A DNA stretch of 59,162 nt, counting the filler, from Platydemus manokwari (taxonomy: Eukaryota): assembly GCA_037951405.1 (NCBI GenBank). It is 6 parts of 6 records of this genome, joined end to end, with 100 filler letters (N's around TTAATTAATTAA, not from the genome) between each part and the next. Parts side by side here need not be neighbours in the genome. Positions count along the whole stretch, not along the records: positions 29,798 to 40,905 come from JBBMOY010905531.1; 5 more parts are not named here. One strand, given 5' to 3'. Positions 1 through 59,162 of this stretch are shown in pieces. The position numbers and the translations under genes are program-made. The notes below the pieces were generated by a model that worked only from the letters and a program-made list of their open reading frames with translations, was not told the DNA's origin and made no database searches. How positions within the stretch are numbered: position 1 is the stretch's first letter; each line of letters opens with the position of its first letter.

Positions 1-489
1 TGATTTGCTACAGCACACACACAAGTGTTTACATCTGGTGTCAAATTCCGGTTATTAAGTTATAGACCCAATATATAATCATCAATTTCATCGGCTTGTT
101 TTAGAAAATCTTCAAAATTATTTCTTAAGTGGTTTAATAATTATATGGTCTAGTTTTTAGACCAAAGACCTAGTTTTTCTTAATGTTGAAATATTCTTTT
201 AAAATAATTTATCAAAGTTTATCTTTTTAAATTTAATTTTTGTGCTTTAGTTCTACTAAAAAGGAATTCAAAGAAAGTCTAAATAATGTCATCATTCAAA
301 ATTTATTTGATAAAAGCGACAATATTAGTTGGAGGTGATTTTCTTTTTTATGATTTTCCAAATAAACTGGGAAATTTCTCACGAATCTCTGAGATATCAT
401 TTAACGGAAATAATGTGACAAATTGACTTTTATGTATAACGAGTAATGTAAATCAACAAATCATTATTAATTTGTAAAATGTTTATAAT

Positions 490-720
490 TACGTCATGTG
501 ATTGGATAAGAGTAATTTTGAGCTGGCATGTTTGTGACATTATCCTTATCCAGAAGAACACATAAAGCAGATATATACAATGTTGTAATGAAGTGTTTAT
601 TGAGACATGATTCGAAAATTGAAAAGGTAGTTTAGATTGAACATATATAGTTAGTTGACATATGATTTTGTAAAGTTGTTTGTGAAATTAGTAAAAGTAG
701 TCATCCAATTTTATGGTATG
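490..720 (+). mobile_element. Possible hAT transposase relic
   Basis: Frameshifted translation YPEEH/KADIYNVVMKCLLRHDSKIEKVV*I resembles the hAT segment HT..I...V..CL....I..KV..IVTD. Very degraded. Confidence 0.25.
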
Positions 721-1899
721 AATCAAGAAGATCTTTATTCAAAAGAAAATAACAAAAGATGTTACAAAAATGGTGAATTACCTCATTAGTCGTGACTTGA
801 ATTTTGATCGGTTCCTGTAATTTTCTTGAAACATTTGAGGAAATAGTATTAATAGATGATAAAAGGAAAATGTTGGAAATATTTCCGCAAATGGAATTTT
901 CTATTGATTAATTTTAAGTTAATGAAATCACTCGGAATAGTTATTCTAAATTTGATTAGAACATCTAATGCCTGCGAGCAATTGTCTTCAACTTTGATTG
1001 TTATCAGACAGAAGAAACAAGCTTTCAGGTAACTTGAGTGCTGCATGCGTTGCAGTCAAATTAACGAAATGTAAGCCATCGATTAACAAGTGATCTGAGT
1101 GTTCTCAATAGCAGATATCTCATTGATTTAATAATCGTCGAAACTCTTTGTGATTCAACACTTGATAAGAAAAATTATTAAAAAGCTCATAATGAGTTTC
1201 TATTTATTTGAAAAGTAAGTGTAATGTTTAAAACCTACCTCATTGAAATAGATGAATTCGTTTCGGAATGCAATTGTTGCACGCAATCTCTAATTCATCA
1301 ATGGAATACCTTTCAGTATCTTGAACTGTTACACAGTTGACATAAATATGCCATTCCTAATCTTTTAGCATGATCTTAACTAGTCAATGCTATCAGTATC
1401 CATGTACTCCCTGCTTCACTCCTATCCCTAACCTGTGATATCCTGCAAGGAACCATAATGCAAAGTAATCTTATGTAATCAGTAATTTTAATCTATTAAA
1501 ATGTCATCAAACGAGTATTTATATGAATCAAAATAATTTCAGTCAAATAATATGGTTATAATAAGCTACCCAATTTAATACTAAGTTTAATCTTAAAATT
1601 AGCAACGTATCATTGGAATTCGATTTGTATTATCGTATAATTGATTTAATATTATATATTTTTGATTATTGTTGTAGTAATAAAGCTTGCTTGTTTTTAT
1701 TCTTATTGATTTGTAAAGACAAACTGTAAATTGAAAAGAAACTGTTTTTGGTGAGGATATCGTCATAACATAATTCCGTATTACATTAAATAGAAATAAT
1801 GACATCAAAATCATAACATTATAATTCATATTAAGACCATTCGTTACAAGCTTTCCAAAATTAAAGATAATAAGAAATATATCAGATCAACAGTTTATT

Positions 1900-2640
1900 T
1901 GCTGTAATAAAAAATGTTACAAGAAAAATAACAGTAGAAATATTGTAGTTTTTCGTTCATTAGATGAATTTATAAAAAAGATTGTCTTAATTTTAAAGTT
2001 TTTTTAATTTTCTAATTTAAATAACATTTAGATAAATTTATGTTTATAAAATAAATCAATAAAAGGTCCAATTTGATAAAGAAGAAAACTTTAGGAATAA
2101 CTTGGAGAGAAACTACGGAAAGTATGAATACCTGGTAGTTCAAATAGCTAGGCAATGCAGAACTTCAGTGAGTGTTTATGTGTTGAACGTTGGTTGTTTA
2201 TGATCATGGGATCCACAGAATGATGGATTCTTGAGACGAATTGGGCTAGATAGTAAGAGTTCAAATGAGTTCGCTTCAATCCTCGATATTCTATTATAGA
2301 ATCATATATTTTATTTAGACCTCATATAGCGAAGGAAGCTAGTCCTCCAATAAATAGATCCAGCAATCTTCGTTTTCCATTTGCTGAATTTCTTCGTAGA
2401 TCGGTTTGCTTGAAATTTTCCTAATATATTTCATGTTATAGACAGATATTTGAGTTTGCTGCTATTTATAGGTATGTGCCTCTCGATTCTTAGCTTCTAA
2501 ATATGGATTATTATTAGAGCGAATCTGATTGGCTACTAGCACATGTGCTTATCGTATCTGTGTGTGTCGACCCTTTTTAGCGTTATTTCTTTGGTTCTTG
2601 TAACCCTTTTGATTGATTTGTGATCCACCTAACACCGGCA
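1900..2640 (-). repeat. Diverged interspersed repeat, possibly a solo LTR; related copy at ~17700-18050
   Basis: ATCATGGG..GGATT..AGACGAATTGGGCTAGATAGT (~2204-2254) resembles ATCATGGG..GGATT..AGACGAAGTTGGCTAACTAGT (~17887-17943). A minus-strand TATAAATA lies at ~2463-2470 and TGTTA/TAACA ends at ~1915/2634. No TSD found. Confidence 0.3.
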
Positions 2641-2899
2641 TGTATTGTTGAGTGCAACCCTATAATAAGTTAGTATTAAATATACAAATAAAAAATTTCC
2701 AAATTTTACTGACTCATAATAAATACAAAGAATATTATTTTATCCAAAAATAGAATTAAGAAAATACGAAAATAGAATTAAAATAAATTATTTACTAACT
2801 ATAATAAACATAGAAATAATGGAATAAAAATGATAATAATAAATACTAATAATAGGATAAATAACTAATTAGAAAATACTAAAAAAGAAACGAGACAAA

Positions 2900-3170
2900 A
2901 ATAAAATCACCCTTTACGAAGTCTAACTAGTTATTCAAATAATAATCGAATTTTGCGAACCTTATTCACTCTTTACAAATTTATCATCTGTGAAGCCTTG
3001 GAAATCAGAATCAGACAGGCCATTCTTAAACCCAGTTTAACTAAAGTATAAATAATTCATAAAATCATCTCTAAACTGAACGCCAAACTTTGTGGTTACG
3101 GGGAAATTATGCCTAACCAACTTTAAGATATTCTGCAAACTAGGACCCTTACGAATACAGTCATAAATGA
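2900..3170 (-). mobile_element. Possible Penelope-like element relic
   Basis: Translation IRKGPSLQNILKLVR resembles the Penelope RT/GIY-YIG linker (R.PNL.DILVR), followed by stop-riddled sequence. Confidence 0.22.
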
Positions 3171-6148
3171 AAACCCTTAAAATATTCATTTATATTAAAT
3201 AAAATATTGTTATTGATTATTATTGATGTGGTTTATTATATTAAGTTTAGTTATTATATTCAGTAACGTTAGCTTGAATTCGATAACGGATATTGAAGAC
3301 CACGTTACTGGCAAATAGTAGGAACTGAAATAGTCTAAAGGCTTATAAAGCTAAGTGGTTTTATTAATTAACGAATATAATGGTTTAATTTTAATAACGA
3401 AAAGACTGATTTTGGTTTTGAAAACAAATCTAAAATGGATTGTATAAATTACTAGTTATAATTTCGCAACTGATTGCAATCGCATGTATCTGTGATATTG
3501 TAAAACTCGCAAGACAGAAAAATGTTAACATTAGTTGAAAATATAACAAAAAATGTATCAATATTCAGCGCGTCTTGAAAGCAAGTGGCTGATAATTCGA
3601 ATCGGGTGGATTAAAGGTCAATGTAAAGGAAATGTTAATTACGGTAAAGTTTAATATAGTCAATGATTAATAATGTATTTGATGATCATATAAATAAATT
3701 ATTACAATAATAAAACTTTAGTTTAAAATATTAACAAAATTTAAAAAGTTAACAAAAAATTAAGATACTCCTTTCAAATTTCGCCCGGTTTTCCGATGAA
3801 TGGTTTAACAATTGCTCATGAAAAATATCTCCCAATGGTAATCGATAAATTTATCAGAATGCCTTATTACTGTTGTCACAGGTGTAGTATAATAGTGTGA
3901 TTATGTGTAAGTGTGTTTGGATCAACCACTGCATGTGTATTTATAGTGATCAATTTTTTATTCGTATGTTATTATTCATGGACTCTCTGTATTTCCATAA
4001 TAATCCATCTGTTAATTTATGAATTATTCTAATATGTTTTGTTTACTTAATGATATTTTCGTGAATTTTTTCAATGTCTTAGGTACTTTGTAATGTGTTT
4101 TATTTAACCTCATTTATGTCTTTTCTGTGACCTTTCTAATGTACTATTATTTATTTTATTTTATTATTAATTATTACATTTTTTAATGTTAATTATTATA
4201 ATATATGATTTTTGCCGAATTAACAAAATCGACCTTTTTCCTCCTTGCAATATAAATAATCAATAAAATAAAAAATAATATTGTTGAATAATATTCACAA
4301 CATCAATAAATAATATTCACAATAACATTGTTAATCAATTATTGTCAACAATTTAAAATTCTTGATCACTCTCGATTCATCAGCTCAGTTGTCCGACCTT
4401 GCTTCTTCTGTATCCATGTTAAGGAGTTGTATTGTTATGTTATTATAATGGGTTTGTAATGGGTTGGCATTATATCATTGTATGTGTGATGTGATATAAT
4501 ATTTACACTGTGTGGAATAATATTTACAGCGTTATAAAATTTTGGTAGGAGATCCAAACAGCGCTATGAAAATAGAACTCCAAAATAATCAGACTACCTT
4601 CTATCCAACAATATTATTGTGAGCATTCAGCAAGTCTATAATACTCCATTCGTGTAACCGATGCTTTAACAACAAATTCCAATTTCAAAGAACTTCATGC
4701 CGGTATTTTCATCATTGCTGAATAATAAAATCAATTCAGAAATACTTATTTTTTTGTTAAATCTGTTGATTAAATTTTTAGTTTGAATTTTATTAAATTT
4801 ATTCCAAAACATTGAAACCTGGGTTGACATTTGAAAATGATATTAAAGAATTTATCAAAACCTTTATTTGATTTTTAAAACATTTCTAATCTAGTTCTCA
4901 CTGGTAAAGCCCACTTCGAAATATATTTGATATTATGTTTATTTAGTGTCATGATATTTATTCATATCGAATTGTACGATAAATTATCCAATTGAATCAT
5001 GGAAATCATTTTAATATACTGTCTGGACACCAGGTCAAGGCAGTTGACAAGAAACAGGGTTTTAAACCCATCAAATGAGTTGCATCTCATTATTTTCTTC
5101 GTCAATGTTTCAAACCCGAACAAACGACAATTCGAGGCATATCAAATATCAAATTGAACATCTTATCAAATCAATATTGAAAACAAATATAACGTTCCAC
5201 AAAATTCATAGCAACTGAAAGTGTTGTATCGAGATCAGTTTTGAATTACATCCAGGACAATCGAACTGTTACGGTAAATGTTCAATAATAATAATAAGAC
5301 TAGAGCGTGATGTTAATTTTTAATAAAAATTATCACTTCATTTTACAAGGGTACATCATGTGATAAATATCATTTCGCTTTCGGAATAGAAGAATACTCA
5401 TTTTAATTTGGTAAGTTTAAATTTTTTTCCTTTTTCTTTTAATCATTAAAATAAATAAATAGTTGTTATAAATGTTAACGACCTATAATGAATTGTAAAT
5501 TCAATTAAACACATTCACTCGTCAACATATTAAACGTTGTTAAATAACTCAATTCCTATCTGAAGACTTAATGGATTAGATAAACAAATGCCAACTAAAA
5601 ATCGTAACACACACAAACTCGCACACATACACTCTTGACAAACACATGTTTACCCATCAATTTAAAAATTGATAAACATAAATAAAACAAAAAATGAAGA
5701 CTAATATATTTATCACAGTCTTTATTTTTAATACAAAAAATAAGCTCCAAAAGGATATGGAGCGAGAATATCTACACAATATATTGACAACTGTTTGAAA
5801 AATGACATTTTTTTATTGAAATTTTTGCACACAACGGGCACTGCAGGGCAACTTGAACCAATAAATGGGATGCAAATCACATTTATAATTGGCATTTTTT
5901 TTAATAGAACAATTATTCACAAATGGAAACCACGAGAATAGTTTAACAAACATAATAAAATAATATTAATTATTGTTTTTATCATGCGATTATTATTATT
6001 ATTATTATTATTATACACAGAAAAATATATTGATTATTTTTTGGAGAAAAATGGATGGATCAATAAAATTTTTCAAATAACAAAACTTATGATTTTTGCA
6101 GTGATATATGGAAGCCTACAACAGCCATAACGAAGTTTAAACACAAAT

Positions 6149-8889
6149 TCATTCAATTCTCGTTGTTGTCGTTGTTGTGGCAGAGGCGGCGGCGGCAGCG
6201 GCAGCAGCAGCAGCAGTGGTTGGTAGATTGTCGAATAAAAACCGTTCTTTCAATAAACTGTTCAATTTTCTTTTACCGCGATGCGAATGTCGAATGCTAT
6301 CGATAAGTTGCTTGAATTTGCACATGCCACCAGGCACTATCAAGAGGAAGACATCACGAGCTTTGCAGAGAAATTCCAGGAAATCATTGTAATGTCGAGG
6401 ACTTATATTGGCCAATCGAAGTTGGGTGCTGCTAAAAAAGGCTTCAACTGTAGCATTCAACAATAATTGCAGAGGTGGTTCCGATACGCTAAGGAAGACT
6501 TTGAACGATGAATTGGTGGTCGTACGTCGATTGGTGTCATTTGGATCGTGAGGCTGATGTGCTAGAATCGGTGATAGACGACACCGGTGCAAGATCTCGG
6601 CCAAAAGCAAAGGTGCCCGAACTTTCCTTACGAGTTGACTCATCATTTCTGACAAAGCCTCGGTACCGAGACTGTGAGCGAGCATACAGGCCCATGAGAT
6701 GTCATGATCAGTAGCTACAGGACATACGTCTTGTACTTCAACGGGTTGTAAATAATTTATTGCGAATAAGGCCAATGCGTAGGCTTTACGTCGATTGCTT
6801 CTCGGCTCTAAATATCTGCCCAGGGAAAATAATTCACCTGGACCAATTGCTCCACGTTCTGCTGCATCGTAAATGGCCTGATAGGTCGCTTCGAACATAT
6901 GTGGATCTTTCTCGGATAAACTCAGTGCTCGCATCCCACAATGCAGAGGGTCCTTTGATGCAGCCTAGATATAAAGTTCAACTAATTTACACAATTTATA
7001 TCGGTTACCTCCAAGGCCATTTTTCTGACTTCTCTTCGAACTCGCTCATCTTGTGTAACAGAGATTTGGCCATTGGATGAATGGTGAGAATGTGATTCAA
7101 CGATAACTCTTGACAAACCCGGTGTAGGACCGAGAAGCGTAGATGCAACTTGCAAAACGGCTTCTTTCGGTGTGATGTAATGGCGCCAATTTGACACCAG
7201 GTGCAAAATACCGACTGTTCCGACTGGTACTGCACAACTGATGAGCCACTGGACCATTTCTCGTCGTCGCCAATGCGACCGTCGCAATGTGCGGCTGGCA
7301 ACATTGAGAGCCAAATGGAAAACCGCACAACGTAAATGCGCATTCATGAAACATTTGGAACAAATTTCTTGAGACAATTTAAACAAACTCGTCGAAGAGT
7401 GAATGTGTCTGTCACAGATTTTCAGTACTTGATCTAATCTTTGGCTGGAATCGCGAGCTGCTTGAACCATGGTCAAAGCGAGTTCACACTGTGCTGCTTC
7501 TACACGTCTCAATACAGGCCACCTGCCATTAATCGAAGTCGTGATTAAAGGCGGGTTTGGTAAAGACTGAGAAAGTGGTGGCTGAGTTTGTACAGATTGT
7601 ATTTGTGATAAATGGAATTGTGGCCGTATCGATTCTGTCATTCGTCGATATGGTGGTGGTGGTAGCAAAAGCTGATCTTCTGGGTGCTGATCGGAATGAT
7701 TTTCAAGAATGGGCAATCTCATTGCTCGACGAACGAGACTGTAGGCGAGATCTTGATTGATTGAAAGAAGCCATTTGAAAAAGAAATTCCCAGTACAATG
7801 CATCGGATAAGCATTTGGGGGTAAATTGGGTGATAGAGCACTATTTGTGACACAATTCAATTCGGCCTGTAAACATTGGACTAAAATCAGACTCAATTCC
7901 GGATCGAATTTTGGCAATGATGATAACAGTTCGAGCAATCGTGATTCTTGATTGAGACATCGTTCTTGTTTATGTTTATCAGGTGGCATGCAACGCTCTT
8001 GACACAGAGCCAAAACAGCGATTCGTAATGATAAATTGAGATAAGATCTATCGGGCAAATCAGTAGCTTCAATACTGACATGATCATATGATGCCGATGA
8101 AGGTGATTTGTTGATATTGGCACATATTTGTTGAGATTGATTGGAAGATGTGTCTCCACGACTGACCTCAAGGAGACATTCGACTAGAATTTTTATTGGA
8201 TTTCCCACGATCCCCAACCACCCTGATCGTAAGAATGGAGTGGTGGAATTTGTGATTGGTTGAGATGGTTGATGGGATAAAGTTGAATTGAGACTATAAT
8301 CAATGTTGGATGAAAGTAATGGTGGCTTCGATGGTGGTGGCCACAACGGTGAGCATGACTGTACGAAACAATTGGAGGTAGAAGATTTATTCGTTATTAT
8401 AGTAGTGGTTGGTGGTTTGATGGTAGTATATGTGGATGGAAGTGGTGAAGACACTACTGAATCGGTGGAAGACACTGATACTGCCGCCAGAATATCTGTT
8501 GATTTGATAAATGATTCTGATAAAGGAAGCTCACAGGTTGGCCGTTCGGAATCATTTAGATTTTCTGTTAGATCTGTGCATTTCGAGTATTTTTGAAGGA
8601 GACAATTGAAGGAGGATATTGAGGCCGGTTTGGGATCGTTGGTTGAGGAATTTTCCAGACAACAACAACAAGGCTGAATAGCTGGAGTGGTTGGTTCGGA
8701 TGGTTTTGTAGACCGTGATTGAGTGGTGATTTGAGGACGTTGCCCAATCAAATATCGACAAATCGATAAGGCGAGCTTGACTGCTTCATTGTTCAATCCA
8801 TTGCTACGTAAAGCAAGAACTCTCAAACATGACAATGGAAGTTGTTCTGGCCAAATATGCTTGACGTCATCTTTATCATTCAAAATCTC
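6149..8889 (-). CDS. ZSWIM4/5/6: ZSWIM4/5/6-family protein, last two coding exons (5' part beyond the contig end)
   Basis: Exon 8889-7009 (1881 nt) follows acceptor cttttcag. A 44-nt GT-AG intron spans 7008-6965. Exon 6964-6149 ends in TGA. The spliced junction reads KMALE|AASKDPLHCGMRALSLSEKDPHMFEATYQAIYDAA, matching the recalled ZSWIM4/5/6 motif [39 protein letters not shown]. Further family motifs: HIHSSTSLFKL, WRRREMVQWL, ISPRHYNDFLEFLCKAR. Confidence 0.9.
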
Positions 8890-9391
8890 CTGAAAAGAAA
8901 ATGATATATAATGAATGATTTCATTATTCACTTCATTAAAACATCTTTCGTATAATAAAAACAAAATCACCGAAACTGACAAAATGATGTTTATAGATTG
9001 AAGTTTCTGATAATAAAGTTGGAGACTGTTTTAGAATTATTTATATAAATAATATTAATATAATATTGATTCACCAATTATCGATTAGTAGATAATTTCT
9101 AAACTTACATAGTTATGAAAATGTAAATAAAGAATTCATTTCGATGATAAACTCTCTCTGTATACAATATCCTAGAAATGTCAAATTATAATAAATATGA
9201 AAACGTTATCAAGAGTAAATTTCAAATGAAAAAAAAATCATTATTTTTCAATGACTAGAGAGATAATAAAACTATTACTAAAACAGATAAAACAAAACAC
9301 GAAATTAAAACATCTTAAATTTTCATTAGATTTCCTGTTCTGCAACTTAATTTTGCTTTATCCAGTAGTTGGATAGAAAGATGAAATAAAT

Positions 9392-9491
9392 NNNNNNNNN
9401 NNNNNNNNNNNNNNNNNNNNNNNNNNNNNNNNNNNTTAATTAATTAANNNNNNNNNNNNNNNNNNNNNNNNNNNNNNNNNNNNNNNNNNNN
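9392..9491. other. Artificial contig linker (44N-TTAATTAATTAA-44N)
   Basis: Exactly 100 nt; the central 12-mer gives stops in all six frames; identical to the other four linkers. Confidence 0.98.
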
Positions 9492-10019
9492 TTTATTACC
9501 ATTTTTAAATGGAAATTTGGTTTTGAAAGGTTGAAATGACTTATATCACTTTCATAATCAAGGGCTCATTTATAATTGGAGTATTTTCTTCAAAATAAAA
9601 ATCACCTCTTTCCTGTATTACTTGCCCTTCCCGAACTACTTGGATTCAAAACTTATACCAATTTATTCGTTAACATTTCATAATGTTTTCCTAAATTATT
9701 ATGACCAATATCATAAAAATAAATTATAAAAACCTTCTAACTCTTATATTTTTATCGGACATAATAATCTATTTTTCCTAAATTATTAATCTAGAATCTA
9801 CAGTCATTTCTAATAACCTTTATTTTCTACTTTATCGTTTATTCGTCGAAAAAAAATTTATATAATTTATTTAATTAATTATCTAAATATCTATTTAAGT
9901 GCATTGAAATTGAAATTTAAGCATCGTATGAGTAAAAACATCAGTTGCTTCCATTAAATTTATTTACTTGAAAATCACCCCCGTTTTTTCAATATTAAAA
10001 AAAAACTAATTTGTATCTA

Positions 10020-10320
10020 ACTTCTCTCTCCCCTTGTTTTTGAGATCCTTTTTAGATCTTCAATTCTTTGAGGTTTTGGCTGTCCATGGAAATCAATAAG
10101 TACAGTATGTGCACTTAAAAATTTCAAATTTCTGTGGGAACCTTTAAAACGATCTTGGTTTTTCTATATCTTGGTTGGTTCTTTCTTTTCTAAAACCTTT
10201 TTTCCAAGTTCGAAAATTCTACAACCTCTTTTTGAGCATCGAATTTCTTTAAGTTTGTGGATACTGATTTTAGCTGGTCTTCCATTTCTTTGATGATCTC
10301 GTTGTGGTATCTTAGTTCAT
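10020..10320 (-). mobile_element. Gypsy-type integrase C-terminus plus polypurine tract fragment
   Basis: Clearly alignable with 15550-15840 (e.g. CCCTTGTTTTTGAGATC..TCCATGGAAATCAATAAG vs CCCGTTGTTTTTGAGATC..TCCCTGGAAATCAAGAAG). GPY/F-like RFKGSHR; minus-strand PPT GGGGAGAGAGAAG at ~10021-10033. Confidence 0.6.
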
Positions 10321-10814
10321 TAATTCTTATCAACGATGAGATAATGCTTAAAGTTCACCAAAGGCTTACAGTCCATGATTCCCATTACGAGATGAGAGTC
10401 ATAATAGAATCAAAGATAATCAAAGAGACACCAAAACCTCTGAGAGAATGTATTATTCAATCGTTCCAATTAAACAAGACTATTAAAATTAGAAATGAGC
10501 ACTATAACAGCAACTCGGAAGCTATAAGCCTAATGTAGTCAAAAGAAGTTTTAAGTGGGGACCTCAACTATAAGTCAATTTAGATTTATTTATAACACAT
10601 GTAGTGACAACCTTCCCATTCTAAATAAAAAGTACTTGGCACACAGAAAATGCTTATATTAAGTGGAATAGCAAGCACAAGTTTTCACCTATTGCAAACT
10701 ATCCCACTCTTTTATACCTTGTCGACACAGCAGAATTGCAATTCTTATTTGAATTTTTCAAACTGAAGTTGTATATTTGTGGTATCAAAAAAAAGTAAAT
10801 TGGAATAAAGTTGG

Positions 10815-11216
10815 TGAGAATTTAACGGAGTTTATTATATATGCTTATGAAGTAGATGAAGGATATATAATGCACATGGATGAAGAGAGAGATAAATATA
10901 GACAGATTGAGATAAACGAAAAATAGGATATTAAATGATTTCATAATATAATGAATAGCGATAATAATTATCAGAATAATGAGTGTTGAATAAGGTGAAT
11001 GATTACAGATGTGTTGTTTTTGGAAATAATCCAAATTTTTATATTAATATAAAAATTGTAACTTGCTACTATTTTATAAAACACCCATTGGAAATGAACT
11101 AAAAAGTCACGACACCAAGTTATATATTTATATACATTTATAAAAATAAATAAATATTTTCTAAATATTTGATTAAGAATGTTTTTAAATTTTCCTTTTT
11201 TAAAAAATTCTCCACA
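10815..11216. repeat. Copy of a non-coding interspersed repeat family with inverted ends (MITE-like)
   Basis: Starts GTGAGAATTT and ends AAATTCTCCAC. Its core (11061-11135: GCTACTATTTTATAAAACACCCATTGGAAATGAACTAAAAAGTCACGACACCAA) matches 35905-35960 and the reverse complement of 38160-38225. Confidence 0.6.
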
Positions 11217-11882
11217 CATTATTTGTAAAAAAGTAACAGCACGTACCTTGTGTAGTTATGTACAAGTTTTAAGATTGTTTTTTAATATCAAATCATTGTC
11301 AGTATAGTTTTTATAAGCAGGGACTTAATATTGATGTTGATCACTTCTCACATTTTGCATTCTTATTTTTGTTGTTGCTGTTACCTTATTTATATTGAAA
11401 ATTTGTATTTACATATCAACAGAAATTTCATACTATGATTCTTTTATACTGAACTTACATGTAGCGAACGACATTAGACAACCTGTATCCAATTTACTTG
11501 TAATATATCGTGCTCATTTTAATTAATTTATGTAGTTCAATAATTGCATTCACTCGATCACTTTATATTTTTGGTGTTTGTGTTAATTCCTTTTCATTAA
11601 AACACAATTAAAACAACAGAAAATATATTTATTTATTACAAATTTATCAAATATAACAATGAAAATAAAATAAAAAATAAATTAAAATAAAATAAATAAA
11701 TATTCTAATAAAATAATATCAATGTGATTTATTTTAGAAATAGAATGTGAAATATTTTTCTATATTAATATTTTCCAATTAAAATTATCAAAAATAAATT
11801 CATCATTAATAATTTATAAAAATAGCTTTTAAATATTTTAAAAATTATGAAAAACAAATTTTAAAATAATAAAAATATTTAC

Positions 11883-12228
11883 CATAGCAACAGATGATAA
11901 TATATCGAATACTGTTTGAATTATATTGAGATACATACGTTTCAGAATATGGATGGAAAAAGCATTTATTTTTCGTATATGTAAAACTGAAACATCCGTT
12001 TCTTTTAATACAAAAATCAAAGCATTCCTTGATATCATTTGGACGAAAATCCATGAAATGATTTTCCATATTTGAGACTGTGATATTGATCCATAAAAGA
12101 ATAGGGCAGTCATAATTATTTTCTTTGGGAAATTTGCAGGTCTTGTCAGTCAAATTTGCATTTTGATCCGAAATGATCGGATCATAAAAGCAAAATGAAA
12201 TCAAAACTATGTATAAATATGATGCCAT
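11883..12228 (-). CDS. Small secreted PAN/Apple-domain protein, exon 1 (3' exon uncertain)
   Basis: Hydrophobic N-terminus MASYLYIVLISFCF, then the PAN-type pattern ECFDFCIKRNGCFSFTYTKNKCFFH (C-x3-C-x5-C-xSFxY-x4-C). Good phase-1 donor G|gtaaat at 11882; the ORF-track tail KYFYYFKICFS is probably intronic. Confidence 0.6.
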
Positions 12229-15200
12229 TTAAAATAGTTGTCTTTGTATTTTCATTGCTCATTATTTAATATATTATTGACAATACACCAATTATTGATT
12301 GGGTCTTCATACAACAAATCAAAAATAAAATAACAAACCAACCAGCGAATGATGTGATTTTTGTTAATTTGAAGAAATAGAAATATTTTTGAGCATCACA
12401 TTTAATATTAATGATAACAATAATAATAATGTTTTATGAATTGAAGTTTCATTTCAAATCTTTATTTTTCTCACAATTCTAAATTTTCTTCCAAACATTC
12501 GTCCCGTATTAATTCAAGCCACGCGTTTTAGAGACTCTGCGATATTGATAATTTTTCTGAAATCCCATTGCATTTACACAGCATAAAAATGTTGATTAAT
12601 TCCTTTATTAGAATATTACTCTTACAAAATCATGAAAACATGACCAACCAGCGATCATATCATAAAAATATCACAAATATTAACCAGGCTTCCTTTTGAC
12701 GCTCAAAAACTATGGCTGCATTCCATTGAAATATTTTTGATCGATTCGGATTCCCATACTGAAATGATTGTCTCCTAAGAATATCGGTGATAAACAATTA
12801 TCTCCTGTAAACTATATTTGTGTTGTTTCATTTTTTATTTTATTGTTTAGATCAATAAAAGGGGATTACCAGTGGGGTAACAAGATTCAAATTATTACTT
12901 ATAAATTATTAACTGAAAAAATGTAACTTTGTTGCTCGGCAGTGTTTTCGAAATACTGTTAAAGAAAATATCGATCCGATTTTTATTAAGCTAAGGTTTT
13001 AGTAATACTAATTGTTCATTCTATTTTAAGAATCTTATATTGATTAAAATCTATATTTAGATTAAAAACAATTACTGTAATTATCGACATCTAATATATT
13101 TTTCAAACAACTTTTTAATTATAATTTTTAGAAATTCCAATTAATAAAAAAAATGCTCAGAAACTGTTGTTGAAACCAATAGGGGACATAAAATCTCTGT
13201 ATATCACTATTTATAAACTAAGCATACTCGTTATTTCTTAACAAGACTGATAGTAGGGACACAGTAAGCTGTTGAAGATAATACTATAAGATGCAATAAA
13301 ACAATTACTGAGAGCAAATAATTTGCGAATTCTGCTTTTAATTTATGTCAAATGTGCACAAACATTATAATTCTTCTCTCTTAATTCTTTTGCCTGTACC
13401 CGGGGCTTTGAACACACAATCTAAATCAACCAAACTATTATTTTGAATATAACTCATAATTATTACAATCATGCTCATAATCTACAAGTCGGTTTTGCAA
13501 TTGTTCTGGGTTTTCATTATCAAAAGCTATATCAATGAGATATTTATTACTTAGCCCTTTACGGTTGCAAACCTTTAAAATTATTGGTTCATCATTATTA
13601 AAATATTTTAAATTAATCAAAAAAATAATCCCAACAAGCATATATTGAATTTATGTTATTTTATTTTATTGTTTTTTATTTTATTTTCTTTCGTTTTATT
13701 TTATTTTATAATATTTTATTTATTTTAATTTATTTTTTCATGGCAATTCTCAATTATTTTATTTCCATTATCGGCACTTTTGTGATGAAATTAAAATGTT
13801 TTCTTTCACGAAAGTTAAAAATCGAATAATATTTGATGAAAAAATATTTAAAATATTATGGTATGAATAAACATAAACAATAATCCAAATATTTTCAATA
13901 GCCAACCATATTAATTTTATGGGTCACACTTCATTCATAGATTCCCATAAAATGTGGAAGCATTGATGCATCAATTGTGGTGTAATATTGTTTTATTTTA
14001 TCACAAGCATCTCCAATGACTGTCGTTGAAAAACTTAATTCCCAGCTGTACAGGAGATTAATTTAATGACTCTATTTTATTTAAAAATATCGACTCTTAT
14101 GGTTGCCTTACTGACCTGATCCATTTCAGAGAATTTGTTTTCATTTTATTACTCTCCATTAATTTTGGTCATACAATTATTCTGTCGATAAAAGTTTTCA
14201 TAAACTAATTCGAAAAAATATATTAAAAACTTGCTACAAAAGAACATAGCGACCAAACTATATTATCTCAACATATTAGTTTGCAATATTCGAATATTTG
14301 ATATTATTATAATTATATTGTTATTTAATTATAATAATGACAGTGAACATGTATTATAAGTACTAGTTTAATTCAATAATACACTATTATAATCAGTATC
14401 AATTAATAATAATAATAACTATTGTTTCATATTTATGTAATTCAGGTTCGTTTATATAAATAAATATAAATTCGTTTATATAAATATGATAAAAGATTTT
14501 TGTTAAAGCTCATGATAGATTTTTATGAACAATAAAATTATTTATTGAAAACATCAGAGAGAGCATATATATTGGATAAATAAAATAATACGTGTTAAAT
14601 CAGTTCATACCAATAAAATAATCCTATGATTTATTCAGAACAAGTGCTGTTGAATAAGAATGAAATTGCACAATAGAAATACGAATTTGCACTTTGGAAC
14701 CCTTATTTCAACACTTTTAACATTTCCATGCCTACACAACTTTACAGATCTAACAACCAACAGATGACAGAACACTTAAATGGAAAATTCTAATTCAAAA
14801 TATAACCATAGCCACCTAGTAACACACTATATGGACTGAACAGTTCCGAGCACACACAATCAATAAATACAATTGGAGCTTGAGAAATTAAAGATCAAAT
14901 CAAACCCTGATACACAGTTTACGCAATTATCTTGCATAAATACTGATGTGATCTCTAAATGCCAGCGTTTGTCTTATATTGATTTATTGAGCTTTGGTAA
15001 AGTTTTAATACCTACATAAATTACAACTATCGATTCTTTTGAACCACAACAGTACTGAATTAATAATAAAGAATTAATGATCCAGATAAAAGATGATTTC
15101 CAAATTACAAACGATAACTCGGCAGGTTTTTATTAAATTCTTAAGGTTGATCAAATTTCCGTTCAATTCTTAGTTAATTCATGAAACGAAATTATGTATT

Positions 15201-15544
15201 GACCTTAACCAAGAGTCATTTTGATATATAATTGAAGATTCCTGACAAATGCTGGGTTCAATGTCGGTATTTCACTTGATTTTGATTAAAACCTCATTTA
15301 ATCAATTGATTTCTAGTTATCTCTAGAACTCCATAGAAGTTATGAGATGTCTTTTTCATTTCCACAAGTTATTTTTAATTCTAAATTTCATCCTTTTTAA
15401 TTTATCTAATAGATAAATCAAAAATCTTTGATTTGAGAGATTTGTATAGTGAAAACACCCTTCAATTACATAATGGTTTAATTAATTGGAAAGTCCGCGT
15501 TATTCAGTATATTTAAACAAATCGAATATATAAGATTTATTTAA

Positions 15545-17330
15545 ATTTCCTCTCCCGTTGTTTTTGAGATCTTTTTCAGTCACTTAATTCTTTGAGATTT
15601 TGTCTGTCCCTGGAAATCAAGAAGCACTTGATATGAACTTAAAATTTTCAAAATTCTGTGAGGATCTTCATAACGATCTCCATTCTTATTTATCTGGTGT
15701 GGTTCTTTATTCACCAAAACTTCTCCGAAAATTCTGCAACCTCATTTTTTGCATCAAATTTCCTTAAGTTAGTGGCTCCTGATTTTAACTGGTTTTCTGT
15801 TTCTTTGATGATCTGGTCATGGTGGCTTGGTTCATTTAATCCAAACAATATTTCAAAAGTTGACTGTCAAATTGAGCTCTGATGTGTTGAATTAATTTTT
15901 CCCAAGCCCATTTCTCTGATACCAACATTGTTTCGGATATTCTAATCATTATTTCCTTCCAAATCATTTGCTTGCTGTTGACATGGGAAGGTAAATTCCA
16001 ACTTTATTCCAATACTTATCGCTAATCCTATCATTTTCCTTCCCTCGATCACTTTACCCAGATCAGTAAGCACTGATTTTGGGGCACCGTCCAATTATCG
16101 ATGATAAGCTCGAAAATACTAGTCTCGTGTTGTCCAATAAGTGGCACTAAGCTTACTAGTTTACTGAATTTATCCAAAGTAACCAAAAGATACTTGGTTT
16201 TAGTCATAAATTCTCAAAGGAGCGCAATATCATAAACAACATATTCTAGAAGACGAAATTCTTCCCTTGGAATCATAACTTCTTTATTCCCATCAGTATA
16301 TACTTTCCGTTTATCACAGATAAATGAAATTCTTCCTTACCTCGTGTTCGATGCTTCGTGACATATTTGGCCAGTCATAAATCTTATGAATTTTTTAATT
16401 GTCCATAAAAATTCAGTCATTTTTTGTACATCTCTTCAATGAAACATCATTCTTATCAGCAATACTCCTATACGCTATTTCAATTTTGTCTTGATCTCTG
16501 TATTTCTTTTCTATGTCCTTGATTTCAGTCGATTCTATTTATGCAAGAAATAATCTAAAAGTCTTCATCATATCCATTTCTCCGTTAAATCCTAGTGGAG
16601 TTTATTTTGTTATAATCATAGCATGTTGTTCTGACGAAAAAGTTATAATAGCCTTATGTTCTTTCATTTGGGTTGTAATTATTTCATGCATTTCGGTAAA
16701 TGAACTATCGTTGCTATGGTTTGGTGCCTATTTGAGTTTTTCAATTTCCTTTTTAAAAATCTAAAATTTCATCTACTGCTTCATCTAACATTATAGGTTG
16801 TGAAATTTTAAGAATTTAGGATCCTTTCTATTTAGTAAATGGTTCCTAAAAGTAACAAACATAAATTCTCTTAAACTGATGAAAATTTAATTGATACCCT
16901 TCTGGCAAATCTTTGAAGTCATCGCCTTTTTATTGGTGAACATAAATTTATTGGATTAACTAGTAAATCTTTTTGGACTTTGCTCATTCAGCAATATGAT
17001 TAGCTTTTGGAGATCAAATCTTTAATTCCTCTTCGTTATGATATGGATCACATTATGTTTCAATTAGAATACCTTCCTCATAAAGTTTCCAAGATGCTGA
17101 TTTTCATTTTCCTACATAATTCATTGAAATTAAATTAAACCACATAATATTTTATTCCTTTTTTATTTCTGGATTTTTATATTTATGAGTGCGATTGATT
17201 AATCCTCTAACAATATCTTGTCTAATCAGCCTCTTCTATATGATGATAGGAAACACGGTAAGATATTGGGTTTACTTCAATTATATATTTCACTATGCCT
17301 CAAAAGCTTCCTTTCGTCAATTTGGTAACT
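15545..17330 (-). mobile_element. Degenerate Gypsy-type LTR retrotransposon, pol/integrase region
   Basis: Broken frames carry integrase motifs IYDWPNMSRSIEHEVRK, KYLLVTLDKFSKLVSLVPL, STFEILFG and RYEDPHR (GPY/F-like), plus PPT GGGAGAGG at ~15549-15556. Many stops and frameshifts; 5' boundary approximate. Confidence 0.7.
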
Positions 17331-19548
17331 TCATTTTTTATTAAAATGAATGTTAATATTTAACAATCAGTAAATTTTGCTTGTAAACACAATAAATCAG
17401 CTTTAGCTTTATACAATCAAAAGGTAATGATGGATCACAATGAATTTACTATTAATCCAATGATGTTGTTGTTATCAACACAATGTTCGAAATGAAATAA
17501 GGCAAAACAGTTTTTTATAAATTATATTAGATATCAAATATATCGACAAATAAAATAAAAGTAACAGCAACAAAAACAAGATTTTGAATTAGGGCTTAGA
17601 TGATTTAGAGTGTTTAGTTCCAATTCGAGTTTGTTAAAACATAGATAATTCGTCGGTATTGTAGCAGTATCTTAGCACAAGATGTTACACAAAGGAGAGA
17701 TATAATGGATTTTAGAGTATAATTTTATAGGGTAATATTTTACCTTGCTCGAAACCAGCATTGAATCCGTAATATGTCGAATAAATACTTCTCACAAAAA
17801 TCTGAAATCTTTCACGATGAAACGATCTCAATAGTCGAATTGATAATTGTCACAAAATTACTTGAGTTCTTCTTAGTCCCTTCAAAATCATGGGCCAAAA
17901 TGACTGTCAGGATTTTCCTTATAGACGAAGTTGGCTAACTAGTTCAAACTCAATGAATTTCCTGTTAATTGACTGGTATTAATTGATAATGGAATTCTAT
18001 TATTTATTTCCCGTGTTACTCTTAATTGATTTGTCTCAGACTAATATTTTAAATATTTCAGGATATATTTCTGTCAATTTAAGGCATTAAATTTAATATT
18101 TTTATTTTAATCCTCAAACTGAAATTGGAATCGTTGATTCTTAGTTGCCCTTCACATCAAACAATCATTATAATTTCCCATAAGATAGAATAAAATATTT
18201 TTAAATCAATAAATATTTTTTTTAGATTTTTAAATTTTCCTCAATAAAATACAAATTATCAATATATACCTAAAATGGCAAAAATGGTTAGCTATGCATA
18301 CAGTTGCTTATTTATCGAATTATTATTAGATGGTTACAGATTAGTGGATTATATTAAGCTCCGAACCCCATCGATTCGAACAATTAGATCGATTCAATCG
18401 TTTTAAAAATATGAAGTTTTGATTCTCATTTCTTGTAGAAACATTACTCGATAATATTCTTACTAAATCCTGCTCGTAACTCCATGTTATATAATGAAAT
18501 ATACAACATTAAATCATTAACAATAATAAACGTTGATATACGAACACACCGTGTTTAAGCTTGTTAATAAATAAAATACTAAAAGATAATGAATGGTAAA
18601 AAAGAAACAAATATGATCACAATAAACAAGAGCCGGCAAATATGTCAGCAACAGATCACACAATGATGCTTTAATTCTAGCAGCTGAATTCGATTTCCCA
18701 GCAAAAGGAAATTAATTAATAAAATATTAATCTGAAATTCTATTTAACTATACATTTCACTTGGAAGAATTACATTAAAATGATTTATCGTCTGAACATT
18801 AAACAATCATTTAAAATTATTATATAAAATAAATAAATTTTGAAACAAGAAATTATTTATTTAATCATATATCACATATCAGAAGTTATAATTATATATT
18901 ATCTATAATTATAAACATTCCAAATTTAGCATCGTCCAACAAATTATTGGCAAAGTAAAATATCCATTTAAATTTCATTTTATATTATCATCCGCCTTTC
19001 ATGTTCTTTAATAAATTTCGTTAAATGCCAAAATCTAACATTAACAAGGCTATTTAATTATTTTGAGATTTATCATTTATAGCATAATTCTAAATTTAAA
19101 AAAATTGGTATTATCATATTAAGCACTTAAAGCCCTTACTTTAGAATGAAATTTCTATGATTATGATAATTCTAATTCAGAATGTTATGAAATAACTCGA
19201 AATAGATACAAAATCATAAATTCCAAACATTTGATAAACAGATTCAGTATTATTAAAACAAACATAATCTCTTTAAGATCAATATTAATTTAAATAATTA
19301 TCTTCAAATTGTGGTAAAAATTAGATTTCATCAAATTCTTAGTCATAATATGATATTTTAACCATAACCTGAAGACTAAATATTTATTTTTCATTAAATC
19401 CATTTCTCGATTGAAGTCTATATTGAATACTTATTAATAAATCCAGATTTCTAATCACACTTAAACACTCCATTATTTTTAATTTGACAGGGTTTTTAAA
19501 ATATATTGATGTATAGAATTTGGAAACTTATTAATACATATTTTAATA

Positions 19549-19551
<3 letters not shown>

Positions 19552-19593
<42 letters not shown>
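19552..19593. repeat. (TA)n microsatellite
   Basis: Perfect AT dinucleotide run of about 20 units. Confidence 0.95.
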
Positions 19594-19597
<4 letters not shown>

Positions 19598-19671
19598 CAA
19601 ATTCTTAAATTGGATACTTTGAGTTCCAAAATGTATCACAAAAGAGTTTAAAAATACTCTAAATATAAAAA

Positions 19672-19771
19672 NNNNNNNNNNNNNNNNNNNNNNNNNNNNN
19701 NNNNNNNNNNNNNNNTTAATTAATTAANNNNNNNNNNNNNNNNNNNNNNNNNNNNNNNNNNNNNNNNNNNN
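19672..19771. other. Artificial contig linker
   Basis: Same 100-nt N/TTAATTAATTAA/N structure. Confidence 0.98.
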
Positions 19772-21063
19772 AATATCAATGAATGAAATTATCATTTCGA
19801 AAATAAATAATAGAAACAATCAAAAAATTAATTTAGAAAAGTGAAATTCTAGACAAAAAACTCCATTTAATACTTCGTAAAAGTTTTTATATTGGACAAA
19901 AAAAATCCAGAAAAGAAAAAAGCAAAAATTGAAATTGAATTCATAAAATATTCTTCAAATTTATTGAAACATGAAATTCTAAAATTAACCAACAATAAAA
20001 TTTGCTCACCATTTTAATTCTGGATTGGCAATAATAAATTAATTTCAAATTCTAAATATGAAAATAATCATTAGATTGATCTGTATAATTCATTTTATTA
20101 AATCACTGAAATATGAAAGTGGCTAGATTAAAATAAAATTTTCAATTTTCCTTCATATAATTCCACGGATTATCAGATGTTCGAGGTTGCTTTTCTGGAT
20201 TTGAGTTTATTGGTTAAGTGGTTTATAAAAATGGAAAACAGTTTTATAGAATGCTTGGTTTAATTATTTGATTAAAATATTTAATATTATTTATCGACAG
20301 ACGACAATCATAATTACATTAATACGTTTTTTTTTAATTCCATATATTCCTTATACAATTCGTCAATTGAATTTAGCAGTTTATATTAGCTGTTTTTAAC
20401 ACTGCAAATAGTAATCCGATAACGCGTGTTTTGATTTATAATTTATGATTGAAATGTCAATCCAACTATCGGGAAAATATAAAATAAAATAAATTAATAT
20501 TAAATAATTTTGACCAAATTGAAATTTACAATTTAATTTGTAACATAATTCTGTGGTATAATATTCAACATAGATAAATCACATCAATTTTCATTGAGAA
20601 AAATTATAAGAAAATCGATGGAACCATTGTGATGAATTCCATATGAGCCAATAGTTCTCCCCGTATATGATGTTATTGGAAATCTTATTGACTATGTGCG
20701 ACTGAGATATTGCCAGAAGCGGTATTCGGTATAAAGGTTGATTATGTTCCAAATCTGATTAAAAGATGATAACATTTATTTAATCTTTGTATTCATTGAT
20801 AAAGGGTTTATTAAGATGTAGTTGTAATAACTGTACACAATCAAATTACATTGAAATATATTATAGTGTATAAGCGAATAACATAAGTACACAGGATTGA
20901 TTAGAATACACACCGCTAACCAATTAGACACTTTTAAATATCAATCTATATAAATAATTTGATCATGTTGACGCAATTTGATCAATTGACGCAAATCAAC
21001 AACAGGCAGCTAACATCAAGATTAGCCAATGGCACGTTAGTTTTAAATTTATACTAAAAACTA

Positions 21064-22698
21064 CCGTGTTTTTCTTATTATAAGCGGTATCCCGAATATA
21101 AGAGGTAGCGTGTTTTTTGCTTGTTAGAAAAATAAGCTGCCCTCTGAATATAAGTGGTAGTAAATATAAATAGTATATAAATAAAAATTATAAATATGTA
21201 ATTATTATGCATGCATGCATATCAATAAACAATTTATTAAATCAATCTTTCAAATTTTCAAACGCTTTTAAATGAATATAAATTTTCCATCATACATGGC
21301 TGAATCCAGAAAAGTTACGTCGTAGAATATTAGAAATCGGTTGTAGAAGAGTCTAAAGCAAGAACCAAACTATTTTCTGCAACGAAAACAAAGATGGTTC
21401 AAAGATGGAGATTTGCTTATACAAACTTATGCAAATCAGTTGCAGATGGGAGAAATAAGAAGAGAAGGCTGGAAGGGGAAGAACGCCAGCAATAAATAAA
21501 TTAGAAAATACCATAGCTGATTGGATCATTGACCGGAGACCAAGAGGATTAATCGTAAGAAGATATGACATTCAAAACTTTGCAGTAGATTTGGCTTCCA
21601 AAAATGAAATGTTGGATTTTACAGCCTCAACGCACTGGTTTGATAAGTTTTTACTTCGTAATGAATTATCACTCTGAAAGGGAACCTCTCTTTTTAAATT
21701 AGAGTATAATGAAATTGTTTCGAGAGCAATAATGTATAAGAGATTTGTTGATAATATTAATTTTTAGAAACACCAATTGTCGTATATGATTACAATAGAT
21801 GAGACACCTGTATTTATGGGATAAGATTCACGGAAAATAGTAAACAATCAATATTCCCTCAACAGGTTATGAAAGCCAGAAGGTTACCTGTATTCTTGCA
21901 CTTCGTTTGGAGCCAGCGTCTTTTATTATAATTGAAGGAAAGAAAAAATAAAATTGAGCAGTTGTCTGGTGCGTACAATCTGGAAACTGAAAAGGCATGG
22001 AGTACCCAAGCAGCAATTAGAAAATGGATTCACCTAATGTTGCCAATGGTTTTGCGAGGCAATAGAAGAGGTTTGCTTATATGGGATTCAGCCAGCACTC
22101 ATGGTGACAATAATATTATGAATTTTCTTAAAGTGAGAGGCGTTGATCAGGAATGACAGGGTATCTTCAAAGTTTAGATTTGTTAATAAATAAGTTATTT
22201 AAGGTCAATCTTAGATTAGAAATAAATGATTACATTGAGAAGAAATGAAAAGAGGAACTTTATAAAACCGAATCTACAAGAAATATTAAAGTGGGTTATT
22301 AATGACTGGGCTAAAATTAATGATAACTCTGTCAAAAAGCTTTGAAGGCTTCCTTTCTGGTCAAGTCGGTTTAATTCGAATAAAGCTTCTTAGCAAAAAA
22401 TGAGAGAATAGAGCGACCTATCAAAGATAAACTTTATTCACAGGAATGAGAGTGTTCAAAATCTTGTTTTTTTGAAGATGTCGCAGAAGAGGACGATTTA
22501 ACTGTGTTTGATTAAACATTTTTAATATTATATTTTTCATATTTTTTTAAACATTTGAAATATTATAATGAAAATATTTTATGATTTTTTAAGTAATCGG
22601 TAAAAAAAATATTAGCGGTCCTCCAAATATAAGTGGTGCCTCACATTTTTCGTCTGAAAATAATATAAGCGGCCGCTTATAATAGAAAAAACACGGAG
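21064..22698 (+). mobile_element. Pogo/Tigger-family DNA transposon, full length but inactivated
   Basis: Left end TA-CCGTGTTTTTCTTATTATAAGCGG; right end (reverse complement) TA-CT-CCGTGTTTTTTCTATTATAAGCGG. CENP-B-type HTH (GRGRTPAINKLENTIADWIIDRRPRGLIVRRYDIQNFA..FTASTHWFDKFLLRNELS*) and DDE_1 motifs (TIDETPV, KAWSTQ, LLIWDSASTH) are interrupted by stops and frameshifts. Confidence 0.9.
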
Positions 22699-22899
22699 TA
22701 TATAGGCGGTTCTAACGAATGAAACAGCATAACTACAAGACAGCAGGTACATGCACTACAAGTATATGATAGGAGGTTGAATCTCGTGAGCTACTACCAG
22801 TATTTTCAAGACTGTAACTTTTTATGTCTTAATTCTTTTGTGTGATCATTCAGATGACTGATCATTCATGATCGCTATTTCTGTTGCGGTTTTATCTTT

Positions 22900-23600
22900 T
22901 AATTGTAAATTATCAATTTTTAATTGACTTTGTTCACTTAAGTCTGATTTGAAGTATGAAAAGTTAACGATTCAATTTCACACGTAATTTCATGATTCGA
23001 AATTACATTTTTGATACGATACCATGCAACTCTTATGATTTTCAAAATTAACATTAATAAGGTTTTCCGACCTTTGCAAGTTAAACTTGACTGGGATCGA
23101 AATTAGATAAAAATTCTGTGATATAAAATTCATTACGACAAATCAGAACCAAAGCTAAATTCCTTGTCGTGAATTTTTCCCCCAACATGTTTTTGCTAAT
23201 ATTGTTTCTTAATTCTGTTAAGCATGAAACTAAAATGATAAATTTTAGACAGAGTGTACCACAAAGAACCCCCGAGTTTCATTTTGTTAAAATATTGACT
23301 GGCGGTAGTTCATGTGGACACCAACTATATAGATAATTACATAAACATTTTCATTGCATCTTTCTATTGATTCCACTTGCTCTTTAGAGTACCTTTATAT
23401 CCAAAAGTAAAATATTTTCGCTCGAAATTAAATTTTAATGGTATGTCTAACATATCACGAGTATACACGTGAAATTGTTAGTCAATGTTTTGTGATGAAT
23501 TGATTTAAAACCTTTTCAGTTTTCTTAATATGATTTTATAGGTTTACAAAGGCATATTTTGGGTTTTACTGTAATCAAAATTAGCTTTTAATGCTGGGTT
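22900..23600 (-). mobile_element. Degraded CR1/L2-like LINE RT relic
   Basis: Frameshifted NYR-PVNILTK at ~23283-23312 (RT NYRPISIL motif) and a QG-like remnant at ~23160. Heavily decayed. Confidence 0.35.
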
Positions 23601-25391
23601 TAACTTAAAATTAAATTTTTATCATAAATTATTATAAATAAATTATTATTTATAAATTAATATTTATAATATTATTTATAATATATATATATATTATTTA
23701 TAATATATTATATATTTAATATTTATATTATATATTTAATATATTATTTATAATATTATTAAAATATTATTTATAAATTATTATATATAAATTATTATTT
23801 ATTATTAAATTATTATTTTATTAACTAAATTAAAACATCAAACTGTTTTCAAACCGGCCATGTTGTTGTCAGGTGTCTGTTAACTAATTCAAACCAATTT
23901 TGATTGGCATTTGTGAACATTCTCGTTCATAAACTGCCATCAATTCAATGATGGTTTCATAGCACAGAATATATTTCCATTCGATTACAATTTTAAAAGT
24001 GACGTAAAAATTTCTTGAACGAATAAAATTTTCGCAGCTGAAAAATAATATGCAACTGTTTTTTCTCAGAAAAATTACTTCAAGAGCATTTTCAAAATTG
24101 AATTAAAGTGTTTTGCTAAACTCTAGTGAAATTATATGGACTTCAGAAAGTTTAAATTGCGAGACAAAATAAGGGGAAAGAAATCAACAAATTTAGATAG
24201 TGTCTTAGAAACTGTTCTGAGAACAATTCAACTGGACGATTATTTTGAGTTTATTTTGTGACTATTTTATTAGCGTTAAATTAAATTTAAAATTTAAGCA
24301 CGAATAGCAATTTAAGTGTTATAATTGGTAAATGAATTGTTTTCAGATAACCTCAAGGCTATGCTTATACGAACCCAAATAGGTGCCCAGCGAAAACTAA
24401 TTTGTTCACGTATTTATATCTCGATATTCATATTTTCAAAACAGTGAGATTGAATGGAGTTCATTTAGTTCATCTTACTTGCATTTTTAATTATCGATTA
24501 ACAATTGCGAGGTAGAATGTGAAAGAGTTAAATAATAACCGAATTATAAAGATTAAGCTTCCTCGAGGGAACAGCCCCGGCTTCTAAAACATAAAATTGT
24601 GAACCATGTACTTGTTTGTATGAAAATAACCCAAATGCAATACATCAGCAAATAAAACAAATTACAAAAGGGATGTAAAGGAATAAATTCAAAGTGGATG
24701 AAATAAGCAAAATATAATGCAAAAATTCATAGAAAAATGAAATAATTATCAAGCGATTTTATTAAAATAAAAATGAATAAAAAAATTGTTTTAATTCTAA
24801 AAATTGTTTCATTATTAGAGATAAATTTGAACCCAAATCTTTATGGTAGTGTTAGATATATACTGACACTAAACTGTAAATCGCAATCGACTACTTTTAA
24901 CTTAATGGCCATTGGTCAGTCTCTAAATCATACTCATGAGAACAAAGTCAATTATTAAAAACCACAGAAATTACCAAGCATAAAAGACTAATGGTCAAAA
25001 CAATCACATAAAGAATTCAGATAGATTGAAATTTACCGACAATAAAAGACTGCCAGTTTTAGTCACGATTTAACTCATTTTCAAAACTTGTCGCATTTGT
25101 TTTTACTTGCTATCTTGAAGGTTTGCTTTTAATTCGTCAGAACCGTCTCAGGAGTAGTTTATGGCTGATTCTGTTCTAAGTCTCGTGACATTAGCTTATA
25201 TTGATGTTTGTTACTTGTTGTTGATAAGGCACCTGTTGATGATCGAGTTCTGTTTATTGATTGGTATTTTGGAGATGTCTGATTTACTGCTGGTATGTGT
25301 CCTCATTTTGGCTTCTTGTGTCGACTTCATTGATGGTTAATTCATGTTCTTCTTTGGATATTTTGATTGTTTTTTATCACATTCTTCACAG

Positions 25392-25396
25392 TAATA

Positions 25397-25446
<50 letters not shown>

Positions 25447-25447
25447 T
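25392..25447. repeat. (AAT)n microsatellite
   Basis: Trinucleotide run. Confidence 0.95.
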
Positions 25448-27499
25448 TCGAAAGTTTCATTTTTGATCATCAATCCTTTGATTAATTGATTGTCACCACC
25501 AACTTTCCCTTTAATAGGCTACTTGGAGTAAATCATATTCATCAAAATTAATAACGGAGAAATAAAACAAGTTGCCTCCCAAAAATTCAAGGTGCCAAGC
25601 CAGCAAATTACAGTGAGACATTTCCTATTTAGGTGATAGTGAGTTTTCTGATTATCACTGTTTCCATTTTACTAGCACTTTCTTATTTGTTAAATAGATG
25701 ATGAGTTTGACTTTTATTGTTAAACAGATATCATTTTTTTTCTTTTTCTTCTATGATTTAAAAAAGTAGGCAAAATTTCATTATATCAGAAAGGATATTC
25801 AATTTTTCCGACATTGCACTGACAAGAAGTAACACATTTTGAGTTCTTACGCTGATCAGTGAACTCAAATTGAAATCTCACGTCAATAATTATCATTTAT
25901 CTCTATCCAAATTTGTTGACACATTATTTCAAGAACTGATAACATCATTTGAATCCATGAAATGTTCATTTAGCGAATCTGAAATCAGTTGATTTATCAG
26001 TGTGACTTCCACTGATGTTGGATTGGAGTTGTCACTAATAAATTCCAATGGTTATTAGAATCATTGACACATAAATTGTTGATTTAGTTCGCCTAAACCT
26101 ATTTTAAGAGAATGTGATTAGGTTTGAGAATTATTCATTTCTACTAAGTTTTGTATTTTCATGTAGTCTTTATATTCGTCCATGAATTTGACATCACTTT
26201 CCCATCGTGGTTCACGATTGCCACTGAAAGAGGCAATCCCATGTTTTCCCAATTTTTGCCATATTTACCCCGAGTCGATCAATCTTAGTTTTTCCTGTAT
26301 TTTAACTCATTTATAAACGACATTCTGTGTTTCAATTCTGCTGATCCTTCTTTTTCCATTAACATTGATAGTATGGGGTTGTACCCTCCCTGTAGATATT
26401 CTCAATATTCCATTGCAATCAATTTTTTCAGCTAGCAGAATTCATCGCATTTAGTATTTGTTATTTCCCAGTTTTTAAAGTGATATATCATTCCATATAA
26501 TGTGCATCTATTTTCTTGTCTATGAGTTCCGCGCTTCTGGCCATTATGTGTAACTTCAATATTCTTTTTAGTTGAGGAGTCAAGACGTTGACCAACTTAA
26601 TTGATCTCCGTTATCATATCTTTTGCATCCAATCTGCGGGTTTGAAGATATTAGGAATGACCACATTTCCAGTAATTGGAAATGAGTTTATCTAATGCAG
26701 ATTCCTGCCGGGACGGCATATATTGTCTGACTTATCGATTTGAAACATATCTAAAATCACAATTATGTTAATTGCGGAAACCTTAAATTATGATTTGACG
26801 CAACAAGGAAATTAGATCTTGGGTTCTTTGTCGTTTTATTTAATTAAAATTAAAAGTACTTTATAACTGTTCAGTATAGTAGGGTGTCAATATTTCATTA
26901 TGTCAGTAAAACAATAATAATGACACAATGAAGGTCAGCATACAGAAATCATACATAGAAGTGGAGTACAATCATAAGATTTAATGTCACATGAGAGAAG
27001 CATCATATATTATCCTTGCTAATATGCATATTGTCTGTACCATTACTCGTTGTGTCAAATATTGAGATCCTTGCTTTCATCTTTATGCCAACAGGACATC
27101 CTTTCCGTCTCAACATTTATCCGGTAAGCGCAGACAAATTTCTGAAAATAAAATTTATTGGCATATATTTTTCCATACACTAAAACAACAACATTATTAA
27201 AGCCAGATTTTTAAGCATAACCATATTATCTCTGATTTTCACCAACCTCTCAACTTTTATCTTCCTTCGCATCCAAAATATTCTCAGTATTCTCATTAAT
27301 AACGTTCAAAACATGCCGTGAGCTTTCTACAACACGGATCATACAATTACCCGATTTATTTTTTCAATACTTTACTTAATCAGCCTCTCGTTTCTTGGAC
27401 CTTTTTGATTCACTTTCATCAAACTCTTTGAAAAATGTCATTGAAATATATCTTGAAATCTTAGAATCCACTTATTTTGAGTTTGCCAATCTAACGATC

Positions 27500-27900
27500 A
27501 CTTTAATTCTATTTACTGATAATTATGCTTTCAATATTTTTTTGACTTCCAGGAATGTTATATTTACTCTTCTCTCAGGATCCGGTAAATTAACTTTCTT
27601 TTTAAAAAATCGTTGTTGGATTTCTTTATTTGAGAAGCATCTTCTTGTCAAATCTCTAAAAATACCACAATAGTAACCCTTTATTTGTCCCAAAAATGTT
27701 CTCAGCATCTCTTGGAGAGCATTTTGTATAGCTATTGACCTGCAGTTATGTGAAATTTACTATCTCCTGGTACATTCAAAGCAAGTTCGGGATTCTCTGT
27801 TAGGTGATTCGTTTCGCCCGTAATTGAATTAAGGTTTAGTTGCATTTTTACAGTTCTTTGCATAATGACCGATTTCTAGATACGGGAAGCATGCAACTGA
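27500..27900 (-). mobile_element. LTR-retrotransposon gag relic (zinc knuckle)
   Basis: CFPYLEIGHYAKNCK at ~27848-27892 is a degenerate CX2CX4HX4C knuckle, BEL/Pao- or Gypsy-like; surrounding frames are broken. Confidence 0.35.
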
Positions 27901-29697
27901 TTGTTGCTTTTAGGTAAAATGTTAATCAAAGATCGTCAAGAATTTAGTCACGAAACTGAAGTTGGCCTTTCAACGTTGGCCATTTTGTTGTTATAAGTGC
28001 TTTAAGACCAAAAGCTTTTTCTGCTTATATTAATATATGAAATGCGAATACTGCAACAGTTTAGTGTTCTTGATAAAACATTATGTCAAATAATAATACT
28101 GTTAAAACATTGTACTTGTTTATTGTCTAAAATTCGTGTGCAATAATACTTTAGTCGATTTAAATTGCCTTACTCTGGGAATTATTCCCACGCTAATTTT
28201 ACATCACAGTTACTTTTCTAAATGATTTTGTTCCTTCTTTCGATTTCTATTTATGGTTATAAAGCCAGGTTCTATTTTTTGGTGGAATGCTATTTATTGT
28301 AATGTCATTTGTTGTTCCTGTTTTTTGTGTCATTTCTTCGCATATTATATTCTAAGTTTCTGGTAAATTAGATTTTTCAATCAATGATTTTACTTGTTTT
28401 ATTTTATTTGTGTCATTTTCGAATTTCAGATATAATTTTTAAGCATTTCAGACTCAATGAAAATTTTCAATTATCAAGAAGTTAAGCTCACTAATTGCAG
28501 GAAAATTCTGGATATTTGAACAGTGTTTCTGAAGCTTTTATTGACCTACTTCTACTTTATCTTATTTCTTGATAGTTTGACTAAATTTCCTACAGGTTCT
28601 TTATGTTGACGTTCAAAGAAATCCAAAGTTGCAATCTATATTTCACTATAACGTACCAAGCAGTACGTACCCAAAATGACTCTAAAAATTAATAAAAACT
28701 TCATAAATCAATATAAAACTTGGCTTCTAACATGCAGTTGGGCATCTTCACATCAGTATTTAAACTTGAGTTTTTGTGTAATTCTTTATTTCTCAATTTC
28801 TAATTGGACTTTGTCTACTCGGAATTTGTCACTCTCTATGTGTGAGTTATTGTGCAATTGTCTTTTTCGAATTAGAATTATTCATTTAAGTAAGCCGTGA
28901 TTAATTGGTTGCTATGCCGTGTGTAGTTATGTCGGCATGGAAATACTTAAAGTGCTAAAGTAACGATTTCAATGTGCAAAATCGTTTTTCTTTTGTGATA
29001 TTTCATCTATAATCAACATTGATATCCAGAGATATAGTTGATAAAATGAACGCTGTTATTGAAACTAATTGGTCGGTTAAACGGTAAACTAAATCAGATC
29101 GATTAAAGAAATTTATATCTAAAAAGGTCAAATAAAAAATTATTTTAAAAAATAATCTTCGATCTTTCATCTATAATTACAAATATATAATTGAGCAAGA
29201 TTATCACTTGGAATTGCTGCCGTTAATGTTGTAAAATTAAACAATTTTCTTGATCTTATTCGATATCTGAAATGGAATTTGAAAACATCAAAAGACTTCA
29301 TTTTCTTCCAAGAATTATTGGAGAATTGTTGTGTTATACACTCATTATTAATGCTCATGATTTTTAACCATACTTTTATTTATTATTTATAATGCATTGT
29401 GCTCAAAGGAATTTTCGAAAATATCATGTGTTGCCTTATATGACAGAATTAGCCATACATCCCCAGGCGTGAAAAATTTAATATTGTCAGAACGAAAATG
29501 TTTCCTATTAATAGCATGAAATTGCTAATGGAATTATGTATTTATATTTTACAATGTGCTTTTCTTTGTCATTTATTTATTCTAAAAAATAGTGGACAAA
29601 CCAAATTATAGGACGATTTTTAGAATTTTTGAAAATCTAGTTCTAAAAATGTTTGATGAATAAGTAATACATTAATCATTACTTTTTAATGTTAAAT

Positions 29698-29797
29698 NNN
29701 NNNNNNNNNNNNNNNNNNNNNNNNNNNNNNNNNNNNNNNNNTTAATTAATTAANNNNNNNNNNNNNNNNNNNNNNNNNNNNNNNNNNNNNNNNNNNN
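29698..29797. other. Artificial contig linker
   Basis: Same 100-nt structure. Confidence 0.98.
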
Positions 29798-29799
29798 CT

Positions 29800-30755
29800 A
29801 CTTCCAAAGCGTTGATACATGAAATTAAAGTACCATAGATTTCATAATCGATTTGTTTTTTTAAAGAAATCAGGTTAAATTCAATTTTAATCACATGATG
29901 CAGCCAGGCTATTTCATTTCAGTTTGATTGGTATTCCACATAAGTACGTGAACAAATCAAGCGTATCCAAATAACACTGAAAATATTACTAAAAATAGAA
30001 CAAAGGAAATCCCTTACAAATATCATGATATTGATACTTGTTCTTTGTTATTCATGTTTGATTGTTCAAATGGCTTTGATTTGTTTGTCATAATTGCCTA
30101 TGAATAGAAAACATGAGTATATCCTAATAATAAAAGAAAGTAAAGTTTTGTTGAATAAATAATCCTGCAAATCGATGATATATGAATGTTTCAATTGGAA
30201 TATTTGGAAGAGGAGACACCAACTAAGTATGTAATCTGAGTTACTAAATATGTCAAAGAAGAGTTTTAAATACGAAAGTATGTTATGGGGTAGGGTAGAA
30301 ATAAATTGAGAATATTTGAGAATAAATCAATACCAATATATAAAGTGCAGCTGAGAAAAAAATAAATAAACCTATTAAATATATATTTTTATAAATGACA
30401 GCGACGAAAAAAGACAATTTTAATTGAATCGAACCGTTAACGGCGATAAACCAAATAGATTTATATATGAATAAATATTGTCGACCCAAATGCATCTACA
30501 CAGAACATCCAAGTATTCCTGCAGAAGGTCTGGCATCCAATGAGAAATTTGAAGAATCAATTAAGAAAAAAATCAGAAAGAAACAAGCTATATAAATTCA
30601 TTACCAATAACTAGAAAACAAGAAATTTATAAATTCCTGTTGTCATAACAAGATATAACAAAATATTCAGACGATAAAATATAACAAAAAAAATTGTACC
30701 AGCAAAAATAATTAATGTTTGTTCTTTATGTGGCCAGCAATAACTCTTCAACCAT
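29800..30755 (-). pseudogene. Probable decayed intronless class A (rhodopsin-like) GPCR
   Basis: Successive hydrophobic segments across frames: TLIIFAGTIFFVIFYRLNILLYLVM (TM1-like N), YKFLVF*LLVMNLYSLF, IGCQTFCR. KSIWFIAV/TV-RF at ~30426-30463 resembles the S.W.....T.(D/E)RF end of TM3 in peptide-receptor/srw-like GPCRs. Multiple stops and frameshifts. Confidence 0.4.
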
Positions 30756-31133
30756 TTATATTATATTATATATTATTTATATTATGTTTATAAATTAAAT
30801 TTAGTTCAATACAAAAGTATTATTTGTGAAGATTATAATTAAATTTTAATAAAATAATAATAATAATAGCAATTTTATATTTATAGAATTTATTTTTATA
30901 TTTATATAATAATATTTATATTATGGCATTTTAAGAAAATAATTTTGCGTGATGACAGTATATTTAAATGCTTATTGAAAATTTGATATCGATTTAATTT
31001 ATTCTTCTTTAAAGGTGATAAATTTTCGTAAATTTCGACATACTTTTGATGTCATGCTTTAATCATATTTTTATCTTCAACATTCTTTAAAATTTATGAG
31101 CTTTTTAATTGCGATTTTTAATGAATGTCAGAT

Positions 31134-31482
31134 TTAAATTGGACTTAATCTTGAATCAGCACATGCAGTCATGAAAGCACTTTGAGCATCAGAAAAACCA
31201 GCACCTAATGTGAAAGTTTCTGAAAAAATCGAATTATTTTATGAAATGAAATTTAAATCGATAAAAAATGTCCTGACTTTGTCTGAATAAAAATTCTATA
31301 ATTAATAAATTAAAATATTTCAAATAAATAAATATCAAATAACCTGCTACAAAGCCAAACCCAGTACAACATGTTACATGTCCAGCATTGCAAGCACTAA
31401 TGCATGATACAGAAGCGATGAGACCAATGATTCCACAATTGGTTTGGCTTATTAAGCCAATCAGAAGAAATATTATCGACAT
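31134..31482 (-). CDS. Small secreted hydrophobic Cys-rich protein, paralog A (74 aa, possibly eroding)
   Basis: Exon 1 31482-31344, phase-1 intron (G|gttatt..ttttcag|), exon 2 31219-31134. Product MSIIFLLIGLISQTNCGIIGLIASVSCISACNAGHVTCCTGFGFVAETFTLGAGFSDAQSAFMTACADSRLSPI*. Same intron position as paralog B. Confidence 0.75.
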
Positions 31483-31929
31483 AAACAAAAACCTGATACT
31501 GCATATAAATGAATTGTGATTCAATCATAATCAAATCAGTTCACCAAAAGTCAGAAAAGTATAAAGTTTTGATTTGAAACACATACATAAAATTACCAAG
31601 TTATTTTTCTGACTACATTATTAATAACCAAAAATAAAATCGATATTATAATTTGTTATTTATTCAATTTTTTTGTTTATTTATATTTTTTTGAAAACAT
31701 TGATAAATATGAACCCATAACAAGCAAAGTTCCATCAATTATTATCGAATTTATATATGGCGGAGTTTTAATAAAATAGTCTGGACTTGTGTGACTGCTG
31801 AGTAAAATCAATACTAATACTTAAACAAAAAATAAAAGAATATTAATTAAAAAATTAAATAACATTCATAAAATTTCTCATATAATCTTTCACAATTTGA
31901 TACATCATTTAAATAATATAAATTATTAT

Positions 31930-32000
31930 TAATAATAATAATAATAATAATAGTAACAATAATAATAATATAAATAATAAAAATAATAATAATAATAATA
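31930..32000. repeat. Imperfect (AAT)n microsatellite
   Basis: Interrupted AAT run. Confidence 0.85.
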
Positions 32001-33229
32001 GAATTATTTCTATAAATAAATATTTAAATAAAAGAATAGTTATAATTAATAATAACAAATATTTATTTAAAGATTGACGTTTGTTTAAATGAAATAAAAT
32101 ATCAAATTAGTAACTAAGGTGTATGTGAAATTGCATTAAGTATATGTTATTGAATCGATAACGAATATTGCCTTCAAGATAAGATATTCCCCATCAAATG
32201 TTTTGTTTAAAATTTCCATTTATTGTGAATATTTCTAATCCAATTCCTCTTAATTTTAATTGATATTCCGAACTATATAAATATTTTCCAAATGTCTAGA
32301 GAAACGAGACGAGGATATTTATCTAGCGAAAAGAATCTTGAACCGTAAATCTGTTTTATCAACAAGATAACAAGTCCGAATTACGAATTTTTCACTAGAG
32401 GTTATTAGCATAATCAACAACGAACCTCGTTGTACAGGTCCAAATCAATTTTATTATAAAATCATTACTAGAATATTGTATAAATATAGAAAATAAGTTT
32501 ATTTCGATAGTGAGTTAGCATCAGAAACACAAGTAGATTCTAGATTGAACCCAGTTCAACTAGAAGTACTTGTATCTAAAAACAAAACTTAACACAAATC
32601 TGTTCCAAGGGGTTAAGGTACCAAGTAGGCCCTAAACTCCAATAATATCTAAACCAAGGGCTCTTACAGGGTTACCCATAAGAGACCAAGCAAAATCTTA
32701 AACACTCTATATGCATAAAGTCAGTAAAATCAAGTAATTAATCATAAACTCTCCACTCTTGTGCCTGGTCATTTGTTAAATAACATCATTATTGTATCTC
32801 ATCAATATTCTTATAAATTAATTTGCTTATATTGTAACTATTATTTCATATCACAATATATTTATAAACGAATTGGGTTGTTTTTCTATGTTAAATAATT
32901 CGTGTTATAATTATTATACACTGCAACTTTGGAGTCATATATTTTGCGAAATATTCAATAAATAAATTCAGTAAATAAAAGTAGAACACGTGCGCACATG
33001 TTGGGAGAGAATTAGCAATAATAATCTTTAATACATTATAACCTCAACACTATCTACAGACCAGATTAAAGTGCAGTTTTGCCAATGTCATTTCATGTAT
33101 TACATACGTTCATTTAAATATCACCTCTTTATGACCAATTTAAATTTCTGTAGTACGATTTTTACTAGAATTACAAATATTTCTTTTATCAACATATTTT
33201 AACCAGTTCATATTTGAGCCGGTTTTTTA

Positions 33230-33630
33230 ATTTTGAAACATTGTTTCCCTTGTTTTTCACCATTGGTCTTGTTAATGCTTTTTAAAAGTTGTTGACACGG
33301 GATAATTTTAAATTGATAAATGTAACTTTTCTTTCGAATTCTACTAAATGGCCTTATGCTCTGTTGCCACTATCCTGCGTCACCATCCATTTTCCATTTG
33401 CTGTAAAGTACATCGTGACTATATGTGTCTCGAGTTCAAAAAATAAGTTCGTGTATGTTTGACATTTTCTGAGCGAATAGTAGACAAAAACAATGGCATA
33501 CATAAACATTTGATCAGTTTTACTCCATTTCTGTTGAATAGTGATTCGTAGGTTATACTTGTTTGCATATTTTTGCCTGCACTATCTAATGGTTCAACAG
33601 GTCCTTTACCCTTATTTATTGGTGTCACTT
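33230..33630 (-). mobile_element. Possible DNA-transposon (Sola-like) relic
   Basis: SITYESLF..KCLCMPLFLSTI resembles the Y.L....VC..MFL.TL motif recalled from Sola-type transposases; no further support. Confidence 0.2.
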
Positions 33631-34080
33631 TTCAAAGGTGCACAATCCATTAAATATTCTCTATGATCTTGGACAGAATATTTTTAGTGGTTCTAGAATA
33701 TCTAGATGATACTCAATTTCCAATTTTGAAATGATGTAGTTTCGCCTTTTTTTCACAAACTTCCTCATAGCGCTGTTGATTACATTTTATTTACAATACT
33801 GATTTTTACAATCGGTTTCCATTCATTCAATGAATTCAGTTTCGAAAATTATTTTCAACAATATATTGTCATGAAGCTTGGGCATATATTTTGAATGTAA
33901 TAGTATGTTATTGCCTCTGCAATACATTGGATAATTATGTAATAAATTATAACATAATAAATATTATCAAATTAATTTTTAATTAATTTTAAAATTTAAA
34001 TGAAAATATTTAACATTGCTAAACGTTTTATATATGATATATTTTTTACCGAATATTTTAAGATTATTTTCCGTTTGAGT

Positions 34081-34087
34081 TATAAAA
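34081..34087 (+). promoter_or_regulatory. Candidate TATA box of Cys-rich paralog B
   Basis: TATAAAA 95 nt upstream of the ATG at 34176; the AT-rich context limits specificity. Confidence 0.4.
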
Positions 34088-34175
34088 TTTCAATTGAATC
34101 AATTCAATTAGATGAATTATCAGGTTTTGTTTAAATTATACTTTTAATTAAAATTTTTGCAAATCTATTTTTGAA

Positions 34176-34593
34176 ATGTTTAAAACTGTGTTGACAATAT
34201 TTTTACTGATTGGTTTAATAAACCAAATCGATTGTGGATTCATCGGTTTTATTGGTTATTGCCCTTGTGTTGCTGCTTGCCATGCAACATTTGTAACATG
34301 TTGTGCTGCACTGGGTTTCGTCGCAGGTTAATTTATATTGACTTTTTAAATTTTATTGTCAATTCGATGAATGGATTCAATCGATATTTTTATTTGATTA
34401 ATATATATTTAATTTATTGATTATGAAATATTGGAGACCTTTAATCAATTCCAATCTAACTATACAAAGTAATTTGATTTTTTCAGGAACATTTACATTG
34501 GGTGCCGGAATGCCTCCAGCACTTTTTGCTTGTTCCGCTGCTCAAGGAGTGTGCATAGCTGCATGTGCTGCTGCAATTGTCAGCCCGATATAA
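34176..34593 (+). CDS. Small secreted hydrophobic Cys-rich protein, paralog B (85 aa, intact)
   Basis: Exon 1 34176-34326, intron 34327-34486 (G|gttaat..tttcag|), exon 2 34487-34593. Product MFKTVLTIFLLIGLINQIDCGFIGFIGYCPCVAACHATFVTCCAALGFVAGTFTLGAGMPPALFACSAAQGVCIAACAAAIVSPI*. Signal peptide, 8 Cys in the predicted mature part, AATAAA at ~34682. The ORF-track call 34232-34420 is in the wrong frame. Confidence 0.88.
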
Positions 34594-35217
34594 ATGATTT
34601 GATTTGGATTATCAGTCACAAATAGATATATAGATTCATTATCAGCATTAGATTTATATTTTTCATTTACTTTGTTTGATAAATAAATATTTTTTAGTTT
34701 AAATCTTTCTTAATTGTAAACAATGTTGTCAGAGGATCTTAAATAATTTAATGAGTTACAACATTTGATTATATTATATTTGATTTGTCGTTGTTGATTT
34801 CATTGAATTAGTAATTGAACCATTTGAGTAGTAGCATTTGAAATAAAAGGTCTCATTTGATCAATATTAATTGCGATAATTAAAATTGCTTATTTTAATT
34901 ATTAGCAACCGTGACGAGAATATGAATGTCTCAGAGATGATAAAGAAAAATTTATTCAATATTTTATCACAAGCTATTTGTGATTGAAATCTTTTGGAAA
35001 TCAATAATCTTTTGACATGTAATGAGCATCTTTTAAAATAAATCACCTGATATTGTGAAGTCCAATTCCTTTATTAACATCTTTAACATTTGAATCGTTC
35101 TTTTACTTGTCAAAGCTAATTAAAATTGGTTTCTGTGAGAAAATATTAAATTTTAAAATATAACTTTTCTCAAATCCTACTGAATGAACTTCTGTTTATA
35201 ACATATCTTTCATAATA

Positions 35218-35218
<1 letters not shown>

Positions 35219-35290
<72 letters not shown>
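35219..35290. repeat. (ATT)n microsatellite
   Basis: About 24 units with one interruption; explains the poly-Ile ORF 35170-35403. Confidence 0.95.
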
Positions 35291-35543
35291 GTCAAGATTA
35301 GAATCATTTTATTTATTTTTATGTATTGAAACATTAATTTTATCGACAAAAGACTGAATTTCACTTTGTTATTTGCGATGATCCATATTTTGAATTTGTA
35401 CATTGTAATATAAAATATCTAAATTGCCTTGATGTTCTTAAATTATTCCTGAAGTTTTATTGATTATTTGATTGATTTTCTTATATATGAATCTCCATAT
35501 AAAATCAATTCGGTTACATTAGGTCATATAACCACTTGAATAC

Positions 35544-36046
35544 TGTAAGTAGCTACAGTTTTATAAAACACGTATCGAATACGAACTGAAAAGGAACGGT
35601 ATCAAATTAACTATTTATAAACAATCATATAAACAAATTAATATATGTTGGAAAATTTAATGCAATTTAAAATTCTCACGTCCCGCTGTCTTTAAAATCT
35701 TTGATTATCTTTGTATTTTTATTTGACATTGTATCGAATATTCTACATAAATATCTACATAAAAAATCTCTCATTCTTCTATTTTTTTATAACTTCTTTA
35801 CATCTTCTTTATATCTTCTTTGTATATGTTTTATACAGTCTCAACATATTCCTCTTTTTCCCATAATTTTCAGTCATTGATCATGCGTGGTCACCATGTA
35901 AGCCGCTACTATTTTATAAAACACACATTGAGAACGAACTGAAAAGGCACGACACCAAATTATGTATTTGTATACAAATCGATACAAAGTCAAATTTTAT
36001 ACGAAATTAAATGTTTAAAAATGTATTTCAATTTCAAATTCTCACA
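35544..36046 (+). repeat. Interspersed repeat (two internal copies of a ~130-nt core); inverted partner at 38081-38613
   Basis: The core GCTAC..TTTATAAAACAC..GAACTGAAAAGG..AAATTCTCAC occurs at ~35550-35680 and ~35905-36046. The pyrimidine-rich spacer aligns with the reverse complement of 38280-38450. Confidence 0.75.
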
Positions 36047-37173
36047 GGTACGAAGATCAATTATTAGTAATCTCGAATTACGATTGGAAATTCAGTCATT
36101 TTTATTTTTAAACTGATATTTGTGATAAATTTAATGTTCTGAATTGTTTTGATTTGTAAAACAAACTTATATTTGATTTGAGAAACACCATTCATTCGTA
36201 CTGACGAAACAAATGATTTCGAATTTAATTCTCAATCCAATAAACTAAAAAATTTTCTCGCTTTTTTCACGTTTCGTGTAACAGTTTATTTAATTAAATG
36301 AAAAACAAGAAATCTGAATTGATTCTCATTTTTCTAATTACGATTTCATATGATCGACACTGATCGTACATTATGTGGAAATTTTGAAACCGAGGTGGTT
36401 TCTCTTTTGAAAATATAATTATTCGATTACATATTGGTATATTCAATTATCATGGTATATGGGCTTTGTCATTAATCAATGCACCGCATTAAATTTCAGA
36501 AAAATCACATTTGATGATTATTTAAAGTTCTTTTATATTGAGTATTATTAATATCATCACGTATATGTTGATATGGTGCCAAATTGTCATCAAGAATGAT
36601 AACAAATTTTGAGTAAAGCGACCCTGAGTTTAAATTCGTAAATGAGAGAATTAAAGAAAGGTGGATTCGATATGCATGGAACATGTCTGACGATGAACTC
36701 CTTGCTAAGATTGTTAATACTAGCATTATAATTTAGTGATATGTATTATTTTGTTCTTTATCGGTTCTATCATTTTTTTTTATTTTCTTATATCTCAAAT
36801 TAGGAAATACATCATGGATTTATTTTTCTAAAATGTATTTATATTTCCCTTTAACCACACAAGTTCTTTCCATAGTTTTAATATCTTTCTAATTTCTTTA
36901 TCTATTTAAAGTATTATTTTATTGTATTTTGTGATTTGATGGTGGAAGTCATAGATCTGCCGGAAATGATGTTCGTTGTTTATTTATTGATTTTTTCTTC
37001 CAATCCCATGATCATTGACATTTTGCCATTTTTTTGATATTTATCGTTTTGTTTATTGTTTCTGATTATTTATTTTTTTCATCTATGTTGGCAATAACAA
37101 GATAAAATGAAAATAATTTACCTCACTAATTATGATAATCAATATTCTATTAAACAACTCTGTTTTAATAAAG

Positions 37174-37618
37174 ATATATGATGACTGGATCATACAACAA
37201 TTTCTTCCGTATTTTCGATCGAGATACCAACAAAGATGTTACGCTAGAAGTTAATCGGGATTTAATAATGTCAGACAAACCCTTAGTGCCACGAATTATT
37301 TCCGCCGAAGGTGGTCATCAAAGACGCCGTGATGAAATCAGTGTTGACTGTATGGATTTTCAAAGACGCTTGTTGCATTTGGCTTGGCATCCTCAACAGA
37401 ACATTCTTGCAATAGCAGCTACCAATAATTTATTCGTTCTCGAAAGTCGTAACCTCAAGATTACCCACAATCAGTCATGTGCAAATACAATCGACCACAA
37501 TGCAACGAGTTCCGGTGCGTCAGAATCCATCAATTCAATGACGACTTGTTCCACCTCGGGCTATTCCAGCTCATTAATTGTGCCATCAAGTTCAGATGAT
37601 CGAATGGAGCTTGACTAA
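37174..37618 (+). CDS. PPP2R2: Protein phosphatase 2A regulatory subunit B55 (PR55), last coding exon
   Basis: After acceptor aag| at 37173 the exon reads YMMTGSYNNFFRIFDRDTNKDVTLE...RRRDEISVDCMDFQRRLLHLAWHPQQNILAIAATNNLFV, the highly conserved B55 C-terminus. Stop at 37618; AATAAA at ~37816. Confidence 0.95.
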
Positions 37619-38080
37619 TTTTAGTATCAAATATGATTATTTGACTGTTATTGTTTGTAGAATTTTAATGTTTTGTGGTTGACTTAATTTTTTAGCAATA
37701 TTTGGCATTGTACACAAACACAAAGAAGGAATTATTGATTACATTATTTTGATTTTTCCACGAGTATATACGTTTTGATCGTGTTGATTATATACCGATT
37801 AACACTATATATTTCAATAAATCAATTGTTATGAATTATTTTTCAATGAATGAGACAATCAATATTGATTTCTGTTCTTTTTTAGAAATTTTTATGGTTG
37901 ATAAATTTGATTTATAGAAATTGTACTTCTTGTCAGTTAAAAATAATTAATAAATAGCCACAAGATTTAAAAATATATACATAATAACAGCAGTTATCTA
38001 TTTCCGGAGTTAATAATATATTATTATAAATATATTAAAAATCAAACATCGATATTATGTTAGTGCAGAATTTGTATTCT

Positions 38081-38613
38081 CGTGGGAATTTTTAAATGAA
38101 TTAATTTTATAAAAATTTAATCCAGATTTTATATAAAACTATATTATTTGTTTGAATATATAATTTGGTGTCGTGACTTTTCAGTTTGTTTTCAATGCAT
38201 GTTTTATAAAATAGTAACAAGTTAGATGACAACCGTACATCTGGATTCGATTATGAGAAGATCATTGATTGAAAATGTTGCAAGAGAAGACGGAATTATA
38301 TTGAAAATATATAAAGAAGATGCAGAGAATGTTTAAAGGAAATGTAAAAAAGATAGAAGAATTAGAGTAACTTATGTAGATAAATATATAGAGTATTCGA
38401 TACAAAATCAATTAAGAGGAATAAGATAATCTAATATTTTAAAGAAAGGGTAATTTGATAAATTTTAAACGAATTAAATTTTTAAAGATTCAACCAGATT
38501 TTATTTAAAATAATATTAGTTTGTTTATATTATTGTATTTAAATATATAATTTGATATCGTGACTTTTCATTTCGTTTTCAATACGTGCTTTATAAACTA
38601 GTCTCAGGTTACA
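38081..38613 (-). repeat. Inverted copy of the 35544-36046 repeat
   Basis: TGGTGTCGTGACTTTTCAGTTTGTTTTCAATGCATGTTTTATAAAATAGTAAC and a second internal core at ~38550-38613 are reverse complements of the 35.5-36.0 kb cores. Confidence 0.75.
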
Positions 38614-38619
38614 TCATAC

Positions 38620-39330
38620 ATAGCGTCATTTTTATGCAAATTCAGTCGAACATATTCCACATTTATTCCAGTGCAGAATTATTTGCTTTCTCATGATTTC
38701 AATTTAATTAATCCTGCTAATTTAATATTAATTATGAAATCTATTTCAAGGCTGTTTCATTGTGGATGATATTTACTTTCCCAACATTTATCATTTGCTT
38801 TTGGCCACTAATCGCTCTATGATTACAAAAAACTTGGCTCGACACTAATAATTAATGCAGTACATTTACAATTAAAAACGTTTCCAACTGTGATATCTGG
38901 TCTCAGTGGATATTGACACACCTACGATAGCTAGTTGACTTCAAAAAATTTAAAAATGATTTGCACTTTAATCTGGATAAAACTATATTGATTATAGTTG
39001 GTACAAATAAACTGGTTGTAATAATAAATCACATTTTAATGACATTACAGATATTTGCCAAAATTAATTAGTGACAGAGCATATGAATGGATTTATATGA
39101 TCGAGTAGATTTTATAAATTCAAGGATTTATTCTCTCGCATCTATTTAGTGGCTCAAGAAAAATCATTATGATGGACAATTTTGTCAGAACCATCTTTAG
39201 ATAGCTAATTTTGAAAATGAAAGAGGCCACAGTTGACAATTTTTTGCCTGATTTAGAAAGCTTAGTCATAGATCACTTGTTGTTTCAACACGATATTTCT
39301 GCATGATATATGGTAATGGTGCATGTATTG
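38620..39330 (+). mobile_element. Possible hAT transposase relic
   Basis: SNCDIWSQ at ~38883-38906 (first catalytic D motif), VTE-M at ~39071 and TCCFNT at ~39275 occur in the order of the hAT D.W / VTD..N / C..H motifs. Frames are broken. Confidence 0.33.
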
Positions 39331-40905
39331 AATTTTAGAAATGGAAAAATTCACGTCAGATTTATAATTAAAAAAAAATTTGTTTTTTCGATGTTCCAGT
39401 TTTTCGATTAGTGGAAACGTTTTTGTAGGAAAAATATTATTTTATTTTATATTTGTTTGAGTTGAATTTGTGATGTCGAGTTTGAAAAAAAATGTTTAAT
39501 TCGATTGCCATTCATATATTTGATTATTAATAGCATTTTTATAACTTTCAAAAATGGCCACCCATCAACATAAACTAAAATACTTGATTTAAACATTGAT
39601 TAAAATATATTTCTTTCGAAAAATCTTGTACTTTAAATTGAATTTCACTGAATTACTCAAGAATCGATATTTCTGTTCGAGTGGTTTTAACAATTGAAAA
39701 TTATTTGTAAAATAGTTAAAAGTCACGTCTATCTGTAATTACTTTCCTGTCTGTCGTATTAGTAAATTTAACTTGTGTAATGCAATTTGTACCAGGGCTA
39801 AGGTATTGGAAGAAAGAAATGCTAAAGCAAATGAATTTAGAGGAAAAACCATAAACAAATTAATGAATAATTTAATTATGCAGTCTGACTGAAACGTAAA
39901 TTCCTTTAAAACATAAAAGTCTTATCGTGTATTATCTGTTCAGGGTGGACCTTGACAAAACAACTACTTTCTCAGTTTAAAAAATCGTTTATTAAACCAT
40001 AAAATGATAAAATATCCAAATAATAACTGTCATTACTCAAAATCCATAAAAACACAAATAAATAATGACGATCGTCAATAATTGATATTTCCATCAAAAC
40101 AAATTCATATTGAGTAACCCATGAAGAATACTAAAAACCCCATATATTATCGGGCTACAATTATTCACAATGCTTAATTATTTAAATTATTGCGATTTAA
40201 AGCCAACGCAAATCAGTACATGGCTCATCTCTTTTCGTATTGATTTTTGAAGTTCTAACTCATCGATACAGCAATCCTAACTCTTCAAAAAGAAAACATT
40301 CAGTAAAAATCAATTGCGAAATAATCCTTTAGTTACCAGAAGCTTGAAATTCTGAAAATTTTAAATATTTTACTTTAAATTTCATTAGAACTCACTGAGG
40401 AGATTCCGGTGATTTGTTGCCTTTGGTATTCGGTACATATCTAAAATATAAATTGATAAAAGTTTATAAATTATAAATACAAATATATACAAACCTGAAC
40501 TTACCAATTAATAAAAAATGATTAAACTTCAATGACAAGCGATATTTGCCTGACAATAAGCTACGATAAATAAATTAGGGACAATTCTTCCGAAAATATC
40601 CTTTCAAAACCAAGAACGGGATGAAATGTGAAATCGAGATTGGGTATTTGGATAAGTAATTATGAGCAATTTAAAAACATTTCAAATATAGATTGGATAG
40701 GCAATTTGTACTTGCATCTTTAATCTTTTAATTCTTTGATATCTTTGAATAACACGCACACCACATACACACACATACACGCGTATAATATATGTATATT
40801 ATTCAACTTAATGGAACATCAATGCACCAGCATATAGGAATAGTGATTGTATCAGATAAGATACTTAAATAATCTATATACACATACAGCACCCATAAAT
40901 TCAGG

Positions 40906-41005
40906 NNNNNNNNNNNNNNNNNNNNNNNNNNNNNNNNNNNNNNNNNNNNTTAATTAATTAANNNNNNNNNNNNNNNNNNNNNNNNNNNNNNNNNNNNNNN
41001 NNNNN
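40906..41005. other. Artificial contig linker
   Basis: Same 100-nt structure. Confidence 0.98.
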
Positions 41006-41095
41006 ATTAAAATCTAAAAGAATTCAATTTAAACCATTTATTTCTTTAAATCGTATATAAAAATATACTAAAAGTGCTAGCAAACGATAACAGAG

Positions 41096-41460
41096 TTAAA
41101 CATAGTCTCCATTAGCTTCAATGACAATCTGGAGGTGACGTGTAAAAATTTGAAACTCGCTTGTGAGCTTAGCCTCCGACGTTAACTCCAAATATTTGAG
41201 AAAATCGTTACGAATTACTAAATTTTTTTCCACTTCGGTAGCACTCGTAGTTCCTGAACATAAAGCGATCCATGAGGTTTGTGCATGTTTAGTAAGCCGG
41301 CTGCTTTAATGGAAACAAGCGATGTTCTTCAAGTCAAAGTCGAGTTAACTGTGCTCCGTGAGGTCTGGCATTGTCATGCTGAATGACCATTTCCCGAGCA
41401 GGTAGTCTTAAAATCATATTCTGCAGGAATTGTTGGAATTCGTATTTTTCCTTTGATTAA
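41096..41460 (-). mobile_element. Mariner (DD34D) transposase C-terminal fragment, pseudogenised
   Basis: MVIQHDNARPHGAQLTRL*LEEHRLFPLKQPAY*TCTNLMDRFMF has exactly 34 residues between the two D residues. It ends IVIEANGDYV*, a typical mariner terminus. Confidence 0.85.
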
Positions 41461-41639
41461 TAAACAAATGGTTAAATTAAAAACCATATTTATGTAACTT
41501 TCGTTCTTTTAATTGAATACAATTTGACATTGCACATTCACATTTTGCTCACATTTATAAGTCTGTGATCACCTTTGATCAATAATTATACAAGTTTTTC
41601 AAGATCTGTATAAGTGTTGAGTAATAAAACTTGACCCCA

Positions 41640-42130
41640 ATTTAATTGCATTTAATGCATGTAATCACTTGCTTCTTCCTCAGAGAGTCGCTGACTGACG
41701 GTTGATATAATTTGTTGAATGATCGCGTGGATTTTGAATATTTATTATCGATAGATTTTGCTTGTGATGGCCTTTCAACTTTTCCTATAGAAGAGAAATC
41801 TGTTTCTGTGACATATGTGACAATTTGACGAATTATCGATGTGGAGTTCATTTCCACCCTCATGGCCTTTTTATGAGTTCATCGTAGATGGTATATTCGA
41901 CGAGGCTGAGGGCTGTACTCATATGGTGATGCACATCTTTCAAAAATTGATCCGCAACCAAAAATCTAGAATTTATTTCACACAAATAAGATCTTTTCGA
42001 GGCGTTAGGAGAGTCCTTCATCTCATTTTTTGTTTGAATGATCCATGATTTTTTATAAGTTTCTCCCTGATTAATAGCAGGGAAATGCTTCTCACACCCA
42101 AAGTTTCGGCAGTTCCGATTTTGGTCCAAG
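41640..42130 (-). mobile_element. Retroviral-type integrase zinc-binding-domain relic
   Basis: QFLKDVHHHMSTALSLVEYTIYDEL..(W)..M..IIRQIV resembles a decayed HHCC region. Confidence 0.3.
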
Positions 42131-42139
42131 CAAGTAATT

Positions 42140-45100
42140 TTTTGATTTTTGATTTTTTGGGTGATGAGAAGATGAGAAGATTGATACTTTTAGACTGGTC
42201 GAATATTATGAAAATCACAAATTTTAAACAAATTTTCGGGGGTCTCGAATTAAGTTCATGTTGGAGGGAGGTCATTAAAAATTCGAATAATGATAATGGT
42301 AGAGTGTTGGATGAATTTCATTGAAAATTGAGGCACCAGAATTTGATTCAGATCTTTGGCTTGGGATCGGATAATTGTTTGAGACGAAAAAGTTCCACTT
42401 GAGTTGGAGCATCAGTATATTGTCAGCCTACGCGGAGTATGCGTATTGAGGATGCGTGCAAAGTGGGGATAAGGGGCAATAATTTGGAACTGCTTAATGG
42501 TTTCTGCTTTGGCTAAAATAGAAAAGATAAAAAGTAAAAAAATCGAAGACAAGTTGTCAATTTTTTCCGAAGATGTGTTAGGATTTGTAGGCTTCTTATT
42601 TTTGTGGGTTTGCTCAACTGAATATCAGAAATAGTGGACACATTCCGTATAATTCTTTTCGCTTCTCTTGCAAATCATTGGCACGATGAGGTTTCGCACA
42701 TCCATGTGAGCTTTATAGGTGGCGAAGACGTCTTTCAGCAGTGAGCTTATAAGGAATCCGGCGATGAATGTGATTTGGACTTTGTCGAGACTGATGTTCT
42801 AGAGAACACCATTCCGAGCACTCCGAGGTAAAGCACGTCTAAGCTGGTTTCGAATAGTGTTTTGGTCCTGATATCGGAAGCGATTGACCTGTATCTCTCG
42901 AAGTTTAGTAGTCTGTGCTTCTGAAAATTGTCGGCAATGTCGTGTGGAATTTTCAGATCAATGATGTAGATATGATGTTTTGCTTTGTTCCTAATGATTA
43001 GGTCAAGTCTGAGTTTTGAGTTGACTTCAAGCGGACTTGTGTCAATGTCCGCATCATATCCTAGCGATCTAAGGTAATGTTCGAGATGGTCGAGAATTAA
43101 TGCATGTCGTTTCGATCCAAGTCCTGGTACTGCTGAACAGTGTATGAAGATATGGGCATCTGTGTCTCTCAGTGTGGCATCTTCGGCAAAGAGTAGATTT
43201 TTTCTTCTTGATGAAATATGGAGTGTATTTCAACAGTATGAGGTTGTTTCTTTCTTGATAAGCGAATATCCAGACTTCAGGTGAGAGGTGACAATTTTTC
43301 ATTGGCTTCTGAGACAGATGTGATGCAGAGAAGCAGTGAGCAAATCGTCCTTGTTTTTTCATTGTTGTCCATTCCTTGTGATGGTACATCGAGACGGAGT
43401 CGTGGAGAATATCTGATACATCGTTATTTTTTACTAGCAATTAGTGTGATGATGTCCAGTTTCGTTGTTTCCACTTACTGGATCCGGAAGTGAAAGGGAA
43501 GCCGAGAGTACAGGAAAGTGTTGTAGGCTGCGAACTTCTGTGATGGGTGAAGTCTCGATTCGGCAATGGCTTCAAAGTCTGATATAATTGTTTGTAGAAT
43601 ACTGTCGACCGGAGATCGTTTTGGAAGTTCAAATAGAACTTCAAGGTATCTGTATAGATTGTTGGCATTGATGATCAGGATTCTGAGATCTATTCGATTC
43701 CTCGGGTTTTTGGTGAAGTATCCACATTTGTTTGCGTTGATTGTGAGTTGAATTTCATTTGTTGCGTGGATAGTGTGGTTTAGCCTGAATTCTAAGTTTT
43801 CTCTCGAGTTTGCCAGGATGACTATGTCATCAGCGTAAGCTAATGTGGAGAATTGGATTTTGTGAACAGTTAGCGGTTTCGGATGAACATAGAATGAAGT
43901 CTATTGATAGGCAGAACAGTTTCACTGACAAGGGGCAACCTTGTTTGACACCGCAGTAGATCGGTATTGGTGGAGTCTTGATCATCCAGCAAGTATAAGT
44001 GATTCTGCTATCTTCATATAGGGCTTGTATCATTTCGATGTAATGTGAGTTGCAGCCCACCGACTTGAATGTGTACCAGATGACATCGTGCGGGAGGCTT
44101 GGGAAAGCTTCATTGAGGTCGATCCTGCACATATGTAGGTTCTTGTTTTGTTGTGATGCATAATGTTGTAGCAAGAAGAAGTACGCGTTATTTTCTGCGC
44201 ATCCGTCAGAGGTGAACATTGCTTTTTGATTCGGAGATAATAGGTTGCTGGGATCGATCCATTTGAGTAGCCTTAGCTTAAGGATAGTTGTGAAAATACG
44301 ATATGAAGTATCTATGAGCGTAATTGGTCTTCATAAGGTTATGAGGTGAGATAGGTCCTGTTTGCCTGATTTTACAAGTTGGTATTACATTTCTTCCACT
44401 GGTTTGGGATGGTTTTTATTTTTAGTATTCTGCTGAATAGAGATTGGAGGTAAACGTGCTGCGAGTCTAGTTGTCTCCAATTTTTGTACATGATTCCGTC
44501 GTTGCCAGGTGAGGATTTTGCAAATTTCGCGATTTCAACGAGCGAGATCTCTTTGAGGTTCAAATTGTCCTCGTGTTTTGGTATTGGTGGGCAGAAGTTA
44601 TTTGGTAGCAATTTTGGTTTAGGCTTCTGGTTGTGCGTTATGATATCTTTGATGTTTGGAGTCGCAGTAGGTTTGTTTGACGGCATAATATTTTGAAGAG
44701 TTTTCTTTGGCTCATTTTAGAAATAGGTTCTCAGTTTGTAGTGAGTGGATGATTCGTCTATTAGGTAAAGAACAGATGGTTTGATGATTTTCTTCGGACC
44801 AAATTCGGAAGTGTCGATAAGTGGCGTTTGTTTTATTTATTTTAATTGCTTCTATTAGTATTGGGCTCATCATAGTGCCAGAGTTTTTGTCGGTTTGTGA
44901 AGCAATTCTTCGAAATAGGATCGTATCTGATATTATTTTATTGATTTCTATTCAAAGTTGAAGGAGGACCGGAGTGTTGTAAACTGGTGATTTATTCATA
45001 TGGTCCAGTACGTGTTGGATGATGAAAAAGCCACAATTGTATGAGTTGAGTTGGAGTGGCAGATCTGGTAGAATAGATTGATTGAGGAGGATGTTGTCCC

Positions 45101-47285
45101 TCATTGCTCTAAGGTTCTGGAATAGATTGTCGAGTTTGTTCCAAAGGCATCATTGTTCGACTGACAAAGATTTAGTTGCTGGGTCAAAGAAGTCAATTTT
45201 AGGTGATGTAGAGGTTTCAGTGTTTGTTGTCCCAGTGAATTAGCCAGTGAACAGTTTCCCAAGTGACAACTTTCATGAATGGAAATGATCCTTAGAACAT
45301 CAGTGAAGACATTTTTTAGGATGGCAATTGCTGGTTGGTGTTTCATGAAGATAATGGCGGCGTGATCTGTGATTTTGTTGTACAGGTAAACCTCGATTTC
45401 AGAGCTGGTTAATGACTGTATATCCTCGTTCGATAGCGGCAGGGCGTCGATATCCGTGTCGTCGGTCTGTTTGATTGCTTGAGGAGCGTCATTATCTAAG
45501 TGTTATTTGAATCCAGTAGCTAGTCCGATGTATCCACAGTAGCAGTGGACGGCGAATTCAGATTTGATGGCAATATTGTGCGTTTGGTTGAAGTGCTTCG
45601 GAACTATTGTTGTGTTCACAAACGGGAAGTGGTAGATCTTTATGCAGATATTGCATTTTGCGTTTTTGTAATAAGTAAGAATCATGTAAGCGGAGTTTTG
45701 CTGGCATCATTGTATAATTTGGATAGATATTGAGTCAAATTGATTTGATTTTGAGGTTAGTTAGGCATGGTTGGATTTGTAGTTAGAATAGAGTTATCAT
45801 CTGAGTCGGAGAGAGTTTACGGCGAGTTCATTGAGACATTCGAGCATTGAGTTAGGACGACATCGTCAATGTCGTTATCCATAGTAATTGGTTTGAAGTC
45901 AGGCATGGGTTGGTTAGAAAGTTCTATTGATTTGATGTCAATGACCTCGGGTTCATCATTGTCCGGTTAAAGAGCTTTGGACAATAGGTGGAGTGTTATT
46001 TGTTGTTGGTTCAGTGATGGAGTTGTTGTTGGAATTGGTGGACTGTATGTGGAAGTATTTGTTGAATTTCTTCTATTTTATCGAGATTTGCTGAATATTT
46101 TGTTGTGCTGTTTTGTAGCAAGTATTACAGAAGCAGATCAGGAGGGCAGAAATATACATGTGCTTCTGTGCAATGTCATTAGCAGCTGGTTGAAAATTGT
46201 TTTAACAGCTTTGTTTTGTAGTTTTCGGTGTTTGAATTGGTCTCAAGAGTTCATTTATTAATAGCTTCTGCGGTTATTATTGGGCATATGGAACAATTGA
46301 AAGCCTTAGTACACAATTCGCAACCGCATTTGATATATTGGAGACTATATCATTTGATATATTGAAGACTATTAGTTTTTGTTCTGTTTTCCTGGTCGTA
46401 CTTTTGATAACAGTGCACGTTGGTTTTGCTTGGTTGTTTTTGAAGCAGTTGAGGTTGTTGAAAATTTTGGAGTAGGTTTTGTGACATCGGATAAAGTTGC
46501 AGGTAAGCGCATCTAGGATTCCAGAATGACCATTGGTAGTGCTTGTTGCTGTAGGCTTTGTTTTGAACATTGCTGTATTGTCGTTTTAGTTTTTGGAATC
46601 ATATTCAGGCGTGTTTCTGAGTGGGCTCCATTTATTTGTGAGAGTTGTCTGTGTAGCTTTTGATCGCATGTTTTGCGTTTTCTGATATTGAGAGGGCGTT
46701 GTGCCAATGGTTTTCCAGTAGTTAATTTGGCTTGGCGATTGATCTTTAGATGAGTTAGGTGCATTCCCTTGCTTTTCGTTGAAATATTGAGAAGGAATAT
46801 AGTTGGTATGATTTTTTGAAATTTTGAACAAATATTTGGGGTCCCGATTAAAAGTTTGATTTACCGGGACGTCATTGTGTAATCGGTGTTATTTCTGAGA
46901 TAATTTATTGGTGGAGTAGGAGTTTTTAACCAAGAGCTATTTTTGCAGTTGATTGGTAAGGAGAGACGCGTAGGTCACTTCCTGTGAGTTAGAAGTTTTA
47001 GCTTGGTGGGGTTGGTCAAATTCATGGTGAAGTTTTGCGACTCTCCGTGAGCTCAGGGTTCGTGAGTGGAACTCCCGGGATAGAATCTGAATTGATTCAG
47101 TTCATTCTGGTCAGGACCAGCGTTGCTTTCGAGACGCAGCAGTTTTTGCTCTAAATGGTAGCGGTAATTTCGGATTTGCCGAAACTTCTCACCAAAATGA
47201 ACCCAAGTCCACCGGGCATAGTCAACCGGTGCGATTTCGTTCACGAGATTGTTTCCAAGTTGTTTCCCGTGTTAACTAGCCCTAG
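42140..47285 (-). mobile_element. NeSL-like (R2 group) non-LTR retrotransposon with restriction-like endonuclease, near full length, inactivated
   Basis: Domains in order 5' to 3': structured 5' leader; C2H2 finger (CNICIKIYHF..KHFNQTH); Ulp1-like segment; RT (SPGNDG, IPNQWK, RPITL, DGCAEN, IDLNEAFPSLPH, GVKQGCPLS, YADD at ~43824-43838); CCHC (CRRCH); RLE (LRLDLIIRNKAKHHIYIIDLKIPHD); ~450-nt 3' UTR; A-rich end CCAAAAAATCAAAAATCAAAAAA at ~42140-42162. Many frameshifts; boundaries approximate. Confidence 0.88.
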
Positions 47286-47289
47286 AAAA

Positions 47290-47700
47290 ATACTTGTCAG
47301 TTAACGTAGAAGTAATTACTTTGTTGGACATAGTTGTCATCCTTTCAGTTCAACCATATGCTTATATGGTGTCTACGAAGTCAACTGGGTTTCCACCGTA
47401 CTGTTTTACAGAAAGCTTTTGGCAACTGACAAAATCGGCCGATGGCACCATTCTTATCTGGTATTTAATTTGCTGTTGACCTAAAGCGGATTGATTCTCT
47501 GAACCCTGGCTCTATGGATGCATAATCGTAAAAATGTTCGAATGATGGATCACCAAATAATTGTTGGATAATTATAAACAATAAATAAGACTTCACTCCA
47601 AATCGAAAGTAAATATATTTCTCGATCAATGAATCAATACACGAATTACAAAATTTCAATCGAAACTTGGCTTTCAACTGGCAGTTGTCCATCTTTACAA
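47290..47700 (-). mobile_element. Integrase-core relic (Gypsy/Ginger-like) abutting the LINE 5' end
   Basis: IIQQLFGDPS and TTMHP*SQGS match the FG.P and (Y)HPQSQG.VER integrase-core motifs. Confidence 0.45.
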
Positions 47701-49173
47701 TTATTTTTATATTGGCGATCCATGCATATTCTTATTGTGTCATGTTGCATTATATTTTGATTTGATATTTGTTTTTCTGTTTTCTTATTAGGTTTTTAAT
47801 TTTTTACATGAATAGGATTGGTCAATCTCTATGTATGTGTTGTTATATAGCTATGCCTCCTTTTCCAATTCTAGTTCTCCATCTAACTTCACTATGACTG
47901 GCTAATGCGACGCCTGTATGGCTGTCTAGGAATGCAAATGTTTAAAGTCCCAAAACAAGGGTTCCAAGGTGCAATTTCGTTTTTCTTTTTGCAGAATTTC
48001 ATCTCACTAAACATATGAGAAAAAAATATTTTGAAAATAATTTACATTTGCATCAAAATATTAGATCGACTTACATTTTTCGATTTTTAAGAATAAGAAA
48101 CACGCAAGTCATTTTTTAAGATTTGTTTAAATAATACTTCTTTCATTAAGATTTTATAAATAAATTTTAATATTTAATAATTAGTAAATCTAACCCTCGT
48201 TTTGTATATATCGTAAATAAAACGGTTCATCTTTTAAATTATAATATTAATAAAAATATTATTATTATCTTTTATCATTAATTTAGCATAATTCAATTAT
48301 AATAATGTAATTGTTCAATTGACTTATTGTTTTAAATACTGCTGATATGATTAATATTATTAATATTTTTATTATTGATTTCCACGAGGTAAACAATTGT
48401 TGCTTGTAATTTCATAGAATTTTTCTGAGGCACTTTAAATATTTTTTGAAACTACAAAAAACATTAAATAAGCTAATCATTCAACTCAATGCACGAAAGA
48501 TTACATTAATATTGCTGGTTAAGACTAATTAGACAATTTGAGAATGTGTTTTACTGAACTCAAATTAATTTACTGAATGATCTTTGTAGAGTCGGACATA
48601 ACACTCCAAACTTTATAATATTTGCTGAATTACCTGAGTTAAATTAAGATATTTTTAATTTTTTAGTGAATGAAATTTAGTTTTAGTGTAGTTGACGAGA
48701 TAAGACACGAGAGATTGTTGGTTTAAGAATTTATAATTAATAAAAATGTTGGCACAGTGAAATGTGTGTCTAATGATTATGATATCCATAATGATAATAA
48801 TAATAGATAATATTATATCCATAACAACACACTGATCTACATTCTTACTACCACTTCAAAACTTCTATACAATCTAAGTTCGACATAATACTCCTAAATA
48901 ATATCGAAGGCACATAAAATTAAATGATATCATTTACAACCATAATTCGGATAGTGAGCACATTATATTTATTTCTATCAATAAAAAAGTGCTCAGCCTA
49001 TAAAATGACTATGCATATATAATGAAATCTTTAATGTCCACTAGGAACAACCTATTCCAGAACTAAACAAACATTGTAAACATATTTTCTCAGTAATTTG
49101 AAAGTTCCGCCTGGTAATATTCTGTACGCTAAACGAAATCTTTTTAATCACCACATACAATCATTTCAAATAG

Positions 49174-49180
49174 TATAAAT
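49174..49180 (+). promoter_or_regulatory. Candidate TATA box
   Basis: TATAAAT about 30 nt before TCATTT Inr-like motifs and 48 nt before the ATG at 49222. Confidence 0.5.
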
Positions 49181-49221
49181 AGATTGGTTTCACATTTATA
49201 TTTCATTTCATTATTTTGATC

Positions 49222-49600
49222 ATGAAAATATTTATTGTATTTGCGTGCTGTTTAGTGAGTACAATTAATTGTTTCGCCTTCGTAGGTTATGGTTACATCA
49301 AATGTGGTTTTCAATACGACTTTCTAAATTTTAATTCTTTATTCTATATTATTTAAGGTAAAGGATATGTGGAGATAAACGGTCAAGTTTATCCAGATAC
49401 TCAACGATATGTCCAATACGGAGAAGGTGTAGATTGCGTTAAGTGCACAATTACAAAATCTCCAGATGGTAAACAAAAACCAAGTTACAGTTGTTATGGG
49501 TAAGGTCTAAATTTAACAAGTACTTAACGTTTTATATTTTACTTGTAGTGCTTCACCAGCTTTTGTTAATGGGACAACAATATATATACCAGTATGCTGA
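49222..49600 (+). CDS. Unannotated three-exon small secreted protein (85 aa, 4 mature Cys)
   Basis: Exons 49222-49285, 49358-49499 and 49549-49600 with GT-AG introns of 72 and 49 nt. Product MKIFIVFACCLVSTINCFAFVGKGYVEINGQVYPDTQRYVQYGEGVDCVKCTITKSPDGKQKPSYSCYGASPAFVNGTTIYIPVC*. TATA upstream; AATAAA ~9 nt after the stop. Confidence 0.78.
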
Positions 49601-49730
49601 TAATCAATAATAAATATCTTTGCCACATCGATGAATGATAAAGATATGTACTTGTACAAATATATCTGAATATGATTTTGTCTCTTTAATAATTGGTTGA
49701 TTATGTTGTTTAGATAATGAACATGATAAT

Positions 49731-49830
49731 NNNNNNNNNNNNNNNNNNNNNNNNNNNNNNNNNNNNNNNNNNNNTTAATTAATTAANNNNNNNNNNNNNN
49801 NNNNNNNNNNNNNNNNNNNNNNNNNNNNNN
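49731..49830. other. Artificial contig linker
   Basis: Same 100-nt structure. Confidence 0.98.
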
Positions 49831-49989
49831 AGGACAAAAAGGTAAAAACAATTGAAAAAGAAGATTAAAAAAACTTAAAAATTAGGATAAATAGGAGTAA
49901 CAAACGATTAAAAACCTCCGTTATATTGATCATTATATTGTATATATCAATTTATAATTGTACTTACATTAGCACATTTACATTTCATG

Positions 49990-50560
49990 TTGACAAATTC
50001 ACCTAATAAGCTAGAAGAATATTTGCAGTAGAGAAACAAAAATTTTACACTTTGAAGCTTGTTGTACAGCTGTACTCCGCGAAGTCCTAATCCACATCAA
50101 TAATTAACCTTTTTAGTCTGATTCATAAACCAACTACGGATATTTATATTAAAATTCGATAATGAGTTGAGTTCATATGTCTTCTTTAGGTTGATTTTAA
50201 TCCAATTAAAGGATTGACTCCACCGGATTTTAAAATAATATCATTAAATTTGGCATCCCTAGTAGCTATGATAGCATTTAGAATCTAGCAAGCTTTCGTT
50301 TGAAATCGATATTTTTTATTTCCATATTAGAGGGCAATAAATTAATATTCAAGCTAATAAAACTGAAAGAAATATACTTTATTTTTACATTAATTAATGC
50401 CCATTGCTTGAAATTGATGGCATTGTTCTTAATGACAAAACCTATTTTAAGGAAGTTCTTATGGTTTTTAATAAGTTTTGACTGTGCTCATGTTGAGCTG
50501 TTATCAAATATTTTTATACGTTGATATTTGATTGATAAATCACGATTGATAAAAAAATGT
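49990..50560 (-). mobile_element. CR1/L2-like LINE 3' relic
   Basis: FSFISLNIN/YCPLIW, FQTKAC*IL and RGVQLYNKL are the conserved C-terminal motifs of CR1/L2-group ORF2; frameshifted. Confidence 0.55.
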
Positions 50561-51642
50561 AACACTACAGAATGTAAATTTGATAAAAAATAGTGACCAA
50601 TTAAATCGATTTTCTTTTCAATCCATTATAATCAGTAAAAATTCATAAAATCACAATGAAATATTAAATATGTAATTGGATAACGAAAATATTTTCAACA
50701 AAATTTTACAATAAATTGAAATTTGTGCATTGATAAATCAATCTGCCAGTCGTCTTGAAAGAAATAATATATATTGTTTATTTCATAAAGAAATTTATTA
50801 TCGAGCTCACTGTCAGATTGGCAGGAATAATAATCACCAGCTGTAGCAAAATAAATAATGTTTCCAAGTTTCACTAGAACACAATTAAAATTTCTATTTT
50901 CTATCTCAAGAGAGGTCGCAGATATTTTTTAATAATTTTATAATAATTTATTTCTTCTAATAAAAGATATAATAAAATTAATAATAATAATGGTGATAAT
51001 AATAATAATATGAATAATTTCCAATTAAATAAAGTGCACTAGATTAAGATCCAATGGCAATATGGAAGGTAATCAGAGATGTACCTGAGAAGGATACAAA
51101 TTCATTACTAAATGACCGATCAGAAAGACCGGCAAATTGTGTTTGAAGCTAGTTTGTTATAAAACATGTTAGTTCCTAAAACTTATTCGTTTTTAATATT
51201 CAAATCAAAAGACATGTTTTCAACAGAACAGGAAAATATATATATTTATAAAACATCCATTTTCACACAAATTTTAAAATATTTCAAATTTATTTCCATC
51301 TGATTTATCTTCTTTTTTTAAAAAATGAAAATGCTCACATTTTATATTACATCTTTATTTTTTATTTTAAACTACTTGTAGTCATTTTACTAATTGTAAT
51401 GATTTTTTTTAATTGAGAGGTTAACAGTAATTTTTCAAGCAAGATCATTTTATAAATATCAATATCGTACATTTATTTTTAATAATTTTTTTTAAAAAAT
51501 CTACTTTAAATTTTTTATAATTTTAATTATTTATCGTATTTTTAAATTAACTTCACAAAACCCATAACAATAACTTGTAAAGGTATATTTTAATTTTAAA
51601 TTTTGTGAAAATAAAATCGAAAAATCAGAAGCTACGTCTCAC

Positions 51643-51906
51643 TTGAAATGGCAAAATATGAATAGAGCACTGCACAAGCACACGATTGACAGAGTATAGC
51701 CACTGATGTATACGCCCAACAGATTTGTCTGAATAATATCAATGAAATTCGAAAATCATTGTCAAAGAAAAATTTTAGATTTTCACATCTCCAAAATACA
51801 TAAATCAATTCCCTTACCACGTCGGGAGGCTGCTTGAAGCAAGAACGGTAATTACTGCGTTTGTCAGCCCATTGTCCATCGACAGCGCATTCCCTTGTTG
51901 CGTTTA
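51643..51906 (-). CDS. Class B (secretin-family) GPCR, CRF/DH44-receptor-like: second hormone-binding-domain exon and TM1 exon
   Basis: Exon 51906-51818 (ttcag|..|gtaagg) encodes NATRECAVDGQWADKRSNYRSCFKQPPDV. Exon 51728-51643 (ttcag|..|gtgaga) encodes TNLLGVYISGYTLSIVCLCSALFIFCHF(K/N), with the class B TM1 signature GYxxS and a phase-2 intron at the end of TM1. Confidence 0.88.
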
Positions 51907-52734
51907 CTGAATTAACAAAAAATAAATAAGAAACAACAATGCACAGAGAAATTCAATTGCAAATAGATAATTAAAATAGATTGATGTTGAACGGTATTTT
52001 GTCATCCACTTTTTCTACTTTACTTTTTTTTCAGATAAATTGCTGATGGTCCGAAATCGGAGTCAAACAAGGCTCCTCGTGATCGATACGAAAATCAATT
52101 TCCAACTTGATAATGGTTGATTGCATTATCCTATTTCCCGTTTGATCCCAGCGGAATCAATATTAGTATTGGTGTGTGTGTGTGCGAAAATAGATCAAAA
52201 TCCGTAATCACCAAATCACAAAAAGAGCCAAATTCTACGGCGAAAAAAATTATCACAGGGAAATCTAATTTGTATTTTCTGACTAGAATTTTTTTTGTGT
52301 GGTTATCAGAGTTATTTCCGTTGTAAATATCGAATTTCAATCACAGAACGTATATTCCGTAAAATTAATTTTTGCGATATGATTTATGATTTACATTTTT
52401 GGAATCTGTCGATTTGGTATACAAAGTACGTCATAAAATATCAGTTTGTATTCAAATTATAAACGAATTTTAAAGTTCTTTGTGTCGCATGTTATAGCAC
52501 AAGTTGAAAGATAGTTTGGTAATGAATATGATCTTCCTTATCTTTCAATTATCAGCAATGTTTCATAATATTCTTATCCTTGGAATTTGTAGATTTTTCT
52601 AGGTTTAAAACTAAAGAAAATAAAGATATTTTTATTCGAGGAGATGGCGAACTACATGCACAGCATTTCTCAAATTACATATATACTATACTCATACTAA
52701 TGTTCACATTTCATGAGCTATTTTTCTATACCAG

Positions 52735-53047
52735 ACTTACAAGAGTAACGAATACACACTCACTCAAGATTAGCACACTCATATATATTTGTGTAGCGTT
52801 TCAATAATCAGATTGACAACATTAATTGTTTATTCTAATCCCAATCGGTAGAGATGAATCACTGTTCAATACAGCAATTCATCACACTTACAAGAGTAAC
52901 GAGTACATACTCATTCAGGATTAGCACACTAAAATAAATTTGCGTATATTCGTGTAACGTTTTAATGGCCAGATTGGCAACATTAATTTCTTATCATAAT
53001 CCCAATCAGTAGAAATGAATCACAATTCAATGCACCAATTCACCATA
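52735..53047. repeat. Tandem duplication, two diverged units (~151 and ~162 nt)
   Basis: Both units start ACTTACAAGAGTAACGA (52735, 52886) and share GATTAGCACACT, CAACATTAATT, TAATCCCAATC.GTAGA.ATGAATCAC. Confidence 0.9.
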
Positions 53048-53804
53048 CTTTACGATCAATTGTAATTGTTGACAATATTTCTATACGATTTTTATTCCCT
53101 CTAAATTGGATACAGAAATAACAATAAAAATATTCTCCTTTTAAATTACTTAAATTTGACAATAATCTTTTTGATAAATTTTCTCAGAATGTTTTACTTA
53201 TTTTTATTTATTTATTTCAATTCCTTTTGTCTGAAGATGAACGATCGAACTGGTGGGACTTTGCCAGTATTGACAAACCAGGAAATTTATGAAACGTTGA
53301 TGAGAAATATTGAGCTCAGCTTCCTGTTTAGTGAAATGTTTTGGTTCAGTATTAAGCACAACAGTTATTGTTCCATTTTCAGAATCATTGTGTCTGTCAT
53401 AAAATAGATGGATGAGAGGACGCGGGTAGTTATCTATTATTGTCGAATTATCCAAGGTAATCCATTATTGACAGAGTTAGACAAATACAATCCCAAAATT
53501 TCTTGATTAAACTTGATGATAAGATATTTCAATTTTACGGTACTAGCCTCTGTTTTGAACTACTAGTTTTTATCGCTTCCCATCGTTTATGGAGAACCAT
53601 TGATAAGGAGAATATTTATCTTGACACATGAATTTGCTTGAGATCACAATTGGCAGGATTAATATTGATGGAATTTCAATTTATCGATTTTGAATTCACC
53701 AATTTTAGTTGTCATGGTGATCCGCTTAAAGATGAGAAGAAAGATAATTTTTTAAAGGTTTTTTATAATTTTAATATCACACTTTGTTAAAAGAAAACTT
53801 TTAT

Positions 53805-53806
<2 letters not shown>

Positions 53807-53858
<52 letters not shown>
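53807..53858. repeat. (AAT)n microsatellite
   Basis: About 17 perfect units. Confidence 0.95.
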
Positions 53859-53860
<2 letters not shown>

Positions 53861-56329
53861 CAAAGTTGCCAACAGCAAATGATTTCATCAAATGTTATTC
53901 AAAACAAAATATTTTTCTGAAAACACAAAAACTGCAAATTGGAATTTATTTTACGAAAATCTGCCTCGATGAGCAAAAATCATTATTGTTTCTATATTTA
54001 GAGTTTCAATGGGATGGCAAGCAATTTCTCCGAGATTTTTCTTCAGAGGAACAGAAGTAAATTTGGAAATTCGCAATGTGAGATCGAAAAGAAAATTGCG
54101 ATTTTATTCTGTGAATTTTATCAGCTTCATTTGCAATCATTTTATTTTTGTTGCAATAAAATTTATATTTCCACAAATCGATATCATTTTTATTCGGTAG
54201 AATTTCCTCTCGACGGATACATTTAGTTCCACAACATATTTTGTTTTATTTAGTATTTGGATACGAATTTTTACTGGAAAATTTATTGATAAACATTGAC
54301 AATCGAGATACTCATACATTAAAGTATGGGATGTACATGTTTCTTTCCTTTGATTGTTCCGTGAATCATAGTTCACTATGTCAATCATACACTCAATTTA
54401 ATGTTTCAGTCAATTCTCTATTCGCCTTCCAGTTGATGTTGTCTGGGATATCTTCTTCCCATATTTTTTACCCTGATGTTGTTGTCGTTATTTTCACTGT
54501 CGAACCTCCATTGCAGATAGCTCTCATTATATTCTATTTTATATAGGCAATAATTATTTTCTTTATGATTTACTTATCCATCCTTAGTTTCTTCATTACT
54601 GTACCATTGGTCTGTGCTAGCTAAGTTCCTTAAAACCTCACAATACAAGTGAACAGTTCCACAGTCTAGTTTTGTCAACGTTTTTTTGTCGCATTTTAGA
54701 GATCTGAATATTTTTCGATATTCTTTTGAGCTGTATCGACCATTAGAATAAGCTCATTCATGGGGCATTTTACATATACTTAGGACTTTATTAGTTGAAG
54801 ATCCACCATTAGTATGGATTCTGTGAATTTTCATTCTTTCTCCACAAAGACTTTAATCCGTATTGTCGAAAGTTTCCTTGGCTAGTATATCCATTATTCT
54901 ATCGTTCCGATACAGTACAAAAGAGTGGGATGGTTTGTAGGAGGCATGTTTGCGATTCCAATTCATATTAGCATTTTCTGCATGTTATCTCTCTCAAGTA
55001 CTTTTGCTTAGATCGAAAAGATTGTCGGAATAAATCCAAATTCAGCAATTATGAGATGCGAACTGAAAACTGATTTTGACCGCACTAAACTAATAGCTCC
55101 CCAAATTAGATTAGTCCAGTTTAATTGGTACAATTGTATAAAACATTATCTCAGCAGTTTTGGTGTATTTTTGATTTTTTTTATGGTGATCCTTTCGTCA
55201 TAGGAGCTATTAATTGTAAGGATGTGCCAAATTTGAAGCGTTGATAAGAATGAAAGAAACCGTGGTTTATATTTCCTTGGACGCATATTTAATGCTTGTT
55301 TTTAATTTTTCCCATCAAGTTTTGCTCATGTCTAAAATCTAGCAGATTTCAATTGTGATATATGAAACTAATGACGGCACATTTTTGATGAGCCAATCAT
55401 TTAACTGTGTTGTGTGCAATTTTAGTTAGATATGCATGCTGGAGACCTTAATTAAGAATCATTAACAATTGTATGTATGTTGCATGCATTGACAATTTAT
55501 GTGTAATCCTAAGATCGCTGGATATGCTTAAAATATTAATCAATATAGTATATCATAGAACAGGATTTTCGAGCCAGTGGTACTGGAAACATCAACTATG
55601 ATTCGAACAAATGAAATTTCAAATGAAATGTGAATAGATTGTTCAAGATCAGCTCACTTGCTGAGAGAATCGATCACAATAAACGGTCAAAACAATCATT
55701 TATAGATGATTGCGAAACAATCAAACGATACAGGAACATAAAGATATTACTGTTCTATTAAATAATCAGTGTTAATCAGCAAGGATAAAACTGTTATGAC
55801 GTCTTTATTATTTAAATCTAATTAAATTTTTGATTTAAAAATCAGAATCACATCGTCAAATAGAAAACGAGATCCTTTCGGGGAAATGAAAACAAAATTA
55901 ATTATCGATTAACCCTGCCAGCTATCTATTATCGAAAACATTAATTAATTAACTCCATCAATGTTGATATCAAATCAGCTTAATTGAAGTTTCCAATGAA
56001 GAATCGTCGTTGATTTGGCTAACATGGATATAACTTTTAGGGGATATTTTTTTAACTGAGATTAAGAACAATTGGTTATTTCCACTGTTTGTCGAGGGAA
56101 TTATATTTTTTTATTTCAAATTGACGGATAGTGGAACGAAAAGTTGATAAATATGAGAACATTGATAGCTCGAATTCAAATTGTTTTTTTTTTAATTTCT
56201 TCAGCAAGTTATTTGGCTCACAATATGTGGAATACCAATTTATCGAAACAGCCTGAATTCTCGAATAAAATTTTCCAAATTTTAAACCATAAAATACCGA
56301 TTTAGGAATTTCTTTTTAAATCTTATAAA

Positions 56330-56760
56330 TTCTTCTTAGTGACTCCAATCTGAACATTTCGTTGTATCACCCTGCTTGATAGTGGGAGATATTAAGTAAC
56401 TAGAAAATGACAAGGCAAGTAACTGGGTCTGTTTTTGCATTGGTAATTATTTGATGTAAGCTTCTCAGAAGATTCCTTAATTGAATTAGGATTTGCGGAT
56501 ATCACATAATTTTAGATCTCCATTACAAATCACTTCTCCAAAGTACCACATGCTATCTTAGCTAAGTAATCATTTTTCCAAGATCATATTACGGTTATTT
56601 AATGCTTCGATTGAGTAACTTGATGGATGTTATATGATTGACCTTGTTAAATCTAAGAATAATCTAAGACCAAGGATTGAAACAAATTTGATCTTCGACT
56701 AAATGTGAATTTGCGAAGCATAACAGTCTGAACCATCAACACCATGAGGATTTTAAAATT
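56330..56760 (-). mobile_element. LINE RT relic inside the GPCR intron
   Basis: HGVDG (K.PG.DG-like) at ~56733-56748 and IKQGD at ~56367-56381 occur in RT order; internally deleted. Confidence 0.3.
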
Positions 56761-58916
56761 AATAATTAAATGATCATTTTAATTTGTTGGAATATTTTTA
56801 TTAAAGGTACTTTTTTGGTTTGAAGTTCAAGGAATCGTTCTCAATTTATATTTTATAAAACAATAGCACTACTCACGACTTAATTCAAGATATTCTTTTG
56901 CATTACATGAACTTTACCCAACAAGAAACCTATGACTTCTAGTTAATGTAAGCATATACGAGATTAAAAGATTGTAACGTATGAAAATATTGATACAATT
57001 TTGGTTAGCGAATCTCATTGAGCTTAGTAACCGCATCTGAAAGAAAGATAGAGTCATATCTTCTCCATATATAAATAATTAAATTTCTTAGATTATAATC
57101 ATATTTGATAAGAGAGAAAGTTAAGAATGTGCTAATCATCATTCTGTTGTTTTGTTTTCTATTAGCACGATAATAAATTATAACTACTAGATATCAACCT
57201 GGCTTATAAATCATTTAAAAATAATAAATTGAGTTGATTATATAAATCAGCCGTTGTCATTGAAAAACAGATTATCTGGATTGTTCTTGACGATTTGGAG
57301 ATGTCTGGTGTAAGTTGAGCTTTTATGTTGAGCTTTTCATTATTGTCTATGACTTTCAGTGATCATCTTATTTTGATTGTCTTTCATCTCATAGATTTTT
57401 CATTTTTTATCAATTGATTTTAGGTTTGCTATAATTGAGACAAACCTTCACATCGTAAAGTCATACCGGACTTTTGATAACGAATAAAAAATCAAAAAAT
57501 ATTAGATAAACGAAAACGAAAGCTTGTTATGATGGCAACTCGGGAAATTCGGAATTTTTGTTGTAGAATAATGGCGGCCAGAATCGAGTATAAAGCTCTA
57601 AAAACTGTATTCAGTCTTATCACAACAATGTCTATACTTTATTGGCTTTTTCAACTGTTTTATCAACTGTTTTTTCAACTGTTTACTATCATATCAATCA
57701 TTTCCACATCATTAATTTTGATAGCCTGCAATAGAGTTGAATTAATGGAGTTTTAAAATTTTCTTTTCGTTCTATTCTTTCCAGATATTCTTTCAAGATT
57801 TGTTCTTTCGAAATGGATTACGATTTTTATATCACTGTTTTTCAATAGCTGATACGATTTAAGCGATTTGGGTTTTGGTTTTTTTTAAATATCTACAGGG
57901 CATGGAAATGTTTCGCCAATTCTTCAATGACGAATGAAAATCATCGAAATAGCCCCATTTGTTAATTTGCCACTGGGCTTCTTTATGATAATGGTGAAAT
58001 GAATTAGATTTTTATGCCGATGTGTTCTCGACAACATTTCTATCCTCATCATCCATTAACAATTTACATCCGGATTTATTTATTAATACATTATTAAGTT
58101 CATTTCATCGGATGGTTTGTTTTGCAGAAAAAGCCCATTAATAGAAACTAATGTAGGAAATATGAGTGTATATGTATTGTACGATGTATTGATGGTTACA
58201 CTTTCATAGCTACGGATTTATTAATCATTTCATGTTAATATTTTATGTAGGTCTTGGGCACAAGCTTAGCAACCTTCTTCGTTATATAATGTTATAATTA
58301 ACTTCTTCAATCTCGTTTTTATTATTCTTACACTTGAATCCAATAAACAACAAACGGGAAGCAAATAAATGAAAGATAAATTAATTCACGATGTTTGATG
58401 TTGTTAAATGAGATAAAATACAAATTGAGAGGAATTGAGCTCAAGGATTGTGTTATATCACTACTTACAACAAGATTAAAAAACCTTCATCAAATGTGTT
58501 TTGAAGATATTAAATGCTCATTAGAATAAAGATCAAGCACAATTCGTTTCCTGTGGTTATTTATGCAAACACGAGTACACTCTATCGATCGACATTGTAC
58601 ATACAAGTCTCTCTTACATTTATAAACCACTCAGGAAATTGTAATATTTTCTACAAATATTACATCTATCATTGAATTGTTTAAAATGTGGATTTCTCAT
58701 TTCCTTTACTATTGTTGTTTAAAGAATTACTAGAGCCTAGAATATTTTTAAAAATATTTACTATCTCTAATTGAAATGTCGTGGATAAGGATTTTAGAAC
58801 AATAATACCACCCAAGCTTCACACTTCTCTAATGTATTACATTTATCAAATCATGGAAAGTAGTAGAATCAATATTATTATTATTATCACTAGCCATCAC
58901 AAGATATATCACTCAC

Positions 58917-59042
58917 CATTCGAATCATATTGATAACCACCAAAATCTTTCGGACAAGCTAAAGATGCAATAACACCAGCTGGAGTTGGTGGCCAACATT
59001 GCACTCCGTCAAATATGGCTTCACAATACTGAATATTTTTAT
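58917..59042 (-). CDS. Class B GPCR, first hormone-binding-domain exon seen in the window
   Basis: tctcag|..|gtgagt, 126 nt, phase 1-1. Encodes KNIQYCEAIFDGVQCWPPTPAGVIASLACPKDFGGYQYDSN and splices in frame (G+TA=Val) to the exon at 51906 across a 7010-nt intron. Confidence 0.9.
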
Positions 59043-59162
59043 CTGAGAATAAATAAGATTAATAATTATTATTATATTGTATTATTATAATTATTAGTAT
59101 ACTAATAAGCTAGTGCAAATGATAATATTATTAATATCAGCAATATTCATAACAGTAATAAT

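What the first reader, a model, noticed from the sequence alone, without database searches (positions are those of the whole stretch)
31134..34593. Divergent pair of tiny hydrophobic Cys-rich secreted proteins from a patchily distributed, uncharacterised family
Seen: two paralogous two-exon genes sit back to back, with the same phase-1 intron after GFVA. Paralog B has a signal peptide and a 65-aa mature part rich in Ala/Gly/Cys, with no Asp, Glu, Lys or Arg (C..AC......CCAA.G..AGT.T.GAG.PPA..AC.AAQG.C.AAC....SP). Recalled, unverified: this layout resembles the small Cys-rich 'class V zygote-specific protein-like' family (G...Y..CQ.GC.....CY.AAG.TFGT.T.GAG.P.A...CN.A.G.C.AAC). I recall that family from fungi, oomycetes, algae and scattered invertebrates, with no established function. 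Inference: a disulfide-stapled helical hairpin that may be membrane-active or surface-active (defence peptide, mucus or adhesive component), possibly acquired horizontally and then duplicated.
Basis: partly seen in the sequence, partly recalled or inferred. Interest (0 to 1): 0.72.

Follow-up and report, generated by a model that had tools for sequence, protein, structure and literature searches.

The report
Charge-free cysteine-ladder secreted protein gene pair
Two head-to-head two-exon genes encode tiny, very hydrophobic cysteine-rich proteins with a signal peptide; they belong to a real but uncharacterised family found across eukaryotes, one copy looks intact, the other has lost key residues, and nothing supports recent horizontal transfer.

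Summary
Paralog B (+, 34176-34326 and 34487-34593) and paralog A (-, 31482-31344 and 31219-31134) are divergently transcribed two-exon genes with a phase-1 GT..AG intron at the same codon.

An exhaustive search with the exon-1 profile found an 87-aa beetle protein. Exon 2, which was not used in that search, matches the beetle protein's C-terminal half. Fifteen relatives followed, from Rhizoctonia/Ceratobasidium, a chytrid, the amoebozoan Planoprotostelium, a marine protist transcript and metagenomes. Some carry the source names 'Zygote-specific protein', 'Cysteine-rich protein' or 'Hydrophobin'. There is no Pfam family and no solved relative.

The family has a signal peptide and an essentially uncharged mature part. 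Its cysteines form a mirrored ladder, C-x3-C-x6-C(C)...C-x6-C-x3-C. An AlphaFold2 model of the beetle protein (pLDDT 78) is a helix-loop-helix hairpin.

B keeps every family feature. A has lost two ladder cysteines and the invariant split-codon glycine, and has gained charged residues.

The intron sits at the same place in Planoprotostelium and in 13 genes from 12 fetched metagenome-type contigs. Third-codon GC is host-like, and no bacterial, archaeal or viral relative was found. HGT is therefore not supported; the trees are unresolved.

No RNA data exist and function is inferred. The exons were searched apart; no joined model was used.

The parts
34176..34326 (+). Paralog B exon 1: signal peptide (about residues 1-20) plus the first half of the mature part, with ladder cysteines C31, C35, C42 (plus C43 and an extra C29). 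The last base is the first base of the split Gly codon.
   Evidence: The exon-1 profile hits P0001, P0002 and P0005. hhalign to family profile columns 18-50 gives E 6.8e-7.
34327..34486 (+). Paralog B intron: 160 nt, phase 1, GT..AG, GC 19%.
   Evidence: The same position and phase occur in Planoprotostelium and in 13 genes on 12 fetched metagenome-type contigs.
34487..34593 (+). Paralog B exon 2: loop motif (G)TFTLGAGMPPA, second helix with C66, C73 and C77, C-terminal SPI, stop TAA.
   Evidence: 73% identity to P0005 residues 53-74, E 3e-9. hhalign to profile columns 52-84 gives E 9.2e-16.
31344..31482 (-). Paralog A exon 1: signal peptide and first helix with C1, C2, C3 and C4 kept.
   Evidence: hhalign to profile columns 18-50 gives E 4.1e-10.
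31220..31343 (-). Paralog A intron: 124 nt, phase 1, GT..AG, GC 16%.
31134..31219 (-). Paralog A exon 2: divergent. The split codon is Glu instead of the invariant Gly. A 7-residue deletion removes ladder cysteine C5, C6 is replaced by Phe, and D, D and R are gained. The open frame and the SPI end are kept.
31483..34175 (.). Shared 2.7-kb region between the two divergent 5' ends. The first 300 nt upstream of each ATG are no more alike than shuffled sequence. It holds an (AAT)n tract and a repeat of high depth at about 32488-32735.

Best explanation
The locus holds an old inverted duplication of a small two-exon gene. The gene belongs to an uncharacterised, eukaryote-wide family of proteins of about 85 aa.

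Shown:
- Each gene encodes an N-terminal hydrophobic leader. It ends in a small-x-small site before a conserved Gly (fungi and beetle: ..QA|GP; this lineage: ..xC|G).
- A mature part of about 63-65 aa follows, made almost only of Ala, Gly, Cys, Val, Thr, Leu, Phe and Ile.
- Six cysteines are spaced C-x3-C-x6-C ... C-x6-C-x3-C, in exact mirror symmetry around an invariant AGTFTLGxGxP loop.
- The phase-1 intron splits the Gly codon of that loop.

Inferred:
- The leader is cleaved in the ER.
- The two halves fold into an antiparallel helical hairpin stapled by three disulfides (C1-C7, C2-C6, C3-C5).
- The seventh cysteine, the second of the CC pair, is spare.
- The product leaves the cell as a rigid hairpin with an uncharged, largely apolar surface.

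Most likely role (speculative): it works at a hydrophobic interface. It could self-assemble into, or coat, an extracellular layer such as a wall, egg or resting-stage envelope or cuticle-like matrix. It could also partition into lipid.

Paralog B is the working copy. Paralog A is an old copy (dS about 0.7-1.1) that can no longer form two of the three staples. It is either decaying or doing something else.

The gene is most simply an inherited eukaryotic gene that small-ORF annotation often misses, not a recent transfer.
For: Gene models and paralogy.

Family membership:
- The exon-1 profile finds P0001 (E 2.7e-10), P0002 (8.3e-8) and full-length P0005 (9.1e-4) among 1.84 billion proteins.
- The unused exon 2 matches P0005 residues 53-74 at 73% identity, E 3e-9.
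- P0005 recruits 14 more proteins.
- Each exon aligns to its own half of the profile and the two meet at column 51.

Leader and charge-free mature part: alignment A2 and the counts.

Cysteine ladder:
- Positions 31, 35, 42 and 66, 73, 77 pair to a sum of 108 in P0005 and in five-sixths of the listed members that share its numbering. The motif spacing is conserved in all 13 checked.
- L001 and the GPVGWW subgroup lack only the second Cys of the CC pair.

Fold: the AF2 model has helices 20-45 and 61-82, pLDDT 78. Same-size eukaryotic clusters are the top Atlas fold hits.

Purifying selection: dN/dS is 0.40 for exon 1 and 0.24 for exon 2.

Ancient intron. Host-like GC3 of 0.11-0.28.
Against: - No RNA evidence exists for either gene. 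The laid run is DNA-like and shows no splice joint.
- Disulfides were not checked on coordinates, because the tools return none.
- On the Kyte-Doolittle scale the mature segments are borderline transmembrane (1.6-1.9). One source calls a member 'transmembrane protein'.
- Most members have seven cysteines, an odd number.
- The leader of this lineage ends in Cys at -1, which is allowed but uncommon.
- No function is published for any member in the searched library.
- The joined protein of the window was never searched or folded. The model is of a 40-65% identical relative.
Confidence: 0.55

Rival explanations
1. It is a small integral membrane protein. After the leader is cleaved (or kept as a first span), the two Ala/Gly/Cys-rich helices sit in the bilayer as a tightly packed hairpin, proteolipid-like, perhaps forming oligomers. 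The cysteines would be free or lipid-modified rather than disulfide-bonded.
For: The best 19-residue segments of the mature part have Kyte-Doolittle means of 1.6-1.9, at or above the usual 1.6 threshold. The 'transmembrane protein' label on the Ceratobasidium member P0007 agrees. Helices of 26 and 22 residues are long enough to span a bilayer. The complete lack of charge fits a membrane setting.
Against: Six cysteines are conserved in exact mirror spacing, as expected for a cross-linked antiparallel pair and not for lipid-facing residues. There are no flanking positive charges to fix a topology. Translocon-scale sums are positive for every segment. Conserved Asn, Gln, Tyr, Ser and Thr lie inside the helices.
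Confidence: 0.2
2. The gene entered this lineage by horizontal transfer from a fungus or another microbial eukaryote and then duplicated.
For: Most named relatives found by the word search are fungal. Only one named animal sequence was retrieved (P0005). The distribution looks patchy.
Against: - The window genes share the exact intron position and phase with Planoprotostelium and with 13 genes on 12 fetched metagenome-type contigs. The two fungal genes examined (Ceratobasidium, chytrid) have their intron 13 codons upstream.
- GC3 is 0.11-0.28, like the AT-rich host.
- B shares a 3-4 residue insertion (..YG.C..) with the beetle protein and the AT-rich metagenome relatives, not with the fungi.
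- Atlas clusters of the same size and fold include one with Arthropoda as commonest phylum.
- This very gene and its closest relatives are missing or miscalled as exon-1-only proteins in the databases. Patchiness is therefore partly an annotation artefact.
- Trees of 31-35 columns have no supported branch.
Confidence: 0.08
3. Paralog A is a decaying pseudogene, not a second working gene.
For: Against the family profile it has lost two of the six ladder cysteines (C5 by a 7-residue deletion, C6 changed to Phe). It has also lost the invariant Gly of the split codon (now Glu) and gained D, D and R in a family that is otherwise uncharged. Its exon 2 composition departs from the alignment.
Against: The frame, start codon, both splice sites and the homologous stop are intact despite dS of about 0.7-1.1. 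Pairwise dN/dS is 0.24-0.40, below what one neutral branch would be expected to give. Exon 1 is closer to the family profile than B's exon 1.
Confidence: 0.4

Closest known systems
Unnamed family of small eukaryotic cysteine-rich proteins. Sources label members 'Zygote-specific protein', 'Cysteine-rich protein', 'Hydrophobin' or 'transmembrane protein' (for example Rhizoctonia solani A0A8H3D6S4 and Callosobruchus chinensis CAH7728321.1). [quoted passage not shown]
   Same: Length, leader, charge-free mature part, cysteine ladder, AGTFTLGxGxP loop, C-terminal P-x-P/SPI end and, in many members, the phase-1 intron in the loop Gly codon.
   Different: B has an extra Cys two residues before C1, and Cys at the -1 position of the leader. 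It also has His for the invariant Asn and Ile for the invariant Met. A lacks C5, C6 and the loop Gly. Homology to the Chlamydomonas protein itself was not tested, because its sequence was not retrieved.
Plant alpha-hairpinins, defence peptides with a CX3C-Xn-CX3C motif (PMC7191063, PMC11591084).
   Same: A helix-loop-helix held by disulfides between mirrored cysteine motifs on the two helices.
   Different: Alpha-hairpinins have four cysteines, are shorter and are typically charged (my own knowledge). The family here has six to seven cysteines with 4/7 spacing and carries no charge. No sequence similarity was found. This is an analogy of architecture, not membership.
Fungal hydrophobins
   Same: Small, secreted, cysteine-rich, hydrophobic proteins. 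Two Rhizoctonia members of the present family are labelled 'Hydrophobin' by UniRef.
   Different: No Pfam family, hydrophobin models included, matches any of seven full-length members even at E up to 10. The eight-cysteine hydrophobin pattern is absent. The predicted fold is helical, whereas hydrophobins are beta-rich (my own knowledge).
Twin CX3C / CX9C helical hairpins of the mitochondrial intermembrane space (small Tim and CHCH proteins; my own knowledge)
   Same: An antiparallel helical hairpin with cysteines in mirrored positions.
   Different: Those proteins have no signal peptide, are charged, and are oxidised in mitochondria. No sequence match was seen in the Pfam or PDB searches.

Membership tests
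Small 'zygote-specific / cysteine-rich' protein family (no Pfam entry) | Significant sequence similarity to family members over both halves | tested here: met
   The exon-1 profile reaches P0005 at E 9.1e-4 library-wide. Exon 2 matches P0005 at E 3e-9. hhalign to A3: B exon 1 E 6.8e-7 and exon 2 E 9.2e-16; A exon 1 E 4.1e-10 and exon 2 E 4.5e-6.
Small 'zygote-specific / cysteine-rich' protein family (no Pfam entry) | Mirrored cysteine ladder C-x3-C-x6-C ... C-x6-C-x3-C | tested here: met
   Met in B (C31, C35, C42 and C66, C73, C77, the same numbering as P0005). Not met in A, which keeps C1-C4 and C7 but lacks C5 and C6.
Small 'zygote-specific / cysteine-rich' protein family (no Pfam entry) | Invariant loop AGTFTLGxGxP | tested here: met
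   B reads A-G(split codon)-TFTLGAGMP. A reads A-E-TFTLGAGF, so the invariant Gly and the Pro are lost.
Small 'zygote-specific / cysteine-rich' protein family (no Pfam entry) | Hydrophobic leader with a small-x-small site before Gly, and a mature part with almost no charged residue | tested here: met
   Alignment A2 and the charge counts. B's mature part has none. A's exon 2 has D, D and R, and its split codon gives E. Cleavage itself was judged by eye, because no signal-peptide predictor was on hand.
Small 'zygote-specific / cysteine-rich' protein family (no Pfam entry) | Homology to the Chlamydomonas class V copy B protein that gives the name | not tested
   That sequence was not retrieved. 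Only the source names of the Rhizoctonia members and a Daphnia annotation in PMC9548574 link the name to this family.
Hydrophobins | Match to a hydrophobin profile and the eight-cysteine pattern | tested here: not met
   No Pfam hit for the window exons or for seven full-length members. Members have 6-7 cysteines in another pattern.
Alpha-hairpinins | CX3C-Xn-CX3C motif in a short helix-loop-helix defence peptide | tested here: inconclusive
   The motif is formally present inside the larger ladder, and the model is helix-loop-helix. The charge, size and number of cysteines differ, and homology cannot be shown.

The most novel reading that the evidence does not exclude
The family is an ancient, eukaryote-wide class of secreted, completely uncharged, triple-disulfide helical hairpins. 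They would act as surface-active or self-assembling coat proteins, a helical counterpart of hydrophobins that is also present in animals. The window's pair would show one copy keeping that role and one re-purposed after losing two staples.
Probability: 0.25. Interest if true: 0.65.

Novelty: new member of a known kind. Interest (0 to 1): 0.45.

Why it matters
The family has names in databases but no Pfam model, no structure and no tested function. It is nevertheless conserved from Amoebozoa and fungi to arthropods, with an unusual rule: no charged residue in the mature protein, and a mirrored six-cysteine ladder.

This work gives it a testable architecture. It shows that its members are easily missed or miscalled as exon-1 fragments, and that an intron position is shared across supergroups. 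For this genome, it adds two unannotated genes and removes a tempting but unsupported HGT story.

Tried and rejected
- Pfam and NCBIfam scans of all four exons gave nothing.
- Word-index protein searches with exon 1, and with the exon-2 reading frame, gave nothing.
- Atlas feature searches gave only sub-threshold leads: 0.89, 0.87 and 0.86 for exon 1, and 0.79 for exon 2.
- No RNA run was found. The one run laid was DNA-like contigs with no splice joint.
- Foldseek against PDB found nothing. VIA-align wide returned only generic helical bundles at Z below 8. A profile search of PDB sequences found nothing.
- The first two related-locus scans failed because the alignment held partial rows. They were repeated with full-length rows.
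- Scans of bacterial and archaeal genomes and of viral contigs found no relative. These scans are pattern-based, so their sensitivity is limited.
- Trees of the N-terminal and C-terminal blocks, kept apart, had no supported branch and did not even join A with B. They were rejected as evidence for or against HGT.
- Literature searches for the Chlamydomonas class V gene found only a Daphnia expression table.
- A motif scan for upstream exons of the neighbouring PP2A B55 gene gave only chance hits.
- The joined spliced protein of the window was never searched, aligned as one row or folded.
Full report
**1. The observation**

Reading the sequence confirms two small two-exon genes.
- Paralog B lies on the + strand. 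Exon 1 is 34176-34326, the intron is 34327-34486 (160 nt, GT..AG after a TTTTTTCAG tract), and exon 2 is 34487-34593 ending in TAA.
- Paralog A lies on the - strand. Exon 1 is 31482-31344, the intron is 31343-31220 (124 nt, GT..AG), and exon 2 is 31219-31134.
- In both genes the intron is phase 1, after ..GFVA. The split codon is GGA (Gly) in B and GAA (Glu) in A.
- The two 5' ends face away from each other, 2.7 kb apart, so the pair is head to head.

The exons are clearly paralogous. Exon 1 is 60% identical (E 3e-17). Exon 2 is 47% identical with a 7-residue gap (E 3e-7). The repeat finder sees the same inverted duplication at the DNA level, 31323-31481 against 34189-34347 at 73%. There is no third copy in the piece.

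The exons stand out in composition: GC is 36-50%, against 16-19% in the introns and 26% for the whole piece.

**2. What it belongs to**

Pfam, NCBIfam and the word-index search found nothing with single exons. I therefore used the one exhaustive HMMER job on a profile of the two exon-1 peptides (A1).

It returned five proteins at E up to 0.001 among 1.84 billion.
- Two (P0001 and P0002) are exon-1-only gene calls. They run into an intron just after ..VVAG.
- P0005 is a full 87-aa protein from the beetle Callosobruchus chinensis.
- The other two, 1543 and 817 aa long, matched only 12-15 profile positions at a time and were not followed up.

Exon 2 of B had no part in that search. It matches P0005 residues 53-74 at 73% identity (E 3e-9). 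P0005 reads ..ATAGTFTLGAG.. without interruption, exactly across the proposed splice junction. This is independent support for the splice model.

P0005 then recruited 14 more proteins:
- Rhizoctonia solani and Ceratobasidium. Source names are 'Zygote-specific protein', 'Cysteine-rich protein', 'Hydrophobin' and 'transmembrane protein'.
- The chytrid Phlyctochytrium.
- The amoebozoan Planoprotostelium fungivorum.
- An MMETSP transcript.
- Two metagenome proteins.

Profile-profile comparison places each window exon on its own half of the family:

| Exon | Profile columns | E-value |
|---|---|---|
| B exon 1 | 18-50 | 6.8e-7 |
| B exon 2 | 52-84 | 9.2e-16 |
| A exon 1 | 18-50 | 4.1e-10 |
| A exon 2 | 52-80 | 4.5e-6 |

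Column 51 is the split codon.

Atlas searches point to more members. Clusters of 84-98 aa have Basidiomycota, Mucoromycota or Arthropoda as the commonest phylum. They appear both by sequence features and as the top fold matches.

No Pfam family matches full-length members, and no solved structure is related by sequence.

The only literature trace of the family name in the searched library is a Daphnia gene. [quoted passage not shown] I did not verify by sequence that this gene, or the Chlamydomonas namesake, belongs to the family.

**3. Anatomy of the family**

The alignments show three parts.
- A hydrophobic leader ends in a small-x-small site before a conserved Gly.
- A mature part follows, with invariant residues including the cysteines, N36, Y39, V40, the block A50-G51-T-F-T-L-G56, G58, P60, S67, Q70, G71 and M74.
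- The C-terminus ends in A-P-T-P. In this lineage it reads S-P-I.

The mature part carries 0-2 charged residues in 13 members checked.

The cysteines follow C-x3-C-x6-C(C) ... C-x6-C-x3-C. In P0005 they sit at 31, 35, 42(43) and 66, 73, 77. So 31+77 = 35+73 = 42+66 = 108, an exact mirror about the loop. B has the same numbering.

The second Cys of the CC pair is the only one that is dispensable. It is missing in L001 and in the whole 'GPVGWW' subgroup, which therefore has six cysteines.

An AlphaFold2 model of P0005 built on alignment A2 has mean pLDDT 78. It shows the leader helix (2-16), a helix at 20-45, a loop at 46-60 and a helix at 61-82.

From this I infer an antiparallel hairpin stapled by C1-C7, C2-C6 and C3-C5. 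I could not measure S-S distances because coordinates are not returned.

PDB fold searches give only generic helical bundles.

**4. Secreted or membrane-bound?**

The mature segments are borderline on the Kyte-Doolittle scale (1.6-1.9).

I favour a cleaved, oxidised, secreted hairpin with an apolar surface (about 0.55-0.6) for three reasons:
- The cysteine ladder is mirrored.
- Polar Asn, Gln, Tyr and Ser are conserved inside the helices.
- There are no flanking charges.

A two-span membrane hairpin is the alternative (about 0.2).

Such a molecule should stick to itself, to lipids or to hydrophobic surfaces. My working guess is a coat or interface protein. That step is inference only.

**5. 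The two copies**

B keeps every defining feature. It has a few private changes: an extra Cys29, His for Asn36, and Ile for Met74.

A keeps the leader and the first helix but has changed in exon 2:
- Glu replaces the invariant loop Gly.
- A 7-residue deletion removes C5.
- Phe replaces C6.
- Asp, Asp and Arg are gained.

The duplication is old. dS is 0.68 in exon 1 and 1.09 in exon 2. The first 300 nt upstream of each ATG and the 200 nt downstream of each stop are no more alike than shuffled sequence. The introns score only slightly above shuffles (98 identical positions against a mean of 92.4, sd 2.7, maximum 99).

Pairwise dN/dS is 0.40 and 0.24. With A's intact frame, splice sites and stop, this argues against long neutral decay. 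Whether A is a late pseudogene or a re-purposed copy stays open, at about 40:60.

**6. Horizontal transfer?**

The phase-1 intron in the loop Gly codon is found at the identical place in all of these:
- both window genes;
- the AT-rich relatives L001/L002 and L003/L004/L006;
- Planoprotostelium;
- metagenome loci L012 (two tandem copies), L013/L014, L015 and L018-L020.

The Ceratobasidium and chytrid genes instead have a phase-1 intron 13 codons upstream, at ACNA|GYV.

Further points against recent transfer:
- Third-codon GC of A and B is 0.11-0.28, like the host. The neighbouring B55 exon has 0.34 in its conserved part.
- B shares a 3-4 residue insertion before C1 with the beetle protein and the AT-rich relatives, not with the fungi.
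- Pattern scans found no relative in one genome each of 185,579 bacterial and archaeal species, or in viral contigs.

Maximum-likelihood trees of the two halves, kept apart, have no supported branch, so phylogeny cannot decide.

The gene of this window is absent from the protein collections, and its nearest kin are miscalled as fragments. Much of the 'patchy' distribution is therefore likely annotation failure.

I put recent HGT at under 0.1.

**7. Limits**

- No RNA evidence exists for this locus.
The neighbouring exon at 37178-37618 is the C-terminus of a PP2A B55 subunit (E 3.5e-28 to human B55 alpha).
- The joined protein was never built, searched or folded. The structure shown is that of a relative.

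**8. Verdict**

This is a correct and careful observation. The recalled family is real and B is a full member. The hairpin idea gains support. The HGT idea does not. Function remains inferred.

It is a new member pair of a named but uncharacterised family. Interest is moderate (0.45). It lies mainly in the family's odd chemistry and wide, under-annotated range.

Noticed in passing
window 37172-37618 (+): This is the last coding exon of a PP2A regulatory subunit B55. Its first 90 residues match human B55 alpha residues 357-444 at E 3.5e-28, followed by a 56-aa Ser/Thr-rich tail. A rough motif scan found no earlier B55 exon in the 7.4 kb to the left. The small-gene pair may therefore lie inside a long B55 intron or upstream of a distant exon.
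   Followed up: partly
window 32488-32735: Contig depth in run X1 jumps to 450-930, against about 20-50 nearby. Many loose ends and short 'skips' occur there. This points to a short repeated element in the region between the two genes.
   Followed up: no
window 35537-35762 and 38372-38620 (inverted); 35544-35624 / 35897-35977 and 38151-38227 / 38538-38614 (direct): Four copies of an element of about 80-230 nt, 75-85% alike, flank the B55 exon in inverted and direct orientation. It looks like a MITE-like repeat.
   Followed up: no
window 34173-34360 and 34516-34557: Run X1 holds variant contigs over gene B with about 6% differences. Translated by hand, several are silent, and two in exon 2 (P61A, I74M) move towards the family consensus. 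None of the listed changes touches a cysteine codon. This is a second allele or a further copy in that sample.
   Followed up: partly
L012:658-948 and L012:1304-1568: A metagenome contig (GC 55%) carries two tandem family genes, both with the Gly-codon intron. The second has lost the CC pair's second Cys and the QG before C6. Duplication with one divergent copy recurs in this family.
   Followed up: partly
L007:3113-3169 and L009:191-249: The Ceratobasidium and chytrid genes have their only intron 13 codons upstream of the common site. It is again phase 1, in a Gly codon after Ala (ACNA|GYV). This could be intron sliding or independent gain at a similar proto-splice site.
   Followed up: no
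L016, L017, L021-L023, L025, L026, P0019: An intronless subgroup has a longer Trp-rich loop (AGTTGPVGWWAWLTSAAAGCS) and only six cysteines. It is seen in an MMETSP transcript and in metagenome contigs.
   Followed up: no
L001:1-145 and L001:2556-2700: The two ends of this 2.7-kb metagenome contig read as the same sequence by eye. It is a circularised or tandem assembly of the stretch holding the family gene.
   Followed up: no
window 31908-32031 and 35201-35331: Long (AAT)n / (ATT)n microsatellites lie in opposite orientation on either side of gene B.
   Followed up: no
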